Source: a virus (taxonomy: Duplodnaviria > Heunggongvirae > Uroviricota > Caudoviricetes). From it: a stretch of DNA of 11,069 bases. The stretch lies in IMG/VR virus record IMGVR_UViG_2711768070_000020; one strand, given 5' to 3'. The notes beneath the pieces are model-generated. The model had not been told where the DNA came from and did not search any database. It saw only the letters and a program-made list of their open reading frames with translations. Position numbers and translations under genes: made by a program. Shown one piece after another: positions 1 through 11,069 of this stretch. How positions within the stretch are numbered: position 1 is the stretch's first letter; every line of letters begins with the position of its first letter.

Positions 1-144
1 GAAATTATTTGCCGCCTTCTTGAGGTATACCCTGATAAATTAAATGATGGTGATATATCCGCATTAGCTGGCCTTCTGGCAAAACTGTCAGGAAGTGTTG
101 CGCTGTGGTTAATTGATGAGAGAGCCGAACGCTATGAAAAATAA
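1..144 (+). CDS. Possible 3' end of an upstream gene cut by the window edge; product unknown
   Basis: Frame +1 is open from base 1 to TAA at 142-144 (47 sense codons, no stop). It overlaps the ATG at 134 of the next ORF. No recognisable motif. Confidence 0.25.
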   Translation, partial: EIICRLLEVYPDKLNDGDISALAGLLAKLSGSVALWLIDERAERYEK

Positions 145-376
145 TAAACTGGCGACCAGTGAATTAAGAAGCCTTGCCAACAGCGCAATATCTTTAAACA
201 ACGCAGCAAACGAAGTAATGAATATGTGGCTTCAGTCGCTGGTGAATAATGAACGCGATGAATCAACTGCAAGATTAATATTAGCCGTTTCTGAATTACT
301 GGATAGTTCAACCAGCAAAATAGAGAGCATATCAGAGAAGATTAACGGCTTATCAGGTCACGCTATCGGGGAATAA
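134..376 (+). CDS. Small hypothetical protein (81 aa from ATG 134; alternative starts TTG 113 / ATG 116)
   Basis: Six-frame ORF 113..376 with in-frame ATG at 134 (MKNNKLATSEL...). Predicted helical, S/N/L-rich, sits in the AT-richer segment. No family recognised. Confidence 0.45.
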   Translation: MKNNKLATSELRSLANSAISLNNAANEVMNMWLQSLVNNERDESTARLILAVSELLDSSTSKIESISEKINGLSGHAIGE

Positions 377-381
377 AAATA

Positions 382-681
382 ATGAAACTTAAATATCCTG
401 GCTTAACTGACAGCGGCAAAACTCGCACTAAATTCATGCGCGGGGATATTTACCGCGACCAGTACGGCGGCACGGTAATGATTAAGGGCGTGGAGGAACG
501 GCGCGTAACCTACCATCGTGAAGGCTACGAATATGATTGCGTGATGCCTGTTTATCAGTTCCGGCGTGATTTTTCTCTGGTACAGGCAGCGCCCCGCAGT
601 AAACCAACCAGCAGGGAGAAAGCACGCGCCAATATTCAGGAAATAAAAAAGATGCTTAACGTATTCAGGGGTAAAAAATGA
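382..681 (+). CDS. Hypothetical protein (99 aa), translationally coupled to the downstream replication gene
   Basis: ORF 382..681. Its TGA (679-681) overlaps the ATG (678-680) of the next gene in an ATGA arrangement. GGGGA lies upstream of the ATG. No family recognised. Confidence 0.55.
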   Translation: MKLKYPGLTDSGKTRTKFMRGDIYRDQYGGTVMIKGVEERRVTYHREGYEYDCVMPVYQFRRDFSLVQAAPRSKPTSREKARANIQEIKKMLNVFRGKK

Positions 682-2810
682 AACTGGCACCGAACGTAAA
701 AAAACAGCCACGCGGAATAAAACACAAAGACACAGAGGTGATTATTTTCGCGGGTAGTGATGCGTGGGCACATGCAAAACAGTGGCAGGAGCAGGACGGC
801 CCCGCATCCGGCGATAATGTGCCTCCTGTGTGGCTTGGGGAGCAGCAGTTATCAGAACTGGATAAGCTGCAAATTGTGCCGGAAGGCAGAAAATCCGTGC
901 GCATATTCAGGGCCGGACATCTTGCACCAGTAATGATCAAGGCGATTGGTCAAAAGCTGGCGGCGGCTGGTGTACAGGATGCAAATTTTTATCCTGAGGG
1001 TATGCACGGTCAGAAGGTGGAGAACTGGCGCGAATATCTGGCCCGTGAGCGGCAGAATCTTTCTGATGGTCTGGTTATTGAGTTTCCGGTAAAGAAAAAA
1101 GATACCGGAAGCCATAGCGATGACGAATTAAAGCCACGCGTTGAAAGTCGCGCCGATGGTGTTTTCTGGGTAACGCCCAAAGTGGATAAGCAGTCAGGCG
1201 AAATTATCCGGCCTGAGACGTGGTTATGTTCTCCGCTTGAACTACTGGGAACGGGGACGATCGGTAAAGAGCATTACCGCGTGATGCGCTGGAAAAAAAC
1301 CGCAAACCATGAAGTCATCACAATGGCGATCCCGTGTGGTGGTATCGGCGACCGTGACGGCTGGCGGTTACTTAAAGATCACGGGCTGAACGTGACAACC
1401 AACGGCAAATACAGGGCAATCCTGGCGGACTGGATGCAGTTAAGCGGAAGCCATGAGGAATGGCAGTTAAGCACAACAACGGGCTGGCATTTTGGCGCGT
1501 ACATCATGCCGGACGGTTCGATCATTGGTGAATCTGAAAAACCGATCCTGTTTACCGGAAAAAGCGCCGCGATTAACGGTTATTCCGTGGCGGGCACGGC
1601 GGATGGCTGGCGCGACAGCGTGGCGCGGCTGGCTGGCGGTAATGCCTCAATGATACTGGGTGTGGCAACGTCACTGGCAGCGCCTTTAATTGGCCTTGTG
1701 GGTGCTGACGGCTTCGGGGTGCATCTTTTCGAACAGTCATCGGCAGGTAAGACCACCACGCAGAACATCGCATCAAGTTTATGGGGAGAGCCGGACGCGC
1801 AGCGGCTGACCTGGTACGGCACGGCGTTAGGTATTGCCAATGAGGCCGAGGCCCATAATGACGGGCTTTTACCACTGGATGAGATAGGCCAGGCCGGAAA
1901 TGCGCGGGAAGTGTCAACGTCTGCTTATACGCTGTTTAACGGTTCAGGGAAATTGCAGGGGGCGAAGGATGGCGGCAACAGGGAGATCAAACACTGGCGA
2001 ACGGTGGCAATCAGCACCGGAGAAATGGACGTTGAGACATTCCTCAAAAGTGAGGGGATAAAAGTTAAGGCGGGGCAGCTTGTCCGACTGCTTAACGTTC
2101 CGATGGAAAAAGCCACGAAATTTCACGAATACAGCAACGGTAAGGAACATGCTGACGCGTTAAAGGATGCCTGGACAGCAAATCACGGGGCGGCGGGTCG
2201 TGAGTGGGTTAAATGGCTGGCAGGCCACCAGCAGGAGGCAAAGGACACGGTAAGGGAATGCCGCGAACGGTGGCGCAACCTGATACCGGAGAGTTACGGC
2301 GAGCAGGTCCACCGCGTGGGTGAACGTTTCGCCATACTGGAGGCCGCGCTTGTGCTTTCCGGTCATGTAACTGGCTGGGTCGTGCAGGAATGCCGCGACG
2401 CGATACAGCATAACTTTAATGCCTGGGTGAAGGAGTTCGGCACGGGTAACAGGGAATTTAAACAGATGGTTGAACAGGCTGAGGCGTTTTTGTCGTCGTT
2501 TGGGTTTAGCCGCTACCTTCCGTACCCCAATACAGATGAGCGTGATTTACCGATTAAAGAGCTTGCCGGATACAGAAAAGGGAGCATTCGCAACGAAGAT
2601 GACGAGATGCGCTATTACACGTTCCCGCACGTGTTTGAGAGTGAGATAGCGAAGGGATTTAATCCGGCGCATTTTGCGCGTGCCCTGGATGCTGCCGGAA
2701 TGCTGGAGAAGGGAAGCGATCGCCGATACAAAAAAAAGGCGCTGGGCAAGATTGGGGGTAAGCAGCATGTTTTTTACGTGCTGATGTTCCAGCCTGATGA
2801 TGAAGATTAA
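678..2810 (+). CDS. Primase/helicase-type replication initiator (Pri/Rep-like, 710 aa) with a P-loop-like motif
   Basis: Long ORF with AGGGGT 6 nt upstream of the ATG. Contains a P-loop-like motif SAGKTT (nt ~1737-1760). An iteron array follows immediately, which is the characteristic rep-ori arrangement of PICI/satellite replicons. Exact family not verifiable without a search. Confidence 0.7.
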   Translation: MKLAPNVKKQPRGIKHKDTEVIIFAGSDAWAHAKQWQEQDGPASGDNVPPVWLGEQQLSELDKLQIVPEGRKSVRIFRAGHLAPVMIKAIGQKLAAAGVQDANFYPEGMHGQKVENWREYLARERQNLSDGLVIEFPVKKKDTGSHSDDELKPRVESRADGVFWVTPKVDKQSGEIIRPETWLCSPLELLGTGTIGKEHYRVMRWKKTANHEVITMAIPCGGIGDRDGWRLLKDHGLNVTTNGKYRAILADWMQLSGSHEEWQLSTTTGWHFGAYIMPDGSIIGESEKPILFTGKSAAINGYSVAGTADGWRDSVARLAGGNASMILGVATSLAAPLIGLVGADGFGVHLFEQSSAGKTTTQNIASSLWGEPDAQRLTWYGTALGIANEAEAHNDGLLPLDEIGQAGNAREVSTSAYTLFNGSGKLQGAKDGGNREIKHWRTVAISTGEMDVETFLKSEGIKVKAGQLVRLLNVPMEKATKFHEYSNGKEHADALKDAWTANHGAAGREWVKWLAGHQQEAKDTVRECRERWRNLIPESYGEQVHRVGERFAILEAALVLSGHVTGWVVQECRDAIQHNFNAWVKEFGTGNREFKQMVEQAEAFLSSFGFSRYLPYPNTDERDLPIKELAGYRKGSIRNEDDEMRYYTFPHVFESEIAKGFNPAHFARALDAAGMLEKGSDRRYKKKALGKIGGKQHVFYVLMFQPDDED

Positions 2811-2832
2811 TCCCCTGTGTGAGGAAAAAAAT

Positions 2833-3148
2833 TGCGGGTTATGCGGGTTATCCTGTGTATAAGTGTATTAAGTGTATGAATATAAAGGAAATCAATAACC
2901 CGCACGTAACCCGCAAAAGGGCATTTATAACCCGCAAAAGCACGATTATAACCCGCAGGCGAATAACTGAAGTAACACCGGACAGTCATGCGTAACCCGC
3001 AGAAAAAACCCCGTTTGCGGGTTATTTTGAGCGTTTTGCGGGTTACGTGGTGAGCAAATAATAAACAGGGTGTTTTGCAACATGCTGATATAAAAGGGTA
3101 AAAAATGGTTAGCACGCTAAGATAACCCAATAACCCGCATAACCCGCA
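2833..3148. repeat. Iteron array / putative origin of replication: 11 copies of 9-mer TAACCCGCA (both orientations), followed by an AT tract
   Basis: TGCGGGTTA at 2833-2841, 2842-2850, 3016-3024, 3037-3045; TAACCCGCA at 2896-2904, 2907-2915, 2928-2936, 2949-2957, 2993-3001, 3131-3139, 3140-3148; partial TAACCCA at 3123-3129. (TA)n tract tatatatatataaa at ~3156-3170. Non-coding on + strand. Confidence 0.8.
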
Positions 3149-3182
3149 CATGTTTCTATATATATATAAATTGAGGTGGCAA

Positions 3183-3434
3183 ATGACCAGAACACGCAGA
3201 GACAGAACAGAGCCGAAATATAAAGCGTTAGATATAACAGAGCTGGCCTTAAAGGTGGCAATCAGAACGATAGACCGACACGTAGGGGAAGGATACGCGA
3301 AGGAACATCCCGACCTGATAAGCGCATTCATGACCACAGCAGCGGCAAACTTTGCCACGTTGACAGAACGGGAGATTGCCGAAGCGGAACAGGTAACAAC
3401 CATCAACGTTAAAACCGGAGAGTTGAAATCATGA
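3183..3434 (+). CDS. Hypothetical protein (83 aa)
   Basis: ORF 3150..3434 with ATG at 3183 preceded by GAGGTGG (MTRTRRDR...). Stop overlaps the next start (ATGA at 3431-3434). No family recognised. Confidence 0.5.
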   Translation: MTRTRRDRTEPKYKALDITELALKVAIRTIDRHVGEGYAKEHPDLISAFMTTAAANFATLTEREIAEAEQVTTINVKTGELKS

Positions 3435-3736
3435 GCGAACCAAAATTTGGTGAAAAACTTTACAAGCACAACGGACGGATCACGATTCAGCAAATAAGCG
3501 CAGCTACACCAGGCTGGTGGGTTGAAACAGACGAAGGATCCTCACCCGTGGCATCATGGGCGCTTTGTGTGCTTAGTTACCCTGACCGCGATGTGTATCA
3601 GGATATTCTGCCTGTGATATCCACTGACAAAGGCATGAAACCCGTAGACATCAAAAACATGGGTTTTCAGTGCGTAATGCTCACTGAAAAAATGATGGAA
3701 GAGATGAAAAAGAATAACGCCGGATCGCTTCACTGA
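3431..3736 (+). CDS. Hypothetical protein (101 aa)
   Basis: ORF 3431..3736, coupled to the upstream ORF by an ATGA overlap. No family recognised. Confidence 0.5.
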   Translation: MSEPKFGEKLYKHNGRITIQQISAATPGWWVETDEGSSPVASWALCVLSYPDRDVYQDILPVISTDKGMKPVDIKNMGFQCVMLTEKMMEEMKKNNAGSLH

Positions 3737-3745
3737 GGTGGCAAT

Positions 3746-4156
3746 ATGACAGCACAAATTGCAGCTTACGGGCGGCTGGTGGACGACCCGCAGGTAAAAC
3801 AGACCAGCAAGGGTACACCGATGACGCTGGCGCGTATGGCGGTATCGCTGCCATGCAGCCAGGCACAGGATGGACAGGCGACGTTATGGCTATCGGTCAT
3901 CGCATTTGGTAAGCAGGCCGACTTCCTGGCTAAACATCAAAAAGGCGACGTTGCCAGCGTATCCGGCACGATGCAGGTCAGCCAGTGGACCGGACAGAAC
4001 GGGGAAACGCGGCAGGGTTATCAGGTTATTGCAGACAGCGTAATCAGTGCCCGTGCGGCACGTCCTGGTGGGAGCCGACGCAAGACCACAGGCACACAGG
4101 GTAATCAGCCACCAGCGGGAGGCGATGACCCTTACGGTGATGATATTCCGTTCTGA
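3746..4156 (+). CDS. ssb: Single-stranded DNA-binding protein (short SSB, 136 aa) with canonical C-terminal acidic tip ...DDIPF
   Basis: GAGGTGG RBS 6 nt upstream of the ATG. N-terminal OB-fold-like pattern (GRLVDDPQV..., W..VIAFGKQADFLAKHQKGDVASVSGTMQVSQWTGQNGE) parallels bacterial SSB. Gly/Pro/Gln-rich linker and terminal PYGDDIPF match the SSB C-terminal protein-interaction tail. Confidence 0.75.
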   Translation: MTAQIAAYGRLVDDPQVKQTSKGTPMTLARMAVSLPCSQAQDGQATLWLSVIAFGKQADFLAKHQKGDVASVSGTMQVSQWTGQNGETRQGYQVIADSVISARAARPGGSRRKTTGTQGNQPPAGGDDPYGDDIPF

Positions 4157-4168
4157 GGGGTGGGGACG

Positions 4169-4441
4169 ATGGTACATGACCGCATAGCGGAAGAACTGGA
4201 GGCGAAAGGCTTTTACCGGAGAGCGTCGGCGCGATGGGGTGAAGTCATGCAACTGGTGGAGACAGACAAGGAACGGCATCAGGTTACGATGCGACGGCTG
4301 GAATGTTCCAGGAAGGCACAGAGGCCACCGGAGCCGCCGGATAATTACGGAGACCTGAAAAAGGCGGTCGATCGCACTTATGCCGAAATGGGTATGGATG
4401 GTGCTGGTGATGAAATATGGCGAAATTACCAGGACAGATAA
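4169..4441 (+). CDS. Small putative transcriptional regulator, tentatively PerC-like (90 aa; alternative GTG start at 4160)
   Basis: ORF 4160..4441 with ATG at 4169. The N-terminal segment IAEELEAKGFYRRASARWGEVM resembles what I recall of the PerC/Pch family of small activators found on enterobacterial islands. Assignment is from memory only. Confidence 0.4.
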   Translation: MVHDRIAEELEAKGFYRRASARWGEVMQLVETDKERHQVTMRRLECSRKAQRPPEPPDNYGDLKKAVDRTYAEMGMDGAGDEIWRNYQDR

Positions 4442-4447
4442 TCACAC

Positions 4448-4470
4448 AGCCGGAGCAATCCGGCTTTTTG
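4448..4470 (+). terminator. Rho-independent terminator after the small-gene cluster
   Basis: Stem AGCCGGA (4448-4454), loop GCAA, stem TCCGGCT (4459-4465), followed by TTTTT (4465-4469), directly after the stop at 4441. Confidence 0.6.
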
Positions 4471-4590
4471 TCATGTTTTGTAAATTATTTGTTCGTGGTT
4501 GTTCCACGTTGTTCGCTGACCGGATCGGCATATTTTACCCGAACTGAATCATGATTATTCTCGCCCGTGGTGCCAGGACGCTGGGGCCAC

Positions 4591-4638
4591 TTTCCCGCCT
4601 GTTAATGTGCTCGCCAATATTCATTACCAGGCGGGAAA
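4591..4638. promoter_or_regulatory. Perfect 11-bp inverted repeat TTTCCCGCCTG-N26-CAGGCGGGAAA upstream of the capsid operon; candidate operator/activator site or 5' leader structure
   Basis: Left arm 4591-4601 and right arm 4628-4638 are exact reverse complements. Located in the 287-bp intergenic region ~90 bp upstream of the capsid gene start. No U-tract follows, so it is not a typical terminator. Confidence 0.35.
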
Positions 4639-4728
4639 ACGATCGGTGCGATTGCTGATTTCCTTATGAAAAACGGTTGAGTGTTTGCCGCGTCCTGGAG
4701 TTCCTTACTTAACTTCAGGACTTTTTTT

Positions 4729-5886
4729 ATGCCGAGAATAATCGAATTACGCCAGCAGAAAACCGCCATTAAAAATCAGATGCGCGACATGCTGGAGAAC
4801 GCGGAAAAAGAAAACCGCAGCCTTAACGATGCTGAGGGCGCAAAATTTGACGAATTACGCGCTAAAGCTGAATCCCTCGATAAAGACATCTCCCGCCTTG
4901 AGGCCGTTGCTGACGAAGAGCGCAGTAAACCAGGCAAAAACAGCCAGACCACTGACCCCGCCGAACTACGTCACTACATTCTGACAGGTGAAACCCGCGC
5001 ATTGAGTACAGGCGTTCCCGCTGATGGTGGTTATACCGTTATCCCCGAACTGAACACCGAAATCATGCGAATGCTGACGGATGAATCCACCATGCGCCGC
5101 ATCTGTACCGTGAAGAAAATCAGCAGCAACGAGTTTAAGCAGCTTGTTTCCGCTGGCGGTGCGACCGTTAACCACGGTGAAGAGGGTAAGGCACGCGAAC
5201 AGACCAGCACCCCGCAGATTAACGAGGTGAGCATTAAGCTGTATCCGGTCTATGCGTACCCGCGCACCACGCAGGAAATCGTGGATTTTTCCGATGTGGA
5301 CATCCTTTCATGGCTGACGGGCGAGATTGGCGACACCTTCACGGAAACCGAAGAAAGCGATCTGGTTGTGGGCGACGGTGACAAAAAAGCAAAAGGTTTT
5401 TTATCCGTACCCCGTGCAGAGAAGAACGACAAAGAGCGTGATTTTGGTACGTTGCAGGTAATTAAACCTTCCGAATCTCTGGCGTGGACATCTGCGGACC
5501 CGCTGATCGACCTGAAATTTGCATTACGTAAAAAATACCGCAAAAACGCGGTTTGGGTGGTTAACTCCACGACGGCGGCAAAACTCCAGAAGGTGAAGAA
5601 CGCGAACGGTGATTACATCTGGCGCGACCGTTTACAGGCGGGTGATCCTGATACGTTGCTGGGCCTTCCGGTCGAATATCTGGAGTTTATGCCTGATAAC
5701 GTTATTGCCCTGGGTGACTTCAAACGCGGTTACTACATTGTTGATCACGAAACAGGTGTTCGCACCAGACCGGACAACCTCACAGAGCCGGGCTTTATCA
5801 AAATTTTCACGCAGAAATATTTAGGCGGTGGCGTGGTGGATTCGAACGCTATAAAGATTCTGGAACTGCCGCAGGACGACGATTAA
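4729..5886 (+). CDS. HK97-family major capsid protein with N-terminal coiled-coil delta (scaffold-like) domain (385 aa from ATG 4729; ORF opens at GTG 4681)
   Basis: AGGA ~9 nt upstream of ATG 4729. The charged helical N-terminus (ELRQQKTAIKNQMRDMLENAEKENRSLNDAEGAKFDELRAKAESLDKDISRLEAV) followed by a ~280-aa body is typical of HK97-type MCPs that carry their own scaffold domain. Genomic context with protease and portal supports the call. Confidence 0.85.
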   Translation: MPRIIELRQQKTAIKNQMRDMLENAEKENRSLNDAEGAKFDELRAKAESLDKDISRLEAVADEERSKPGKNSQTTDPAELRHYILTGETRALSTGVPADGGYTVIPELNTEIMRMLTDESTMRRICTVKKISSNEFKQLVSAGGATVNHGEEGKAREQTSTPQINEVSIKLYPVYAYPRTTQEIVDFSDVDILSWLTGEIGDTFTETEESDLVVGDGDKKAKGFLSVPRAEKNDKERDFGTLQVIKPSESLAWTSADPLIDLKFALRKKYRKNAVWVVNSTTAAKLQKVKNANGDYIWRDRLQAGDPDTLLGLPVEYLEFMPDNVIALGDFKRGYYIVDHETGVRTRPDNLTEPGFIKIFTQKYLGGGVVDSNAIKILELPQDDD

Positions 5887-5895
5887 CAGCACACC

Positions 5896-5925
5896 GAAGG
5901 GGCTAAAAAGCCCCTTCTCTGTTTT
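5896..5925 (+). terminator. Hairpin plus U-tract immediately after the capsid gene (partial terminator/attenuator)
   Basis: GAAGGGGC (5896-5903), loop TAAAAA, GCCCCTTC (5910-5917), then TCTGTTTT, 10 nt after the capsid stop and ahead of the protease RBS. Confidence 0.55.
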
Positions 5926-5940
5926 ACAGGTGAAAAAATT

Positions 5941-6498
5941 ATGATGAGTATGGAAATCCGGTCATCGGAAATCACCACCAGCGGCAGCAACACGCTTACG
6001 GGCTACGTTGTTCGCTGGGATAACCTTTCAGAACTGCTATGGGGCGAATTTTACGAAAAATTCCAGCGGGGGGCGTTTACTGAATGGCTTGCGGTGGGTA
6101 ATGACGTTCGCGGCCTGTATGAGCATGACCACAGCATGTTACTGGGGCGCACCCGTTCCGGTACGCTGAGACTGGAAGAGGATGACACAGGGTTACGTTT
6201 TGAACTGATCCCACCGGATACCAGCACAGGGCGGGACGTTATCGAACTGGTTAAACGTGGTGACATCTCGGGCATGAGCTTTGGCTTTCGTTCCCGTAAG
6301 GATGTATGGGATACGACAGTCGATCCATGTGTGCGTACTGTACTGATAGCGGAACTGTACGAAATTACCGTGACATCCGTACCGGCTTACCCTGATTCCG
6401 GCGTGGAGCTGGCCCGCCGTTCCCTGTATGAGCAGCACCCTGAAAAAATGCCTCGTGCGGATAATCGCCGCTGGTGGGCGGATTTAGCGGGGGTGTGA
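5941..6498 (+). CDS. HK97-family prohead (head maturation) protease, S78/U35 type (185 aa)
   Basis: AGGTGA RBS 8 nt upstream of the ATG. Sequence pattern (LTGYVVRWDNLSE..., GLYEHDHSMLLGRT, ISGMSFGF, ITVTSVPAYPDS) is typical of HK97-type prohead proteases. Positioned between capsid and portal genes. Confidence 0.8.
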   Translation: MMSMEIRSSEITTSGSNTLTGYVVRWDNLSELLWGEFYEKFQRGAFTEWLAVGNDVRGLYEHDHSMLLGRTRSGTLRLEEDDTGLRFELIPPDTSTGRDVIELVKRGDISGMSFGFRSRKDVWDTTVDPCVRTVLIAELYEITVTSVPAYPDSGVELARRSLYEQHPEKMPRADNRRWWADLAGV

Positions 6499-6499
6499 T

Positions 6500-7711
6500 A
6501 TGTGGCCTTTCAGAAGAAAAAAAGAGCAGCGCAGCATGACGCTTGATGAGTTTATGGCGCTGGCTGGCACATCGAACACGGGGGCGGGTGAGTACGTATC
6601 ATCGGGGACAGCGGAATCACTGCCCGCCGTCATGAACGCCGTCACGGTCATCTCTGAGGCGGTGGCTACCATGCCGTGTTACCTGTACCTGGTACGCAAT
6701 GAGAAGGGGAAGGAGGCCCGAGAGTGGCTTGATTCTCATCCGGTCGATCACATCCTCAACGAGCGCCCGAACGCATGGCAAACCCCCTACCAGTTTAAGC
6801 GAATGATGATCCGCCACTGCCTGTTAAACGGTAATGCTTATGCGGTGATTCGGTGGGGGCGTGATGGTTTTCCGGTGGCTTTACATCCTTACCCGCCGCA
6901 GTCGGTGAACGTGGAGCAGACAGGTGAGCATAACTGGCGCTACTGCATCACTGACGCCTACACCGGAAACACCCGCAACTATTTACCGTGGGAGGTTCTC
7001 CACCTTCGTTACTCCACGGATGACGGTTTTATGGGGCGCTCACCTGTAACCATCTGCCGCGAATCGCTGGGGCTTGGGCTGGCCCAACAACGCCACGGCG
7101 CGAGCGTGATGCGTGATGGCATGATGGCGGCAGGGGTTATCACGTCAGGCGAGTGGCTGGACGGCGTGAAGGGTAAACAGGCATTAGCCGCACTGGAACG
7201 CTACAAAGGGGCCAGAAACGCCGGAAAAACGCCCATCCTTGAAGGGGGTATGAGCTATCAGCAGCTGGGCATGAGTAATCAGGATGCTGAATGGCTGGCC
7301 TCCCGTCGCTTCACCATTGAAGACATCGCCCGAATGTTCAACGTCTCGCCGATTTTTTTGCAGGAATACAGCAACAGCACCTACAGCAATTTCAGCGAGG
7401 CAAGCCGCGCATTTCTCACCATGACGATGCGCCCGTGGCTGGCGAACTTTGAGCAGCAGATAAAAAACGCCCTGCTGGTGGCCTCGCCTGTACCTGGTAT
7501 CCGGTATCAGGTGGAGTTTGACAGCGCGGACCTGTTACGGGCCACACCTGGCGAACGCTTTGCCACCTATGAACGCGGCATCAAATCCGGCGTTATGTGC
7601 CCGAACGAAGCCCGCGAACGTGAAGGGCTGTCCCCGCGTGATGGTGGTGATGAGTTCAGCCAGGCATGGAAACAGGAAGTAAAAATCAGCGAGGGAGAAA
7701 AACCGGAATGA
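6500..7711 (+). CDS. HK97-family portal protein (403 aa; possible alternative start at ATG 6536)
   Basis: ~400-aa ORF starting 2 nt after the protease stop. Size, position and pattern (NAVTVISEAVATMP..., NGNAYAVIRW, RMFNVSPIFLQEYSNSTYSNF) fit phage portal proteins. Confidence 0.8.
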   Translation: MWPFRRKKEQRSMTLDEFMALAGTSNTGAGEYVSSGTAESLPAVMNAVTVISEAVATMPCYLYLVRNEKGKEAREWLDSHPVDHILNERPNAWQTPYQFKRMMIRHCLLNGNAYAVIRWGRDGFPVALHPYPPQSVNVEQTGEHNWRYCITDAYTGNTRNYLPWEVLHLRYSTDDGFMGRSPVTICRESLGLGLAQQRHGASVMRDGMMAAGVITSGEWLDGVKGKQALAALERYKGARNAGKTPILEGGMSYQQLGMSNQDAEWLASRRFTIEDIARMFNVSPIFLQEYSNSTYSNFSEASRAFLTMTMRPWLANFEQQIKNALLVASPVPGIRYQVEFDSADLLRATPGERFATYERGIKSGVMCPNEAREREGLSPRDGGDEFSQAWKQEVKISEGEKPE

Positions 7712-8046
7712 ACATAGGGCGACTGCGTGACAGGATAACGATTCAGACCCTGAAACAGACCAGGGATATAACCGGCGAAATACTCGAAACGTGGGTGGAC
7801 GGTCACACACTCTGGGCAAGCGTGAACATGATCAGCAGCAAGGAGGCCATTTCATCGGGTGCAGAACTGGCGACTGGAACGGTAAGGATATGGATACGCT
7901 ACAGGAAGGACATCAACGCCACCAGCCGGATAAAGGTCAATACGGGGCCGCTGGCGGGGCGTGTACTGAATATCATCGGGCAGCCGCTGCCGGATGCCGC
8001 CAGGACACGCCTTGAAATTCTTTGTCGTGAGGGCGCGGAAAAATGA
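7708..8046 (+). CDS. Phage head-closure / head-tail joining protein (SPP1 gp16-like family, 112 aa)
   Basis: ATG at 7708 overlaps the portal TGA (ATGA at 7708-7711); ORF track opens further upstream at 7666. MNIGRLRDRITIQ...TRDITGEILETW...WASV...RIWIRYRKDI...LNIIG matches the characteristic pattern of head-closure proteins. Confidence 0.75.
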   Translation: MNIGRLRDRITIQTLKQTRDITGEILETWVDGHTLWASVNMISSKEAISSGAELATGTVRIWIRYRKDINATSRIKVNTGPLAGRVLNIIGQPLPDAARTRLEILCREGAEK

Positions 8047-8339
8047 CAGAAGAACTTATCACCCTGGAAGAAGTGAAACTCCATTGCCGCATCGATGGCG
8101 ACGAGGAAGACCAGTTAATCAGCGGATACATCGCCGCATCGCTTGAGGCGTGCCAGATACACATAGGCAGGCGCTTTGATGACGGGCTGGAGTTCACGCC
8201 AGCCATAAAGATTGGCTGCATGATGTTTATCGCTCACCTGTATGAAAATCGCCAGATTGTCGCGGATAACGCAAAAACACGCGTACCCATGACGATTGGT
8301 GCACTCTGGACGGCTTACCGTGATGTGGGGGTGTACTGA
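8043..8339 (+). CDS. Head-tail connector protein (gp6-like, 98 aa)
   Basis: ATGA overlap with the upstream gene. The N-terminus ITLEEVKLHCRIDGDEEDQLISGYIAASLEA matches the typical gp6-like connector pattern. Confidence 0.75.
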   Translation: MTEELITLEEVKLHCRIDGDEEDQLISGYIAASLEACQIHIGRRFDDGLEFTPAIKIGCMMFIAHLYENRQIVADNAKTRVPMTIGALWTAYRDVGVY

Positions 8340-8779
8340 TGCCGTGGCAACCATTAAGACGATGCACAGAACCAGGCTGTAACAGGCGCGTGGAGTCCGG
8401 CAAGTGTGAGGAGCACAGGCGGGCGGCATGGCGTGCAGAGGATGCCAGACGAGGACACCGCCGCGCGCGTGGGTACTCCAGACAGTGGGACAAATACCGC
8501 GCCATGTATCTGAGTAAAAACCCGTTATGCGTGCGATGCCTTGAGAAGGGGATATATACGCCCGCCGTGGTGGTGGATCACATTATCCCGATTAATGGCG
8601 GTGATGATGTTCTCTTCTGGCCCGAATGGAACCATCAGCCATTGTGCCAGGCGTGCCATAACCAGAAAACGAAATGGCTTGATCCGGCAACAAAAAGCAA
8701 GCGTGCCGCAGGTGGATTTCGTGAAGAGGAAGAACGGGCCGCTAACCGCAATAACTGGATGTATGACGCTGATGAATGA
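8339..8779 (+). CDS. Phage-associated HNH endonuclease (146 aa), packaging-associated
   Basis: Start overlaps the connector stop by 1 nt. Cys-rich with an HNH core (CVRCLEKG...VVDHIIPINGGDD...NHQPLCQACHNQKT). Located immediately upstream of terS/terL, as in HK97-like cos packaging modules. Confidence 0.85.
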   Translation: MPWQPLRRCTEPGCNRRVESGKCEEHRRAAWRAEDARRGHRRARGYSRQWDKYRAMYLSKNPLCVRCLEKGIYTPAVVVDHIIPINGGDDVLFWPEWNHQPLCQACHNQKTKWLDPATKSKRAAGGFREEEERAANRNNWMYDADE

Positions 8780-8945
8780 GCGGGAACAAAACCGCCTTAT
8801 CCGTGGACTTATAAGGCAGCGTGACGCATGGAAGACACAGGAAACAGGGCATAAAGATAAAGCGTCAGGACGCGCAGAACGCATCACAGCGAAGCGATTA
8901 ACCGACCGTGACTGCGAGGTTATGGAATGTTTCCGCAATCGCTGA
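8763..8945 (+). CDS. Possible small basic protein (60 aa) overlapping the 3' end of the HNH gene
   Basis: Downstream part of six-frame ORF 8541..8945, taken from ATG 8763 (alternative ATG 8772). Fills the space between HNH and the putative cos region. No RBS or family support; could be non-coding. Confidence 0.25.
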   Translation: MTLMNEREQNRLIRGLIRQRDAWKTQETGHKDKASGRAERITAKRLTDRDCEVMECFRNR

Positions 8946-9067
8946 TGAGGCTGTATGACGGGGTGGGGGGCGTTTTCAGGACAAACCCGCCCCCGCCGGG
9001 CACCGAACGCCTCCTCAAATTTTTATGCACGGGAATTTTTTGAAAAATAATCTGACGAAAAATAAAC
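8946..9067. other. Putative cos/packaging-initiation region: GC-rich dyad followed by an AT-rich tract upstream of terS
   Basis: G-run ACGGGGTGGGGGGCG (~8958-8972) and C-run CCCGCCCCCGCCGGG (8986-9000) contain a 7-bp dyad GGGGGCG/CGCCCCC (8966-8972 / 8988-8994). This is followed by A/T-rich AAATTTTTATGCACGGGAATTTTTTGAAAAATAATCTGACGAAAAATAAACA. Lies between HNH and terS, where cos sites are found in HNH-terminase systems. Confidence 0.45.
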
Positions 9068-9424
9068 ATGGCAAGACCACCGAAAGCCCCCGCCTACCTT
9101 GATGACATCGCCGTAAAGCAGTGGCGGGAAAAATCGCGCCAGCTTGCGGAACGGGGAGACCTCACCCCCGCCGACTGGAGTAATCTCGAACTGTATTGCG
9201 TCAACTACTCGATATACAGGAAAGCCGTCGCAGACCTTGCGGCACGCGGGTTCAGCATTGTTAACAGTCAGGGCGGAGAGAGCAGAAACCCCGCATTAAG
9301 CGCGAAATCCGACGCTGAAAGAGTGATGATAAAAATGGCCTCCTTGCTTGGTTTTGACCCGATAAGCCGCCGTAAAAATCCACCGGAAACAGAAGAAGAG
9401 GACGAGCTTGACCACCTGGAATAA
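9068..9424 (+). CDS. terS: Terminase small subunit, P27 family (118 aa)
   Basis: MARPPKAPAYLDD...W...LAERGDLTPADWSNLELYCVNYSIYRKA...SAKSDAERVMIKMASLLGFDPISRRK follows the characteristic P27-family TerS pattern. Directly upstream of terL. Confidence 0.85.
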   Translation: MARPPKAPAYLDDIAVKQWREKSRQLAERGDLTPADWSNLELYCVNYSIYRKAVADLAARGFSIVNSQGGESRNPALSAKSDAERVMIKMASLLGFDPISRRKNPPETEEEDELDHLE

Positions 9425-11069
9425 GTACGCAGAAGACGTAAAAACGGGCAAAATTCCGGCCTGTAAACGGTTAAAACAGGCCGTTAAACGGTACTTTTCG
9501 GACCTTAAAAGTCCCCTTTACACGTTCGATAGTGAGGTTGTGGAGCGGTTTATTGCCTTTTCAAGGGTGTGCCCGCACGTAAAAGGGCCGTTGCGTGGCA
9601 GACCCATTGAGCTGGAGCCGTGGCAGCAGTTCGCCTTTGCGTGCATCCTGGGTTTTAAGGTTAAGGCCACCGGACGGCGCAAATACTCGAGCGCTTTTAT
9701 CGAAGTACCGCGAAAAAATGCGAAATCCACGACCGCCGCGATTCTGGCTGACTGGTTTCTGATTATGGAGAACGGGCAGCAGGATATTTACACCGCAGCG
9801 GTGAGCCGTGACCAGGCACGGATCGTGTTTGATGATGCGCGTCAGATGTGCCTTTTATCCCGACCGTTACGCAGGCGGGTGAATATTCAGGCCCACAAGG
9901 TGATACACCCGAAAACCAACAGCCTGTTAAAGCCGCTGGCAGCAAAAGCGGCAACCATCGAGGGGACAAACCCGAGTCTTGCCATTGTGGACGAATATCA
10001 CCTGCACCCCGATAACGGCGTTTATTCCGCGCTTGAGCTGGGGATGGGTGCACGTCCCGAAGGGCTGTTATTTGCCATTACCACATCGGGAAGTAACGTC
10101 GTTTCAGCCTGTAAGCAGCACTATGATTATTGCTGCCAGATCCTGGACGGCGAAGAGGTCAACGAATCGCTTTTTGTGCTGATTTACGAGCTGGACGATG
10201 AAAACGAGGTTGACGATCCGGCGATGTGGATAAAGGCGAATCCCAATATCGATGTTTCCGTTGATCGTGAAAAACTGGCCTCAACCATCCAGAAAGCGCG
10301 GGGTATTCCGTCGCAGTGGGTGGAGATGATGACAAAGCGGTTTAACATCTGGTGCCAGGGGGCCACCCCGTGGATGGGTAACGGGGCGTGGGCTGAGTGT
10401 GCCGGAACGTTCACAGAGGAAGATTTACACGGCCAGGAATGTTACGCGGGGCTTGATTTGTCATCCACAAGCGACATTTCCAGCGTGTGCTATGCCTTTC
10501 CGGTCGGCAAAAAAATTATGCTGCTTTCCCGTCACTATCTGCCGGAATTTCAGCTACAGAACCCCGCCAACAAGAACCGGGCCATTTATCGCCAGTGGGC
10601 TAAATCGGGCTGGTTGCGGATAACGCCGGGCGACTGCATTGATTACGACCGGATCCGCGATGACATCATGGAGGACGCGGAAAAATTTGATATCAGGCTG
10701 GTGGGCTTTGATACGTGGAACGCCACGCATCTCAGGACGCAATTACAGGGGGCAGGGTTTGAGGTTGAGCCGTTCCCGCAAACCTATCTGAGATTCAGTC
10801 CGGCGGCGAAATCGTTCGAAGTTTTTGTTAACCGCAGGGTGATAGTCCATCGTGATGATCCGGTGTTGTCGTGGTCGATGAGTAACGTCGTGATGCAGAG
10901 TGACGCGAACGCCAATATCAAGCCAAACAAGAAAAAATCACCGAACAAGATAGACCCGAGCGTGGCGGCACTGATGGCGTTTGGCACATTCCAGGCAGAG
11001 CATGAAGATTTTGCTTTTGATATAAGCGACAGCCACCGCGAAAAACTGGAAGAATTTAACGGGGTGTGA
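9408..11069 (+). CDS. terL: Terminase large subunit (Terminase_1/HK97-like, 553 aa); apparent TTG start overlapping terS by 17 nt
   Basis: Walker A-like PRKNAKSTTAA, Walker B-like IVDEYH, and a C-terminal nuclease-like region. N-terminus TTWNKYAEDVKTGKIPACKRLKQAVKRYFSDL is typical of TerL. First in-frame start is TTG at 9408 with GAGGAC 5 nt upstream. Stop TGA at 11067-11069 is the last triplet of the window. Confidence 0.9.
   Translation: MTTWNKYAEDVKTGKIPACKRLKQAVKRYFSDLKSPLYTFDSEVVERFIAFSRVCPHVKGPLRGRPIELEPWQQFAFACILGFKVKATGRRKYSSAFIEVPRKNAKSTTAAILADWFLIMENGQQDIYTAAVSRDQARIVFDDARQMCLLSRPLRRRVNIQAHKVIHPKTNSLLKPLAAKAATIEGTNPSLAIVDEYHLHPDNGVYSALELGMGARPEGLLFAITTSGSNVVSACKQHYDYCCQILDGEEVNESLFVLIYELDDENEVDDPAMWIKANPNIDVSVDREKLASTIQKARGIPSQWVEMMTKRFNIWCQGATPWMGNGAWAECAGTFTEEDLHGQECYAGLDLSSTSDISSVCYAFPVGKKIMLLSRHYLPEFQLQNPANKNRAIYRQWAKSGWLRITPGDCIDYDRIRDDIMEDAEKFDIRLVGFDTWNATHLRTQLQGAGFEVEPFPQTYLRFSPAAKSFEVFVNRRVIVHRDDPVLSWSMSNVVMQSDANANIKPNKKKSPNKIDPSVAALMAFGTFQAEHEDFAFDISDSHREKLEEFNGV

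Follow-up and report, generated by a model that had tools for sequence, protein, structure and literature searches.

What kind of element joins a replicon of its own to a complete head and packaging module, with tail and lysis genes missing, is the question raised by this stretch of 11,069 nucleotides, analysed here at its full length (the window). Judging from its sequence, it almost certainly comes from a capsid-forming phage-inducible chromosomal island (capsid-forming PICI, cf-PICI) some 15.8 kb long and closely allelic to EcCIEDL933, the prototype; its 11 kb would span the middle and the right-hand side of that island. The first-pass annotation had already read the locus as a cf-PICI satellite, and this reading is borne out by a shared gene order and by a DNA identity of 97.2% to the island in E. 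coli O157:H7 EDL933.

The replication gene and iteron origin, followed on the + strand by an array running from capsid to terL, lie at or near where they were first placed. Profile searches of each open reading frame, which had been recommended, gave Pfam matches far beyond chance for all the genes listed at that stage; SSB, PerC/PchE, RgdR/DUF4222 and the small ORFs at 134-376, 3183-3434, 3431-3736 and 8763-8945 had been missing from that list. The features are as follows (percentages give identity to EDL933):

134-376, + strand: small hypothetical gene kept in the PICI lineage (phrog_5796, 2e-57; 100%)
382-681, + strand: rgdR (ECs1581 type), 99-aa DUF4222 protein (DUF4222, 2e-23; 100%)
678-2810, + strand: replication initiator Pri-Rep, a primase-helicase fusion (DUF927, 1e-48; HTH_56)
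2833-3148, no strand: origin of replication with iterons, the 9-mer TAACCCGCA being present in 11 exact copies and in both orientations
about 3155-3174, no strand: AT-rich (TA)n stretch adjoining the iterons, TCTATATATATATAAATTGA (palindromic hits I16, I17, I25)
3183-3434, + strand: hypothetical 83-aa gene (phrog_1231, function unassigned, 3e-51; 97.6%)
3431-3736, + strand: hypothetical 101-aa gene (phrog_27268, 1e-69)
3746-4156, + strand: single-stranded DNA-binding protein (Pfam SSB, 4e-17; 98.5%)
4169-4441, + strand: PerC-family regulator, PchE of O-island 51 (Pfam PerC, 1e-43)
4729-5886, + strand: major capsid protein, HK97 fold, 385 aa (Phage_capsid, 2e-61)
5941-6498, + strand: prohead maturation serine protease (Peptidase_S78, 4e-46; 95.7%)
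6500-7711, + strand: portal protein (Phage_portal, 1e-90; 99.3%)
7708-8046, + strand: head closure protein, Hc1 type (Phage_HCP, 5e-24; phrog_25 'head closure Hc1')
8043-8339, + strand: head-tail adaptor, Ad1/gp6 type (Phage_connect_1, 8e-12; phrog_40 'head-tail adaptor Ad1')
8339-8779, + strand: HNH endonuclease, terminase partner in cos cutting (Pfam HNH, 1e-8; 98.6%)
8763-8945, + strand: 60-aa hypothetical gene between hnh and terS (phrog_3173, 4e-36; annotated in RefSeq)
8946-9067, no strand: putative cos region, G/C-rich GGGGTGGGGGGCG...CCCGCCCCCGCCGGGC, then an A/T-rich stretch just before terS
9068-9424, + strand: small terminase subunit, P27 family (Terminase_4, 1e-23; 99.2%)
9408-11069, + strand: large terminase subunit, ATPase and nuclease (TerL_ATPase, 4e-25; TerL_nuclease, 3e-50)

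The head and packaging module is thus complete (capsid, protease, portal, head closure, adaptor, HNH, TerS and TerL), while no ORF in the window matched tail, tape-measure, baseplate or lysis families in either Pfam or PHROG, in agreement with what had first been noticed. EcCIEDL933, the prototype capsid-forming PICI, was earlier annotated as O-island 51, CP-933C or Sp7; it measures 15.4 kb in strain EDL933 and carries int, alpA, rep, capsid, protease, portal, connectors, HNH, terS and terL, tail genes being absent (bioRxiv 10.1101/2022.09.08.507074). From rgdR to terL the window has the same gene set and order, with per-protein identities of 90-100% and two small indels. It differs in a 300-bp insertion, marked by a break in the blastn alignment at 3435-3734, which holds the 101-aa gene (no tblastn hit in locus L002 and no PADLOC match), and in the lack of about 330 bp found in EDL933 between perC and the capsid gene. 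Among 50,697 phage genome records none covered more than 18% of the window, the top identity being 77%; at the sequence level, the window is not a phage fragment. Since EcCIEDL933 has already been published, studied by experiment and described in detail, the window adds nothing new.

The left part of the window holds small and regulatory genes. The product of 134-376, which had no match in Pfam and PADLOC searches, measures 80 aa in RefSeq and 87 aa if started from TTG 113. The gene at 382-681 encodes RgdR, known as an activator of LEE1 and of type III secretion from the LEE locus; the protein carries RGD at residues 20-22, and D10, Q27, K35, H45 and R61 match the EHEC allele (PMC3378721). The PerC-family protein of O-island 51 has been named PchE (PMC3378721), and its counterpart here is the most divergent protein in comparison to EDL933 (89.9% identical).

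The replicon is composed of Pri-Rep, the 11-iteron origin and the SSB. Pri-Rep, 99.9% identical to EcCIEDL933 Rep, has a DUF927 helicase core and a Cch-type winged helix at the C-terminus; it matches phrog_1139 'DNA primase' (8e-191) and PDB 8tch 'Pathogenicity island protein' (2.5e-12), and its residues 1-150 match primase phrogs. Within the window TAACCCGCA is confined to 2833-3148, with 11 copies against 0.13 expected, a number reached in none of 200 shuffles. The iterons are laid out as nested inverted groups, in which repeat families, inverted arms and tandem arrays were detected, and they are followed by the TATATATATA stretch (about 3155-3174), a likely DNA unwinding site. Rep would bind the TAACCCGCA iterons and open the adjacent (TA)n stretch.

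The 3' end of the window is exactly the terL stop codon and its 5' end lies inside the element, so that the element's own ends, integrase and alpA are outside its view and were read from near-identical relatives; integrase, alpA and att site are all absent from the window itself. A sequence cut in this way cannot show what follows, and it could belong to a complete temperate HK97-like prophage with tail and lysis genes just beyond the 11 kb, an alternative with next to no probability. The tail genes of HK97-like phages come after the head-tail joining genes, whereas here adaptor and hnh meet at 8339, with no space for such genes in between. The closest relatives are the complete genome L001 (99.8% identical, 21 differing bases) and the contigs L009, L011 and L012, whose 18 differences from the window all fall within 87-460. 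In L001, L003-L007 and L009-L014, one 93-aa ORF only separates terL from the host genes thiM and thiD, which start about 1.3 kb past terL in the closest relatives. Upstream, only small regulatory genes were found, plus an AlpA regulator (L001, L009-L013) and a tyrosine integrase (L001); the integrase is outside the reach of L009-L013, because these loci begin inside the gene between int and alpA. Perfect 70-bp att direct repeats, spaced 15,847 bp apart, bound the element in L001. Hence the integrase and alpA, the att repeats and the tail- and lysis-free element of about 15 kb, all of which the first-pass annotation had suggested looking for, are present in these relatives, and the full phage gene content beyond terL that it had named as contradicting a satellite does not occur, since tail, tape-measure, baseplate and lysis genes are absent. 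For the closest relatives, a complete HK97-like prophage is refuted by the att-bounded 15.8 kb and the host genes after terL.

A decayed cryptic prophage, namely an HK97-like or P4-like remnant which has lost its tail and lysis genes along with its mobility, was how O-island 51 / CP-933C / Sp7 was first annotated. Some copies do decay, as in L015, where terL is broken into ORFs of 488 aa and 58 aa. Nevertheless, this explanation is very improbable for the window: all of its approximately 15 genes are intact, many of them identical across numerous contigs, and 107 complete E. coli genomes contain at least 80% of it. The same module occupies at least three chromosomal sites (thiM, phoQ and clpS), and the integrases or att repeats found there match, a pattern that argues for recent mobility. 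EcCIEDL933 itself sits between roxA and phoQ, while the window's closest relatives lie beside thiM and have another integrase (about 68% DNA identity). Moreover, the prototype, at 97% identity, undergoes induction and packaging and moves between cells at high frequency; its transfer depends on every one of its head and packaging genes, and the helper needs none of them (bioRxiv 10.1101/2022.09.08.507074).

The capsid gene had been recognised from the start, with its beginning placed at GTG 4681; the correct start is ATG 4729, in agreement with RefSeq and PDB 9gyi. Its product matches the 385-aa 'Major head protein' of 9gyi, the solved EcCIEDL933 capsid, over the full length (E 4e-255), with 4 substitutions. 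The published landmark residues of that capsid are all kept, including the cleavage motif STGVPAD at residue 93, the 227-248 loop, D257, K290, D295, E319 and R345 (bioRxiv 10.1101/2025.02.11.637232). By analogy with the prototype, the window protein is expected to assemble into a small T=4 capsid belonging to the satellite itself. A search for a sigma-70-like promoter before the capsid operon found none.

The island shares with HK97 and HK106 an HK97-fold capsid with N-terminal cleavage, an S78 protease, an HK97-family portal and a gp6-like adaptor, as well as cos packaging relying on HNH with TerS and TerL. HK97-like phages differ in being about 40 kb long (HK106 41.5 kb), in their large phage-sized heads, T=7 in the HK97 type, in their tail, lysis and lysogeny modules, and in their low sequence identity to the island proteins. 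Outside the satellite itself, the closest solved capsid protein is that of RcGTA (6tb9, 1e-46), which also builds a small head. The portal has four solved relatives, all HK97-family portals; that of RcGTA (6tba, 1e-19) is among them and is outscored by two phage portals. RcGTA is not known to have a replicon of its own; it packages host DNA at random and carries genes for a tail, in contrast to the window with its Rep-iteron replicon, dedicated terminase set and lack of tail genes.

Gene order had been described as the reverse of that in HK97-like phages, which runs terS, terL, portal, protease, capsid, adaptor, head closure. This holds for capsid-protease-portal and for head closure preceding the adaptor, but 'terminase last' is largely a mapping artefact, because the map is drawn from the integration site. 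The cos site is probably within 8946-9067, where no unusual DNA fold emerged on analysis. HNH, TerS and TerL would cut there, and with cos between HNH and terS the packaged DNA would begin with terS-terL and end with HNH. Packaged HK97 DNA is arranged in the same way. L008, a particle-derived record in permuted form, opens 22 nt before terS and closes past the small ORF; a weak homologue of the 60-aa gene stands there at the same place. Transfer is lost in an hnh mutant of EcCIEDL933 (bioRxiv 10.1101/2022.09.08.507074). The packaging order (capsid, protease, portal, head closure, adaptor, hnh, small ORF, terS, terL) is shared by the proteobacterial cf-PICIs EcCIGN02175 and KpCIDSM30104, and by the GenBank record LR881103.1.

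The left half resembles that of the classical PICIs EcCICFT073 and EcCIED1a, with int, alpA, a same-type rep, an RgdR homologue, SSB and a PerC-like gene. Classical E. coli PICIs likewise rely on alpA-dependent induction; they differ in redirecting helper packaging (Rpp) and using capsids of helper proteins, and EcCICFT073 and EcCIED1a lack capsid, portal and terminase genes. Satellite phage P4 is similar in its P4-like integrase, AlpA-type regulator, alpha-like primase-helicase and dependence on a helper for virion parts. P4 is not known to encode capsid, portal or terminase proteins, and its Sid reshapes the P2 capsid.

The proteins at 7708-8339 had been proposed to determine which helper tails can be used, and swap experiments published in 2025 proved this correct: exchanging adaptor/connector proteins that are 35-83% identical alters tail choice (bioRxiv 10.1101/2025.02.11.637232). 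The Hc1-type protein, named 'head-tail adaptor' in cf-PICI papers and in PDB 2kz4 (112 aa; matched at 4.5e-68), is probably the tail-facing one; the Ad1 type goes by 'connector' in those papers. GenBank 'Escherichia phage vB_KppS-Ant' (LR881103.1) looks like a proteobacterial cf-PICI. In comparison to the Klebsiella relative L008, portal (81%), terL (81%) and terS (83%) are similar, while head closure, the fastest-diverging head protein, is 37% and the adaptor 62% identical, matching the 35% and 63% published for EcCIEDL933 and KpCIDSM30104 (bioRxiv 10.1101/2025.02.11.637232). L008 differs also in its D5-type primase-helicase, and tblastn (E<1e-5) found no PerC, SSB or RgdR homologues in it. 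An allele which is a cf-PICI by descent and functionally unlike the prototype, using another helper tail or being non-inducible, is unlikely. It could draw on the 6 substitutions in head closure, 19 in TerL (96.6% identical) and 10 in PerC, on the extra 101-aa gene and on the tail switching in the swaps; however, those published changes of specificity occurred at 35-83% identity, and no sequence sign of function loss was found. Because Ad1 is identical to that of EcCIEDL933 and Hc1 95% identical, the window allele most likely uses HK106-type tails.

In the prototype, a helper phage (HK106, HK446) turns on alpA and island replication ensues; the island's proteins build T=4 capsids of 47.5 nm with island DNA as their sole content, and the filled tail-less capsids join pre-made helper siphovirus tails. 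The fit is decided by the two head-tail joining proteins (bioRxiv 10.1101/2025.02.11.637232). By analogy, a helper would turn on alpA in the window's element, the island would replicate and fill its own small capsids, and helper tails would then attach.

Full-length matches to the window were recovered by megablast from 5,426 complete E. coli genomes, at 99.8% identity in three O157 strains and at 97.2% in many O157:H7 genomes, among them EDL933, the source of EcCIEDL933. At least 80% of the window is present in 107 of the 5,426 genomes, and some part of it in 1,739. The encoded proteins are 90-100% identical to those of the EDL933 element and lie in identical order, with two small indels. An insertion of 300 bp found only in the window carries a 101-aa ORF (3431-3736, phrog_27268), which is absent from EcCIEDL933 and has no PADLOC or Pfam match, and about 330 bp found only in EDL933, located between perC and the capsid gene, hold a 74-aa ORF. 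EcCIEDL933 is a 15.4-kb island and the prototype of the phage-inducible chromosomal islands that form capsids (cf-PICIs), featuring int, alpA, rep, capsid, protease, portal, head-tail connectors, HNH, terS and terL but lacking tail genes (Alqurainy et al., bioRxiv 10.1101/2022.09.08.507074). The window is another allele of this prototype, and the cf-PICI-like satellite proposed in the first-pass annotation is supported both by the 97.2% DNA identity and by the matching gene set and order.

Profile searches with Pfam and PHROG recovered all genes of the array previously read from the sequence (replication protein, and capsid through terL on the + strand), and every convincing gene of the window is located on that strand:

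382-681, +: DUF4222 protein (Pfam), RgdR
678-2810, +: replication protein, DUF927 helicase with a C-terminal Cch-type HTH (Pfam)
3746-4156, +: single-stranded DNA-binding protein, SSB (Pfam)
4160/4169-4441, +: PerC family (Pfam), corresponding to PchE of O-island 51
4681/4729-5886, +: major capsid protein, Phage_capsid (Pfam, 2e-61)
5941-6498, +: maturation protease, Peptidase_S78 (Pfam, 4e-46)
6500-7711, +: portal, Phage_portal (Pfam, 1e-90)
7666/7708-8046, +: head closure protein Hc1 (PHROG), Phage_HCP (Pfam)
8043-8339, +: head-tail adaptor Ad1 (PHROG), Phage_connect_1 (Pfam)
8339-8779, +: HNH protein (Pfam)
9068-9424, +: small terminase subunit TerS, Terminase_4 (Pfam)
9408-11069, +: large terminase subunit TerL, ATPase and nuclease (Pfam)

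The window thus encodes a complete head gene set, comprising major capsid protein, protease, portal and two joining proteins (4729-8339; Pfam and PHROG), together with its own packaging genes hnh-terS-terL (Pfam). In proteobacterial cf-PICIs the published order runs from capsid, protease, portal and head connectors to hnh, terS and terL (bioRxiv 10.1101/2022.09.08.507074), and the ORFs of the window follow it, all on the + strand. Tail, baseplate and lysis families have no match anywhere in the window in either Pfam or PHROG. The replication protein was assigned by PHROG to the DNA primase/primase-helicase family (phrog_1139, 8e-191), and for the small ORFs at 134-376, 3183-3434, 3431-3736 and 8763-8945 the PHROG families matched have no assigned function. 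PADLOC gave no defence gene for any of the small ORFs, two of them taken from L001 (a locus of E. coli strain MB41-1, 99.8% identical to the window). Within the window, Rfam gave nothing at the gathering threshold, and no tRNA or tmRNA serving as integration target was found.

The pairing of a rep gene with an iteron origin, as originally annotated, is correct. The interval from the stop codon of rep (2810) to the gene that follows (3183) contains 11 exact copies of the 9-mer TAACCCGCA in both orientations, against 0.13 expected by chance; the 9-mer is absent from the rest of the window, and none of 200 shuffles gave 11 copies. Beyond the copies, which are arranged in nested inverted groups, comes a (TA)n stretch (approximately 3155-3174) that would be opened upon binding of Rep to the iterons. 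A 228-aa ORF on the - strand (2807-3493) lies over the origin; it overlaps the iterons, has no Pfam or PHROG match and was treated as spurious.

Since the window opens within the element and closes with the stop codon of terL, the element ends were taken from its relatives. In L001, a tyrosine integrase and an AlpA-family regulator (Pfam) are located upstream and a single 93-aa ORF lies downstream of terL, while the near-identical contigs L009-L013, whose loci begin downstream of the integrase, show alpA. The PICI backbone of integrase, alpA, initiator and origin is therefore present, with Rep and iterons in the window, and integrase and AlpA contributed by these relatives rather than by the window's own genome. 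The att direct repeats sought in the flanks appear in L001 as a perfect 70-bp pair (8309-8378 and 24156-24225), 15,847 bp apart. The left flank of L001 consists of host rcn genes, two small ORFs and a 79-aa HTH-like ORF, and the right flank of thiM and thiD; contigs carrying the exact TerL or HNH of the window repeat this layout as far as they extend. A full prophage with its tail genes beyond the window is excluded by these host genes on either side of a 15.8-kb element in the nearest relatives. Moreover, tail genes, which in HK97-like phages come after the head-tail joining genes, have no space here, since the adaptor gene and hnh meet at 8339. In the near-identical contigs only the 93-aa ORF separates terL from thiM, with no tail, tape-measure, baseplate or lysis gene beside terL. 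The absence of tail and lysis genes first noted within the window consequently extends to these loci, and the relatives' element, at about 15.8 kb, is far from the 35-50 kb anticipated for a complete phage.

The surroundings of the island vary among its relatives. The EDL933 element has another integrase and is inserted between roxA and phoQ. A third insertion site, beside clpS/clpA, is occupied by the same packaging module in L015 (1741-3402), another relative; the terL of this copy is broken into ORFs of 488 and 58 aa, and as such the copy is regarded as decaying. Between alpA and the first ORF of the window, L001 (10729-11775) holds Icd-like cell-division-inhibitor genes, of which one is a pseudogene, together with a YlcI/YnfO-family gene in the opposite orientation. 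Outside the window, between the 93-aa ORF and attR, the L001 element carries four copies of a 44-nt repeat (CTAACCCATTGATT...; 23616-23917), three spaced 54 nt and the fourth 150 nt beyond. At the other end, the closest contigs (L009, L011 and L012) depart from the window at 18 positions, all confined to a mosaic patch at 87-460, and are identical to it over 461-11069; none of the loci compared matches the window at 100%. Within the patch the window carries the EDL933 allele, and the proteins encoded there do not differ from those of EDL933, pointing to recombination between two island lineages over a short tract.

The window is not a piece of a phage genome: the top-ranking one of 50,697 phage records matches 18% of its length, with 77% identity, and the leading hits are themselves satellite-like or unannotated fragments. 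The second-best is L008 (LR881103.1, 1-16548), a 16.5-kb record from an induced prophage deposited as 'Escherichia phage vB_KppS-Ant'. It holds the cf-PICI gene set (int, primase, capsid through hnh, and terS-terL) with no credible tail genes, and looks like a Klebsiella cf-PICI deposited as a phage. A 765-aa 'tail length tape measure protein' annotated directly after its terL has no Pfam match and was not accepted as a tail gene; it may be a mislabelled accessory gene. Gene transfer agents, in turn, are defined by the lack of an own replicon and of a specific packaging site and by the possession of both head and tail genes, whereas the window has a Rep-iteron replicon and no tail genes.

The major capsid protein matches the solved EcCIEDL933 capsid protein (PDB 9gyi, 385 aa) over its full length (E 4e-255), and it retains the cleavage motif SxGxxAD, the loop at 227-248 and residues D257, K290, D295, E319 and R345 published for the prototype. 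Hc1 matches PDB 2kz4, a 'Putative head-tail adaptor', at 4.5e-68. After 9gyi, the nearest solved capsid relative is that of the Rhodobacter capsulatus gene transfer agent, which is also small-headed (6tb9, 1e-46); the portal of the same agent (6tba, 1e-19) is among four solved relatives of the window portal, with the phage portals 9lbn and 8cez scoring higher. Three terminator-like hairpins with T-runs frame the capsid gene region: one directly 3' of perC, between it and the capsid operon (4448-4465), one stopping 7 nt short of the capsid ATG (4692-4721), and one immediately 3' of the capsid gene (5896-5917). The position of the last fits an attenuation that would leave capsid protein in excess over the downstream products. 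A sigma-70 promoter scan gave 4 sites, against 9.3 in shuffled sequence, none of them ahead of the capsid operon.

The life cycle of the prototype has been established experimentally by others. The helper phages HK106 and HK446 induce EcCIEDL933 via alpA, and its transfer is lost upon mutation of any head or packaging gene, with the helper unaffected (bioRxiv 10.1101/2022.09.08.507074). Work on the prototype has also found that transfer persists with helper capsid mutants and fails with helper tail mutants, that the capsid has T=4 symmetry and a diameter of 47.5 nm, and that filled tail-less capsids are released and then join free tails. By analogy with this 97%-identical island, helper induction via alpA, packaging into small capsids and dependence on helper tails would be expected of the window's allele. 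That the latter differs in function from the prototype is unlikely, its sequence lending no support to such a difference. The mobilisation experiments on the prototype supersede an earlier designation, 'highly degraded P4-like cryptic prophage' (PMC3378721), with which the intact, widely conserved genes are also at odds.

Identity to L008 is high for TerS (83%), portal (81%) and TerL (81%), and lower for capsid (66%), Ad1 (62%) and Hc1 (37%). Between EcCIEDL933 and KpCIDSM30104, the published values are 35% for the 'adaptor' and 63% for the 'connector', and swaps of these two genes in EcCIEDL933 alter the tail used, HK106 or HK022 (bioRxiv 10.1101/2025.02.11.637232). On the agreement of these percentages with those of Hc1 and Ad1, the 'adaptor' of the literature appears to be the Hc1 gene (7708-8046) and the 'connector' the Ad1 gene (8043-8339). 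The earlier proposal that the proteins of 7708-8339 determine the helper tails is hence borne out by the swaps made by others in the prototype. With respect to EcCIEDL933, Ad1 is identical and Hc1 has six changed residues (A20D, M21I, E30V, I56T, S78N and V97A), and the tail partner of the window's allele is likely of the HK106 type.

The cos site would be placed in 8946-9067, since this interval lies between hnh and terS and since the L008 record is permuted to start 22 nt ahead of terS. The interval has a G/C-rich core beside an A/T-rich run immediately before terS; when the joined ends of L008 were aligned to 8880-9090, about 72 nt found in the window were missing from L008. DNA folding of 8940-9070 indicated no special structure (z = -0.07). 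With such a cos, packaged DNA would begin with terS-terL and finish with hnh, as does that of HK97. The reversed gene order remarked on in the first-pass annotation would, in its 'terminase last' part, be mostly a map convention, while the order capsid-protease-portal and the position of Hc1 ahead of Ad1 are truly unusual.

The 99-aa DUF4222 gene at 382-681 is RgdR (ECs1581), so that a virulence regulator rides on the satellite. In EHEC O157:H7, RgdR is an experimentally characterised activator of LEE1 and type III secretion and a repressor of motility (PMC3378721). The window carries the EHEC allele, with RGD at residues 20-22 and D10, Q27, K35, H45 and R61. PchE (4169-4441), whose gene lies immediately upstream of the capsid operon, shows the greatest divergence of all the proteins from EcCIEDL933 (10 of 90 residues changed). 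Both regulators are known so far solely for cross-talk with the LEE virulence locus. It is highly unlikely that they primarily serve the satellite life cycle, for example by activation of or read-through into the capsid operon, with the 101-aa gene (3431-3736) providing a new accessory function; homologues of PerC, RgdR and SSB were not found in L008 (tblastn, E<1e-5), which counts against an essential role.

Detailed knowledge of the element exists already, including its structure and the genetics of its tail specificity, and the window, an allele frequent in E. coli O157 and in strains related to it, adds nothing to the existing picture of cf-PICIs. Its practical value lies in annotation, the region being one to label as a cf-PICI and not as a 'cryptic prophage'. 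The mobile satellite also bears RgdR and PchE, both virulence regulators. The importance of cf-PICIs is that a satellite can build its own capsids and borrow tails alone, and the pairing of tail-less capsids with the tails of different phages explains the spread of identical islands across species.

Follow-up and report, generated by a model that had tools for sequence, protein, structure and literature searches.

A probable iteron origin and its putative cognate initiator-helicase in the EcCIEDL933/Sakai Sp7 family of capsid-forming PICIs

Where does a capsid-forming satellite of E. coli begin to copy its DNA, and which of its proteins selects the site? The question is raised by a cluster of short repeats that follows the replication gene (rep) in the 11,069-bp stretch of viral DNA analysed here, hereafter called the window. 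Megablast against complete E. coli genomes returned 100% identity between the window and several E. coli O157 strains and 99.5% identity with EDL933 and Sakai, the latter carrying it between roxA and phoQ under the annotation "prophage Sp7; untypable". Capsid-forming PICIs (cf-PICIs) are recognised as ~15-kb elements that carry an integrase, a replication module, an HK97-type capsid, a protease, a portal, an adaptor, and terS/terL, with no tail or lysis genes; the genes of the window agree with this description, the integrase lying outside it (Table 1). Judged by these matches, the element is a capsid-forming PICI of the EcCIEDL933/Sakai Sp7 family.

EcCIEDL933 replicates on induction, as reported in the cf-PICI paper (10.1101/2022.09.08.507074) and likewise in its 2025 sequel; both papers are silent on an origin, on iterons, and on a primase. 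Fillol-Salom et al. (2018, PMC6092414) describe, as a feature of E. coli PICIs, iteron sets on the two flanks of an AT-rich region that lies 3' of the initiator gene. The layout set out below is one to be expected of such satellites, though no description of this origin itself was found in the papers searched; a literature search for the 9-mer repeat returned unrelated primer sequences only. We place at roughly 85% the probability that positions 2833-3172 form the vegetative origin of this cf-PICI family and that the product of the gene at 678-2810 (Rep) is a DUF927/MCM-like, self-loading initiator-helicase. The original prediction, an iteron origin directly 3' of rep, is supported by selective conservation of the 9-mer and by an array grammar that recurs behind some 70 Rep homologues; its proposal that the 710-aa protein is the cognate initiator draws support from covariation between the repeat word and the Rep C-terminus, from a natural exchange in which C-terminal domain and array changed together, and from homology to SaPI Rep and Cch. 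The established picture of PICI replication is left unchanged by these results, which locate a probable origin and an initiator-specificity module for the prototype cf-PICI family of E. coli O157 and make exact coordinates available for minimal replicons, ori-deletion controls, and specificity-swap chimeras.

Architecture and conservation of the array

A pattern search found 11 exact copies of the 9-mer TAACCCGCA at 2833-3148, packed into 316 bp, with the remainder of the window free of them; a search of the entire 11,069 bp with one mismatch allowed yielded no site beyond these 11. Dinucleotide shuffles searched at the same tolerance gave a mean of 2.9 matches, with 0 of 200 reaching 11, and unrelated DNA from E. 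coli CFT073 contained one copy in 80 kb. The first iteron begins 22 bp past the rep stop codon (2808-2810), and the exact sites follow in the order - - + + + + + - - + +. Both the number of copies and the alternation of orientations (two inverted, five direct, two inverted, two direct) are exactly as originally predicted, and the partial copy that had also been noticed corresponds to TAACCCAAT at 3123-3131, in which 6/9 bases match TAACCCGCA. Because L002, a relative from strain CH4784, has TAACCCGCT at this position, with 8/9 bases matching, TAACCCAAT is read as a decayed twelfth site. The description of the spacing, in contrast, needs correction: neighbouring copies are separated by 0 to 85 bp rather than by 2 to 40 bp, and the start-to-start distances (9, 54, 11, 21, 21, 44, 23, 21, 94, and 9), far from being irregular, obey a grammar conserved in dozens of relatives.

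Table 1. Coordinates of the genes and sequence features discussed in the text (window numbering).
Feature	Position	Strand	Remarks
DUF4222 gene	382-681		Pfam
rep	678-2810	+	710-aa probable initiator-helicase; Pfam DUF927, E 1.4e-48
Rep C-terminal codons (aa ~590-710)	2445-2807	+	Candidate iteron-reading module, from word covariation and cassette boundary
Sites 1-2, left outer cluster	2833-2850	-	Two abutting iterons, starts 2833 and 2842; + strand reads TGCGGGTTA twice
Spacer 1	2851-2895		45 bp, 73% AT; between iterons of opposite orientation
Sites 3-7	2896-3001	+	Five direct iterons, starts 2896, 2907, 2928, 2949, and 2993; start-to-start +11, +21, +21, +44
Convergent pair, site 7 (+) and site 8 (-)	2993-3024		14-nt loop; potential hairpin or cruciform
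Sites 8-9	3016-3045	-	Inverted iterons, starts 3016 and 3037; 21-bp spacing
Spacer 2	3046-3122		Moderately AT-rich, 62% AT; inner inverted pair to right outer cluster
Sites 10-12, right outer cluster	3123-3148	+	Decayed TAACCCAAT and exact copies, starts 3131 and 3140
Conserved AT-rich tail	3153-3172		TTTCTATATATATATAAATT; right edge of replicon cassette
First gene past the putative origin	3183-3434	+	83 aa, phrog_1231 (unknown function); outside cassette
SSB gene	3746-4156		Pfam
PerC gene	4160-4441		Pfam
HK97-type capsid gene	4681-5886		Pfam
Prohead protease gene	5941-6498		Pfam
Portal gene	6500-7711		Pfam
terS	9068-9424
terL	9408 onward

Comparison with L002 indicates which letters of the region are held constant. 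The two sequences are ~83% identical here, and every one of the 99 iteron positions is the same in both, against 211 of the 279 other positions (24% differing; Fisher p = 1.2e-10); on this comparison, purifying selection is acting on the iteron word only. The conservation falls into 9-mer blocks separated by indels of 1-3 bp and lacks codon periodicity, a pattern that tells against the region being protein-coding. Two reading frames could have suggested otherwise, namely a 228-aa ORF on the minus strand (2807-3493) and a 58-aa ORF on the plus strand (2819-2995), the minus-strand frame being open over the entire gap in the window and in Sakai. Nevertheless, L002 has no frame open across the gap (the longest covers 240 of 378 bp), and there is no RefSeq annotation there. 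Whether the repeats sit inside a conserved coding region was the check proposed with the original prediction, and it came out against coding, which we consider the least credible of the alternatives and next to negligible.

The same relatives bear on packaging. The array might be a cos/pac site for the small terminase of the element, given that such terminases commonly recognise runs of short repeats. Further, cf-PICIs specifically package their own DNA (10.1101/2022.09.08.507074). The capsid module of L002, however, is lambda-like and includes a decoration protein, whereas those of the window and of two further E. coli relatives (L003 and L004) are HK97-type, and the iterons are the same throughout; moreover, the array lies 6 kb from terS and is coupled, physically and evolutionarily, to the Rep C-terminus. 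A packaging site is thus extremely unlikely.

Two spacers and a tail make up the AT-rich parts of the array. Spacer 1, which occurs in full and short arrays alike, has a mean AT content of 0.79 versus 0.62 for the entire array (71 loci), and its lengths group at 42-45, 52-55, and 61-66 bp, about one helical turn apart; alignment of the spacers revealed a motif, TGAATATAAAGG, that is independent of the iteron word and lies near the right end (2877-2888 in the window). The GC minimum of the region, 0.225, is found at 2860-2899. Spacer 2 is far more variable among relatives, with an AT content of 0.26-0.87 and start-to-start distances of 42-94 bp that group at 42-43, 50-54, 75-77, 85-86, and 94. 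The tail conforms to a family motif, approximately TTTTGnTTATATATAnAAAAA, which follows the last cluster in relatives regardless of their iteron word; in the window, the tail differs in length from that of Sakai by 2 bp (TA). The AT tract with which the array had been predicted to end is therefore real and conserved, although the most AT-rich element is spacer 1 and not the tail. A triple AT-rich repeat, AAGTGTAT, had also been proposed at 2855-2878; two exact copies of TAAGTGTAT are present (2860-2868 and 2869-2877) and the third is degenerate. As a functional element this repeat was rejected, not being conserved in L002 or L004. A DnaA box was likewise rejected as a family feature, with TTWTNCACA matched in 4/71 loci, all of the E. 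coli TAACCCGCA class; the match in the window is at 2854-2862, inside spacer 1. On the available sequences, spacer 1 is most likely the best candidate for the site of melting, with the tail as the alternative.

A further account of the region would make it mainly a terminator of rep or an RNA structure, in which the repeats are incidental arms of a hairpin. Sites 7 and 8 do pair as a 9-bp stem with TTTT behind it; folded as RNA, 2985-3050 has an energy of -28.3 kcal/mol (z = -3.8), and L002 conserves 100% of the loop between the two sites. All full arrays, furthermore, contain a convergent pair with a loop of 14-17 nt, but most of the other iteron classes that keep the pair lack the T-run. The structure takes in no more than 2-3 of the 12 sites, direct repeats at 11/21 bp make no sense as RNA structure, a scan of 2600-3400 gave no plus-strand terminators (the terminator-like matches being on the minus strand only), and Rfam returned only a chance-level CRISPR-DR match (E 0.84) outside the array. 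We regard this account as very unlikely; the hairpin of sites 7 and 8 may have a secondary role in termination, at most in the classes with TAACCC-type words.

Exchange of initiators and a shared array grammar

The occupants of the corresponding slot in related elements agree with the cognate pairing that had been proposed: the repeats are replaced whenever the initiator family is replaced. In L005, the slot holds a RepA/AAA_25 helicase with AAAGTGGG repeats, and in L006 and EcCICFT073 (L088) a D5_N/DUF5906/Pox_D5 primase-helicase with TCTACC repeats. EcCICFT073 is the most instructive of these, as it shares with the window element the attachment region (roxA-phoQ), the gene order (DUF4222, initiator, repeat gap, small ORF, SSB, PerC), the placement of repeats in the same gap, and 82% identity over the first ~140 aa of the initiator. 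Its DUF4222 gene, the part for Rep aa 1-140, the downstream ORF, SSB, and PerC are 88-93% identical to those of the window, but the two elements are unrelated from window position 1100 to 3236, with a D5_N/DUF5906/Pox_D5 (SF3) helicase in place of DUF927 and TCTACC-type repeats in place of TAACCCGCA; hence, the flanking genes do not determine the repeats. The rep-ori region of EcCICFT073 has been shown experimentally to drive plasmid replication (PMC6092414). Since its initiator family and its repeats are both different, this validation does not transfer directly to the window.

The right edge of the exchanged segment can be placed from the same elements. The first gene past the array, whose Shine-Dalgarno sequence (GAGGTGG) lies at 3173-3179, is ~92% identical in elements with different initiators and repeats, and homology to L005 and L006 restarts at 3174/3180, just past the TATATA tail. 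The tail is consequently part of the rep-ori cassette rather than of the promoter of the downstream gene. This placement weighs on the proposal that the repeats are operator or activator sites through which AlpA, PerC, or the DUF4222 protein controls the SSB/packaging operon, with TATATA as its promoter. Such a reading has in its favour that the array stands just upstream of a unidirectional string of genes and that the tail looks like a -10 element placed ~12 bp ahead of the Shine-Dalgarno sequence from which the following gene would be translated; however, L005 and L006 have the same downstream gene without the TATATA tail, the repeats follow the initiator rather than the genes around it (the window versus EcCICFT073, L005, and L006), the -35 position would lie within the variable iterons, and a promoter scan of 2600-3400 found 0 sigma-70-like sites. 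We therefore hold control of the operon to be very improbable as the function of the array, though a dual role, in which binding of Rep would also repress read-through, may exist.

A wider set of relatives came from a scan with the Rep alignment, limited to one genome per species, which fetched 80 Enterobacterales loci, of which 78 (Rep identity 44-74%) were analysed over the 450 bp after the Rep stop, an array being defined as at least 4 copies of a 9-mer. Such an array was present in 67 of the 78, and together with the window and 3 E. coli relatives these form a set of 71 loci. At least 16 distinct 9-mer words occur among them, the commonest being TGAACCAAC and others including TGAGACAAC, TGGGACAA(C/G), TAACCCAC, TAACCCGT, TGAACCGAC, TGAACCACG, TGACACACT, and TGGTACAAC. 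Regardless of the word, the orientations are variants of '--(-)+++++--+++' and the start-to-start spacing follows 9, (9), 50-75, 11, 21, 21, ~43, 23, 21, 42-94, 9, 9. The left cluster in relatives has 2-3 sites at 9-bp spacing, the 11/21/21 spacing is kept across different words, and most full arrays end in a '+++' cluster whose sites are 8-9 bp apart; the first site lies 21-30 bp past the Rep stop in nearly all loci and up to +82 in a few. The array of the window fits this grammar exactly, minus one lost site. More than 16 loci have the left module only ('---+++'), among them E. coli L003 and L004, in which homology to the window stops near 2958 and SSB comes directly after.

Rep and the known replicons

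The domains of Rep are an N-terminal region (aa 1 to ~140), a DUF927 MCM-like core (aa 171-438, Pfam), and a C-terminal region (aa ~590-710). Its best match among PDB sequences is 8tch, "Pathogenicity island protein" (E 2.5e-12, in the core region), for which a literature search on the PDB code found no paper, and the next is the SCCmec Cch helicase 5dgk (phmmer E 2.5e-3); its sole NCBIfam match is SCCmec Cch1 (E 3e-10, 39 bits versus a cut-off of 700), and it also matches phrog_1139, "DNA primase" (E 8e-191). The DUF927 match, which exceeds its cut-off, together with 8tch and 5dgk supports the assignment of Rep as a helicase of the SaPI Rep/Cch type, predicted to be hexameric. No Zn-ribbon and no recognisable Toprim domain were found in its 710 aa, unlike in its ~920-aa relatives. 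The C-terminal region matches HTH_56, the Cch helix-turn-helix, with E 7e-4 and 23.9 bits against a cut-off of 26.2, and this sub-threshold match recurs in 14 of 68 Rep C-terminal domains; a profile of the domain searched against PDB sequences gave no match at E <= 10. AlphaFold2 modelled full-length Rep from a 12-sequence alignment with a pLDDT of 47, confident only over aa 1-130, and the C-terminal domain from 44 sequences with a pLDDT of 52. On these data, a winged helix is a weak assignment for the domain.

A close parallel is offered by the replicon of the SaPIbov1/SaPI2 type (Ubeda et al., 2007; Ubeda et al., 2012; summarised in PMC9371898). SaPI Reps are self-loading initiator-helicases whose C-terminal winged-helix domain binds the iterons, the Cch-like branch corresponding to the SaPIbov1/Rep2 type, and the SaPI origin, situated directly behind rep, has 6-12 iterons that flank an AT-rich region and face in opposite directions (PMC9371898). 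The array of the window has both the site number and the two opposed sets around an AT-rich region, and the opposed pattern occurs in it twice, as sites 1-2, spacer 1, and sites 3-7, and then as sites 8-9, the second spacer, and sites 10-12. The two systems are alike in that the origin is immediately 3' of rep, the initiator is a helicase with its specificity assigned to the C-terminal domain, at least two iterons in opposed orientation stand on each side of an AT-rich segment, and the proteins are homologous (DUF927, 8tch). They differ in that the iterons of the window are 9 bp rather than 5-6 bp, that 12 sites with two AT-rich spacers and an AT tail replace one central AT region, and that the window element lacks a separate pri gene; additionally, the host is Gram-negative, the proteins resemble each other only distantly (~49 bits over the core), and the C-terminal winged helix is, here, only predicted.

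Further systems can be compared. Cch, whose structure (5dgk) reportedly comes from Mir-Sanchis et al. in 2016 (cited in PMC9371898), shares the DUF927 MCM-like ATPase core and is the source of HTH_56, the sole Pfam model touching the Rep C-terminus, but its similarity to Rep is weak in both of the searches given above, and we know of no iteron origin defined for it. P4 alpha, the primase-helicase of an enterobacterial satellite, has a C-terminal domain that binds 8-bp repeats in both orientations; it is D5/SF3-type, and replication of P4 requires repeats in two places, ori and crr, that lie apart from each other. Work on P4 is cited in PMC6092414 (refs 41-43). Compared by description only, P4 resembles the present element as a satellite with a multifunctional helicase and short repeats in both orientations. 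Lastly, the iteron plasmids (F, R6K, pPS10, RK2) likewise place initiator sites beside an AT-rich unwinding element and show incompatibility-type specificity. Plasmid iterons are 17-22 bp direct repeats bound by a winged-helix Rep (dimer/monomer) without a helicase, host DnaA and DnaB serving to melt and unwind the DNA. A classical plasmid origin of the RepA/pi/TrfA kind was ruled out for the window by the 9-bp word, the presence of both orientations, and the helicase core of the initiator.

The Rep C-terminus and the iteron word

Which part of Rep would read the word can be approached by asking where along the protein identity tracks it. Pairs of loci with the same word were distinguished from pairs with different words at an AUC of 0.947 by identity in Rep aa 606-710, whereas the helicase core reached 0.770 and aa 150-230, in the N-terminal to middle part, 0.752, the pairs being phylogenetically non-independent, so that the meaningful control is the contrast between Rep regions and not the absolute AUC. 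In sliding windows along Rep, the AUC climbs from ~0.75 to 0.96 at aa 670-709. The columns most informative of the word concentrate at aa 681-700, a basic stretch that reads RRYKKKALGKIGGKQHVFYVL in the window and is common to the three TAACCC classes and different in other classes.

A natural exchange points the same way. In the E. albertii element L007, the word is TGGGACAA, within iteron DNA of the type TGGGACAAC, and thus differs from that of L003. The Rep core of L007 is 95% identical to those of L003 and L004, versus 32% for the C-terminal domain; at the DNA level, L003 and L007 are ~92% identical until 360 bp before the rep stop, ~45% identical from there until the array ends, and ~90% identical beyond. 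As the drop in identity spans both the end of rep and the array, the last ~120 codons and the iterons move as one cassette. From the AUC contrast, the natural swap, and the informative columns, we infer that the iteron word is read by the C-terminus of Rep.

A mechanism may be proposed by analogy with SaPIbov1-type Rep. Following induction by a helper phage, rep would be expressed and Rep hexamers would bind the 9-bp TAACCCGCA sites through flexible C-terminal domains, probably winged helices, with the basic residues of aa 681-700 making the base contacts. The sites would lie on a fixed 12-site scaffold of two opposed, 9-bp-spaced outer clusters and inner sites phased by 11 or 21 bp, and the opposed groups would set helicases at the two flanks of an AT-rich segment, most likely 2851-2895 and alternatively 3153-3172. 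That segment would then melt, and the helicase would load itself there. Rep binding, melting, the AT segment opened, the stoichiometry, and origin activity itself are all steps that we infer from this analogy and from the features described above.

A broader reading, which we advance tentatively and at somewhat under even odds, is that the 12-site scaffold is fixed throughout the family (outer clusters opposed, inner sites at 11/21 bp, and spacers changing by whole helical turns) and that only the 9-bp word and a ~20-residue basic C-terminal "wing" diversify, giving at least 16 orthogonal pairs that are exchanged as a cassette. Were this true, the pairs would amount to a naturally occurring code for site recognition by a self-loading MCM-like helicase, and co-resident satellites could avoid cross-talk in replication. 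The scaffold with its exchangeable word/wing pairs is the part of this analysis most worth following up. Comparison across the family supplies natural combinations of C-terminal domain and 9-mer on a constant scaffold, a set suited to studying how self-loading MCM-like helicases recognise and open an origin.

Two individual genomes deserve mention with regard to the distribution of words. Escherichia sp. MOD1-EC7003 would be one case of such co-resident satellites, as its two elements, L016 and L020, differ in their word. The array of L067 is a hybrid, with TGAAACCCAT in its left half and TGAAACYAC in its right half, and at first looked like a recent within-genome change of specificity relative to L085.

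Domain architecture of the Rep protein

Over its N-terminal ~125-150 aa, Rep shares 82% identity with the N-terminus of the D5-type primase-helicase that occupies the same slot in EcCICFT073, an E. coli PICI, and 68% identity with that of the RepA/AAA_25 helicase of locus L005; beyond this domain, the three proteins are mutually unrelated. Because the N-termini are so similar and the remainders are not, the sequence comparison indicates that a single common N-domain is joined to three alternative helicase modules. This domain, which matches phrog_2850 and phrog_864, is the sole part of Rep modelled confidently by AlphaFold, which gives it a beta-alpha repeat fold. Rep homologues outside Escherichia are mostly ~920 aa in length (e.g., that of L019), and these longer relatives begin with Zn_Ribbon_Prim and Toprim_3 primase domains; the initial ~163 positions of phrog_1139 have no counterpart in the 710-aa Rep of the window (678-2810).

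Features of the Rep gene, the probable origin, and the region downstream (window coordinates)
Feature	Coordinates	Strand	Location	Remark
Rep N-domain	678-1100		aa 1 to ~140	Sequence comparison with other initiators
DnaA-box match	2854-2862	minus		TGTGTATAA fits consensus TTATNCACA
101-aa ORF	3431-3736		Between first post-origin gene and SSB	phrog_27268, function not annotated
PerC-family regulator	4160-4441		Three genes past origin	Annotated pchE in Sakai

A DnaA-box match and variation among the probable origin arrays

The DnaA-box match has a perfect counterpart, TGTGGATAA, at the equivalent position of the E. coli relative L004. Since such matches are confined to four of the 71 loci compared (chance expectation overall, 0.6), all of them E. 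coli loci of the TAACCCGCA class, any role of host DnaA would be class-specific.

The left origin module stands alone, as '--+++' or '---+++', in the E. coli relatives L003 (2912-3121) and L004 (2915-3150) and in 16 or more loci, and in these elements SSB or other genes directly follow the half-origin. Two elements, L067 and L085, reside on one Symbiopectobacterium purcellii MEX chromosome and encode near-identical Reps. The array of L085 carries TGAAACYAC at all sites, and that of L067 is a hybrid, with TGAAACCCAT at its left sites and TGAAACYAC at its right sites; the hybrid may have arisen by recombination or may be an origin in transition. Within the origin tail, the (TA)n run of the window (3157-3169) is 2 bp longer than that of Sakai (L001, 9457-9467), a difference that suggests slippage-type length variation within a conserved origin element.

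Genes downstream of the probable origin

As the 101-aa ORF is missing from both the Sakai/EDL933 copy and EcCICFT073, it is an insertion/deletion polymorphism inside the family. With regard to the PerC-family regulator, PICI-encoded PerC homologues reportedly affect LEE expression (PMC6092414).

Follow-up and report, generated by a model that had tools for sequence, protein, structure and literature searches.

Two small translationally coupled genes between the replication origin and ssb of a capsid-forming PICI from Escherichia coli: a conserved backbone gene and an optional insert

The window (the whole stretch of DNA that was analysed, 11,069 nucleotides; IMG/VR record IMGVR_UViG_2711768070_000020) is 100% identical to a RefSeq-annotated locus in E. 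coli 10671. On gene content and identity, the element is assigned to the capsid-forming PICIs (cf-PICIs), as a recombinant close to EcCIEDL933. The class is defined here by an island of ~15 kb with an integrase, a small HTH regulator at the AlpA position, and its own replicase and origin, together with an HK97-type capsid, protease, portal, head–tail connectors, HNH, TerS, and TerL, and without tail or lysis genes. RefSeq annotation, Pfam/PHROG matches, and 94–99.8% identity to EcCIEDL933 give the element this composition: the island encodes int, an HTH regulator, a DUF927 replicase, HK97 capsid, protease, portal, connectors, HNH, TerS, and TerL, and the RefSeq annotation of the identical locus contains no tail genes. 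Rfam and tRNA scans of the window returned no matches.

ORF1 and ORF2 lie in an early replication block with the order DUF4222 gene, replicase, origin, ORF1, ORF2, ssb, perC, and terminator (window positions):

382–681, + strand: DUF4222 gene (Pfam PF13973, E 2e-23); its stop overlaps the replicase start (ATGA)
678–2810, + strand: island replicase, a DUF927 primase-helicase of 710 aa (Pfam DUF927, E 1e-48; phrog_1139 DNA primase, E 8e-191)
2833–3148, no strand: replication origin with iterons, 11 exact copies of TAACCCGCA in both orientations
3155–3172, no strand: AT-rich tract TCTATATATATATAAATT, lying past the last iteron and before the ORF1 RBS, with palindromic AT repeats (I16, I17, I25)
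3173–3179, + strand: RBS of ORF1, GAGGTGG, 3 nt upstream of ATG 3183; the identical heptamer precedes ssb
3183–3434, + strand: ORF1, 83 aa, phrog_1231, WP_024165893.1; ATG 3183, stop TGA 3432–3434
3417–3422, + strand: RBS of ORF2, GGAGAG, 8 nt upstream of the ORF2 start and within the 3' end of ORF1
3431–3434, + strand: ATGA, ORF2 start overlapping the ORF1 stop (translational coupling)
3431–3736, + strand: ORF2, 101 aa, phrog_27268, WP_001294169.1; ATG 3431, stop TGA 3734–3736
3735–3741, + strand: RBS of ssb, GAGGTGG, overlapped by the ORF2 stop codon
3746–4156, + strand: island ssb, ATG 3746 (Pfam SSB, E 4e-17; TIGR00621 above its cut-off); the translation ends in ...DDIPF
4169–4441, + strand: PerC-family regulator, last gene of the block (Pfam PerC, E 1e-43; RefSeq start at window position 4169)
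4448–4465, + strand: terminator-like hairpin with a T run behind it, which marks the end of the replicase-ORF1-ORF2-ssb-perC transcription unit

The sequence-only reading described two small ORFs of 83 and 101 aa, with an RBS and an ATGA overlap, between ori and ssb. This description holds: RefSeq annotates exactly both CDS in the 100% identical genome, the 11 iterons lie in 2833–3148, and the gene at 3746–4156 matches Pfam SSB. All copies of TAACCCGCA fall within the origin (11 observed vs. 0.13 expected), and the adjoining AT-rich tract probably serves as the DNA-unwinding element. A scan for sigma-70-like promoters over 2700–4800 found none, and hence none between origin and perC; stops and starts overlap or abut all along the block. 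Given this lack of promoter-like sites, the overlapping or abutting genes, and the terminator after perC, we infer a single transcription unit. Two other readings of the region were rejected: a 94-aa version of ORF1 from ATG 3150, which has no RBS and an extension that is not conserved among homologues, and a 228-aa antisense ORF across the origin (2807–3493), which has no RefSeq annotation. Upstream, the DUF4222 gene forms the left edge of a swappable replicase/origin cassette, and window positions 367–1051 are still homologous to elements with unrelated replicases.

In E. coli PICIs, ORF1 belongs to the backbone and is almost always translationally coupled to ssb. It matches phrog_1231, a family of unknown function, over residues 1–82 (E 2.9e-51), and is present in 1617 of 5426 complete E. 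coli genomes (~30%); an island-type ssb is found in 1784. Across 80 IMG/VR loci with ORF1, the order replicase, ORF1, (ORF2), ssb, perC is kept in all, wherever the genes are present on the contig, and the replicase is of the AAA_25, D5-type, or DUF927 kind. The gene after ORF1 is ssb in 61 of 76 IMG/VR loci. A 4-nt overlap at the ORF1 stop occurs in 61/62 IMG/VR loci with ssb next and in 11/12 with ORF2 next (72 of 73 where either gene follows), and a 58%-identical ORF1 behind a D5-type primase is likewise coupled to ssb. Homology between the window and cf-PICIs with an unrelated AAA_25-type replicase begins at position 3181, at the ORF1 start; ORF1 is the first gene of an arm common to elements with three unrelated replicase/origin cassettes.

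The ORF1 protein (9.3 kDa) comprises a variable, basic N-terminal tail (residues 1–14, pI 10.9) followed by a helical core (residues 15–80, pI 5.0) that is acidic and nearly invariant. A structure model predicts an amphipathic helical hairpin with helices of 23 and ~20 residues, for which a fold search gave no informative match. With dN/dS of 0.27–0.46 at dS of up to 0.23–0.47, ORF1 is under purifying selection, and these values together with the nearly invariant core show that the protein itself is selected. A profile search for distant relatives of ORF1 returned 291 matches, of which the best 120 were listed. A 50%-identical paralogue in NZ_CP027550 keeps the core motifs far from origin and ssb; it lies in the late region of the island, upstream of an ORF with a weak match to a small-terminase PHROG (E 7e-4). 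ORF1 occurs without an island ssb in 3/76 IMG/VR loci and in RM9131, and frameshifted alleles exist for both ORF1 and ORF2.

ORF2 is a clean 315-nt indel between ORF1 and ssb; of the 5426 complete E. coli genomes, 82 have it. The insertion point is precisely the ssb start codon, with a short RBS-ATGA repeat on either side, and the ssb RBS at 3735–3741 is the right-hand copy of this short junction repeat flanking the insert. In elements lacking ORF2, a conserved junction leads into ssb (ACGTTAAAACCGGAGAGGTGGAATCATGA in most loci; the window has GGAGAGTTGAAATC). ORF2 (11.4 kDa) matches phrog_27268, also of unknown function, over residues 1–101 (E 1.3e-69), as do long-form relatives (E 5e-12 and 1e-10). 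The family is small, acidic, and Trp-rich, with the motif GWW...SPxAxWAxC...LP...G.xP; the window protein is a short form (pI 5.6, vs. 4.45 for the long form). Fourteen positions are invariant at identities down to 26%, and the dN/dS of ORF2 (0.27) indicates purifying selection. An exhaustive HMMER search with ORF2 recovered seven representative clusters only, confirming that the family is small. The structure model of ORF2, built before the deeper family alignment, has a pLDDT of 37 and was left out of the fold search; at this low confidence, the family appears beta-rich.

The ORF2 family keeps the post-origin slot, with ssb or a ProQ/FinO gene as neighbour, in satellites from Escherichia, Providencia, Morganella, Photorhabdus, and Xenorhabdus. 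In the last four genera, the ORF2-family gene directly follows the DUF927 replicase and a gap of 320–470 bp, and ProQ/FinO comes after it in two of the four. The ORF2-family gene precedes ORF1-ssb in AAA_25-type E. coli PICIs, and further loci have it before ssb and/or ProQ, or directly before a capsid gene. An exclusive link between ORF2 and the HK97 capsid (12/23 vs. 0/40 in one sample) was rejected, as it is broken by two CapE loci with ORF2. Because the ORF2 family is absent from most PICIs, it is not essential for replication.

Neither ORF has a match in Pfam, NCBIfam, or PADLOC (E ≤ 1), PHROGs yielded only the unknown-function families, and tblastn of both against 50,697 phage genomes gave no match at E ≤ 0.01. 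The ORF1 and ORF2 families are thus satellite-restricted, and both are independent small cytoplasmic proteins. Searches of PDB sequences, with single sequences and with profiles, gave nothing real for either ORF: scores of E 1e-17 to 1e-19 to TAL-effector repeats are an artefact, since they are summed over many repeats, all from one 21-residue motif (..ILPVL....G..P), and no stretch passes individually. PADLOC-DB 2.0 had no match for ORF1, ORF2, the neighbouring proteins tested, or 12 ORF2-family members. An SSB/OB-fold identity was rejected, as PF00436 and SSB structures match only the neighbour at 3746–4156; a membrane protein was rejected on a maximum Kyte-Doolittle 19-residue window of 0.86. 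Also rejected were RppA of EcCICFT073 (hhalign probability 0.1–0.2%), P4 Cnr/DUF5375 (P4 ORF106; 0.1% for both families), and Tai, which is set apart by size and distribution (9.3 and 11.4 kDa vs. 26.1 kDa for tagged TaiEcA). A literature search found no paper naming the two proteins or their PHROGs, and the papers on cf-PICIs, EcCICFT073, EcCIMP1, and helper-embedded PICIs do not characterise ORF1 or ORF2.

These results bear unevenly on what the sequence-only reading had proposed. Its statements that the ORFs carry no recognisable motif and are candidates for an uncharacterised function stand: both are real genes, with zero matches in Pfam, NCBIfam, PADLOC, or PDB sequences, and with no recognisable domain or match to a protein of known function. 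The ORFs do not behave as a linked pair, given 1617 genomes with ORF1 vs. 82 with ORF2 (of 5426) and ORF2-family genes without ORF1 in other genera, and no result points to a defence role: the PADLOC search was empty, similarity to Rpp is lacking, and Tai differs in size and distribution. The expectation that this position carries cargo is borne out in part: for some PICIs, an accessory/immune hot spot just downstream of pri has been published (PMC11364771), and ORF2 is polymorphic for presence and absent from EcCIEDL933. The exchangeable behaviour of cargo is not seen; ORF1 belongs to the conserved backbone and is coupled to ssb, and the ORF2 family holds its slot beside the origin in at least five genera and with three replicase types. 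We regard ORF1 and ORF2 as backbone or semi-backbone genes and not as a defence island. Assignment to routine replication accessory proteins, which the same reading took as its refutation, agrees with position and linkage and not with homology.

Our preferred explanation, of low confidence, is that ORF1 and ORF2 may assist island replication as accessory proteins that work with SSB or ssDNA. They would be made together with the island SSB upon island induction and would act as non-enzymatic factors on the ssDNA/SSB side, irrespective of which origin or replicase the island has. For ORF1, we picture a small helical adaptor that is probably oligomeric; its invariant acidic core would bind a conserved partner, which could be the SSB of island or host or else a different host protein of replication or recombination, and its basic, variable tail might touch nucleic acid. 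ORF2 would modulate this step in the islands that have it. Homology and fold searches tie neither protein to replication; the link consists of position and coupling alone, and inheritance of adjacent genes gives the same pattern. Counting against an accessory role are the ORF1 loci without an island ssb, the NZ_CP027550 paralogue away from the origin, and the frameshifted alleles. Small satellite-only proteins without enzymatic domains are, moreover, also typical of phage- or host-directed inhibitors, and other PICIs have a documented immune hot spot after pri.

The main rival, which we consider rather unlikely, is interference with helper or competitor phages, or host take-over. ORF1 and/or ORF2 would then be small stoichiometric inhibitors, with a conserved target in phage or host: a nuclease like RecBCD, a recombination/repair enzyme, or a phage replication or packaging protein, for example. 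SaPI Ppi/Pti and PICI Rpp are precedents, and the acidic ORF2 family could be a DNA mimic. Such a role accords with the confinement of both families to satellites and their absence from phage genomes, with two small, soluble proteins without an enzymatic domain (ORF1 core pI 5.0; ORF2 pI 5.6/4.45), with the presence/absence polymorphism of ORF2, and with an ORF1 core that is invariant whatever the replicase type, as fits a conserved external target. Immune genes do lie downstream of pri in Pectobacterium PICIs (PMC11364771). The lack of a PADLOC match or RppA similarity, and a size and distribution unlike those of Tai, speak against it, as does the strict slot beside the origin with ssb/ProQ coupling across genera, whereas defence cargo is normally variable in content. 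The published interference screen in EcCICFT073 started at c1499 and did not include the ORF1 homologue. In that island, deletion of rppA alone returned lambda plaque titres nearly to the island-free level (PMC6739421), and thus ORF1 exerts no detectable block on lambda there. A regulatory role is improbable: here, ORF1 would be a small DNA-/RNA-binding or anti-termination factor that times the packaging operon with PerC or controls copy number, with P4 Cnr as an analogue in role and not in sequence (hhalign probability 0.1%). [quoted passage not shown] Against this, Pfam and fold searches show no helix-turn-helix, ribbon-helix-helix, or other nucleic-acid-binding signature, and, at 23 and ~20 residues, the predicted ORF1 helices exceed the length that a classical HTH allows.

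Less probable still is that ORF1 is shared DNA for swaps of cassette and right arm, with little protein function, and that ORF2 is a neutral hitch-hiker. Mosaic breakpoints do fall exactly at the ORF1 start and the ORF1/ORF2 junction (3181; 3434), most loci share one conserved junction sequence, and frameshifted copies exist; yet the dS (0.23–0.47), dN/dS (0.27–0.46), and nearly invariant core of ORF1 indicate selection on the protein, its 50%-identical paralogue keeps the core motifs, and the ORF2 family retains 14 invariant residues at 26% identity with a dN/dS of 0.27. A two-gene toxin-antitoxin or abortive-infection pair is suggested by layout alone (two small overlapping ORFs on a mobile element), and we consider it very remote. 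Co-occurrence is not obligatory (ORF1 in 1617 vs. ORF2 in 82 genomes; EDL933 with ORF1 only), ORF2-family genes lack ORF1 in five loci from other genera (L005, L008–L011), and no toxin or antitoxin domain is found in Pfam, NCBIfam, or PADLOC (E ≤ 1); ORF1 and ORF2 do not require each other, so a two-gene system is refuted on co-occurrence. A more far-reaching proposal, to which we attach a low probability, is that ORF1 and the ORF2 family both modulate ssDNA metabolism, as two satellite-specific classes that had gone unrecognised. As an adaptor or inhibitor, ORF1 would then engage either the conserved SSB C-terminal tail interactome or a nuclease such as RecBCD, protecting and prioritising the island DNA as it replicates; the ORF2 family, acidic and Trp-rich, would inhibit a DNA enzyme of host or helper in the manner of a DNA mimic. 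With ORF1 in ~30% of E. coli genomes, these modulators, if real, would constitute a widespread layer of satellite–host–helper conflict.

PICIs and capsid-forming PICIs are major gene-transfer vehicles in Enterobacteria, with replication modules that are regarded as understood (replicase, origin, and sometimes ssb). ORF1 is as conserved in this module as ssb, independent of replicase, present in about 30% of complete E. coli genomes, and also marks the boundary of replicase/origin cassette exchange between islands; the rarer ORF2 family fills the same slot from Escherichia to Morganellaceae. The expectation of anti-phage cargo in the post-origin slot is tempered accordingly, and the binding partners of the two proteins would tell apart two cases: satellites that require factors of their own for exploiting host replication, or a slot that hides a new interference function.

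Among known systems, the tail assembly inhibition (Tai) genes of Pectobacterium PICIs occupy the accessory region downstream of pri, and had no PADLOC or DefenseFinder match at discovery (PMC11364771). They resemble ORF1 and ORF2 in general island location, just past the replication gene. Tai proteins are ~26 kDa and mainly phage-borne (e.g., phi80), whereas ORF1 and ORF2 are smaller and have no match in 50,697 phage genomes; unlike the variable Tai region, the content of the post-origin slot is conserved for ORF1/ORF2. P4 Cnr (ORF106, DUF5375), a small copy-number regulator encoded beside the alpha primase-helicase gene, may be comparable in role; the cnr gene is located upstream of alpha and not after the origin, and Cnr has no sequence relationship to ORF1 or ORF2. 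Staphylococcal SCCmec elements encode proteins of ~100 aa beside DUF927 (Cch) helicases, namely the ssDNA-binding LP1413 and the uracil-glycosylase inhibitor SAUGI, a small DNA mimic. The likeness lies in a small ORF beside a DUF927-family helicase on an island, and in an ORF2 family that is acidic and, in a low-confidence model, beta-rich; the difference is that ORF2 has no sequence similarity to any PDB chain or Pfam family.

Closer to the window are two E. coli PICIs. In EcCICFT073, a classical PICI (PMC6739421), the ORF1 homologue is 80% identical over the core, is the first gene after the origin, and overlaps ssb, with perC following. This island differs in having a D5-type primase and not a DUF927 replicase, in lacking ORF2, and in carrying a lambda-type capsid gene and the packaging-redirection protein Rpp. 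EcCIEDL933 of E. coli O157:H7 EDL933 ("prophage Sp7" of Sakai) is the prototype capsid-forming PICI, and its mutational analysis, in the accessible part of that report, targeted the packaging module and not ORF1 (bioRxiv 10.1101/2022.09.08.507074). The window element lies between rcnR and thiM, and EcCIEDL933 between roxA and phoQ. Identity between them is 99.8% over positions 1–3434, ORF1 included, vs. 94–96% thereafter, through ssb, perC, and the complete capsid/terminase module. The two share their gene order, apart from ORF2: EcCIEDL933 lacks this gene, and its ORF1 overlaps ssb directly.

The two small genes lie in a replication block with the following layout, read from the sequence:

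678-2810: DUF927 primase-helicase (replicase) gene, with the iteron origin directly 3' of it
2833-3148: iteron origin, in which the 9-mer TAACCCGCA occurs 11 times in both orientations, with none outside this interval (0.13 expected)
3' of the iterons: AT-rich tract
3183-3434: ORF1, 83 aa (RBS GAGGTGG at 3173-3179)
3431-3736: ORF2, 101 aa (RBS GGAGAG at 3417-3422; stop 3734-3736)
3431-3434: overlap of ORF1 and ORF2, ATGA common to both
3735-3741: RBS of ssb, GAGGTGG; the ORF2 stop falls within it
from ATG 3746: ssb (Pfam PF00436, E = 4e-17)
4448-4465: terminator-like hairpin just 3' of the PerC-family gene

The sequence-only reading had the coordinates, ORF sizes, RBSs, and ATGA overlap right, and also the position between origin and ssb, which is flanked by 11 iterons (2833-3148) on the left and the PF00436 gene (from 3746) on the right. 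A consensus scan of 2700-4800 gave no sigma-70-like promoter, and we infer a single compact early transcription unit comprising DUF4222, replicase, origin, ORF1, ORF2, ssb, and perC. ORF1 and ORF2 are real genes, because their dN/dS values are below 1, they match PHROG profiles, and they contain conserved residues. Both are under purifying selection: dN/dS is 0.27-0.46 for ORF1 against diverged homologues (dS up to 0.47), and 0.27 for ORF2 against a 67%-identical relative (dS 0.83). The profile matches are to families of unknown function (ORF1 to phrog_1231, E = 3e-51; ORF2 to phrog_27268, E = 1e-69). A 228-aa ORF on the minus strand (2807-3493) crosses the iteron origin and part of ORF1; it is absent from the RefSeq annotation, and most likely an artefact of the repeat-rich origin. 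The PerC-family gene 3' of ssb (4160-4441; Pfam E = 1e-43) starts in RefSeq at ATG 4169, not at GTG 4160 further 5'; the EcCIMP1 paper states that LEE1 expression was unaffected by the PerC-like proteins of EcCIEDL933 and EcCICFT073 in earlier work.

The 1651 bp around ORF1 and ORF2 are 100% identical to three E. coli chromosomes, and the RefSeq annotation of E. coli 10671 contains exactly these two CDS, both as hypothetical proteins. The 10671 island encodes an integrase, HTH regulator, Icd-like protein, DUF4222, DUF927 replicase, ssb, and PerC, as well as HK97 capsid, protease, portal, head closure and connector proteins, HNH, TerS, and TerL; there are no tail genes in the annotated island. 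Because this content comprises replication and capsid/terminase genes without tail genes, the island in the window is a capsid-forming PICI (cf-PICI). Immediately 5' of the two terminase genes (small and large) lies an HNH endonuclease gene (8339-8779), separated from them by a 183-nt hypothetical gene (8763-8945); this HNH-terminase order is usual for HK97-like cos packaging modules.

Compared with cf-PICIs that carry an unrelated AAA_25 replicase, homology on the left stops ~370 nt (~125 codons) into the replicase gene and resumes at 3181, the ORF1 start, from where it extends 6.5 kb rightwards at 97.7% identity. Replicase and origin thus constitute a swappable cassette, with ORF1 as the first gene of the common right arm, which argues against ORF1 acting via a particular replicase or iteron. 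AAA_25, D5-type, and DUF927 elements have in common, on the left, the DUF4222 gene and the replicase 5' end (367-1051), and on the right, everything from the ORF1 start onward (breakpoint 3176-3181). This suggests that one N-terminal domain (phrog_2850) recurs in all three replicase types, joined to helicase/primase bodies that are unrelated to each other.

ORF1 DNA is present in 1617 of 5426 complete E. coli genomes, at up to six copies per genome, and island-type ssb in 1784. Among 80 IMG/VR loci examined (out of 355 found), the gene order, so far as the contig carries the genes, is replicase, ORF1, (ORF2), ssb, perC, capsid. AAA_25/RepA helicases account for 49 of the replicases, D5-type primases for 23, and DUF927 for five, and each type has a characteristic origin length. 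Where there is enough sequence (n = 76), ORF1 is followed by ssb (61), ORF2 (12), or perC (3), with a 4-nt overlap at the ORF1 stop in 61/62 ssb junctions and 11/12 ORF2 junctions. The ORF1 family comprises 166 clusters at 90% identity, with named sources from Escherichia or Shigella apart from one record labelled Citrobacter; E. albertii relatives are among the matches listed in the profile search. In a plasmid collection, ORF1 occurs in five records, all predicted to be non-mobilizable, two of them chromosome-sized (1.4 and 4.9 Mb). Residues 15-80 form an almost invariant acidic core (pI 5.0), preceded by a variable basic tail (residues 1-14; pI 10.9). Across comparison loci L021-L100 this tail (window 3183-3224) tends to follow replicase type: MTRTRRDRTEP with DUF927, SLKKRRDRTEP or MTKIRRDRTEP with D5-type, and MTQKRRDRTEP or MNRKTRDKTAP with AAA_25. 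The correlation could reflect function, or mere linkage to the adjacent cassette.

ORF2 is a precise 315-nt insertion at the start codon of ssb. Where an island lacks it, the conserved ORF1 3' end ...CCGGAGAGGTGGAATCATGA leads into ssb (ATGACA); in islands with it, the equivalent junction (window variant ...CCGGAGAGTTGAAATCATGA) leads into ORF2 (ATGAGC), the 3' end of which, CACTGAGGTGGCAATATGACA, restores an RBS and start for ssb. The two imperfect junction repeats of 13-15 nt are a plausible substrate for gain and loss of the cassette. The short form of ORF2 occurs in 82/5426 complete E. coli genomes, 3' of ORF1 wherever upstream sequence exists. The family is small (eight clusters at 90% identity; seven representative clusters when 1.84 billion proteins were scanned exhaustively with HMMER) and acidic (pI 4.45-5.6), and distant relatives (26-35% identity) retain 14 invariant positions in the motif GWW...SPxAxWAxC...LP...G.xP. 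A long form (~100-122 aa; hhalign probability 100% against the family profile) lies between origin and ORF1 in AAA_25-type PICIs of 28 further E. coli genomes. In loci of Providencia, Photorhabdus, Xenorhabdus, and Morganella, which lack ORF1, a DUF927 primase-helicase gene is followed by a gap of 320-470 bp and then by the long form as first gene, with a ProQ/FinO gene 3' of it in two of the four. Further loci combine the long form with a D5-type or DUF927 replicase; it is followed by ssb, ProQ, or both and by perC, or, in one locus, immediately by a capsid gene. In many satellites (comparison loci L003, L005, L008, L009, L121-L126, and L128), a ProQ/FinO-family RNA-chaperone gene also separates the post-origin small genes from perC; it often overlaps the ORF2-family gene, and the island in the window lacks it.

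The sequence-only reading rightly singled out uncharacterised small genes, as the PHROG assignments attest; their status as a linked pair did not hold, since ORF1 is mostly alone and ORF2 relatives occur without ORF1. This rules out a toxin-antitoxin or two-component defence layout, and a toxin-antitoxin pair is accordingly very improbable. The background to the suggestion of helper-interference or anti-phage cargo does find support, in that Tai (tail assembly inhibition) genes of Pectobacterium PICIs occupy an accessory region 'downstream of the pri gene' (PMC11364771). A defence hot spot holds many unrelated systems in one slot. Here, the content of the post-origin slot is conserved, and thus ORF1 and ORF2 are not typical cargo. 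Comparisons with known systems also failed to bear out a defence or interference role: PADLOC returned nothing for either ORF, neither is related to RppA (the known E. coli PICI interference protein), and Tai is ~26 kDa and mainly phage-borne, versus 9.3 and 11.4 kDa for ORF1 and ORF2, which had zero tblastn matches in 50,697 deposited phage genomes. A literature search yielded no paper naming or characterising either ORF; neither is related to P4 Cnr, and neither contains a hydrophobic segment of transmembrane length. The published post-origin screen of EcCICFT073 for lambda interference began at c1499 (the reverse cloning primer being named 'Capsid'), and so skipped its ORF1 homologue, ssb, and perC; rppA deletion alone brought lambda plaque titres back nearly to the level of the island-free strain. 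Interference or host take-over via a protein inhibitor is, overall, possible but unlikely. From a shallow alignment, ORF2 is modelled at low confidence (pLDDT 37) as six short strands and a C-terminal helix. Positions 47-67 of the ORF2-family profile (ORF2 residues ~54-74; YQxILPVLxxxxGMxP) resemble the end of the 34-residue TAL-effector repeat, so closely that comparison with TAL structures yields E-values of 1e-17 to 1e-19 when summed; this is a repeat-summation artefact, no single repeat match being significant.

Both ORFs are independent of replicase type and confined to satellites, and are translationally coupled and probably co-transcribed with the island SSB (for ORF2 relatives, ProQ/FinO). 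We tentatively favour, at somewhat less than even chances, a role as non-enzymatic accessory factors produced in fixed proportion to SSB during island replication. ORF1 would then serve as a helical adaptor, small and probably oligomeric, with an invariant core that binds a conserved partner (island SSB, host SSB, or another host replication/recombination protein), and ORF2 an optional modulator at the same step. Against this accessory role, a few elements have ORF1 without island ssb, and one island has a 50%-identical ORF1 paralogue in its late region; moreover, inference from position is confounded by linkage. In L003 (NZ_CP027550.1; regions 6761-6984 and 10487-10738), ORF1 is frameshifted at the usual post-origin position, and the intact 50%-identical paralogue ~3.5 kb 3' of it overlaps the end of a 220-aa protein without family match, ~370 bp before an ORF with a weak small-terminase PHROG match (E = 7e-4). 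A regulatory role alongside PerC, the neighbour beyond ssb, is improbable, and conservation mainly as a recombination boundary slightly more so: ORF1 does mark a module edge, but the synonymous divergence contradicts that explanation. It is a long shot that the ORFs modulate SSB/ssDNA metabolism as new satellite-specific factors, or act as inhibitors by DNA mimicry.

The kind of element is already known, and both ORFs already have catalogue entries (hypothetical proteins; PHROGs of unknown function). What is new is that E. coli PICIs have in ORF1 a backbone gene that is also a module boundary, that ORF2, an optional and precise insert, belongs to a family with a conserved position across several genera, and that they are neither pair members nor matches to known defence, interference, or replication proteins; they constitute a well-defined experimental target rather than a surprise. 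The published prototype cf-PICI, EcCIEDL933 (bioRxiv 10.1101/2022.09.08.507074), has the same gene map except that it lacks ORF2. Identity to EDL933 is 99.8% over window 1-3434, which ends with the last base of ORF1; 3' of there it is lower, 93.9% in ssb-perC and 96.1% in the packaging module. ORF1 has zero synonymous differences, versus a dS of 0.16 for ssb. Because identity drops right after ORF1, the island is, judged by alignment, a recombinant (mosaic) with its breakpoint at the ORF1/ORF2 junction (3434/3435; other edge 3735). The perC-capsid spacer is 288 bp in the window (4441-4729) versus 642 bp in EDL933 (L002 10323-10965), where an additional 225-nt hypothetical gene lies within it, along with a fragment annotated as a 'trigger factor' pseudogene; thus, a further indel separates the two islands. 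In L013 (Logan ERR2532961; 1579-3221, 8909-9949), a lambda-type major capsid gene E is interrupted by an integrated PICI that has a 58%-identical ORF1-ssb pair, which fits the published 'helper-embedded PICI' configuration (PMC10111431). This helper-embedded PICI, with its 58%-identical ORF1, and the classical EcCICFT073 (PMC6739421) both have the identical ORF1-ssb-perC arrangement, but behind a D5-type primase.

Follow-up and report, generated by a model that had tools for sequence, protein, structure and literature searches.

The acidic C-terminal tip of E. coli SSB is the binding site for the chi subunit of Pol III, DnaG primase, PriA, RecQ and ExoI, and a linker of about 57 residues joins it to the OB fold. 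Many plasmids and phages carry additional SSB genes, for which SSB demand is the usual explanation. The E. coli protein (P0AGE0; PDB 1EYG and 1EQQ) is encoded at the uvrA-ssb locus. F-plasmid Ssf (PRK13732) and the phage SSBs of phrog_44, probably including gp36 of phage HK106, are extra SSBs encoded by mobile elements; they combine an OB fold with an acidic tip.

Two groups of genomic islands carry related proteins. The MP ('middle protein') or LP1413-type SSBs of staphylococcal SCC elements are OB-fold proteins linked to DUF927/Cch-type or COG3378 helicases, and their C-terminal extension is used for protein contacts. The MPs pair 1:1 with an A-family polymerase-like primase, are not predicted to be tetramers and have no acidic ..DDIPF tip (PMC10061031). 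In Gram-negative PICIs, genes for primase, SSB and DUF5906 proteins colocalise with mapped origins and have been classified as replication genes (PMC10111431). This classification is a categorical annotation only, with no structure, tip analysis or functional test. We found no functional study of a PICI SSB in the literature searched. The ssb gene is absent from the text of the cf-PICI and PICI survey papers examined, and the cf-PICI papers mutated packaging genes only.

Here we describe an ssb gene in a stretch of 11,069 nucleotides (IMG/VR record IMGVR_UViG_2711768070_000020, Caudoviricetes), hereafter called the window. It belongs to the same gene class as the SSB genes of Gram-negative PICIs, and our synteny survey reproduces their grouping with replication genes. 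Like E. coli SSB, its product has the OB-fold topology, a disordered linker and a DDIPF end, whereas its gene lies on a mobile island. Unlike the SCC proteins, it has no polymerase partner gene and its tip is of the host type. We propose, with a probability of roughly 60%, that it serves as an accessory replication factor of the PICI replication module.

Results

Identification of the ssb gene

The ssb gene occupies positions 3746-4156 of the plus strand, stop codon included, and this assignment is based on the ORF and its translation, PF00436, TIGR00621, phrog_44 and RefSeq. The ORF starts with ATG and encodes 136 residues with the C-terminal end GGDDPYGDDIPF (...DDPYGDDIPF), as the preliminary description had read it. 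A ribosome-binding site, GAGGTGG, is present at 3735-3741 on the same strand and shares bases with the stop codon of the preceding ORF. The N-terminus MTAQIAAYGRL is kept in ssb homologs of many genera, so the start codon is well supported. The string TGAGGTGGCAA(A/T)ATG precedes both the ORF at 3183 and ssb (3172-3185 and 3734-3748), a duplicated translation-initiation region. An antisense ORF of 129 aa at 3890-4279 was set aside as a presumed by-product of the G+C-rich coding strand.

The Pfam model PF00436 (SSB) matched residues 5-99 with 62.5 bits against a gathering score of 26 (E = 4e-17), which is far beyond chance. TIGR00621 gave 57.7 bits against a cut-off of 53.95, phrog_44 ('single strand DNA binding protein') matched with E = 1e-40, and all 31 of the PDB sequence matches were SSBs. 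In the subfamily models, the protein reached 28.2 bits with the enterobacterial chromosomal SSB model NF006533 (cut-off 260) and 25 bits with the conjugative-plasmid SSB model NF010292 (F-plasmid Ssf/PRK13732 type; cut-off 265). These scores, far under the cut-offs, rule out an orthologue of the chromosomal or F-plasmid SSB. By these comparisons the satellite SSB appears as a separate lineage inside the SSB family, outside the chromosomal and plasmid subfamilies. The novelty implied in the preliminary description does not hold, because RefSeq already names the same product (WP_000126693.1) 'single-stranded DNA-binding protein' and SSB is already listed among PICI replication genes in PMC10111431. 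The satellite ssb is thus a correct but ordinary finding at the level of annotation.

OB fold, linker and acidic tip

The OB-fold ssDNA-binding domain comprises residues 1-103 (3746-4054, plus strand), as delimited by AlphaFold2, Foldseek and alignment to E. coli SSB. AlphaFold2 was run on the monomer with an alignment of 78 diverse family members (A1). The model has a mean pLDDT of 87.4 and at least 95 over the OB domain (95-98 in blocks of residues 1-100). Its strands span residues 3-11, 16-19, 25-36, 44-54, 69-82 and 88-100, with a helix at 55-62, and the order of these elements is that of the SSB OB fold (strand1-strand2-strand3-helix-strand4-strand5). When the model was compared with the PDB by Foldseek, the best 50 matches were all bacterial SSB OB domains, with probability 1.0 and target TM scores of 0.58-0.83. 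The SSB-like OB fold suggested earlier from the sequence pattern is therefore borne out by Pfam, TIGR00621, phrog_44, AlphaFold2 and Foldseek, which all agree, and the predicted fold is an OB fold.

Alignment to E. coli SSB, which the preliminary description had called for, gave 26% identity over the OB domain. Residues W48, F54 and W81 of the satellite SSB align with W54, F60 and W88 of E. coli SSB (mature E. coli numbering). Thus three of the four aromatic residues that stack with ssDNA in the E. coli protein (W40, W54, F60 and W88) are kept, and C37 takes the place of W40. In A1, the conservation of W48 and F54 is 92% or higher, and W81 is also conserved in the subfamily. The E. coli residue H55, located at the tetramer interface, is replaced by L49, and strands 2 and 3 are joined by a loop that is three residues shorter than in E. 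coli SSB. Judged from its sequence and model, the gene product is a genuine bacterial-type SSB with predicted ssDNA binding.

Residues 104-127 (AARPGGSRRKTTGTQGNQPPAGGD; 4055-4126, plus strand) form a short linker that is predicted to be disordered from its pLDDT, column entropy and length variation. The pLDDT falls to 56-68 over the tail (residues 104-136), and the linker has the highest column entropy (2.75 bits) and varies in length among homologs. The satellite SSB is indeed short, as had been noted, and its shortness lies in the linker, with about 24 residues compared with about 57 in the E. coli protein; the OB domain has its full size. The linker also differs from that of E. coli SSB in starting with the basic sequence RPGGSRRK. 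A basic motif, S-A-R-x-x-R-P-G-G-(x)-R-R-K, is found directly after the OB fold at 4046-4078 (residues 101-111). It is conserved across the short-SSB subfamily (A102 81% and R106 87% in A1) and is without counterpart in E. coli SSB.

The acidic C-terminal tip DPYGDDIPF, read directly from the sequence, consists of residues 128-136 (4127-4153, plus strand), and its final DDIPF is identical to the last five residues of E. coli SSB. The last five residues have the lowest column entropy in A1 (1.38 bits); because the A1 members were picked for acidic-...-Phe tails, this low entropy and the invariance of F136 are partly circular. Two sets obtained without tail selection, namely 120 close clusters and 33 loci from other genera, give an unbiased view of tip conservation. 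The ...IPF tip was present in most of the 120 clusters (nearly all complete ones), and an acidic tip ending in Phe was present in 26 of the 33 loci. In many other genera the IPF ending is swapped for ..DDE[A/T/D]PF or ..DDDF, so the set of tip-binding partners may differ between genera.

In many E. coli genomes (H54-H67), nucleotide similarity to ssb stops abruptly at nt 326, which is the boundary between the OB domain and the linker. The homologs also fall into discrete classes of linker length, with proteins of 136, 140-141 and 146-149 residues. Together these observations indicate that the linker is mosaic while the OB domain and the tip are kept, and the pattern suggests that the linker region has been exchanged by recombination or in the manner of a cassette.

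The island and its replication block

Over its whole length the window shows 99.8% identity to E. coli O157 chromosomes. In NZ_CP039834 the matching island is about 15 kb long, is bounded by an integrase and lies between the rcn genes and thiM. Its 5' part contains the integrase, an HTH (AlpA-like) regulator, Icd-like genes and a DUF4222 gene, followed by the DUF927 gene, the origin region, two small ORFs, SSB and PerC. The 3' part encodes an HK97-type capsid, protease, portal, head closure and connector proteins, HNH, TerS and TerL; capsid, protease and portal have Pfam matches in the window. The annotated NZ_CP039834 island contains no tail or lysis genes. The ssb gene is thus island-encoded, as proposed, in an element with head and terminase genes. 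Matched to the family architecture described for EcCIEDL933 (10.1101/2022.09.08.507074), the gene content identifies the host element as a probable capsid-forming PICI (cf-PICI) of the EcCIEDL933 type. Induction of EcCIEDL933 by the helper phage HK106 and its transfer on helper tails have been reported in the cf-PICI preprints. A hairpin with an 11-bp stem (GTCCTGGAGTT...AACTTCAGGAC) followed by seven T is located at 4692-4728 and abuts the capsid ATG at 4729. This structure resembles a terminator, stands at the very beginning of the packaging operon and could serve for regulation by antitermination.

The gene at 678-2810 (plus strand) encodes a replication initiator/helicase, Rep, of the DUF927 (Cch/SaPI-Rep-like) family (Pfam DUF927, E = 1e-48; HTH_56). 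Its PDB matches include 8tch, 'Pathogenicity island protein' (SaPI Rep), and 5dgk, 'Active helicase' (SCCmec Cch). No Pfam family or PDB sequence match was detected for Rep residues 1-181 (678-1220). With no Pfam-detectable primase domain in this region, priming by host DnaG via SSB is plausible. The PHROGs label of the Rep family is 'DNA primase'.

A putative replication origin was mapped from its repeats to 2833-3175. It contains 11 exact copies of TAACCCGCA at 2833-3148, in both orientations (0.13 expected), together with degenerate copies, and an AT-rich tract at 3150-3175. No exact copy of TAACCCGCA was found elsewhere in the window. The iteron array sits in the gap between the end of the DUF927 gene and the next ORF. 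This layout agrees with the published Gram-negative PICI origin, in which iteron sets flank an AT-rich segment directly behind the 3' end of the initiator gene (PMC6092414). The placement of ssb next to the origin in the preliminary description is roughly right, in that the iterons lie upstream of it; but ssb is the third gene downstream of the origin, and its start is 598 bp past the last iteron, after two small ORFs.

The two small ORFs (3183-3434 and 3431-3736, plus strand; 83 and 101 aa) match phrog_1231 and phrog_27268, both of unknown function, and are RefSeq CDSs. They were found only in close relatives of the element (L001 and L035), with a weak match in L022. In other islands, different small ORFs overlap the ssb start. 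A gene for a PerC-family regulator follows 12 nt downstream of ssb at 4169-4441 (plus strand; Pfam PerC, E = 1e-43; RefSeq start). A PICI PerC homolog is reported to repress, rather than activate, the LEE pathogenicity island, whereas LEE1 fusions were unaffected by the PerC homologs of EcCIEDL933 and EcCICFT073 (PMC11773190).

The ssb gene has the same orientation as Rep, lies downstream of Rep and the origin, and is packed with the two small ORFs and perC; the successive gaps in this block of four genes are -4, 9 and 12 nt, the second small ORF being packed against ssb. A consensus scan located a terminator-like hairpin (4448-4465; 7-bp stem with 5 G-C pairs, then TTTTGTC) with its T-run at 4448-4472 on the plus strand, which is likely the end of the transcription unit holding ssb. 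No sigma-70-like promoter was found in a scan of 2700-4800, and hence none between Rep and ssb. The lack of a promoter match and the hairpin after perC suggest that ssb is co-transcribed with the replication genes, through the origin.

Distribution and synteny of ssb relatives

An ssb relative was found in 1784 of 5426 complete E. coli genomes (about a third), at up to six places per genome and almost always on the chromosome. Plasmids carry it rarely (39 of 72,556 records). Among 1.84 billion cluster representatives there were 7463 matches at E<=1e-3 and 328 at E<=1e-10, many of them proteins of 125-150 aa with an acidic ..DDxIPF-like tip. In 50,697 phage records, no relative of the satellite SSB exceeded 35% identity (best 35%).

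Forty-one ssb loci were recovered, one genome per species and mostly from Enterobacterales; they were retrieved with a narrow alignment (A3), which biases the set towards this order. In about 25 enterobacterial loci the ssb homolog is preceded, at a distance of about 2 kb, by a DUF927 homolog, and in about 13 loci the ssb homolog has PerC downstream. One locus (L013, CACSKA010000004.1) is labelled Chryseobacterium sp. 18061 (Bacteroidota). Its island layout is the same as that of two Enterobacter loci (L011 and L012), and in all three a DUF927 homolog with 61% identity precedes ssb by about 2 kb. The L013 assembly may reflect contamination or mislabelling.

In loci without DUF927, the upstream gene encodes either a Zn-ribbon-Toprim-D5_N-DUF5906-Pox_D5 primase-helicase or a D5_N-DUF5906-Pox_D5 helicase without Toprim. 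These loci include two cf-PICI-like islands (L003 and L008) and L043, a classical PICI from an O6:K2:H1 strain. One metagenomic member, with 46% identity, is located between two AlpA genes and a DnaB-type helicase. A role of ssb as a specific partner of DUF927 is ruled out, since it also follows Toprim-D5 or D5-only replicases and adjoins the DnaB-type helicase. It is not specific to cf-PICIs either, because only 4 of about 33 enterobacterial loci (L001, L003, L008 and L035) contain a capsid-terminase module and the classical PICI has ssb too.

Thus at least three replicase architectures are found upstream of ssb relatives, with or without a capsid module, and ssb stays in place while the adjoining replicase swaps between unrelated helicase classes. 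From this synteny survey, ssb is a conserved accessory of satellite replication modules, independent of both the replicase class and the packaging module.

Selection on ssb and truncated copies

The dN/dS ratio over OB codons was 0.09-0.23 in 27 of 29 full-length comparisons, and dS was saturated in the other two. Where dS was unsaturated (L002 and L043), dN/dS was 0.17. The ssb gene is under strong purifying selection.

Of 33 copies, besides the 26 that are full-length with an acidic tip ending in Phe, three are full-length without the terminal Phe and four are truncated (L021, L031, L035 and L040). L035 is a cf-PICI of Shigella flexneri (CP182556) whose head and terminase proteins are 94-99% identical to those of the window. 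Its ssb (about 10001-10075) is recognisable over approximately the first 25 codons, in a reading frame that reaches a stop after 53 codons, and L035 has another allele of the DUF927 gene (53%). By these comparisons, the replication module of L035 appears to be exchanged or decaying, with the packaging module kept.

An SSB-like protein of the helper phage HK106

The HK106 genome (NC_019768) encodes gp36, a 127-aa 'hypothetical protein' (26238-26621, minus strand) whose gene adjoins that of the Erf annealing protein. No Pfam match to gp36 was found at E<=1. It matches phrog_44 (SSB) with 3e-27 and has the C-terminal end ...PVYDDSIPF, and is probably an unannotated phage SSB. Its identity to the satellite SSB is about 23% (hhalign probability 53%). 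Both proteins belong to the same PHROG, but gp36 lies in a recombination module beside Erf and not beside an origin. The idea that the lambdoid helper lacks an SSB, which would make competition moot, was rejected on the basis of this match and of the YDDSIPF end. If gp36 is SSB-like, an induced cell would hold three SSBs (host, helper and satellite) with similar tips. Competition of the satellite SSB with host or helper SSB for interaction partners, raised in the preliminary description, is therefore anatomically possible.

Discussion

We favor the view that the satellite SSB is an accessory replication factor of the PICI replication module, to which we give the probability of roughly 60% stated above. 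In this mechanism, the helper phage induces the island and Rep would open the origin. The satellite SSB would coat the strands unwound by Rep, and its tip would dock host factors that normally read the tip of host SSB. The island would gain extra SSB capacity while helper and satellite replicate together, without competing for the host pool. A role in supporting the element's own replication, as first proposed, fits the position of the gene downstream of the replicase and origin in many islands.

The satellite SSB is most likely a helpful accessory and not an essential factor. [quoted passage not shown] Because this segment replicates with host SSB, the satellite protein appears to be dispensable for initiation as such; and because four of the 33 islands in addition have truncated copies, ssb is probably not essential.

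The same truncated copies, and the fact that a related PICI does not need ssb to replicate (PMC6092414), might be read as signs of a decaying passenger, an SSB captured from a chromosome, plasmid or phage that has no current function. This is very improbable. The gene is under strong purifying selection, many genera share its start, OB residues and tip, it keeps its position despite the swapping of replicases, and about one in three complete E. coli genomes contains it. Selection and synteny together largely refute the passenger reading. Another proposal is that the main role of the tip is to draw tip-binding proteins (Pol III chi, DnaG, PriA, ExoI, RecQ or the helper Erf) off DNA coated by host or helper SSB, which would bias replication or recombination to the satellite or cut the helper yield. 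The identity of the DDIPF end with that of E. coli SSB is in line with such hijacking, as is the small SSB-like protein that HK106 encodes beside Erf. The protein also represents a separate satellite-associated lineage, distant from its best phage match and from the helper SSB. On the other hand, ssb sits in the replication block, away from known interference genes, and carriage of SSB by mobile elements is usually put down to SSB demand. Moreover, the variation of the tip between genera fits generic docking better than a tuned competitor. We consider hijacking as the main role unlikely.

A function outside the replisome was also considered, in which the SSB protects ssDNA intermediates of the satellite against host nucleases or influences a host defence that senses foreign SSBs or ssDNA metabolism. 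Activation of the DRT10 defence is reported to need an SSB-like phage protein whose tip is FDDDIPF and which is linked to ExoI/SbcB (preprint 10.64898/2026.04.29.721553); interaction with defence thus occurs for SSB-tip proteins that mobile elements encode. Another report describes defence or accessory genes as frequent in PICIs (PMC10085698). However, the locus gave no sign of defence in Pfam or PHROG searches; the neighbours of ssb are the replicase, the origin, the two small ORFs and PerC, and the gene conserved beside it in the different loci encodes a replicase and not a defence function. Because DRT10 activation needs a phage SSB-like protein, a defence-related role is retained, at low probability. 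A similarly doubtful extension of the accessory-factor model is that the satellite SSB acts as a portable replisome adaptor and competitor at the same time. Its host-identical tip and the SAR..RPGG segment would then redirect host tip-binding factors (possibly also Erf) onto satellite DNA, at the expense of a helper with its own YDDSIPF SSB.

As it stands, the significance of the gene is small; mobile elements often carry an SSB, and this protein was already correctly named. A modest point of interest is how a satellite replisome is assembled, in particular with a DUF927 Rep that has no recognisable primase domain. The three near-identical SSB tips of host, helper and satellite would offer a tractable system for studying SSB-tip competition in the conflict between satellite and helper.

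Follow-up and report, generated by a model that had tools for sequence, protein, structure and literature searches.

An inverted repeat upstream of the capsid gene of a capsid-forming PICI of Escherichia coli is an RNA hairpin in a probably attenuator-like leader

The perfect inverted repeat that precedes the capsid gene in the window—the whole stretch of 11,069 nucleotides of viral DNA analyzed here—is an RNA stem in sense orientation to the capsid gene and, as judged by comparison of related sequences, is kept by compensatory changes in well over 100 elements. This stem, hairpin P2, is probably part of an attenuator-like 5′ leader of the capsid operon of capsid-forming PICIs (cf-PICIs), which would gate read-through into the capsid gene and ribosome loading on it. 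An earlier note on this DNA had offered two readings of the repeat: a binding site for a dimeric regulator and an RNA leader structure that would couple the head module to helper induction. Of the second, the structural part is borne out, P2 being a covarying stem within a multi-hairpin leader. The first is contradicted by the comparative data described below.

The island and its capsid operon

The cf-PICIs make their own capsids and take only the tails from the helper. As judged by its gene content, the window is an EcCIEDL933-type cf-PICI of E. coli, with the organization described for this type in 10.1101/2022.09.08.507074. Following the criteria of 10.1101/2025.02.11.637232, the element combines int, an alpA-type HTH gene, and a primase with its own capsid-to-terL set, carries no tail or lysis genes, and has a length of ∼15 kb. 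E. coli 10671 carries the intergenic region upstream of the capsid gene with 100% identity. Among 5,426 complete E. coli genomes, 421 contain this region, in every case chromosomally. The RefSeq annotation of the identical locus (L001, 3971–18924) gives an island of ∼15 kb with the following gene order: int, an HTH gene at the alpA position, Icd-like genes, a DUF927 primase, SSB, and a PerC-family gene, followed by capsid, prohead protease, portal, head closure, connector, HNH, terS, and terL, with a single strand encoding them all. The PerC-family gene occupies positions 4169–4441 of the plus strand (Pfam PF06069, E = 9e-44). The major capsid gene is of the HK97 type and is the first gene of the packaging operon (4729–5886, plus strand; annotated in RefSeq at the identical locus of E. 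coli 10671); the N terminus of its product can be aligned to those of relatives (MPRIIELRQ versus MKKLLELRQ). A cos site or an origin was considered as the identity of the region between these two genes and rejected, both lying elsewhere: the origin iterons at 2826–3175 and the likely cos region at 8946–9067. The cf-PICI papers describe a requirement for AlpA, and the reproduction of EcCIEDL933 was driven by alpA over-expression for the purification of particles. The cf-PICI literature searched mentions neither a promoter nor a leader or terminator for the packaging operon.

Compensatory changes identify the dyad as an RNA stem

The dyad lies where the earlier note had placed it: within the 289-nt intergenic region 4442–4728, with a terminator-like hairpin upstream and the capsid ATG at 4729 downstream. 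The perfect complementarity that had been claimed is likewise found. The arms TTTCCCGCCTG (4591–4601) and CAGGCGGGAAA (4628–4638) form an 11-bp core around a spacer of 26 nt, and a repeat search extends them to 4591–4607 and 4622–4638. The resulting hairpin P2 (4591–4638, plus strand) features 17-nt arms that are 94% complementary, with one mismatch and a loop of 14 nt. The predicted folding energy of the 61-nt stretch around the dyad is −23.5 kcal/mol for plus-strand RNA (z = −4.3, a value equaled by none of 200 shuffles) and −24.8 kcal/mol for minus-strand RNA. No terminator-type U-tract follows P2 on either strand—the plus strand continues with AAAACGAUC and the minus strand with AGUGGCC—and the hairpin is absent from the list of the terminator scan.

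The repeat taken by itself is just mildly unusual. At a minimum length of 11 bp and a spacer of 3 to 60 nt, the 11-kb window contains only two perfect inverted repeats, the second being part of the origin iterons; dinucleotide shuffles yield a mean of 0.19 per window, and since 13.7% of them carry one or more, a chance repeat devoid of function has this frequency in its favor. The conserved position and the compensatory changes in well over 100 elements refute it, and its probability is negligible. The nonrandom status of the dyad clearly comes from the pairing, not the sequence, that is conserved across the related elements aligned here.

The comparative set consists of at least 120 IMG/VR loci collected with a degenerate pattern of P1—the hairpin preceding P2—and 80 metagenome loci collected with a capsid profile, together with capsid relatives from reference genomes of Shigella, Rosenbergiella, Citrobacter, Erwinia, and Gilliamella and with other E. 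coli cf-PICI types. Among the matches listed, the window included, the capsid N-terminal motif stands at the expected distance from the P1 pattern in 124 of 125 loci. A hairpin occupies the position of P2 in at least 120 IMG/VR loci; genome loci have it too, as have 62 of the 79 metagenome capsid relatives. It follows P1 directly in the 3′ direction, with a linker of 0 to 4 nt, and the sequence of its basal stem differs between leaders: the arms of the window, TTTCCCGCCTG/CAGGCGGGAAA, are replaced by GGCCGTTTAA/TTAAACGGCC, GTCCACCTGG/CCAGGTGGAC, GCCCGCCCCG/CGGGGGCGGGC, GATCCCCCGG/CCGGGGGATC, and GGCAGCTTAC/GTAAGCTGCC in others.

An unbiased MAFFT alignment of 38 non-redundant leaders was submitted to RNAalifold, which predicts exactly P1 and P2. 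In this alignment, eight of the nine P2 pairs are changed on both sides, none of 500 shuffles matches the observed values, and the P1 and P2 structure is 95.7% paired versus 33 to 50% when the partners are slid against each other; the window class is misaligned here, and the covariation holds regardless. A second alignment of 46 sequences from four P1 classes, with the window class in register and the 3′ ends set by means of the predicted fold, features compensatory changes in all 11 P2 pairs (112 cells) and a covariation score of 0.62 versus 0.25 in shuffles. Conservation of the dyad in related elements, which the earlier note had put forward as a check, is split: the pairing is conserved, the sequence is not—45 distinct sequences with conserved flanks carry 22 different 5′ arms. 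Non-Watson–Crick cells of P2 are G·U in 19 cases and A·C in three, and the plus strand gives the more stable hairpin in 54 of 65 unique cases. In the window class, a C-to-U variant yields a U·G pair in seven loci. The divergent relative L167 features a perfect 14-bp P2 stem with a different loop. The basal arms are separated by 14 to ∼45 nt, a span in which many classes carry extra hairpins. The leaders of L006 and L160 have differing folds and are not alignable. No homology of the leader to true phages was found, the matches being one mis-deposited cf-PICI and two partial ones.

These data weigh against a DNA operator, that is, a palindromic site through which a dimeric regulator—a helper late activator, AlpA, or PerC—would control the capsid promoter. 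In favor of such a site, the palindrome is perfect over 11 bp and lies in an intergenic region of regulatory character, and the island encodes small regulators. However, the arms differ between elements with near-identical flanks while their complementarity is retained, and the spacer is variable. An operator would bring no strand-specific wobble bias, whereas the excess of G·U over A·C is valid in plus-strand RNA only. The half-site is not reused: its one further match in the window has one mismatch and lies inside the primase gene, so that a second good copy is lacking. In addition, the dyad lies downstream of the predicted transcription start, and unrelated genes replace PerC in elements with the same leader. 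The operator is rejected on account of the non-conserved half-site, the unfixed spacing, and the lack of reuse, and we regard it as very improbable.

Upstream elements and the predicted promoter

The PerC-family gene ends in an intrinsic-terminator-like hairpin at 4448–4465, which together with its T-run extends to 4472 on the plus strand and features a 7-bp stem with five GC pairs, a TTTTT tail, and a free energy of −12.6 kcal/mol. This hairpin bounds the regulatory block on the upstream side. Conservation of the block among cf-PICIs sets in at a TGTAAAT box, TGTAAATTAT (4479–4488, plus strand), of which the island contains a single copy. In ∼90 loci, the upstream sequences are alignable exactly from this box on, whatever gene precedes it; the neighbors are different genes and, as judged by flanking sequence instead of annotation, apparently include an opposite-strand gene in some elements. 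Independence of the block from the upstream gene argues for a dedicated promoter inside it.

The box is followed by three TTGTTC repeats in exact 10-bp phasing (4489, 4499, and 4509; together 4489–4514, plus strand), 55 to 80 bp upstream of the predicted start. The island carries phased TTGTTC repeats at each end as well: those at 3804–3893 of L001 precede int, and those at 19715–19740 of L001 lie at attR. In other loci, such repeats recur close to contig ends. Ten matches are found versus 2.5 expected, a number reached in none of 100 shuffles. These repeats are better candidates for regulator sites than the dyad and may bind a protein. An assignment as AlpA sites was rejected: the alpA-type gene has no such repeats upstream, and int of EcCICFT073 is not under AlpA control, which counts against it as well.

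The 35 nt before P1 are free of insertions and deletions in 47 aligned leaders, and the sole invariant columns are T3, T25, A26, and T30. These fit a −35-like element, TTTWC, and a −10 hexamer, TAnnnT, spaced by 16 nt. The predicted −35 element is TTTACC at 4534–4539 of the plus strand, with T3 invariant and T4 and T5 at least 90% conserved; the predicted −10 element is TATTCT at 4556–4561 of the plus strand, where T25, A26, and T30 correspond to −12T, −11A, and −7T. The homologous TTTACA-16-TATGTT in locus L014 was called independently by the promoter scan. In the window, the match falls under the threshold of the scan, as expected of an activator-dependent promoter. A weak sigma-70 promoter, probably activator-dependent, is thus predicted upstream of P1, and transcription is inferred to start at ∼4567 ± 2, at the base of P1, which would make P1 the 5′-terminal hairpin of the transcript.

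The promoter region overlaps GATTATTCTCG (4553–4563, plus strand), a perfect 11-nt complement of capsid codons 2 to 5 (4733–4743) with a duplex energy of −15.1 kcal/mol and z = −3.2. Its position upstream of the predicted start confines it to read-through transcripts. A helix that closes promoter and start codon upon each other was rejected as a general feature, being significant in the window class only, with a mean z of −0.39 across 38 leaders.

Hairpins of the leader

The region 4466–4745 folds with −98.6 kcal/mol (z = −5.6), and the finished leader is predicted to have the order P1–P2–(P3)–P4/U7–AUG. P1 (GTGGTGCCAGGACGCTGGGGCCAC, 4567–4590, plus strand, −15.6 kcal/mol) is formed by segments 1 and 2. 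In 47 sequences, 99.3% of its cells are paired and five pairs are changed on both sides, and within each class P1 is near-invariant. P3 (4641–4660, plus strand) is a weak hairpin of −5.2 kcal/mol that belongs to the predicted lowest-energy fold and is confined to the window class. P4 (4692–4728, plus strand) is formed by segments 3 and 4 and adjoins the capsid ATG; it features an 11-bp stem, an 8-nt loop, and −15.8 kcal/mol.

In the window class, P4 has the makeup of a rho-independent terminator: a GC-rich stem-loop of 11 bp followed by a U-tract, U7 or U8. In the divergent relative L167, P4 is kept with compensatory changes in the stem and a U8 tail, and the hairpin covaries between the window, L080, and L167. 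The Shine–Dalgarno sequence AGGA (4717–4720) lies inside the 3′ arm of P4, and a Shine–Dalgarno within P4 is common to all classes. The main class carries P4 without a U-tract, so termination control cannot be its general function. A search of Rfam 15 yielded no match in the window at E-values up to 1, nor did Rfam match the capsid leaders of L014, L043, L160, L167, L170, and L174.

Mutually exclusive helices

Segment 2 (CCAGGACGC, 4573–4581, plus strand) overlaps the inner stem and the loop of P1, and segment 3 (GCGTCCTGG, 4690–4698, plus strand) overlaps the 5′ arm of P4. The two are perfect 9-nt complements and would be the 5′ and 3′ strands of a long-range antiterminator or anti-sequestor helix, 2:3, with a cognate duplex energy of −21.7 kcal/mol in the window. 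The complementarity recurs in the main class as AGACGUGA with UCACGUCU, in class 3 as GACGGGA with UCCCGUC, and in class 4 as GGCGGGA with UCCCGUC, the latter including one G·U pair. Across classes, the cognate duplexes have energies of −14 to −22 kcal/mol and take up the 5′ arm of P4. Over 47 sequences, helix 2:3 is 96.4% paired, with one-sided changes leading to G·U. One shared column pairs inside P1 as AU in 40, CG in four, and GC in three sequences and with its downstream partner as UA in 40, GC in four, and CG in three. Covariation of one column with partners in both P1 and 2:3 is the signature of mutually exclusive helices. Each of the three helices that make up an attenuator—1:2, 2:3, and 3:4—has comparative support across few independent classes; for 2:3, the covariation comes from three to four sequence classes, with G·U in three and A·C in four cells. 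Taken alone, the 2:3 covariation would look no different if one protein-binding motif were present on the DNA in two inverted copies.

Folding of partial transcripts adds an order of events. In transcripts that end before segment 4, helix 2:3 with P2 enclosed is the predicted lowest-energy fold, at a pairing probability of 0.89 in the window; upon addition of segment 4, the predicted lowest-energy fold becomes P1, P2, and P4. Averaged over 47 leaders, the probability of 2:3 goes from 0.72 in the truncated to 0.04 in the full leader, and that of P1 from 0.26 to 0.93. The closed state, P1 with P4, is 6 to 13 kcal/mol better than nested folds in which 2:3 is enforced—hence, the ON state must be kinetic or factor-assisted.

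A role of P2 as thermodynamic clamp for 2:3 was considered and rejected: shuffling of its 3′ arm or deletion of P2 leaves 2:3 at ∼0.9 in the window leader. In L043, disruption of P2 in silico lowers the probability of 2:3 just from 0.81 to 0.67. Leader-peptide attenuation was rejected as well. A short ORF starting with the ATG at 4550 would run through P1 and, in the main class, would read MYILKSGTQT with the stop inside P1; this ATG is missing in ∼30% of classes (estimated by inspection), the stop is not conserved, and there is no Shine–Dalgarno sequence.

Proposed mechanism and rival explanations

The leader probably gates both read-through into the capsid gene and ribosome loading on it, in a manner coupled to transcription, as inferred from the predicted folds. 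Starting at ∼4567 from the weak, probably activator-dependent sigma-70 promoter, the nascent RNA would favor helix 2:3 until segment 4 emerges, and the finished leader would settle into P1, P2, and P4. In the window class, where P4 would act as an intrinsic terminator, the transient 2:3 helix would delay P4 and let the polymerase pass the U-tract. In all classes, P4 would bury the Shine–Dalgarno sequence, and its delay would give a ribosome time to load before the RNA relaxes to the closed state of P1 and P4. P2 would serve as a sequence-independent structural arm that packs away the 50 to 80 nt between segments 2 and 3, and it may contribute as a folding insulator, a timer, or a protein platform.

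A further step, which we put forward tentatively and hold to be possible at roughly the level of an outside chance, is a new type of cis-regulatory RNA switch confined to capsid-forming satellites. Here, a signal acting in trans on the near-invariant P1 would tip the balance between 1:2 and 2:3 and thereby license capsid production in a productive helper infection only, with P2 as the obligatory scaffold of the sensor. A protein encoded by the helper or the island might provide the signal, as might the state in which induction leaves the transcribing polymerase. No sensor for a switch—leader peptide, Rfam aptamer, or ligand motif—was found in the leaders analyzed, and the island contains no trans-acting complement of P1.

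Unlikely on the whole is a passive mRNA element, in which P1 and P2 stabilize the capsid mRNA against 5′-end-dependent decay or form a processing site, with no switching involved. The predicted location of P1 at the very 5′ end, the sequence independence of P2, and the finished leader that is always P1, P2, and P4 are in line with it, and a stable mRNA would suit a highly expressed structural gene. Yet it leaves unexplained that segments 1, 2, and 3 covary three ways, that a terminator-like hairpin adjoins the ATG, and that P1 and GGTTTCACGTC are near-invariant; as for RNase III, the P2 stems are short, with 10 to 13 bp in most classes.

The leader could alternatively work as an antiterminator of the HK022 put type: P1 and P2 would bind RNA polymerase and render it resistant to P4/U7 as well as to terminators farther along the 7-kb operon. 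The geometry matches, albeit generically—two stem-loops 0 to 4 nt apart, just after a predicted promoter and upstream of a terminator—and P1 is strongly conserved. However, no terminator separates P2 from the ATG in the main class, the sequence of P2 is hypervariable where put function needs a specific structure, and the 2:3 complementarity already accounts for the bypass of P4. We consider this quite improbable.

Equally low is our estimate for a stand-alone small RNA of ∼160 nt (4567–4728) that ends at U7, acts in trans in the manner of lambda 6S RNA or of StxS from PR′–tR′, and contains P2 as one of its hairpins. Promoter-like elements and a strong terminator-like U7 hairpin do flank a highly structured RNA of 162 nt, and PMC7547250 provides a precedent in early-terminated transcripts of late promoters that act as small RNAs. 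Against it stand the main class, which lacks the U-tract, and the island, in which no complementary target was found; moreover, such an RNA would be compatible with the attenuator-like leader and not exclusive of it. In the published EHEC small-RNA surveys, no mention of the locus was found.

Comparison with known systems

The attenuator-like leader resembles the classical attenuators—the trp and pyrBI leaders and those of PyrR and TRAP—in its four segments and mutually exclusive helices. As in these systems, the 5′ hairpin would play the part of anti-antiterminator, and the outcome would be set during transcription; in the window class, the rival of the middle helix is a terminator-like hairpin with a U-tract just ahead of the first structural gene. 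It differs by having no conserved leader peptide or recognizable protein or ligand motif, by the large and sequence-variable hairpin P2 between segments 2 and 3, by a helix 3:4 that in most classes lacks a U-tract and would only sequester the Shine–Dalgarno sequence, and by its context, the capsid operon of a phage satellite.

The lambdoid PR′–6S RNA–tR′ arrangement with Q—as well as that of the small RNA StxS (PMC7547250)—which the leader of the window class resembles, likewise features a promoter, a short structured leader, and an intrinsic terminator before the morphogenesis genes, and read-through is the regulated step there, as proposed here. In contrast to lambda PR′–tR′, the analysis identified neither a Q gene nor a Q-binding element or sigma-dependent pause signal, and the cf-PICI leader has a competing helix intrinsic to the RNA. 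AlpA as a Q-like antiterminator was rejected. In Pseudomonas aeruginosa, the Q-like AlpA recognizes an element that lies within its promoter, and the residue numbering of this protein reaches at least 142 (PMC9371919), whereas the island HTH at the alpA position has ∼74 aa; we judge the two proteins to be unrelated.

The HK022 put RNA also consists of two adjacent promoter-proximal stem-loops upstream of terminators. P2, however, is hypervariable, and alternative pairing with a terminator arm is no feature of put. As in the fold-back inhibition of transposase translation in IS10/Tn10, the stretch 4553–4563 is complementary to a coding start, here that of the capsid gene, and occlusion would take place in read-through transcripts only. 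Unlike in IS10/Tn10, this complementarity is significant in the window class only and does not involve the dyad. The int-alpA RNA (Rfam RF02996) is another conserved structured RNA, with one copy in the related cf-PICI L043 (51 bits) and none in the island of the window; the capsid leader differs from it in structure and in location, RF02996 lying, by its name, between int and alpA. PMC10690425 lists 8,495 anonymous structured-RNA candidates from IMG/VR, and five of its motifs are upstream of major capsid genes. In the cf-PICI literature searched and in Rfam, the multi-hairpin capsid leader is undescribed, a statement that neither equates it with the candidates of PMC10690425 nor sets it apart from them.

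Implications

In the cf-PICI literature searched, the timing or limiting of capsid-gene expression is not addressed beyond the requirement for AlpA. A leader of the window type (at least 80% of its length) is present in 358 of 5,426 complete E. coli genomes and one of the main type in a further 153, which adds an unannotated structured RNA to the genomes of this species. For annotation, the case teaches that covariation and wobble bias alone can separate a “perfect palindrome” upstream of an operon from an operator. The TTGTTC repeats, P1, P2, the 2:3 helix, and the P4/U7 hairpin offer concrete handles, which are relevant for the engineering of PICI-based delivery particles and for capsid yield. 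For elements that build their own capsids, the conserved module of predicted promoter and leader before the capsid gene is an obvious control point.

RNA elements at the capsid start and in the capsid leader

The structured capsid leader of this cf-PICI closes with P4, an intrinsic-terminator-like hairpin of 11 bp followed by U7 that spans positions 4692–4728, its last base lying immediately 5′ of the capsid ATG. Its 3′ arm contains the Shine–Dalgarno sequence of the capsid gene, and in L167, a divergent relative, the hairpin is conserved: its changes are compensatory, and it has a U8 tail. In addition, positions 4553–4563 in the predicted −10 region are perfectly complementary over 11 nt to positions 4733–4743 in capsid codons 2–5, a complementarity that is significant in the leader class of the window only. 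This pairing would occlude the start region solely in transcripts entering from upstream—a restriction of occlusion to read-in transcripts that resembles the fold-back inhibition of IS10.

In the metagenome loci L170, L185, L174, and L199, the P1 hairpin, located approximately 160 nt 5′ of the capsid genes, falls into two additional sequence classes, GTGACACTCCGACGGGAGCCGTCAC and GTGACACTCCGGCGGGAGCCGTCAC. In both classes, the downstream GGTTTCCCGTC segment, the partner of P1 in the long-range helix, is altered to match. The loci L160 and L006 keep a TGTAA-type box, and the leader behind the box is unrelated.

Neighboring genes and known RNA families

Some E. coli cf-PICIs feature a gene of the ProQ/FinO family of RNA chaperones at the place occupied by SSB and PerC in the window. 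In L014 (3197–3739) and L015 (3202–3732), this gene is located a few hundred bases 5′ of the same structured capsid leader. The related cf-PICI L043 carries a full-length match to int-alpA RNA (Rfam RF02996) at positions 1236–1302, with 51.1 bits versus a gathering score of 35.8; Rfam yielded no match to this RNA in the island of the window. A TPP riboswitch match in the identical E. coli 10671 locus, L001 (19827–19909; 36.9 bits, below the Rfam gathering threshold of 54.3), lies upstream of thiM just outside attR, and the insertion point of the island is immediately 5′ of it.

Replication and packaging regions

Positions 2826–3175, directly 3′ of the DUF927 primase gene, hold an array of the iteron TAACCCGCA/TGCGGGTTA (at least 12 copies, in both orientations) and a (TA)n tract at 3155–3170. 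This region is probably a replication origin of the island. It also harbors one of the two perfect inverted repeats of 11 bp or longer present in the window, the other being the dyad of the capsid leader. G-runs and C-runs abound (GGGGTGGGGGGCG ... CGCCCCCGCC) in the gap at 8946–9067, which is flanked by a small ORF 3′ of the HNH gene and by terS. The gap is plausible as the cos region of the HNH/terS/terL packaging machinery.

Phased TTGTTC repeats

Upstream of the capsid promoter, a TGTAAATTAT box is followed by three TTGTTC repeats with an exact 10-bp phasing (4479–4514). Phased TTGTTC repeats also occur in L001 upstream of int (3804–3893) and at attR (19715–19740), with 10 matches to the repeat versus 2.5 expected, as well as close to the contig ends of other cf-PICIs. 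This distribution suggests that one putative protein serves the attachment sites and the packaging promoter alike.

Follow-up and report, generated by a model that had tools for sequence, protein, structure and literature searches.

A probable cos site upstream of terS in an EcCIEDL933-like capsid-forming PICI of E. coli

For phage SfI, run-off sequencing of virion DNA gave a 10-nt gap and identified TGCCCGCCCC as the cohesive end (PMC3636060); the same 10-mer occupies positions 8-17 of the SfV record. For HK97, the minimal TerS site was placed at +15 to +29, with the sequence CTAACCCGATTTTTT (PMC11331095), and the last 10 nt of the HK97 record are CGCCGCCAAA. The capsid-forming PICIs (cf-PICIs) are widespread satellites that travel between species as tail-less capsids. 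According to two preprints (bioRxiv 10.1101/2022.09.08.507074, 10.1101/2025.02.11.637232), they require their own packaging genes and their packaging is cos-type and exclusive; in one of these, He et al. report cohesive-end concatemers of packaged cf-PICI DNA. This exclusive packaging depends on a cos site that both preprints left unlocated, giving neither its coordinates nor its sequence.

The window, that is, the whole stretch of 11,069 nucleotides analysed here, belongs to an EcCIEDL933-like cf-PICI of E. coli. According to Pfam and RefSeq annotation, its gene content agrees with the cf-PICI criteria of He et al. The element encodes an integrase, regulators, a DUF927 primase, capsid, protease, portal, a head completion protein and a connector, and its packaging end comprises HNH, a small ORF, TerS and TerL. 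No tail or lysis genes were found in the element. It measures about 15 kb, its insertion site adjoins thiM, and it was found in 533 of 5426 complete E. coli genomes (about 10%), O157:H7 strains included; the gene content, size and distribution thus match the published cf-PICIs. Gene content, order and size are as in EcCIEDL933, EcCIGN02175 and KpCIDSM30104 (Penades laboratory), and the O157:H7 copies are about 98% identical to the window in the region studied. The genes at the packaging end are as follows.

8339-8779, + strand: HNH endonuclease gene (packaging accessory nuclease; Pfam HNH PF01844; phrog_144)
8763-8945, + strand: small conserved ORF of 60 aa between HNH and the proposed cos (phrog_3173, E 4e-36)
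9068-9424, + strand: terS, small terminase, P27 / Terminase_4 family (Pfam PF05119, E 1e-23)
9408-11069, + strand: terL, large terminase, which runs past the window end (Pfam TerL_ATPase and TerL_nuclease)

A preliminary description had proposed that the 122-bp gap between HNH and terS is the element's own HK97-like cos. The length of 122 bp and the terS start at 9068 were confirmed, whereas the left neighbour is the 60-aa ORF, as the HNH gene ends at 8779. The stop codon of this ORF forms the left edge of the gap; RefSeq labels its product hypothetical, and its C-terminal coding sequence is kept in many genera. The central proposal was upheld by the gene context, by homology to a mapped cos and by assembly breaks in relatives. 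We estimate a probability of roughly 0.85 that the gap 8946-9067 is the cos of this EcCIEDL933-like cf-PICI, cut and packaged by its own TerS/TerL/HNH machine.

The gene context is that of an HNH-dependent cos of the HK97/SfV type, with adjoining HNH, TerS and HK97-class TerL genes. In BLASTP, the element HNH was 39% identical to HK97 gp74 (E 3e-19) and 37% identical to SfV orf53 (E 5e-17). The element TerL shares 28% identity with HK97 gp2 over about 500 aa (E 2e-48), which is a full-length homology. The element TerS is 36% identical to SfV TerS (E 4e-21), and protein comparison detected no similarity between it and HK97 gp1.

The layout of the gap, described previously as G-rich, then C-rich, then A/T-rich, is present in the sequence: GGGGTGGGGGG at 8960-8970, a C-rich segment at 8986-8997, and A/T runs at 9017-9026, 9034-9049 and 9058-9066. 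From the comparisons below, the gap was divided into the following parts.

8959-8985, + strand: G-box CGGGGTGGGGGGCGTTTTCAGGACAAA, a conserved upstream subsite, with the predicted top-strand nick about 41-43 nt to its 3' side; this box holds the left arm (8966-8972) of a 7-bp dyad
8986-8997, + strand: spacer CCCGCCCCCGCC, of fixed length and free sequence; it holds the right arm (8988-8994) of the dyad
8998-9003, + strand: GGGCAC, directly 5' of the predicted bottom-strand nick 9003/9004 (consensus GGnAC, in which A and C each reach at least 90%)
9004-9013, + strand: predicted 10-nt cohesive end (cosN equivalent) CGAACGCCTC, aligned with the mapped SfI end
9014-9026, + strand: CTC and first A/T run AAATTTTTAT, +1 to +13 of the predicted left end
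9027-9042, + strand: predicted TerS recognition site, GCACGGG and AATTTTTTG, about +14 to +29 (identity 0.80-0.84 across genera)
9043-9052, + strand: conserved A-rich tail AAAAATAATC (family consensus GAAAATAAAAC), which closes the conserved block

For the conservation footprint, 31 distinct sequences from about 30 genera were compared, with mean pairwise identity as the score. The G-box scored 0.74, and 18 of 30 columns reached at least 90%. The block 8998-9052, which contains the C-rich 10-mer (9004-9013) and, after it, GCACGGG flanked by two T-runs, scored 0.82. For comparison, the third codon positions of terS scored 0.52 and positions 1 and 2 scored 0.87. The G-box and the block are conserved as strongly as amino-acid-determining codon positions, far above chance. 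The most conserved gap segment is 9014-9026 (identity 0.91), which is common to SfV, ST64B, Psymv2, Mcat17 and Pmp8. Between the two conserved regions, the spacer 8986-8997 had a mean pairwise identity of 0.39; no column reached 90%, and indels were practically absent. Its sequence differs even among close E. coli relatives. The spacing between the conserved boxes was constant across the set.

Conservation in an A/T-rich intergenic region directly 5' of terS could also mark a control region for terS-terL (late promoter, activator, attenuator or RBS context), with the cos elsewhere, and an internal regulatory role could coexist with a cos. As the main explanation of the conserved blocks, this reading is highly unlikely. 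No sigma-70-like promoter was found on the + strand of the gap, nor was an intrinsic terminator or conserved hairpin, since there is no + strand terminator in the gap and the arms are unconserved. Rfam covariance models gave no match at E <= 1 across 8700-9300. The RBS region, the 15 nt beside the terS start codon, had an identity of only 0.47, the opposite of what an RBS or leader predicts. Additionally, the assembly breaks fall at the conserved part, which shares homology with a mapped cos.

The homology to the experimentally mapped cos is evident when the SfV/SfI sequence, the cf-PICI consensus and the window are aligned from the junction through the downstream A/T tract.

SfV/SfI: GGAC, TGCCCGCCCC, ATCGTTTTTTTAT, ACCCGCG, AAAAATG
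cf-PICI consensus: GCAC, CACCCGCCCC, CTCAAATTTTTAC, GCACGGTGA, TTTTTTT
Window: GCAC, CGAACGCCTC, CTCAAATTTTTAT, GCACGGGAA, TTTTTT

Around the mapped 10-nt end, 19 of 21 positions match between ST64B (CCCGCCCCCTCGAATTTTTAT) and the cf-PICI consensus (CCCGCCCCCTCAAATTTTTAC). The window 10-mer itself matches the mapped end at 6 of 10 positions, with conserved flanks, and departs at 3 of 10 positions from the family consensus, C(A/G)CCCGCCCC. SfI, SfV, SfII, SfIV and ST64B share with the element a P27-family TerS and a homologous HNH (36-37% identity), a gap of 125-128 bp between the upstream ORF and terS (122 bp in the window), and the same box order: G-box, about 31 nt, C-rich 10-mer, T-run, GC-rich heptamer and A/T tract. 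They differ in the 10-mer, TGCCCGCCCC against CGAACGCCTC in the window, and at +14 to +29, where the window has GCACGGGAATTTTTT and the SfV type has ACCCGCGAAAAAT, its A/T tract lying on the other strand. Moreover, SfV TerS has an N-terminal extension of about 45 aa that the element TerS lacks, and the carrier is a phage of 37-40 kb, whereas the window element is a 15-kb satellite.

HK97 matches the window in geometry, with different sequences. Its last 10 nt align with the predicted cohesive end 9004-9013, and the counterpart of its TerS site (+15 to +29) is window 9028-9042, both consisting of a GC triplet followed by an A/T tract. The likeness extends to the homologous HNH and TerL, a G-box 42 nt upstream of the nick, AC followed by a C-rich 10-mer at the junction, and a site tens of nt upstream of terS. 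In contrast, the 10-mer and TerS-site sequences are not those of the window, the TerS proteins lack detectable similarity, and the distance from the HNH gene to the right end is 319 bp in HK97 and about 230 bp, with an extra ORF, in the window. HK106 has a cos identical to that of HK97, and the published cf-PICI helpers HK106 and HK446 both carry the HK97 cos. The earlier suggestion that the packaging signal could differ from that of the helper was therefore borne out in the cohesive-end and TerS-site sequences, and these differences agree with published work in which helper and cf-PICI packaging exclude each other. KpCIDSM30104 has the same cos blocks as the window.

The predicted nicks rest on the geometry that these systems share. 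From the end of the G-box to the top nick, we counted 41-42 nt in both mapped systems (HK97 and SfV), and the same count from the window G-box places the top nick at 9013/9014. An equivalent G-box at the same distance occurs in HK97, SfV, ST64B, Klebsiella phi6.3, Psymv2, Mcat17 and Pae D14E; the overall spacing is also kept in KpCIDSM30104, Pmp8, ST64B, phi6.3, Psymv2 and Mcat17. Counted from the G-box, A/T runs occupy +44 to +48 and +60 to +65 in every system compared. The junction context is common as well, with TGAC in HK97, GGAC in SfV and GCAC in cf-PICIs, each just before the cut. By alignment, the element would be nicked at 9003/9004 on the bottom strand and at 9013/9014 on the top strand. 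The resulting 10-nt end is probably 3'-protruding, a polarity taken from HK97 (PMC9410871, PMC11331095) and from our reading of the SfI 'gap' result (PMC3636060). TerS is predicted to bind at about 9028-9042, downstream of the cut, a prediction based on the HK97 position and on the strong conservation of 9027-9042; the assignment is an analogy, because the element TerS and HK97 TerS are not homologous. The subsite anatomy and the predicted nicks of a cf-PICI cos are newly derived here.

A different position for the cut was considered in the upstream C-run 8986-8995. On this reading, the G/C dyad would be what is recognised or cleaved, perhaps after extrusion as a hairpin or cruciform. The dyad had been noticed in the preliminary description. 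It exists as a perfect inverted repeat, GGGGGCG (8966-8972) and CGCCCCC (8988-8994), at chance level and with unconserved arms. Positions 8986-8993 read CCCGCCCC, identical at 8/8 positions to the core of the cohesive end mapped in SfI. Across genera, short spacer C-runs able to pair with the G-box are weakly over-represented: 59% of sequences have stems of at least 5 bp, compared with 24% of shuffles, although common descent of the sequences keeps this from being an independent test. In SfV and ST64B, the G-box/C-box inverted repeat is exact (GGGGCGGG / CCCGCCCC). As a true inverted repeat in cf-PICIs, the pair was rejected, as complementarity stays at the level of base composition (mean stem 5.6 observed, 6.1 shuffled).

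The dyad as a functional hairpin was rejected on the following results. Among dinucleotide shuffles of the gap, 24.5% contained a perfect inverted repeat of 7 bp with a loop of 3-30 nt, and the 11-kb window has 23 such repeats. Folded as single-stranded DNA, 8955-9020 was no more stable than shuffles (z = 0.15). The right arm falls within the variable spacer (about 30 genera) and is CGACCCC in most E. coli relatives of about 98% identity. In a clade of 84% identity, the left arm is GGGGAGG or GGGGTGG and the right arm CGTCCCT, with compensating changes absent.

A cut in the upstream C-run is very unlikely on further grounds. No other part of the gap is as poorly conserved as this run (identity 0.39); it is already CCCGACCCC in relatives of about 98% identity and unrelated in K. 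pneumoniae, Pluralibacter and Pantoea. It lies only 16-25 nt from the G-box, compared with 41-42 nt in the mapped systems, and the physical ends described below fall downstream of it, namely one 15.5-kb contig end and the midpoints of both assembly gaps. The likely cut is 10-45 nt further 3' than the dyad, in the second C-rich segment 9004-9013. The functional parts of the gap are very probably the three conserved boxes common to SfV/ST64B and HK97, and not the 7-bp GC dyad.

Physical-end data came from three particle- or virome-derived assemblies, all of relatives at 70-90% DNA identity to the window element. The genome of vB_KppS-Ant, which is the KpCIDSM30104 element, was assembled from particle DNA with Nextera XT and SPAdes (PMC8006926). 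It is 100% identical to the island of K. pneumoniae ATCC 13883 / DSM 30104, minus exactly 69 nt, and the missing 69 nt correspond to window 8983-9051. Additionally, the last 15.86 kb of PQ569648.1 (P12620-1) are a cf-PICI, and both of its ends flank the same gap. The two assembly gaps (69 and 134 nt) bracket the ends and are not exact termini. A sharper end was provided by the 15,518-bp contig IMGVR_UViG_3300022664_000095, which has a true end at ...AAGGCAC. Its three closest relatives continue straight into the 10-mer at this point, so the end corresponds to the predicted bottom-strand nick. Blunting of a 3' overhang would leave an end at this place, just ahead of the 10-mer, and the other end of the contig is predicted to start with CTCAAATTTTTA. 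We roughly estimate a chance of about 3% that, among the 143 stretches examined, a random contig end would fall within 1 nt of the prediction; the match concerns one contig end and is a single coincidence.

Three other sources of ends or sequence were set aside. Most IMG/VR contig ends are prophage predictions cut out of genome assemblies and hence uninformative as termini. The metagenome stretch L256 begins at CAAATTTTT, 2 nt past the predicted nick; it is positions 1-2409 of 22,479 and not a contig end. Upstream of terS, our stretch of P12620-1 (L086) has a chimeric junction and yields no cos sequence.

The same data bear on whether the gap is a pac site for headful packaging, as pac phages too typically have TerS recognition sites near terS. 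We consider this extremely improbable. The element has an HK97-class TerL together with a packaging-type HNH. In the relatives, circularly permuted, terminally redundant DNA was not found; their particle-derived assemblies are linear with a defined break in the gap, not circularly closed, and one unit-length contig terminates at the predicted nick. The cohesive-end concatemers of packaged cf-PICI DNA reported by He et al. and the homology of the gap to a mapped cos also oppose headful packaging.

Under the cos reading, TerS/TerL/HNH would cut replicated concatemers into unit-length genomes and package these in the small cf-PICI capsids. Three conserved parts would make up the site: the G-box 8959-8985, the C-rich cleavage segment and the downstream recognition segment, the last at about +14 to +29 with its T-run, GCACGGG and second T-run. 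By HK97 analogy, TerS would bind the deformable A/T-tract DNA there and position or stall TerL, upon which TerL and HNH would cut the cleavage segment; the staggered nicks 9003/9004 (bottom) and 9013/9014 (top) would leave the 10-nt 3' end CGAACGCCTC. The assignment of proteins to boxes and the function given to the G-box are inferences.

The arrangement resembles the lambda cos (cosQ-cosN-cosB), which likewise combines a nicking site with one element before it and a TerS-binding region after it, and which also lies directly upstream of the small terminase gene. Its terminase proteins belong to other families, and lambda has a 12-nt 5' overhang and IHF-assisted Nu1 binding to R sites, without an HNH. 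As a guess from this analogy, the G-box might be the functional equivalent of cosQ.

We tentatively propose, at somewhat less than even odds, that the G-box (GGGGNGGGGG and a short A/T-rich tail) is a third obligatory cos subsite for all HNH-dependent HK97-type terminases, with HK97 among them, held at a distance of about four helical turns (41-43 nt) on the 5' side of the nick, and that packaging exclusivity resides almost wholly in the +14 to +29 TerS site and the unrelated TerS. The G-box could act as a cosQ-like termination signal or as an HNH docking site. The recent HK97 structural papers examined contain no description of an upstream G-rich element, and the HK97 model system also has a conserved one. 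If the proposal is true, satellite and helper have the G-box and the cut-site type in common, and cf-PICI packaging specificity would be reprogrammable by a swap of about 16 bp together with terS. The base-level prediction opens to test how helper and satellite avoid cross-packaging, which protein pairs with which box, and whether small plasmids carrying about 100 bp of the site can be loaded into cf-PICI capsids.

The gap at 8946-9067, directly 5' of terS, was proposed in the preliminary description to be the element's own cos site, and this proposal is very probably right: the gap harbors a tripartite non-coding element that is conserved, homologous to a mapped cos site and coincident with assembly breaks in relatives. 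The genes of the window were assigned by Pfam, except for one small ORF:

678-2810, DUF927 primase
4681-5886, major capsid protein
5941-6498, S78 prohead protease
6500-7711, portal
7666-8046, head completion protein
8043-8339, gp6-like connector
8339-8779, HNH endonuclease
8763-8945, small ORF of 60 aa (phrog_3173, function not assigned), left boundary of the gap
9068-9424, P27/Terminase_4 small terminase (terS)
9408 to window end, large terminase (terL)

This gene architecture is the published layout of capsid-forming PICIs (cf-PICIs), with EcCIEDL933 as prototype (bioRxiv 10.1101/2022.09.08.507074; criteria in 10.1101/2025.02.11.637232). The segment 8300-9500 was found chromosomally in 533 of the 5426 complete E. 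coli genomes, with an identity of about 98% in strains of O157:H7 and O26:H11 and of 99.9% in strain 10671. The complete element of the latter strain forms an island of about 15 kb adjoining thiM, with integrase, regulators, Icd-like genes, primase, SSB, PerC-like regulator, capsid module, HNH, small ORF, TerS and TerL; no tail or lysis genes were found in this island. In the accessible text of the same two preprints, cf-PICIs are described as using their own HNH, TerS and TerL exclusively for their own DNA, cohesive-end concatemers are reported in one of them, and no cos coordinates are given.

The HNH gene had been named as the left neighbor of the gap, a position actually occupied by the 60-aa ORF, which overlaps the HNH gene 3' end by 17 nt and stops at the gap edge. 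Its C-terminal coding part (...ECFRNR) is kept in many enterobacterial cf-PICIs and absent from Xenorhabdus and Serratia, and Psychrobacter Psymv2 also has a small ORF at the equivalent position. This ORF may be a packaging accessory. The terS and terL genes share 17 nt (9408-9424), read in different frames; as listed, the terL ORF begins at a putative TTG start.

For the conservation analysis, we aligned 73 distinct E. coli copies with 84-100% identity and one at 70%. Invariant columns made up 5-35% of the small-ORF region 8779-8898 and 60-75% of 8959-9060, but 40% at 8979-8998. A TerS-based scan, restricted to one genome per species, resulted in 33 loci (TerS identity 68-99%) from Klebsiella, Citrobacter, Enterobacter, Kosakonia, Kluyvera, Serratia, Rahnella, Erwinia, Pantoea, Pectobacterium, Xenorhabdus, Aeromonas and others. 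The alignment of the 175 nt 5' of terS from these loci showed two blocks at constant spacing, with 12 nt of unconserved sequence between them. The consensus of the first block, the G-box, is GGGGTGGGGGAGGTTTTCAGGACAAA, and that of the second is GGnACC(A/G)CCCGCCCCCTCAAATTTTTACGCACGG(Y)(R)(W)TTTTTTTGAAAATAAAAC.

Mean pairwise identity in the gap and in terS
8959-8985, G-box, 0.74
8986-8997, spacer, 0.39
8998-9052, second conserved block, 0.82
9053-9067, RBS-proximal, 0.47
terS codon position 3, 0.52
terS codon positions 1+2, 0.87

The two non-coding blocks are therefore constrained like amino-acid-determining positions. The same cos blocks were found in the Pasteurella "phages" Pmp7 and Pmp8, which are cf-PICI-like, with a TerS 66% identical. 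Both Pmp8 (OR544139.1, 15.3 kb) and Pmp7 (OR544138.1, 10.7 kb) harbor primase, capsid module, HNH, TerS and TerL and no real tail module, which is the cf-PICI layout.

The window sequence confirmed the G-rich, C-rich and A/T-run composition described earlier (GGGGTGGGGGG at 8960-8970, CCCGCCCCCGCC at 8986-8997, A/T runs from 9017), as well as a perfect 7-bp dyad, GGGGGCG at 8966-8972 and CGCCCCC at 8988-8994. This dyad, which had been singled out as notable, is incidental. When the gap was shuffled with dinucleotides preserved, 24.5% of the shuffles had such a dyad, and the window has 23 of them. The DNA fold of 8955-9020 was no more stable than that of shuffles (z = 0.15), and the right arm falls in the sole unconstrained stretch. 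The arms are not conserved; the right arm is CGACCCC in most close E. coli relatives, and the 84% clade has GGGGAGG or GGGGTGG against CGTCCCT, with compensating changes absent. No terminator or + strand promoter was called in the gap, and Rfam gave no match for the gap region.

The putative cohesive end was located by comparison with the Shigella and Salmonella phages. The window TerS is 36-38% identical to those of SfV, SfI, SfII, SfIV and ST64B by tblastn (E 4e-21 against SfV by BLASTP), and its HNH shares 37% identity with SfV orf53. When the SfI virion DNA termini were sequenced directly, 10 nt of the prophage sequence, 5'-TGCCCGCCCC-3', were missing (PMC3636060); the packaging genes of SfI match those of SfV. 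In SfV and ST64B, 125 nt separate the HNH stop from the terS ATG (128 nt with the start codon), and the sequence reads ...GAGGGGAGGGGCGGGTCAAATC...CCGGAC^TGCCCGCCCC^(A/C)TCG(T/A)(T/A)TTTTTAT ACCCGCG AAAAATG..., with carets marking the 10-mer edges. The cf-PICI consensus aligns with it position by position, ...GCAC^CACCCGCCCC^CTCAAATTTTTAC GCACGGTGA TTTTTTT, and 19 of 21 positions match between CCCGCCCCCTCAAATTTTTAC and ST64B CCCGCCCCCTCGAATTTTTAT. The window reads GCAC^CGAACGCCTC^CTCAAATTTTTAT GCACGGGAA TTTTTT at the same place, which puts its predicted cohesive-end equivalent at 9004-9013.

In the E. coli lineage of the window, the conserved cosN position 9006-9013 has drifted to AACGCCTC. 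The normally variable spacer, 20 nt upstream, reads CCCGCCCC at 8986-8993, which is the cosN core in the family consensus and is already broken in the closest relatives (CCCGACCCC); this may be due to chance, the DNA being C-rich, or be a relic of a cut site that was shifted or duplicated. In SfV (stretches L089 839-851 and L088 8-17) and ST64B (L241/L240), 33 nt separate the G-box core GGGGCGGG from the cohesive-end core CCCGCCCC, and the two are perfectly reverse-complementary; the equivalent cf-PICI pairing, GGGGTGGG / CCCGCCCC, has one T-G mismatch. Across the family, this complementarity was not above base-composition expectation.

The same geometry was found in HK97, whose HNH (39%) and TerL (28% over about 500 aa, E 2e-48) are homologous to those of the window; no similarity was detectable between the window TerS and HK97 gp1. 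HK97 ends have 10-nt 3' overhangs, HNH gp74 stimulates cleavage, and TerS binds +15 to +29 (CTAACCCGATTTTTT), where it contacts a G:C pair beside a deformable A-tract (PMC11331095, PMC9410871). The HK97 record begins at the top-strand nick, and its right end reads ...CAGGGCAGGGGGGGGGATCAAATC...ATGAC^CGCCGCCAAA^, with the AC^ junction context and upstream G-box as in the window. With one regex definition for all systems, the distance from G-box end to nick was about 41-42 nt in HK97 and SfV, and 41 nt counted from the window G-box end (8972) led to 9013^9014. In every system examined, the G-box is followed by A/T runs at +44 to +48 and at +60 to +65. With +1 at 9014, the HK97 TerS-site interval would correspond to window 9028-9042, CACGGGAATTTTTTG, a putative TerS site by analogy only.

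This layout (G-box, about 30 nt, C-box, T-run, GC-rich motif and A/T tract) is present, too, in Klebsiella phage ST101-KPC2phi6.3, Psymv2 and Moraxella Mcat17, with a looser match in Pseudomonas vB_PaeS-D14E. The cos architecture is therefore widespread. The G-rich box of HK97 and relatives (HK97/HK106 right ends, L005 678-699 and L247 465-489) comprises GGGCAGGGGGGGGGG and ATCAAATC, about 41-42 nt 5' of the cos nick. In the accessible HK97 packaging papers, the TerS site is defined 3' of the cut, and this upstream G-rich element is not mentioned.

Candidate physical ends were seen in assemblies of relatives. The vB_KppS-Ant genome (LR881103, 16,548 bp) is a SPAdes assembly of Nextera XT reads, obtained with DNA from particles in lysates of K. 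pneumoniae DSM 30104, and was called a filamentous ssDNA prophage (PMC8006926). This strain is identical with ATCC 13883, host of KpCIDSM30104. Compared with the ATCC 13883 island (stretch L091), vB_KppS-Ant lacks exactly L091 2410-2478 and is 100% identical in the 1,500 nt to either side. These 69 nt run from just past the G-box to just past the conserved A-rich tail (window 8983-9051), and their midpoint is 2444 against a predicted cohesive end of 2431-2440. We interpret this gap as the under-representation of the last tens of bases of linear DNA in tagmentation libraries; a permuted headful genome would, in our interpretation, have assembled through this point. The vB_KppS-Ant record is the packaged cf-PICI KpCIDSM30104 with 69 bp absent at the cos site.

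In PQ569648.1 (106.5 kb), the final 15.86 kb is a cf-PICI 87-89% identical to KpCIDSM30104; it begins at terS nucleotide 2 and stops 134 nt upstream of that point, its ends flanking the same cos gap (midpoint 2434.5). This record, "Klebsiella phage P12620-1", is chimeric, the linearised cf-PICI (about 90644-106503) being joined abruptly at terS nucleotide 2 to unrelated sequence. Of 143 stretches with the G-box motif, a single one had a true contig end in the 120 nt that follow the motif: IMGVR_UViG_3300022664_000095 (15,518 bp, the cf-PICI unit size; stretch 14264-15518). It ends ...GGTTTTCAGGACAAAACCCAAGCCGCAAGGCAC, and the next bases in its three closest relatives (95-97% identical) are CACCCGCCCC CTCAAATTTTTA. 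The end of the contig thus coincides exactly with the predicted bottom-strand nick (window 9003^9004), which would be the expected right-end stop once library preparation removes the 3' overhang.

A metagenome stretch that seemed to begin 2 nt past the predicted nick was discarded, as it was not a contig end. The start of IMGVR_UViG_3300036783_000215 and the end of PQ569648.1, two unrelated assemblies, share a break just inside the small-ORF 3' end (L091-equivalent 2367/2368), about 65-75 nt 5' of the predicted nicks. Either chance or an effect on coverage or assembly that recurs close to the G-rich box may explain the shared position.

The suggestion that the element's packaging signal differs from the helper's was also supported. 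The EcCIEDL933 helpers are HK106 and HK446, whose terS is 100% identical to that of HK97; the cos regions of HK106 and HK97 are identical as well. Helper and window share the G-box, the AC^ C-rich 10-mer, and the GC triplet with T-tract; the 10-mers (CGCCGCCAAA against CGAACGCCTC) and TerS-site sequences differ, and the TerS proteins are unrelated. These differences fit the published lack of cross-reaction between helper and cf-PICI packaging systems (bioRxiv 10.1101/2022.09.08.507074).

In the packaging scheme that we propose, the excised island would replicate by rolling-circle or theta mode, and the cf-PICI TerS would bind the +14 to +29 segment (9027-9042). TerL and HNH would nick 9003^9004 (bottom) and 9013^9014 (top), leaving a 10-nt 3' cohesive end; we give these exact positions a probability of roughly 0.6. 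Translocation would proceed rightward through terS, terL, the att junction, int and then the capsid genes. At the next cos, the downstream-bound TerS would stall the motor and the terminal cut would follow, as proposed for HK97 (PMC11331095, PMC10359639). The G-box would enter the motor last, about 41 nt ahead of the cut, and, speculatively, is a candidate cosQ-like termination element or HNH/TerL docking site. The analysis adds a base-level cos prediction and the recognition of the conserved upstream G-box, and the predicted window cos is a typical and unexceptional member of the HK97/SfV-type cos family within a known satellite family.
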